A stretch of 11,605 nucleotides of DNA from Candidatus Bathyarchaeia archaeon (GCA_038882955.1 JAVZNC010000012.1:1-11605), one strand, 5' to 3'; positions 1 to 11,605 are shown, counted from the first letter of the stretch. The notes: generated by a model not told the origin, from the letters alone. Numbers and translations: made by a program.

Positions 1-2
1 AT

Positions 3-347
3 GCTGAATTAGTTTATGCAACCAGTTCGTTGACGGAGCTCATTAATTTGGACCAAGGGCATCAAGTCCAATTAGGAAAAATCCTTTACTTAATAGATAC
101 CATCAGGGATCCCAACATTGATTTGTCTCGGCTGAACTCTACGGAACAATCAAGAATGATGAACACAATCCATGATATTGGACAGAAAGTTGCACAAGCC
201 TACTGGAGTATACTCAACTATACAAGCGTAGACAGCATAAATGGACCACCCTTCTGGTATTTCGGCCCAGCACCACCAAACGAAACTATATTGGAAGAAG
301 CAGCACAACTAGCGCTTAACTTAACAGAGGAAATTAAGCAAATTTAA
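3..347 (+). CDS. Hypothetical protein, C-terminal part (gene starts upstream of the window)
   Basis: The frame is open from position 3 (AELVYATSSLTELINLD...) to TAA at 345-347, so the ORF-track start at 30 is probably not the real start. No recognisable motif. Confidence 0.6.
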   Translation, partial: AELVYATSSLTELINLDQGHQVQLGKILYLIDTIRDPNIDLSRLNSTEQSRMMNTIHDIGQKVAQAYWSILNYTSVDSINGPPFWYFGPAPPNETILEEAAQLALNLTEEIKQI

Positions 348-688
348 AAACGTGAACCATAATTACACTTCTGGTTCTGTTAGGAGACACTAACAGAAAA
401 AATTTGATATTAACACCCATCTAAACTAAACTTACAATTAGCTCTTAGACTTGCCAAAATTTACTGGATGTTTTATGAAATTGTATGGTATACGTTATTT
501 ATATATAGAAACTAGAGTATTCTTTCAAAAAACTTATATATTCTTCAGAGTTCTTTTATGTAATGAAGATCACCAGAATACGGCAAAAATAGAAAATTAA
601 TAGTGATACTGACTATAATAATAAACATTAAAATCTTTACGAACCCTTTAAGGAATTAAAGGATTTATGAATTTATTTATTGCAATAT

Positions 689-779
689 TCGGGGAGAGAT
701 CTCCGAGATCATCTGGTGGTCTTCACCAGATGATATCTGCGGTGCGGCCTGGGGAATGACCGTGAACCAGGTCCCGCAG
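689..779. ncRNA. Candidate structured RNA (three hairpins) next to the 3' end of the RNase H-fold gene
   Basis: GC-rich island in very AT-rich DNA. Stem 689-695/700-706 has a GAGA loop. A perfect 11-bp stem lies at 708-718/724-734. A third stem is 737-742/774-779 plus 746-752/767-773 with a 3-nt bulge. G-U pairs and the GNRA loop favour the plus strand, but the strand is not proven. Confidence 0.55.
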
Positions 780-796
780 TTTGATGGGTAAAAATG

Positions 797-1267
797 TTAG
801 AGCATGTATAATTCTTCAAAAGAAGGGTCTTTTTGGCATGGGCAATGAAACCTTTTGCGGCGCAAATTTCTTGCTTTTATATGGGCCTCTTTCACTTGCT
901 TATTATAATAGTCTGGTATAAAGAGCACAGTAGGATTAGCCATTCGTGGGTTTCGCGGATAAGCGTGTTGTAGAAGTTTTTTTAAATACTTCTCAATATA
1001 GGGTTCTGATCCCTGAAAATCTTTGTCGATTATAATGGTATCTCCATCGTAAAATATGGGTGTAACTGCTTTAAAGATTAGAATTGCACATACCTTCTCA
1101 AACCAGTTTTTTGTGTTTTTAGTGCATTTTTCTAATTCGTTATGTTTCTCAACTGAAATATATATGGCCTGAGATTTTTGTCCACTTTTCTTAGATCTTC
1201 TCGCAGCCATAACCCATATAGGAGGATTTTTGACGTGCCCGCTACTATCAACCCCTATAATGGTCAC
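797..1267 (-). CDS. RNase H-fold nuclease-like protein (DUF3800 / RNase HII-like)
   Basis: N-terminal beta-strand IIGVDSSG resembles the hhDESG / GVDEAG motifs. A second acidic strand is IIIDKD, and the C-terminal helix VKEAHIKA sits where the IQxAD motif would be. GTG start 23 bp after the stop of the upstream gene. Confidence 0.6.
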   Translation of the reverse strand: MTIIGVDSSGHVKNPPIWVMAARRSKKSGQKSQAIYISVEKHNELEKCTKNTKNWFEKVCAILIFKAVTPIFYDGDTIIIDKDFQGSEPYIEKYLKKLLQHAYPRNPRMANPTVLFIPDYYNKQVKEAHIKARNLRRKRFHCPCQKDPSFEELYML

Positions 1268-1290
1268 GTTTCATCGCCGGATCTAAAAGC

Positions 1291-1956
1291 CTAAGTTCTA
1301 AGACCCGTTTTAATTTTTTTAATTAATTCTTGATGCCTTCTGCTATATTCTGTTTTATATCCTTTTTTAAGATAAATAGAAATCGCAGTCATTTTCTTTT
1401 GAGGGTCCACACGGGAGGGTATACTGGAAAGGGCCATAAAACTAATTCCAACAGGTTCTTTAGCAACAGGACCTTTAGTCAACTGAAGCGCCAACCTGAC
1501 TGCATCATTAATTGCACTGGCAGCTGCTATTAATTTCAATTTTTCCATTCTTGATAGTTTAATCAAGCAAAGTGTTAGCAACTTTTCCATTCTAATACCG
1601 CGACTCACGGTAATTAATTGCCCATCCCTGTCTGTAGTTAAAATCATTCCTTCCTCTTCCTTCTTAATACGCTCTAAAACATCTAGTTTTTTCTCTCTGC
1701 CAACCCTAATAAAAATGGCCTCCATACTTCCAAGAATAGGAATTTCAAGGGTATCAGCATATAATTCATTAACGTGAGCGTTTGCGATGTCTGTAGCAAT
1801 ATTTACTGCAGAACAAGCAAGAAAAATAGCGTCACTTAATCCTATTACATCGAATTCCTCCGCTTCCATTAAATTTCGAACAACTTTTTCCGCCAAATTG
1901 CTGACTTTCAAAGAAAGATCTTGAGGTTTTATGATTAACAGTTTATTTTCACTCAT
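1291..1956 (-). CDS. Protein with two tandem Alba-like domains (nucleic-acid binding)
   Basis: Two ~90-aa repeats each match the Alba pattern (IKARGRAISKAVD...VSTIEIAIRK): VIGLSDAIFLACSAV...MEAIFIRVGR and LIAAASAINDAVRLA...MTAISIYLKK. A basic C-terminal helix follows. TTATAT and GTGGT lie upstream on the minus strand. Confidence 0.65.
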   Translation of the reverse strand: MSENKLLIIKPQDLSLKVSNLAEKVVRNLMEAEEFDVIGLSDAIFLACSAVNIATDIANAHVNELYADTLEIPILGSMEAIFIRVGREKKLDVLERIKKEEEGMILTTDRDGQLITVSRGIRMEKLLTLCLIKLSRMEKLKLIAAASAINDAVRLALQLTKGPVAKEPVGISFMALSSIPSRVDPQKKMTAISIYLKKGYKTEYSRRHQELIKKIKTGLRT

Positions 1957-2196
1957 ACTAATACCACTTAACGACTATCTTTCACTTTTACATATAATTA
2001 TTGCTGTTATCGTGATCGCTTTAGTAACCAGTGCATAATTTTGTTAGTAACGTCTAAACGAAAACTTTTCATTAGGAAATGTGTTGGTGGCCTCGAGTTT
2101 TCCATGTTGATGATGCGACGTACACTATGTTGAAGATGTTTAGAAAGTTGGCAAGTGTTTTTGTTTGTGCGAGTTTGCGGAGGGCTCTTCTATTGC

Positions 2197-2218
2197 AAAG
2201 TAACTCTAGAGTTACTTG
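2197..2218. repeat. 22-bp palindromic site P1 (AAAGTAACTCTAGAGTTACTTG)
   Basis: 2198-2217 is a perfect 20-bp palindrome, and the 22-mer is 19/22 identical to the site at 4885-4906. Confidence 0.85.
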
Positions 2219-2336
2219 CCCATCAACATCATTTGTCGCGGAATAAAATTTGGGAAAATTGTTTGGCTTAAGTTTTCGCTCACACTCGAGCCAAAGTAGC
2301 CTAAACGTTAGATCCAGCCACACAACCCCAAAAACC

Positions 2337-2459
2337 TCAACAATAAAGCCTCACGATTCGCTTAACTTGTTCCTTGGAATAGCCTTTCTCTAAGAGTAGC
2401 CTCTCCACCTCTTTGAAGACGCTTTTTCTTAGGGCCTTATCGTTAATGTAGGAAGTCAT
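2337..2459 (-). CDS. Small helical hypothetical protein, 40 aa (MTSYINDKALRKSVFKEVERLLLEKGYSKEQVKRIVRLYC); not in the ORF track
   Basis: Translated by hand. ATG at 2459 is preceded by GTGAT. The sequence has an amphipathic helix-G-Y-S-helix pattern, and the gene diverges from the RHH gene across an AT-rich promoter region. Confidence 0.55.
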   Translation of the reverse strand: MTSYINDKALRKSVFKEVERLLLEKGYSKEQVKRIVRLYC

Positions 2460-2495
2460 TCTGTATCACATTTATCTCTTTTATCGTTAAGATAA

Positions 2496-2539
2496 TTATT
2501 ATGACAAATCTTATAAACTTTACCTTTATTATAACAGAT
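2496..2539. promoter_or_regulatory. Divergent promoter region with a TATA box (TTATAAA 2511-2517) flanked by a direct repeat
   Basis: TTATTATGACAAAT (2496-2509) and TTATTATAACAGAT (2526-2539) match at 12/14 and are 30 bp apart; a candidate RHH operator. Confidence 0.4.
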
Positions 2540-2552
2540 ATCTGTGGTGATA

Positions 2553-2699
2553 ATGCCCACGATACACGTTTCAGAAGAAACTCATACTGAACTGAGAAAG
2601 GTTAAGGGTGAACTCTTAGCCAAGAATGGGCGCGACAGGTCTTTCGACGAAGTTATAGCTGAACTAATCGCTTGTTGGAAAAAGACAAAGGAAAAATGA
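2553..2699 (+). CDS. Ribbon-helix-helix / VapB-antitoxin-like DNA-binding protein, 48 aa; not in the ORF track
   Basis: MPTIHVSEETHTELRKVKGELLAKNGRDRSFDEVIAELIACWKKTKEK fits the typical archaeal RHH pattern (TIxVSxET...SFDEVIxxL). GTGGTGA ribosome-binding site at 2544-2550. Confidence 0.8.
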   Translation: MPTIHVSEETHTELRKVKGELLAKNGRDRSFDEVIAELIACWKKTKEK

Positions 2700-2827
2700 A
2701 GGGGTCGGCTAGCTTTTTAGTTAAATAAGGGCTAGTAGTTAACGCGCCCGTTTTTCTCGGCTGACTTTTACGCCAAGCTTCCTGCTTTCCTCAGCCTTTC
2801 TCCACGTGAGACAAGGGGACTTGCTTA

Positions 2828-2849
2828 AAAGTTATGCTAGCATGACTTT
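2828..2849. repeat. 22-bp palindromic site P2 (AAAGTTATGCTAGCATGACTTT)
   Basis: Palindrome with one T/G pair. 2831-2853 is a 21/23 inverted repeat of 4070-4092. Confidence 0.85.
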
Positions 2850-2947
2850 GAGGTTGTCACGTGTGAGTTTGTGAAAGTTATCCTATGGTATTTGAGGTGT
2901 TGCCTTTAGCAACAAGCCCTGAAATAAGAATTGGGCTTTGGCCGAGA

Positions 2948-3628
2948 CTATCTCATGGATTTCAGTATTTTCCTTTGTCGCCTCCACTCTATTCCTAAAA
3001 AGGCTGTTGTTGCTGATAACACGAGAGTGGCTGCAGCAAAAGCGTATATCAAGTTCTTAGAATCACTCAAGCTTGTTTCCAGAGAGCTTTTATCCGCTTC
3101 CAGTTGCTGCCAACTGTAGAAGTCGTAGAAAGAAAAGGGTAATCTGAAAGGTATGTTTGCAATAGTCCATTCTGAGGATTCGAGATGTCTGAATTTGAGG
3201 ATTCCGTAGACGCGGATGTAATTGGGTGGGTATTCTCTGACTTTGGGAAAAACTGTGAGTGTGGTGCTAACTTGATTAGGCGAATATAATGCGTGCTCTG
3301 ATGTTAGGTTGAAGCTGTAACTGTATTCAGAGTTTAGGGGCGCTGAAATGTCCATTATTTCAAACTTGGCAAATTCGATGTATAGGTTTGGCATGTACTG
3401 GTATGGTTCATAGTAGAGAGGAGAAATTGTGAATTTAAGAGTGACATAGGAAATGTTTGTTGTGTCATAGGAATATTCAATCCACACTATAAGATCATTG
3501 ACAAGAACGTGTTCGGTTATTTCAGTTACGGGTTCTGCTTCTACAACATTTATCAGCGCTAAGCCTATAACAAGAACGCAAACGAGTATAAAAATCTGAG
3601 ATTTTCCTCTAATAACATAACCTTTCAA
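2948..3628 (-). CDS. Secreted, membrane-anchored hypothetical protein
   Basis: N-terminal signal-like hydrophobic stretch ending VEA, a beta-rich Tyr/Ser/Thr-rich middle, a short coiled coil, then a C-terminal transmembrane helix (LIYAFAAATLVLSATTAFLGI) followed by the basic RRQRK. Confidence 0.75.
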   Translation of the reverse strand: MKGYVIRGKSQIFILVCVLVIGLALINVVEAEPVTEITEHVLVNDLIVWIEYSYDTTNISYVTLKFTISPLYYEPYQYMPNLYIEFAKFEIMDISAPLNSEYSYSFNLTSEHALYSPNQVSTTLTVFPKVREYPPNYIRVYGILKFRHLESSEWTIANIPFRLPFSFYDFYSWQQLEADKSSLETSLSDSKNLIYAFAAATLVLSATTAFLGIEWRRQRKILKSMR

Positions 3629-3717
3629 GCCTTAACGCCTCATATTCTATGTTAAATCATATGTTCAAGCATAACTTTAATTAATCTTTCCGTAAATACT
3701 TCATAAAGGAATAGCAT

Positions 3718-3942
3718 ATGAAATCTCACAGCGATAAAAGCGGAAAAAGCATAGACCAAAAAATTCTTGAATATCTGGCTAAGCAAGACTGGCCCGTCAC
3801 AACAGAAATGGTTGCAAAAGAGCTTAGGGTATCATGGAACACGGCCCAACTACACCTATACAAGCTAATGGCTGATGGCATGGTTAAGGGAAGAAGGGTT
3901 GGAAGGCAAAACCAGTGGATAATAAACAGAGAAAAACGCTAA
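3718..3942 (+). CDS. Small winged helix-turn-helix DNA-binding protein
   Basis: IDQKILEYL...TTEMVAKELRVSWNTAQLHLYKLMADGMVKGRRVG is a canonical wHTH. It is divergent from the membrane-protein gene. Confidence 0.85.
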   Translation: MKSHSDKSGKSIDQKILEYLAKQDWPVTTEMVAKELRVSWNTAQLHLYKLMADGMVKGRRVGRQNQWIINREKR

Positions 3943-4073
3943 GGCTGAAAGGCTTTCCTCCCCATTTTCAAATTCCAATTTTCTCAGAGCCTTATGTATA
4001 ACTTTTCGAAAGCTTTACAGACTTCCCATAGTGCTACACTTACAAAAGCCAAAAAGCTTTAAGCGTGTGCCTA

Positions 4074-4095
4074 AAAGTCATGCTAACATAACCAA
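4074..4095. repeat. 22-bp palindromic site P3 (AAAGTCATGCTAACATAACCAA), inverted copy of P2
   Basis: The reverse complement of 4070-4092 is GTTATGTTAGCATGACTTTTAGG, against GTTATGCTAGCATGACTTTGAGG at 2831-2853. Confidence 0.75.
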
Positions 4096-4368
4096 TTGAC
4101 AGAATAACTCGTAAGCACACAAAAGCTCTTGTCTGAGCCTTTTCTGCATACTCGTCATGAATGTTTGTTTAACGCGCCTAATATTCGTAAAATAATGTTC
4201 AAGCTCTGAAAGATTCTCAGCATCACATCATCCAATATAAAGGGGAACGCACTAAATTAAGAGCTTAAAATCGAGATAAGTTTTTAGAAGGTTTTTCAAC
4301 GTTAATTTTTGGTTTAGGAAAAGCTTAAAATTTGGCCAAAAAACCATTAATTCACCAGTGAAGATTAC

Positions 4369-4902
4369 TTGTTGAAACCTCATCAGATACAAAAGATACT
4401 GAAGCTAAGAGAGGAAGGGTTTACGTTTGAGGACATAGCTAAAAAAGTAGGTGTGTCACTAAGTAGCGTCAAAAAATACCTGAAACAGAACAGACAACAG
4501 CTCAAAGTCGAGTCCGCCTTTAACCCTTCTCAACCTTTAGAAAAGGTTGACAAGTCTTTAGAACAGGTAGTTATGGAAAACCGTGCCATGATTCGCAAAA
4601 TATTGGAATTGCTTTGCAGCGATGCTGGACTCCTCAACAATCCATTGGAAGCTCACATTTATGGAGAAAACGAAGAAGAATGCATTAACTTGCTGGCTGA
4701 AGCTCAACTTGAAATGTGGCGTCACATATTCAACATCAACGCTGAACTAGGCAAGAAACTAATTCTAAAACAAAAACCCTATGAACCTTACCTAGAGCCT
4801 ATCAACGAGAAAGAAAAAGAGTATCTTGTGAAATGGATTGGTTTCGCAAAAGAGCATTGCCCAGAATTGTTGGCAGAGTTTGTTAAAGTTACTCTAGAGT
4901 AA
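4369..4902 (+). CDS. Protein with an N-terminal helix-turn-helix (Hin/sigma-70 region 4-like) and an unknown helical C-terminal domain
   Basis: QIQKILKLREEGFTFEDIAKKVGVSLSSVKKYLK. TTG start with GTGA upstream and a BRE/TATA-like GAAAAGCTTAAAA at 4318-4330. Confidence 0.75.
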   Translation: MLKPHQIQKILKLREEGFTFEDIAKKVGVSLSSVKKYLKQNRQQLKVESAFNPSQPLEKVDKSLEQVVMENRAMIRKILELLCSDAGLLNNPLEAHIYGENEEECINLLAEAQLEMWRHIFNINAELGKKLILKQKPYEPYLEPINEKEKEYLVKWIGFAKEHCPELLAEFVKVTLE

Positions 4903-4906
4903 CTTT
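4885..4906. repeat. 22-bp perfect palindrome P4 (AAAGTTACTCTAGAGTAACTTT)
   Basis: Perfect palindrome that contains the stop codons of both convergent genes (ending at 4902 on plus and 4894 on minus). Confidence 0.85.
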
Positions 4907-5877
4907 TCTATTTTAGGCGTTTGCCTTGTGCAGGAAGTATTTTCCCTACTTCTGTGCAATTGATTCCATCGGCGCCACATATTATAGATGCCGAGGTCGA
5001 TTTGCTCTGTTACAAATTCATCGCTTTCTTCCCTTTTTTTTAAGTAAAGAGGTAACCACATGTTTATGATGTCATTGGCTATCTTACTCGGAATCGAAAT
5101 TTTTTCAAGTTCCTGTATGGCTTCTTCTGAGCTAATCCTCGTTTTTTCGATTATAAGCTCTATGACATACTCAATACCTTTAGCGATAAGCTCCAGCTCA
5201 TGTGGGATTCTCTTTAGCGCCTCCCACAGCCACCTTCTCCCTTCCTCTGTTTTCAGATATCTGTGTATCTTTTGAGGATCAATTGAAATAATAAACACAA
5301 GTTTTCCTTTAAATCCCTTCTCCATCAGGATCTGGTCGATTTCGTCTTCGGCTATCTCGACTTCACCATTAAGTTGACATGGGGCTATAGGCTTGTGATA
5401 TTGTCCAGCCATACGGAGATACGAGGAGAACATTACGCATTGGATGTATCTAGCTAAGACTGATTCAGCTATATCTTGAAAGATGTAGTAGAAGCCCCTC
5501 GGCCTTAGTTCAGTAGACAGTAAATACATCACAATTGCAGGTTCTTGCACATTCTGTTTGCTCCAAAAGGCGCAATCTCTAACGAGTTTATTTACCTCTT
5601 CTTCAATAGGGTTGGAAAAGAGCATTAGCCCCTTACTTTTATAGAGGCCCTTATGCACCCTTTCTATCTCACCTCTTTTTTCCAACAAATTTAAGTCGCT
5701 AGTTATGGTCTGCCGGGATCTTCTAATCCCAGCCTCTTGTAAATAATTACAGACCTCATGAGTCTTTAATTTCCCAAAGATGTTAAAAAGAAGTTCAATT
5801 AGTTTCCGTCTTCTCTCTGTAGGATTGCGACCATCAACCTCCACATATAGCTTTTCATTTACTATACGTACTCTCAT
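4894..5877 (-). CDS. Putative transcriptional regulator: N-terminal wHTH (DeoR-like) plus an unknown ~230-aa domain
   Basis: LKTHEVCNYLQEAGIRRSRQTITSDLNLLEKRGEIERVHKGLY is a wHTH. The gene is divergent from the RHH-Rep operon. Confidence 0.7.
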   Translation of the reverse strand: MRVRIVNEKLYVEVDGRNPTERRRKLIELLFNIFGKLKTHEVCNYLQEAGIRRSRQTITSDLNLLEKRGEIERVHKGLYKSKGLMLFSNPIEEEVNKLVRDCAFWSKQNVQEPAIVMYLLSTELRPRGFYYIFQDIAESVLARYIQCVMFSSYLRMAGQYHKPIAPCQLNGEVEIAEDEIDQILMEKGFKGKLVFIISIDPQKIHRYLKTEEGRRWLWEALKRIPHELELIAKGIEYVIELIIEKTRISSEEAIQELEKISIPSKIANDIINMWLPLYLKKREESDEFVTEQIDLGIYNMWRRWNQLHRSRENTSCTRQTPKIEKLL

Positions 5878-5929
5878 TTTACATTCCTTCAGTCTTTTAG
5901 TAGAATGTAAAGTTTTGACCCTTATATAA
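5878..5929. promoter_or_regulatory. Divergent promoter: palindromic TATA box TTATATAA (5922-5929) and a 9-bp inverted repeat TTTACATTC-N16-GAATGTAAA (5878-5911)
   Basis: Read directly from the sequence. The TATA box is 27 bp upstream of ATG 5957 (leaderless spacing) and 44 bp from ATG 5877 on the minus strand. Confidence 0.6.
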
Positions 5930-5956
5930 TGCGTGGTAATGCAGAAGGATGCAAAA

Positions 5957-6184
5957 ATGGCAAATCAGATTGTAGTCAGGCTTGATCCAAGAGATAAGGC
6001 GCTTGCACATAAAGTGGCAAAGTTTAGAGGCGAAGATCTTAGCGACCTAGTTAGAAGAGCGATTAAAATGGAGCTTGCAAGACTTTCCTTCCTCAGCGAC
6101 GAAGAAAAGAAAGCCTTGGGTATTCTGGATGCAAGACCAATGTCGGAAAGCGAGAACAATAGAGGCAACGAAGGAGGTCGATAA
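5957..6184 (+). CDS. Ribbon-helix-helix (CopG-like) regulator
   Basis: MANQIVVRLDPRDKALAHKVAKFRGEDLSDLVRRAI fits the RHH pattern. ATG 5957 is preferred over GTG 5933 because of TATA spacing. It lies directly upstream of the Rep-like gene. Confidence 0.8.
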   Translation: MANQIVVRLDPRDKALAHKVAKFRGEDLSDLVRRAIKMELARLSFLSDEEKKALGILDARPMSESENNRGNEGGR

Positions 6185-6185
6185 A

Positions 6186-7127
6186 ATGACACCTTCAGCG
6201 GAAAGTGTCAGTGACAGTTATGGGCATGGAGAAAATTCCTTAACTCCTGCCGAGCGCTACATCTATACACGAGCCAAGCGCCAACCAGACGAACCGTTTT
6301 GTTTCCTAGATTTCAAGGACAAGTATGCTCATGGCACCATCCGCAACACCTTCTCCTCCTTAAGAAGAAAAGGCCTCATCAGATTGTATTGTCGGAGTGG
6401 CACAGCTTTTTATATGCTATCATCTGGAAAACCTAAGATGCCTCTTGAAAAAATGACAGTCGCCCACAGGGTGGGTAGGGGTGCAGGGGGTGTTAGGGAA
6501 GTTCGAATTGATCTTGGTTCATTTTTGGAATCGTTGGATTGGGAGGAGGTGTGTCGAGTTCATGATATTACTTTGGTTTTTCCAGCAGATTTGTTGTATA
6601 GGCTATTTTCAAGTAATGGTGTTGGGCGGTTAATAGAAGGGTCTAGTGATATTAGGTTTGGCTTATTTGTCTGGTCGAGGGGGCGTGTTCTGGAAGTTTT
6701 TCTTCATCGTGGGGGTAAGGTTACTGCTTATCTTAAGTGTAGTGAGCGTCCTGTGGAGGTTTCTCTTGATGGTCTGGTGAGTCTGTCTTCTTTCTTGGGG
6801 AGTGTTCGCGCTCGCATGGTTGATGTTGCTATTTCAGTTGACCATGATTTTGATGAACGTTTAATTCCGGACGTGCCAGATTGGGTCGTGTCGCAGTGGC
6901 ATTACGGCAAGGATGGCGATGGCGCGTGCGAAATTAGTGGTCCCGCCTTTAATGTCTCCTTCAGCAACTGGTTTGGGGACCTTGCTCGCATATACATGCG
7001 TCATAACGGTCAGCTGCTGAAGCCGCGTTTAGAAATTCACGAAAAACCGAGAAAAACGCTCCCTGTAGCCTTTGCGGAGAAGATTGATCCATCTTTCTCA
7101 GTTTTGAGTAGGCTCAAAGTTGAGTGA
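6186..7127 (+). CDS. wHTH-containing putative replication initiator (Rep_trans-like C-terminal domain)
   Basis: ATG 6186 has GGAGGT at 6173-6178 and follows the RHH stop by 1 bp. N-terminal wHTH (HGTIRNTFSSLRRKGLI). The C-terminal beta-rich domain has HD, HYGKD and RIY...RLE motifs reminiscent of Rep_trans initiators, and the gene order is copG-rep. The Rep function is an inference. Confidence 0.5.
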   Translation: MTPSAESVSDSYGHGENSLTPAERYIYTRAKRQPDEPFCFLDFKDKYAHGTIRNTFSSLRRKGLIRLYCRSGTAFYMLSSGKPKMPLEKMTVAHRVGRGAGGVREVRIDLGSFLESLDWEEVCRVHDITLVFPADLLYRLFSSNGVGRLIEGSSDIRFGLFVWSRGRVLEVFLHRGGKVTAYLKCSERPVEVSLDGLVSLSSFLGSVRARMVDVAISVDHDFDERLIPDVPDWVVSQWHYGKDGDGACEISGPAFNVSFSNWFGDLARIYMRHNGQLLKPRLEIHEKPRKTLPVAFAEKIDPSFSVLSRLKVE

Positions 7128-7205
7128 GAAGAAGGGAGGCACGAAGCGCGTGCTTCTACTCTCACGTATGGATGCTGGAGAAAACAAATGGAGGAGAAGA
7201 GTTAG

Positions 7206-8597
7206 ATGAAGGAAGTTGAGCTGAGGGATGTCATTCGGCCCGGCACAACCCGTGGTTTGGACTTTGTAATTCTGGATGAGCTGAGGAATAGTACTGGCGT
7301 GAATCCTGAAAGTGTCTTGAAGTTTGCGTTGGTTGAAATGCTCTGCAACAGCTTAGACAAGGAAGACGCCTCAAACATTCGCGTTGAAGTGCGGGCAGAA
7401 GGGGATTTCCATGCGGTTGCGGTAAGCGACAACGGCAGCAAGAAGCTGACAGCTAAGGAGTTGAAACTTATATTGGACTTTGAAAGCAAGGCTAGCTCCA
7501 AAAGAGGCTTCTACATGGTTTCTAGGGGCTACCTAGGAAATGCTTTGAAATGCATTTTCGGATATGCCTATGCACTTGCGGAGTCTAAGGAGCTTGAACC
7601 TCCGCCTGTTATGGTTGAAAGCGGAAATTACGTCTACAAGATTACCTTGAAACCCGACAAGATTAAGGAAGTCATAAACTCCAAGATTTCAGTCTCCAGA
7701 AGGGAGGATAATGGCTTCACCAAGTTTACGGTGAAGTTTCCGAGATTAGAAAGTCAACTCTCCGTTTTGAAGGATTTAGTTTTCGCCACAAGCATGGTTA
7801 ACCCCTTCAGGAAGATAACTTATGACATTTTCGGGGACAAGGGCGTTCTAGGCTCGGACGGGACGGGCAAACCAATTAGGAAAGAAACTTCAGTTTTGTG
7901 GTATACGAGCAAGCAATTCCTAGCTCTATATAGTGACTTCGTTAAAGCCACACCGAACGCTAAGCTCAAAGAGTTCATTCCCCTATTCAGAGGGTTCACC
8001 AGCAAAAAACTCATCTGGGAAATTTTGCAAGAGCTAAACGCCACCGCAAATCATGATTCTGGCGACGGTATGAATATGCAGTTTTTACCCGCTACGCCAA
8101 TTAAGGAGCTATCAGAAAATGTGATTTTAGCGTTATTCAAAATAATGAAGGCCAAGTCGAAGCCTATTGGAAAGAGAAGCATCAGGTCGGTTCTAGGGTG
8201 TGTTGGAGAAGAAGCCTTTGAGAATATTCGCAGATGCCATGGCTGGCAGAGGCTCAGATATGTTGTCATGACGGATACGCGAAGGGAATGCTGGGACCAG
8301 TTCCATTACAGTCCAAACAGCATCAGCGACAAATGCACAAACATAGATCATGTTGAGTTTCCGTATTTGGTGGAGCTTGCGATTTTCGACAGAAACGAGG
8401 ATGGGGAAGGACTTAAGGTTTACCAGTGCGTTAATTTCATGGCAAGCATGGAGGACATTTTCTCAAGAATCTTCAATATCCCATACCGTTTGGGCAGGGT
8501 GGGAATAGCCAAAGACACACCCGTAACGGTTGTCGCCCATCTCGTATCTCCAGTTTTAAAGTGGCTCAATTACGGGAAGAGTGGTTTAGGTGAGTAG
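7206..8597 (+). CDS. Topoisomerase VI subunit B-like GHKL ATPase (type IIB, Topo VIII-like B part)
   Basis: Bergerat motifs EMLCNSLD, VSDNG, SRGYLGNALK and NGFTKF. The C-terminus VVAHLVSPVLKWLNYGKS is transducer-like and includes the switch lysine. GGAGG ribosome-binding site upstream. Confidence 0.8.
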   Translation: MKEVELRDVIRPGTTRGLDFVILDELRNSTGVNPESVLKFALVEMLCNSLDKEDASNIRVEVRAEGDFHAVAVSDNGSKKLTAKELKLILDFESKASSKRGFYMVSRGYLGNALKCIFGYAYALAESKELEPPPVMVESGNYVYKITLKPDKIKEVINSKISVSRREDNGFTKFTVKFPRLESQLSVLKDLVFATSMVNPFRKITYDIFGDKGVLGSDGTGKPIRKETSVLWYTSKQFLALYSDFVKATPNAKLKEFIPLFRGFTSKKLIWEILQELNATANHDSGDGMNMQFLPATPIKELSENVILALFKIMKAKSKPIGKRSIRSVLGCVGEEAFENIRRCHGWQRLRYVVMTDTRRECWDQFHYSPNSISDKCTNIDHVEFPYLVELAIFDRNEDGEGLKVYQCVNFMASMEDIFSRIFNIPYRLGRVGIAKDTPVTVVAHLVSPVLKWLNYGKSGLGE

Positions 8598-9921
8598 TAG
8601 CATAAGCGTGTTGATGGAAAAGGCGTTCGACAAAGTTCTTCCCATACCTAAGACACCGCGGATTTACACTCCTCCGCCGCCGCATAAGCCCGTCTCATGG
8701 GTTCCGCATGGAAGGCTTGGAAACCGAATGTATGAACGAAGGCTTAGGGACTTTGCGAGGGAAATATCAGCGATAGACGCTCAGGTGGTTAAACGCGTAA
8801 AATACTCCAGCCGGGGCTGGTGCTACCTGCTTGAAGGCCTTGGAAAAATCACCAAAGACGAGTTTGACGCTTGCCAAAAAGCGATAAACGACTGTAGAAA
8901 GATTGGGTTGTTACCCATAGACTTCGTTGCTGAAGATCAAGACATGACGAGACGTTTTATGGGAATCCATGAAGCTGCGGACCCAACAGCTCTACTTGAA
9001 CGTATCAAGAAATGTGTAGAGGACATGCTTAACAAATTACCTTCACTCACAACGGACTTTTGGGATGGCGAAGAATACTACGTTATGATGTGCGTGGAGA
9101 AAGGTGACATTCTAAACCTCTTCAAGCCAATATGCGACGAATACCACGTTCCCATAGTCAACAGCAAAGGGTGGCCGCCGATACTTTTGAGGGCGCACAT
9201 AGCGGGACTCTCCCAAAGGGCTGAAATGAGAGAATTAACACCTGTGCTACTCCTATTCTACGACCACGATCCAGCAGGCCTAAAAATTTCAGAAACCTTC
9301 AGAAAGAACCTTGAAGACTGTGCAGGCGGAACAGGCTGGTATCCATACAACCTGATAATTGACAGGTTCGGGCTTAATAAGGAAGATATAGACCGCTACA
9401 ACCTAACATGGATTGAAAACCTTAAAACCAGCTCTGGAAGAGAATCGCTTGACTATAATTATATTGGCAAGTTTGGAAGACGAAAGTGCGAGTCCAACGC
9501 ACTGTTCAAGAACGACGAAACGCTCAAAGCAGCCGAAGAAATCTGCAGAAAAGCCATAGAAAAATACTACGGAAAAGACGCTTTGAAGCGATTCGCAGCG
9601 AAAGTGGAAAATTCAAGAGGCAAGTTGGGGATAGTCTACGAGTCGCCAGTTCTAAAAAACTTCAATGAGGCAATGGATGAGCTGATTCAACGTTTAGCCC
9701 AGCCCAAACCGGAGCCAGAAACAGAACATCCACCCCAGCCACCCGCAAGAGAAAAAGAGGTCGTAGTTGAAGTTGACAACAAATACTACGGCAGATGCCC
9801 AAAATGCCATACACAATTCAATTATGGCACTTCAGACGTCGGCAAACTTGTAAGGTGTAGATTGTGCAACCTTCCCATGAGACTCAAATGGAAACCAGGA
9901 GCTGAGCCGCTTAATGGCTGA
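8590..9921 (+). CDS. Topoisomerase VI subunit A/Spo11-like (Mini-A/Topo VIII-like) TOPRIM protein with a C-terminal Zn ribbon
   Basis: SSRGWCY matches the RxxYY-type motif (candidate catalytic Tyr79). TOPRIM motifs are CVEK and YDHDPAG, with a later ESNAL motif. A Pro-rich linker leads to CPKC...CRLC. The gene overlaps both neighbours by 8 bp. Confidence 0.8.
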   Translation: MSSSISVLMEKAFDKVLPIPKTPRIYTPPPPHKPVSWVPHGRLGNRMYERRLRDFAREISAIDAQVVKRVKYSSRGWCYLLEGLGKITKDEFDACQKAINDCRKIGLLPIDFVAEDQDMTRRFMGIHEAADPTALLERIKKCVEDMLNKLPSLTTDFWDGEEYYVMMCVEKGDILNLFKPICDEYHVPIVNSKGWPPILLRAHIAGLSQRAEMRELTPVLLLFYDHDPAGLKISETFRKNLEDCAGGTGWYPYNLIIDRFGLNKEDIDRYNLTWIENLKTSSGRESLDYNYIGKFGRRKCESNALFKNDETLKAAEEICRKAIEKYYGKDALKRFAAKVENSRGKLGIVYESPVLKNFNEAMDELIQRLAQPKPEPETEHPPQPPAREKEVVVEVDNKYYGRCPKCHTQFNYGTSDVGKLVRCRLCNLPMRLKWKPGAEPLNG

Positions 9922-11335
9922 AAGGGGAAAGGCTGACTGCGGAATCAAGCCTTTAGAGGCTATGCCAAACGAGCCCCCGCGGCCCATCCGCAGCCACCCC
10001 CTCAAATGTCCAGAGTGCGGTTCAGCCAAAACATGGAAGGATGGATTGAGATACCTTAACAATGGAAGAAGTGTTCAGCGCTATGTTTGCCGTTTATGCG
10101 GTTTTAGATTCAGTGACTCGACTGCGGACGGTAATGTAAAGCTCAACATCGCCGGCCAAGCGCTTGAAAGTTCTAATTCTGGAAAGAATTTTGCTGAGGG
10201 ATCTATCCTTAATGTCGATTTCTCCCGCGATGAAACGGCTGAGAATACTGCTCTCTCTTTCAGTGAAGATGTAGGTTCTCATGGTAATCTCTTTGCCACT
10301 ATTGTAGGGAAAGAGTTAAATGCCTTGCGCCACTATAATAGGGATCGCCGAGTGTGCGGTAAGGAAAACTTGCCGAAAAACTCGGTCAGCAAGGCGATAG
10401 CCTTGGCTGAGGAAAAAGCATTAAGCAAAAAGTGGGCTGCGGGGGCCACACTGCTTCCATTAGACATTAAAGGGAAACTCGTAGAGTTCGCTTGGTGGCT
10501 TAAAAAGCAAGGCTACAAAGATTCAACAATAACCAGCAAAGTTAAACTTCTGAAGATACTGGTTCAGAGAGGCGGAAACCTTGGAGACCCAGAATCCGTC
10601 AAGGAAGTCATCGCCAAGCAAAACTGGAGTGAGGGGAGAAAGGAAAATGCCGTTGATGCCTTCACAAGCTATCTAACCTTTGCAGGTAGAGAGTGGGATC
10701 CACCTACATACAGGCGTGTTAACAAGCTTCCTTTCATACCCACCGAACAAGAGCTTGACGCTTTGATAGCTGGCTGCGGGCCTAAGATGGCGTGTTTCCT
10801 CCAACTTCTCAAGGAAACGGGCATCAGAGCTGGAGAAGCGTGGAACCTTAAATGGACAGACTTAGACTTTGAAGCTAGGGCAGTGCGTGTAACACCCGAA
10901 AAGGGAAGCGCTCCGAGGTTGCTGAGGATATCGGCTAAATGTCTTTCAATGCTTCAGGCTTTGCCTAAAAAGGGCACGCTAATATTTGGAGGCTATCCCA
11001 TAAGGGGCTTTGCTAGAGGCTTTCAGAGAACGCGTAAACTGCTAGCCAAAAAGCTTGGAAACCCAAGGCTGCTTCAGATAAGCTTCCATACTTTTAGGCA
11101 TTGGAAGGCAACCGTGGAATATGCTAAAACAAAGGACATTCTACACGTTATGAAGCTGCTGGGACACAAGAACATAAAGAACACGCTAATTTACACCCAA
11201 TTGATAGACTTCAAAGAAGATGAATGGATCTGCAAGGTTGCAGAAAACGTTGAAGAGGCAAGGCATCTTATAGAAGCGGGATTCGAGTATGTTGACACTA
11301 TTGATGGCACTCATCTTTATAAAAAGCGAAAATGA
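9914..11335 (+). CDS. Tyrosine recombinase/integrase with an N-terminal Zn ribbon
   Basis: The catalytic set is intact: TGIR, EKGS, HTFRH, LGH and TLIY. N-terminal CPECGS...YVCRLCG. Adjacent to the tRNA 3' end. Confidence 0.93.
   Translation: MAERGKADCGIKPLEAMPNEPPRPIRSHPLKCPECGSAKTWKDGLRYLNNGRSVQRYVCRLCGFRFSDSTADGNVKLNIAGQALESSNSGKNFAEGSILNVDFSRDETAENTALSFSEDVGSHGNLFATIVGKELNALRHYNRDRRVCGKENLPKNSVSKAIALAEEKALSKKWAAGATLLPLDIKGKLVEFAWWLKKQGYKDSTITSKVKLLKILVQRGGNLGDPESVKEVIAKQNWSEGRKENAVDAFTSYLTFAGREWDPPTYRRVNKLPFIPTEQELDALIAGCGPKMACFLQLLKETGIRAGEAWNLKWTDLDFEARAVRVTPEKGSAPRLLRISAKCLSMLQALPKKGTLIFGGYPIRGFARGFQRTRKLLAKKLGNPRLLQISFHTFRHWKATVEYAKTKDILHVMKLLGHKNIKNTLIYTQLIDFKEDEWICKVAENVEEARHLIEAGFEYVDTIDGTHLYKKRK
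10094..10282 (-). CDS. Small basic helical protein nested antisense within the integrase linker (candidate regulator or directionality factor)
   Basis: MRTYIFTERESSILSRF... has a TERE-xx-IL helix-start pattern typical of HTH proteins. ATG start with a TTTAA box ~35 bp upstream. It occupies exactly the low-structure linker of the integrase. Confidence 0.5.
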   Translation of the reverse strand: MRTYIFTERESSILSRFIAGEIDIKDRSLSKILSRIRTFKRLAGDVELYITVRSRVTESKTA

Positions 11336-11362
11336 CGCGGCTGTCTGTGGGTGGCGCGTAAA

Positions 11363-11435
11363 AGCCGGGGGTGGGAGTTGAACCCACATATAGCTGCTCT
11401 GCAGGCAGCCGCCTGAACCGTTCGGCCACCCCGGC
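11363..11435 (-). tRNA. tRNA-Cys (GCA), intronless, CCA not encoded; probable integration target
   Basis: Reverse complement gives acceptor stem GCCGGGG/CCCCGGC, anticodon arm GCTGC-CTGCAGA-GCAGC, T arm GTGGG-TTCAACT-CCCAC and the U73 discriminator typical of Cys. Confidence 0.97.
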
Positions 11436-11461
11436 GCTTCTAATTAAAATTTTGTTGGGCG

Positions 11462-11474
11462 TAATAAAGGTTTT
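11462..11474 (-). promoter_or_regulatory. BRE-TATA promoter of tRNA-Cys
   Basis: AAAACC-TTTATTA on the minus strand, ~27 bp upstream of the tRNA 5' end. Confidence 0.55.
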
Positions 11475-11604
11475 ATTGGTTTAACCCTATTTTTTGGGCT
11501 ATCCCTTTATAGATTTTTAGGGCTTTTTCTTCGCTGTCCACGTTTTTTATTAGCATGCGTCCGCCATTAAACAAGGTTATTTCGTAATTTTTGTATGTGA
11601 AAAC
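11473..11604 (-). CDS. C-terminal end of a host gene, probably ThiF/MoeB/HesA family
   Basis: Hand translation gives VFTYKNYEITLFNGGRMLIKNVDSEEKALKIYKGIAQKIGLNQ*, which resembles the LFxxGRxLIxG...EEAxxxY C-terminal domain of MoeB-like proteins. Confidence 0.55.
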   Translation of the reverse strand, partial: VFTYKNYEITLFNGGRMLIKNVDSEEKALKIYKGIAQKIGLNQ

Positions 11605-11605
11605 T

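What the first reader, a model, noticed from the sequence alone, without database searches (positions are those of the whole stretch)
2197..4906. Four related 22-bp palindromes in two nested pairs divide the cargo into cassette-like modules
Seen: P1 2197 AAAGTAACTCTAGAGTTACTTG, P2 2828 AAAGTTATGCTAGCATGACTTT, P3 4074 AAAGTCATGCTAACATAACCAA and P4 4885 AAAGTTACTCTAGAGTAACTTT. The consensus is AAAGTTA-NN-CTAG-NN-TAACTTT. The outer pair shares the core CTCTAGAG and the inner pair shares TGCTARCA. Differences are mostly compensatory (positions 6/17 in P1 vs P4; 8-9/14-15 in P2 vs P4), so symmetry is conserved. All four lie at or after gene 3' ends, not in promoters. They bracket self-contained modules: [40-aa + RHH], [membrane protein + wHTH] and [HTH protein]. 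Known: tyrosine recombinase sites are inverted arms around a 6-8 bp spacer that must match, and integron attC and pdif sites delimit gene cassettes. Inference: an archaeal cassette acquisition or shuffling system with two spacer classes, acted on by the element's integrase, host XerA or the Rep/topoisomerase-like proteins.
Basis: partly seen in the sequence, partly recalled or inferred. Interest (0 to 1): 0.8.

Follow-up and report, generated by a model that had tools for sequence, protein, structure and literature searches.

The report
Palindromes marking gene-cassette borders
Short palindromic DNA motifs in a hot-spring archaeon sit at the borders of small gene modules that differ between related genomes, and they extend a longer, fixed-order series of hairpin motifs that looks like a natural gene-swapping scaffold.

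Summary
P1, P2 and P4 are near-perfect 20-22 bp palindromes. They are far beyond chance and occur nowhere else in this 1.0 Mb Bathyarchaeia genome. P3 is only a decayed copy of P2.

The cassette idea is partly supported:
- A related element with a 94% identical integrase shares only a 30-nt island around P1.
- One metagenome contig joins an intact P1 to the right edge of P2, leaving out the o40/RHH module.

The nested-pair logic (P1 with P4, P2 with P3) has no support, and no inversion was seen.

The P sites turn out to be the far end of a larger structure. It is an ordered, co-oriented series of 24-nt hairpins, TTCYGTTAR-N6-CTAAYRGAA, with four class-specific 6-nt centres:
- A: CAGCGA
- B: CGATGA
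- C: GAGACA
- D: TAACGT

P1 follows D. The same order and orientation recur in 13 of 13 arrays examined from 12 genomes. The genes between the motifs are mostly unrelated. Synteny breaks and metagenome deletion joints fall at the motif edges.

Best reading (about 0.45): these are recombination joints for cassette exchange that also act as 3'-end stops. No enzyme has been shown. A Xer-like recombinase of 313 aa is the leading candidate.

The parts
375..398 (+). Class C junction hairpin, TTCTGTTAG-GAGACA-CTAACAGAA. It lies 28 nt after the stop of the gene that ends at 347.
   Evidence: Perfect 9-bp stem. RNA fold -11.4 kcal/mol, z -2.6. Homology with the same-genus genome G254 (97-99%) ends right after it. 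Present with up to 2 mismatches in 27 of 150 family genomes, reversed control 0.
797..1956 (-). Cargo between hairpins C and D: two genes with no family match, 797-1267 and 1291-1956.
   Evidence: No Pfam, PHROG, PADLOC or NCBIfam hit. Contigs in runs X2 and X5 join 398/400 to 2035/2044, leaving this stretch out. G389 holds four other small genes between its C and D hairpins.
2039..2062 (+). Class D junction hairpin, TTTTGTTAG-TAACGT-CTAAACGAA. This copy is degenerate and no longer folds.
   Evidence: The 98.7% homology with G389 starts exactly here. A perfect-stem version with the same TAACGT centre lies upstream of P1 in G331. Fold of this copy.
2188..2218 (.). P1 unit: palindrome AAAGTAACTCTAGAGTTACTTG (2197-2218) plus a conserved left flank, ATTGC.
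   Evidence: 29 of 30 nt identical in G331, between unrelated flanks. 100% identical in G389. Joints at 2183 (X2) and 2217 (X7).
2337..2699 (.). Module P1-P2: a 40-aa gene (2337-2459, -) and a ribbon-helix-helix gene (2544-2699, +), divergent.
   Evidence: ORFs. Weak VapB-like and DUF7557 hits. Left out in one X7 contig.
2828..2849 (.). P2 palindrome, AAAGTTATGCTAGCATGACTTT, between convergent genes.
   Evidence: As + strand RNA the stem extends into the flanks through G-U pairs: -14.5 kcal/mol, z -3.35. The - strand does not fold. The X7 joint enters at 2847.
2865..2895 (+). Degenerate P-like site (2874-2895) with the same left flank as P4.
   Evidence: the repeat finder D8: 81% identical to 4876-4901 over 26 nt. 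Self-complementarity 10 of 22.
2948..3942 (.). Module P2-P3: a membrane protein gene (2948-3628, -) and a winged-helix gene (3718-3942, +), divergent. A P2-type half-site lies at 3668-3678 in their shared promoter region.
   Evidence: No relative of the membrane protein found in genome contigs.
4074..4095 (+). P3, a decayed copy of P2 (centre CTAA).
   Evidence: Self-complementarity 12 of 22. Similarity to P2 (D9, I5). No stable fold.
4369..4902 (+). Module P3-P4: a 177-aa protein with an N-terminal resolvase-type HTH and no catalytic domain.
   Evidence: HTH_7, 1.2e-07. No homologue in 330 family genomes at E 1e-5.
4885..4906 (.). P4, a perfect 22-bp palindrome, AAAGTTACTCTAGAGTAACTTT. It holds the stop codons of both convergent genes.
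   Evidence: Folds at -7.6 and -7.7 kcal/mol.
4894..9921 (.). Backbone genes of the element: an AbiEi-like winged-helix protein (4894-5877, -), a ribbon-helix-helix protein (5933-6184), an unknown 313-aa protein (6186-7127), a GHKL ATPase-like protein (7206-8597) and a topoisomerase-like protein (8590-9921).
   Evidence: (phrog_6247 DNA topoisomerase, 4.9e-50).
9914..11335 (+). Tyrosine integrase of 473 aa with an N-terminal zinc ribbon.
   Evidence: Phage_integrase, 3e-19. 94% identical in G331. Below the XerA and integron-integrase cut-offs.
11346..11435 (-). attR: a 42-bp repeat (11346-11387) that overlaps the 3' part of tRNA-Cys (11363-11435).
   Evidence: tRNA. The second 42-bp copy is on another contig, G000:C2:110998-111039. 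An empty site is seen in G282.

Best explanation
P1-P4 are junction motifs. They are short dyad-symmetric sites at the borders of small, self-contained gene modules, and they form the far end of an ordered array of such sites.

The array in this genome:
- It starts 28 nt after the stop codon of a host FrhB/CBS-type gene, 1.3 kb left of the window.
- It runs: hairpin A (centre CAGCGA), B (CGATGA), C (GAGACA, window 375), D (TAACGT, window 2039), then P1, P2, P3 and P4, then the element backbone, the integrase and tRNA-Cys.
- Each hairpin has inverted 9-bp arms around a 6-nt centre that is fixed for its class. P1 and P4 read GTWAC-TCTAGA-GTWAC, the same 5-6-5 core layout.

Proposed mechanism (inferred): the sites are targets of a site-specific tyrosine recombinase.
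- The class-specific centres make each junction compatible only with the same junction in another array.
- Two exchanges at two different junctions between co-resident arrays would then swap, add or remove the cargo between them while keeping the order. This is how engineered recombinase-mediated cassette exchange with heterospecific sites works.
- The most likely enzyme is the 313-aa Xer-like recombinase that lies next to the other att copy and is conserved in the G331 element.
- The sites probably also act as two-way transcription and translation stops between modules. They carry stop codons in 2 of 3 frames on both strands, and a 9-bp hairpin followed by T3-4.

Shown: the motifs themselves, their rarity, their placement, the islands of identity, the conserved order with unrelated cargo, and the deletion joints at motif edges.
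Inferred: that recombination is site-specific, which enzyme acts, and the terminator role.
For: 1. The P motifs are real and confined to this DNA.
2. P1 is an island of 29 of 30 nt between flanks at 5-9 of 30 identity. It sits in an element whose integrase and att region are 93.5% identical in DNA.
3. Contigs from other hot-spring samples carry these joints: 2217 to 2847 (P1 to the edge of P2), 2064 to 2183 (end of D to the start of P1), and 398 to 2035 and 400 to 2044 (C to D).
4. Synteny with G254 ends at the right edge of C. Synteny with G389 starts at the first base of D. Synteny with G327 ends at the host stop codon before A.
5. The same order and orientation, A then B then C then D, holds in 13 of 13 arrays with at least two classes. 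These come from 12 genomes. I chose 12 of the regions from the listing because hits lay close together.
6. Cargo is mostly unrelated. Among 9 A-B intervals two pairs share a protein. Among 9 B-C intervals and 4 C-D intervals none do (ORFs of 60 aa or more, E 1e-6).
7. The 24-nt hairpins are sharp islands with unrelated flanks. The 6-nt centres are invariant within a class across genera. The stems vary with changes on both sides, for example TTCCGTTAG/CTAACGGAA, TTCTGTTAG/CTAACAGAA and TTCCATTAA/TTAATGGAA.
8. The hairpin family occurs in 77 of 331 family genomes, with up to 37 copies, while the reversed control has almost no hits.
9. Close homologues of the 313-aa recombinase occur in 38 of 331 genomes. 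25 of those 38 also have hairpins, against 8.8 expected. This is my hand tabulation, and it is confounded by relatedness.
10. That recombinase lies next to the att copy in G000, and a 79% identical homologue lies at the far end of the G331 element.
11. No Y1 transposase was found in 4 of 4 genomes searched.
Against: - No recombination product was seen directly. All joints come from single assembled contigs with short sides (22-34 nt), and they may be standing variants of relatives rather than events.
- The P1-P2 joint keeps a whole P1, so it is not a crossover within the centre of the sites. P1 (TCTAGA) and P2 (GCTAGC) have different centres.
- The forms that lack cargo between C and D keep both hairpins, so single-site insertion does not explain them.
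- P3 and P4 have no comparative support.
- P-type sites were found in only three genomes, with a 19 of 20 match in a fourth, G344, where about 0.08 such matches are expected by chance (my own arithmetic).
- Many hairpin-rich genomes lack a close homologue of the 313-aa recombinase, for example G174, G246, G250 and G483.
- Class C hairpins also lie singly after host genes such as ftsZ, between convergent genes. That fits a plain 3'-end signal.
- The palindromic centres of the P sites would give a recombinase no direction.
- The generic GTWAN-N6-NTWAC layout is not enriched in the genome: 6 sites against 9 in the reversed control.
- All genomes are metagenome bins. The join of host DNA to the array in G000 could not be checked, because the predicted partner junction is not in the 74% complete assembly.
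Confidence: 0.45

Rival explanations
1. The motifs are standard intergenic linkers: 3'-end hairpins that stop transcription or bind an RNA or DNA factor. Some are followed by a conserved promoter. Cargo is exchanged passively. General or microhomology-driven recombination uses these conserved 24-34 nt stretches because they are the only shared sequence.
For: - All sites follow gene 3' ends. Hairpins A, B and C lie 24-28 nt after stop codons, and P2 and P4 lie between convergent genes.
- Class C hairpins occur singly after host genes, between convergent genes.
- The P hairpins end in T3-4 on both strands. P2 folds well only as + strand RNA, through G-U pairs.
- Downstream of hairpin A, G000 and G331 share about 45 nt that include a TATA-like run.
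- No dedicated enzyme has been shown.
Against: - A terminator needs no exact 6-nt loop kept across genera, and no fixed order of loop classes.
- The islands end sharply at 24-30 nt, which is at or below the usual minimum for homologous exchange.
- P1, P2 and P4 are symmetric through their centre (CTAG). A hairpin loop does not need that.
- The bacterial-type terminator scan finds none at the P sites. Archaeal termination mainly needs longer oligo-T runs (recalled).
Confidence: 0.3
2. The P sites are operators for a dimeric DNA-binding protein encoded by the element, one of the ribbon-helix-helix or helix-turn-helix proteins. In this reading the two core classes (CTCTAGAG and TGCTAGCA) would be bound by two different proteins or with different affinity.
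For: - Perfect dyad symmetry through the centre, typical of sites bound by homodimers.
- The region is dense in small DNA-binding proteins.
- A P2-type half-site overlaps the likely promoter of the winged-helix gene at 3668-3678.
- The half-site AAAGTYATG occurs 7 times in 16.6 kb, against 0.57 expected.
Against: - 4 of 4 full sites lie at gene 3' ends, 200-300 bp from the nearest downstream start, and not in promoters.
- G331 carries P1 but shares no DNA-binding protein with G000. Its only clear shared proteins are the two recombinases; the best other hit is a ribbon-helix-helix pair at E 0.038.
- Three of the extra half-sites lie in DNA left of the window that is shared with G254.
Confidence: 0.1
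3. One reading: two nested pairs with matching centres (P1 with P4, P2 with P3) are recombined by the integrase, by XerA or by the topoisomerase-like proteins, to invert or excise the enclosed modules.
For: - P1 and P4 share TCTAGA. P2 and P3 share GCTARC.
- An 8-6-8 layout resembles the core sites of tyrosine recombinases (recalled).
Against: - No P1/P4 or P2/P3 joint and no strand-switch joint was listed in the 4 runs laid. These were contigs only, and further records were not shown.
- The only P joint links P1 and P2.
- P3 is decayed (12 of 22).
- G331 has P1 without any P4 partner.
- The att site of the integrase does not resemble the P sites.
Confidence: 0.05

Closest known systems
Integron cassette arrays (attC sites with IntI), including the archaeal integrons of Ghaly et al. 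2022 (PMC9668308; I read passages only)
   Same: Short gene modules are punctuated by imperfectly conserved palindromic sites placed just after the genes. Cargo is hypervariable between conserved sites. The P1-P2 joint lies at the edge of a site, as cassette boundaries do in attC (recalled).
   Different: - The sites here are 22-24 nt, not the roughly 55-140 nt folded attC (recalled).
- They fall into distinct classes that keep a fixed order, which attC sites do not.
- Modules include divergent gene pairs.
- No IntI is present: the best score to the integron-integrase model is 63.6 bits against a cut-off of 265.
- Forms without cargo keep both flanking sites.
pdif / Xer-site modules of Acinetobacter plasmids and archaeal XerA-dif (recalled)
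   Same: Inverted arms around a 6-nt centre. Small modules bounded by such sites. A Xer-sized tyrosine recombinase with a SAM-like N-terminal domain lies in the element.
   Different: - The arms are 8-9 bp, not 11 bp.
- All hairpins of an array point the same way, instead of alternating.
- There are several centre classes in a fixed order.
- The recombinase is far below the XerA cut-off: 53.9 bits against 220.
Engineered recombinase-mediated cassette exchange with heterospecific lox or FRT variants (recalled)
   Same: A series of sites with the same arms but different, mutually incompatible centres, so that cargo between two different sites can be swapped while order is kept. This is the behaviour the data suggest.
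   Different: That is a laboratory design. I know of no natural counterpart, and recombination has not been shown here.
Dispersed recombination motifs at the borders of variable regions in Sulfolobus conjugative plasmids (recalled; not found in the library)
   Same: Archaeal mobile elements with repeated short inverted-repeat motifs where rearrangements begin and end.
   Different: As I recall, that is one motif type without ordered classes. I could not check the paper.
REP/BIME elements with RAYT transposases (recalled)
   Same: Short hairpins after genes, between convergent genes, in many copies.
   Different: The P sites are not dispersed. No Y1 transposase was found in 4 of 4 genomes searched. 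The ordered classes have no REP parallel.

Membership tests
Integron | An integron integrase (IntI), a tyrosine recombinase with the IntI-specific additional domain (PMC9668308, passages) | tested here: not met
   The 473-aa integrase scores 63.6 bits to TIGR02249 against a cut-off of 265. For the 313-aa recombinase, TIGR02249 is not among its hits at E 0.001 or better. The additional domain itself was not examined.
Integron | attC sites: long imperfect hairpins that fold as single strands, with R''/L''/L'/R' boxes (structure recalled; the folding requirement is in the passages of PMC9668308) | tested here: not met
   The P sites are 22-bp palindromes that are perfect or near perfect, and the hairpins are 24 nt. 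No attC covariance model was available. Rfam found nothing here.
Integron | Tandem short ORFs, generally in one orientation, interspersed with sites (PMC9668308, passages) | tested here: inconclusive
   Sites do alternate with short ORFs. However, two modules are divergent gene pairs and one lies on the opposite strand.
Xer/dif or pdif module | A recombinase of the XerA/XerC/XerD equivalog families | tested here: not met
   53.9 bits (313-aa protein) and 81.6 bits (473-aa protein) against a cut-off of 220 for archaeal XerA. The XerC and XerD scores are lower still.
Xer/dif or pdif module | A 28-bp site with 11-bp arms and a 6-bp centre, with modules bounded by oppositely oriented sites (recalled) | tested here: not met
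   The centre is 6 nt, but the arms are 8-9 bp. All hairpins of an array share one orientation.
Intrinsic (hairpin plus T-run) terminator | A G+C-rich stem followed by a T-run | tested here: not met
   The scan of 1800-5200 finds one candidate, at 3338, and none at the P sites. The P stems are A+T-rich, at -7.6 to -14.5 kcal/mol, and are followed by only T3-4. The criteria are bacterial. Archaeal use was not tested.
REP/RAYT | Many dispersed copies in the host chromosome, plus a Y1 (RAYT) transposase | tested here: not met
   The P motif occurs only in the window. PF01797 was found in 0 of 4 genomes (completeness 74-94%).
Transcription-factor operator | The site overlaps or adjoins a promoter | tested here: not met
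   0 of 4 full P sites lie within about 200 bp upstream of a start codon. One half-site does, at 3668-3678.
Heterospecific recombination-site series (works like; not a natural family) | Shared inverted arms, class-specific centres, conserved order and orientation, and exchangeable cargo | tested here: met
   Searches show these structural features. Catalysis was not tested.

The most novel reading that the evidence does not exclude
A family of Bathyarchaeia carries a natural cassette-exchange platform. It is an ordered, co-oriented ladder of recombination sites that share their arms but differ in mutually incompatible 6-nt centres (CAGCGA, CGATGA, GAGACA, TAACGT, then the P-type TCTAGA and GCTAGC).

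A Xer-like tyrosine recombinase would swap the gene cargo of each rung between chromosomal arrays and arrays carried on integrative elements. This would be a natural equivalent of multi-site recombinase-mediated cassette exchange, distinct from integrons.

Exchange between a chromosomal array and an element-borne array would also explain why, in this genome, the array joins two host regions that lie 170 kb apart in a relative.
Probability: 0.3. Interest if true: 0.9.

Novelty: new variant of a known kind. Interest (0 to 1): 0.72.

Why it matters
If the motifs are recombination joints, this is a second, independent way of building gene-cassette arrays, and one found in archaea. Here order is encoded by site classes, rather than by one generic site as in integrons.

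It would explain how poorly known Bathyarchaeia elements shuffle small defence-like or regulatory modules. It would also offer thermophilic, mutually orthogonal recombination sites for genetic tools.

Even if the motifs are only standard 3'-end linkers, three features are unusual and can be tested directly: their exact conservation across genera, their fixed order, and the unrelated cargo between them.

Tried and rejected
- Genome-wide REP-like element: rejected for the P sites, which occur only in the window.
- Other near matches in the order (1-2 mismatches): most lie inside conserved host genes or are as frequent as the reversed control, so I treated them as chance.
- Exact P1/P4 core in other collections: 2 bacterial records in genome contigs, 1 viral contig and 7 metagenome contigs. 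All are unrelated in composition and homology, so chance.
- Elements with more distant integrases (42-54% identity, 10 loci): no P-like palindrome.
- Relatives of the cargo proteins: none for the 177-aa HTH protein in 330 genomes. None for the membrane protein in genome contigs.
- Known RNA family over the sites: none.
- att repeat within the same contig: none. It was found on contig C2 instead.
- Second att copy in G331: not in the assembly.
- Test of the predicted partner junction of the proposed 170-kb rearrangement: the G254 sequence beyond hairpin C has no match in G000, so the test was not possible.
- Shared generic layout GTWAN-N6-NTWAC as a genome-wide signal: not enriched, 6 against 9 in the control.
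- Similarity between the two ribbon-helix-helix proteins next to P sites in G000 and G331: none.
- Literature: no paper in the library holds the hairpin or P1 sequences. My recalled Sulfolobus plasmid motif and its source paper were not found.
- Parts of the window without contig cover in runs X6 and X7 are not evidence of absence.

Full report
**1. The observation**

Self-complementarity is as follows:
- P4 (4885-4906) is a perfect 22-bp palindrome.
- P1 contains a perfect 20-bp palindrome (2198-2217).
- P2 is 20 of 22.
- P3 is only 12 of 22. It is best seen as a decayed copy of P2, which it resembles with its flanks (84% direct over 25 nt).

A degenerate consensus with up to three mismatches finds P1, P2 and P4, against 0.01 expected from shuffles. 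In the whole 1.02 Mb genome (28 contigs, 74% complete) the motif occurs only here. Only nine perfect palindromes of 18 bp or more exist in the genome, and P1 and P4 are two of them.

All four sites follow gene 3' ends. P2 and P4 lie between convergent genes, and both convergent genes at P4 end inside it.

One is a degenerate fifth site at 2874-2895 that shares its left flank with P4. The other is a P2-type half-site in the divergent promoter region at 3668-3678.

**2. Context**

Record titles of related loci name the organisms as Candidatus Bathyarchaeia.

The right end of the window is a tyrosine integrase next to tRNA-Cys. A 42-bp repeat overlaps the tRNA 3' part. Its second copy lies on another contig, C2. 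There it borders DNA that directly adjoins tRNA-Cys in the same-genus genome G282, which is therefore an empty site. Right after that second copy lies a second, Xer-sized tyrosine recombinase of 313 aa.

Other genes of the window:
- small ribbon-helix-helix and helix-turn-helix proteins;
- a membrane protein;
- an AbiEi-like winged-helix protein;
- a GHKL ATPase-like protein followed by a protein that matches a phage topoisomerase family at 4.9e-50.

**3. Relatives of the P sites**

Exact copies of the P1 core occur in only two other genomes among 401 of the order and in the whole genome collection. They are G331 and G389, from two other genera.

- G331 has an element at the same tRNA-Cys site. 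Its integrase is 94% identical, and it has a 79% identical homologue of the 313-aa recombinase at its far end. Between these genes nothing is alike except a 30-nt island around P1. Identity is 29 of 30 at window 2188-2217 and 5-9 of 30 in each neighbouring 30 nt.
- G389 shares 522 bp (2039-2560, to its contig end) at 98.7%, including P1. The homology starts sharply at 2039 and not at P1.
- A 19 of 20 match to P4 lies in a non-coding gap between convergent genes in G344. By my arithmetic about 0.08 such matches are expected by chance, so I count it only as possible.
- All other near matches, and all hits in the metagenome, viral and bacterial records, are chance.

**4. Other samples**

Contigs of four other hot-spring runs were laid on the window. 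Single contigs carry these joints:

| Joint | Run | What it links |
|---|---|---|
| 2217 to 2847 | X7 | Whole P1 followed by the right edge of P2; the o40/RHH module is absent |
| 2064 to 2183 | X2 | End of the motif at 2039 to the start of the P1 unit |
| 398 to 2035 | X2 | Motif at 375 to the motif at 2039; the two genes between are absent |
| 400 to 2044 | X5 | Same as above |

No joint between P1 and P4 or between P2 and P3, and no inversion, was listed. These are assembled contigs with short sides (22-34 nt). They show that such forms exist, not how they arose.

**5. A second motif family and the array**

The breakpoints at 375-398 and 2039-2062 are 24-nt hairpins of the form TTCYGTTAR-N6-CTAAYRGAA. 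Following them led outside the window. In G000 the series is:
- A (centre CAGCGA) at window -1335. It lies 28 nt after the stop of a host FrhB/CBS-type gene, and homology with G327 ends there.
- B (CGATGA) at -391.
- C (GAGACA) at 375. Homology with G254 (97-99%) ends after it.
- D (TAACGT) at 2039.
- Then P1, 158 nt further on.

G331 has A, B, C, D and then P1 in the same order and orientation. G389 has A, C, D and then P1.

With one mismatch allowed, the hairpin pattern occurs in 77 of 331 genomes of the family, with up to 37 copies. The reversed control has almost no hits.

I fetched 12 further regions where listed hits lay close together. With G000, G331 and G389, that gives 13 arrays holding at least two classes, from 12 genomes. 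All 13 keep the order A, B, C, D on one strand.

The spacing between the hairpins ranges from 0.3 to 6.3 kb, and the cargo is mostly unrelated. Two pairs among 9 A-B intervals share a protein. None among 9 B-C or 4 C-D intervals do.

The hairpins are sharp islands. The flanks differ right up to them. The 6-nt centres are invariant within a class. The stems vary with changes on both sides.

Single class C hairpins also lie after host genes such as ftsZ, between convergent genes.

**6. What it most likely is**

The data fit junction sites at which gene cargo is exchanged. Four features are what a tyrosine recombinase system with spacer-dependent compatibility would produce:
- sharp 24-30 nt islands;
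- class-specific centres;
- a fixed order and orientation;
- deletion joints at the motif edges.

Two exchanges at different classes between two arrays would swap the cargo and keep the order. This is the logic of engineered cassette exchange with heterospecific sites.

The 313-aa Xer-like recombinase is the best candidate enzyme:
- It is conserved in both tRNA-Cys elements.
- Its close homologues occur in 38 of 331 genomes.
- 25 of those 38 also have hairpins, against 8.8 expected. This is my hand tabulation, and the genomes are not independent.

The association is imperfect, and several hairpin-rich genomes lack the recombinase. Both recombinases are generic by curated models. No Y1 transposase was found.

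The sites also look like two-way stops. They carry stop codons in two of three frames on both strands, and modest hairpins followed by T3-4. The two roles can coexist.

Exchange between a chromosomal array and an element-borne array would also explain a feature of contig C1. It joins the FrhB region to tRNA-Cys, and these lie 170 kb apart and in opposite orientation in G327. I could not test the predicted partner junction, and a mis-join in the bin is not excluded.

**7. Rivals**

- Passive linkers that are used by general recombination explain the placement and the host copies. They do not explain the exact centres, the sharp edges or the fixed order.
- Operators explain the dyad symmetry and one promoter half-site. 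They do not explain the 3'-end placement, or the presence of P1 in an element that shares no DNA-binding protein.

**8. Comparison with known systems**

The array is not an integron. It has no IntI by score, its sites are 22-24 nt, and the site classes are ordered. It is not a Xer/pdif system by the features tested. It works most like those systems and like engineered heterospecific cassette exchange.

I found no paper in the library that holds these motifs. A recalled Sulfolobus plasmid parallel could not be checked.

**9. Verdict**

- The cassette-border reading is supported for P1 and P2 and untested for P3 and P4.
- The nested-pair mechanism and the choice of enzyme are not supported.
- The larger ordered hairpin array is the more important result.
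- The evidence is comparative and comes from metagenome bins, so the mechanism remains inferred.

Noticed in passing
Window 375-398 and 2039-2062; G000:C1, 1.3 kb and 0.4 kb left of the window; loci L116-L127: A family of 24-nt hairpins, TTCYGTTAR-N6-CTAAYRGAA, occurs in 77 of 331 genomes of the family. It forms arrays with a fixed order of centre classes (CAGCGA, CGATGA, GAGACA, TAACGT) and unrelated genes in between. Further classes were seen: CTGCAA before A in G174 and G246, and TTCGTA and ATAATG after D in G265.
   Followed up: partly
G000:C2:110998-112036 (locus L103): The second 42-bp att copy is followed at once by a 313-aa Xer-like tyrosine recombinase. Homologues are often multicopy, broken by stop codons or at contig ends in 38 of 331 family genomes. 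G389 has 26 Phage_integrase hits and also the most hairpins.
   Followed up: partly
Contig C1 as a whole against G327:C2: In G000 the FrhB/CBS region and tRNA-Cys are 13 kb apart, joined by the array and the element. In G327 they lie about 170 kb apart and in opposite orientation. This is either a rearrangement through the array or a mis-join in the bin.
   Followed up: partly
Window 7206-9921: A GHKL ATPase-like protein overlaps the start of a protein that matches a phage DNA topoisomerase family (phrog_6247, 4.9e-50). This looks like a split type IIB topoisomerase-like pair carried by the element.
   Followed up: no
Window 690-790: A G+C-rich stretch in an A+T-rich spacer holds a perfect 11-bp stem with a 5-nt loop at 708-734. 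It may be a small structured RNA. It has no Rfam match.
   Followed up: no
Whole window against the genome: GATC is strongly avoided in the genome (observed/expected 0.19, 0.72 per kb) but is three times denser in the window (25 sites, 2.15 per kb). GGCC is also about twice as dense. This fits foreign origin of the DNA.
   Followed up: no
Window 2039-2130 against 2131-2560, compared with G389: Six of the seven differences from G389 lie in the first 90 nt after hairpin D. The next 430 nt have a single difference. This suggests a further mosaic boundary near 2130.
   Followed up: no
About 45 nt downstream of hairpin A in G000, G331 and G389: A conserved stretch ending in a TATA-like run (TTTTATATTT) follows hairpin A. 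The junction unit may therefore carry a promoter for the next module.
   Followed up: no
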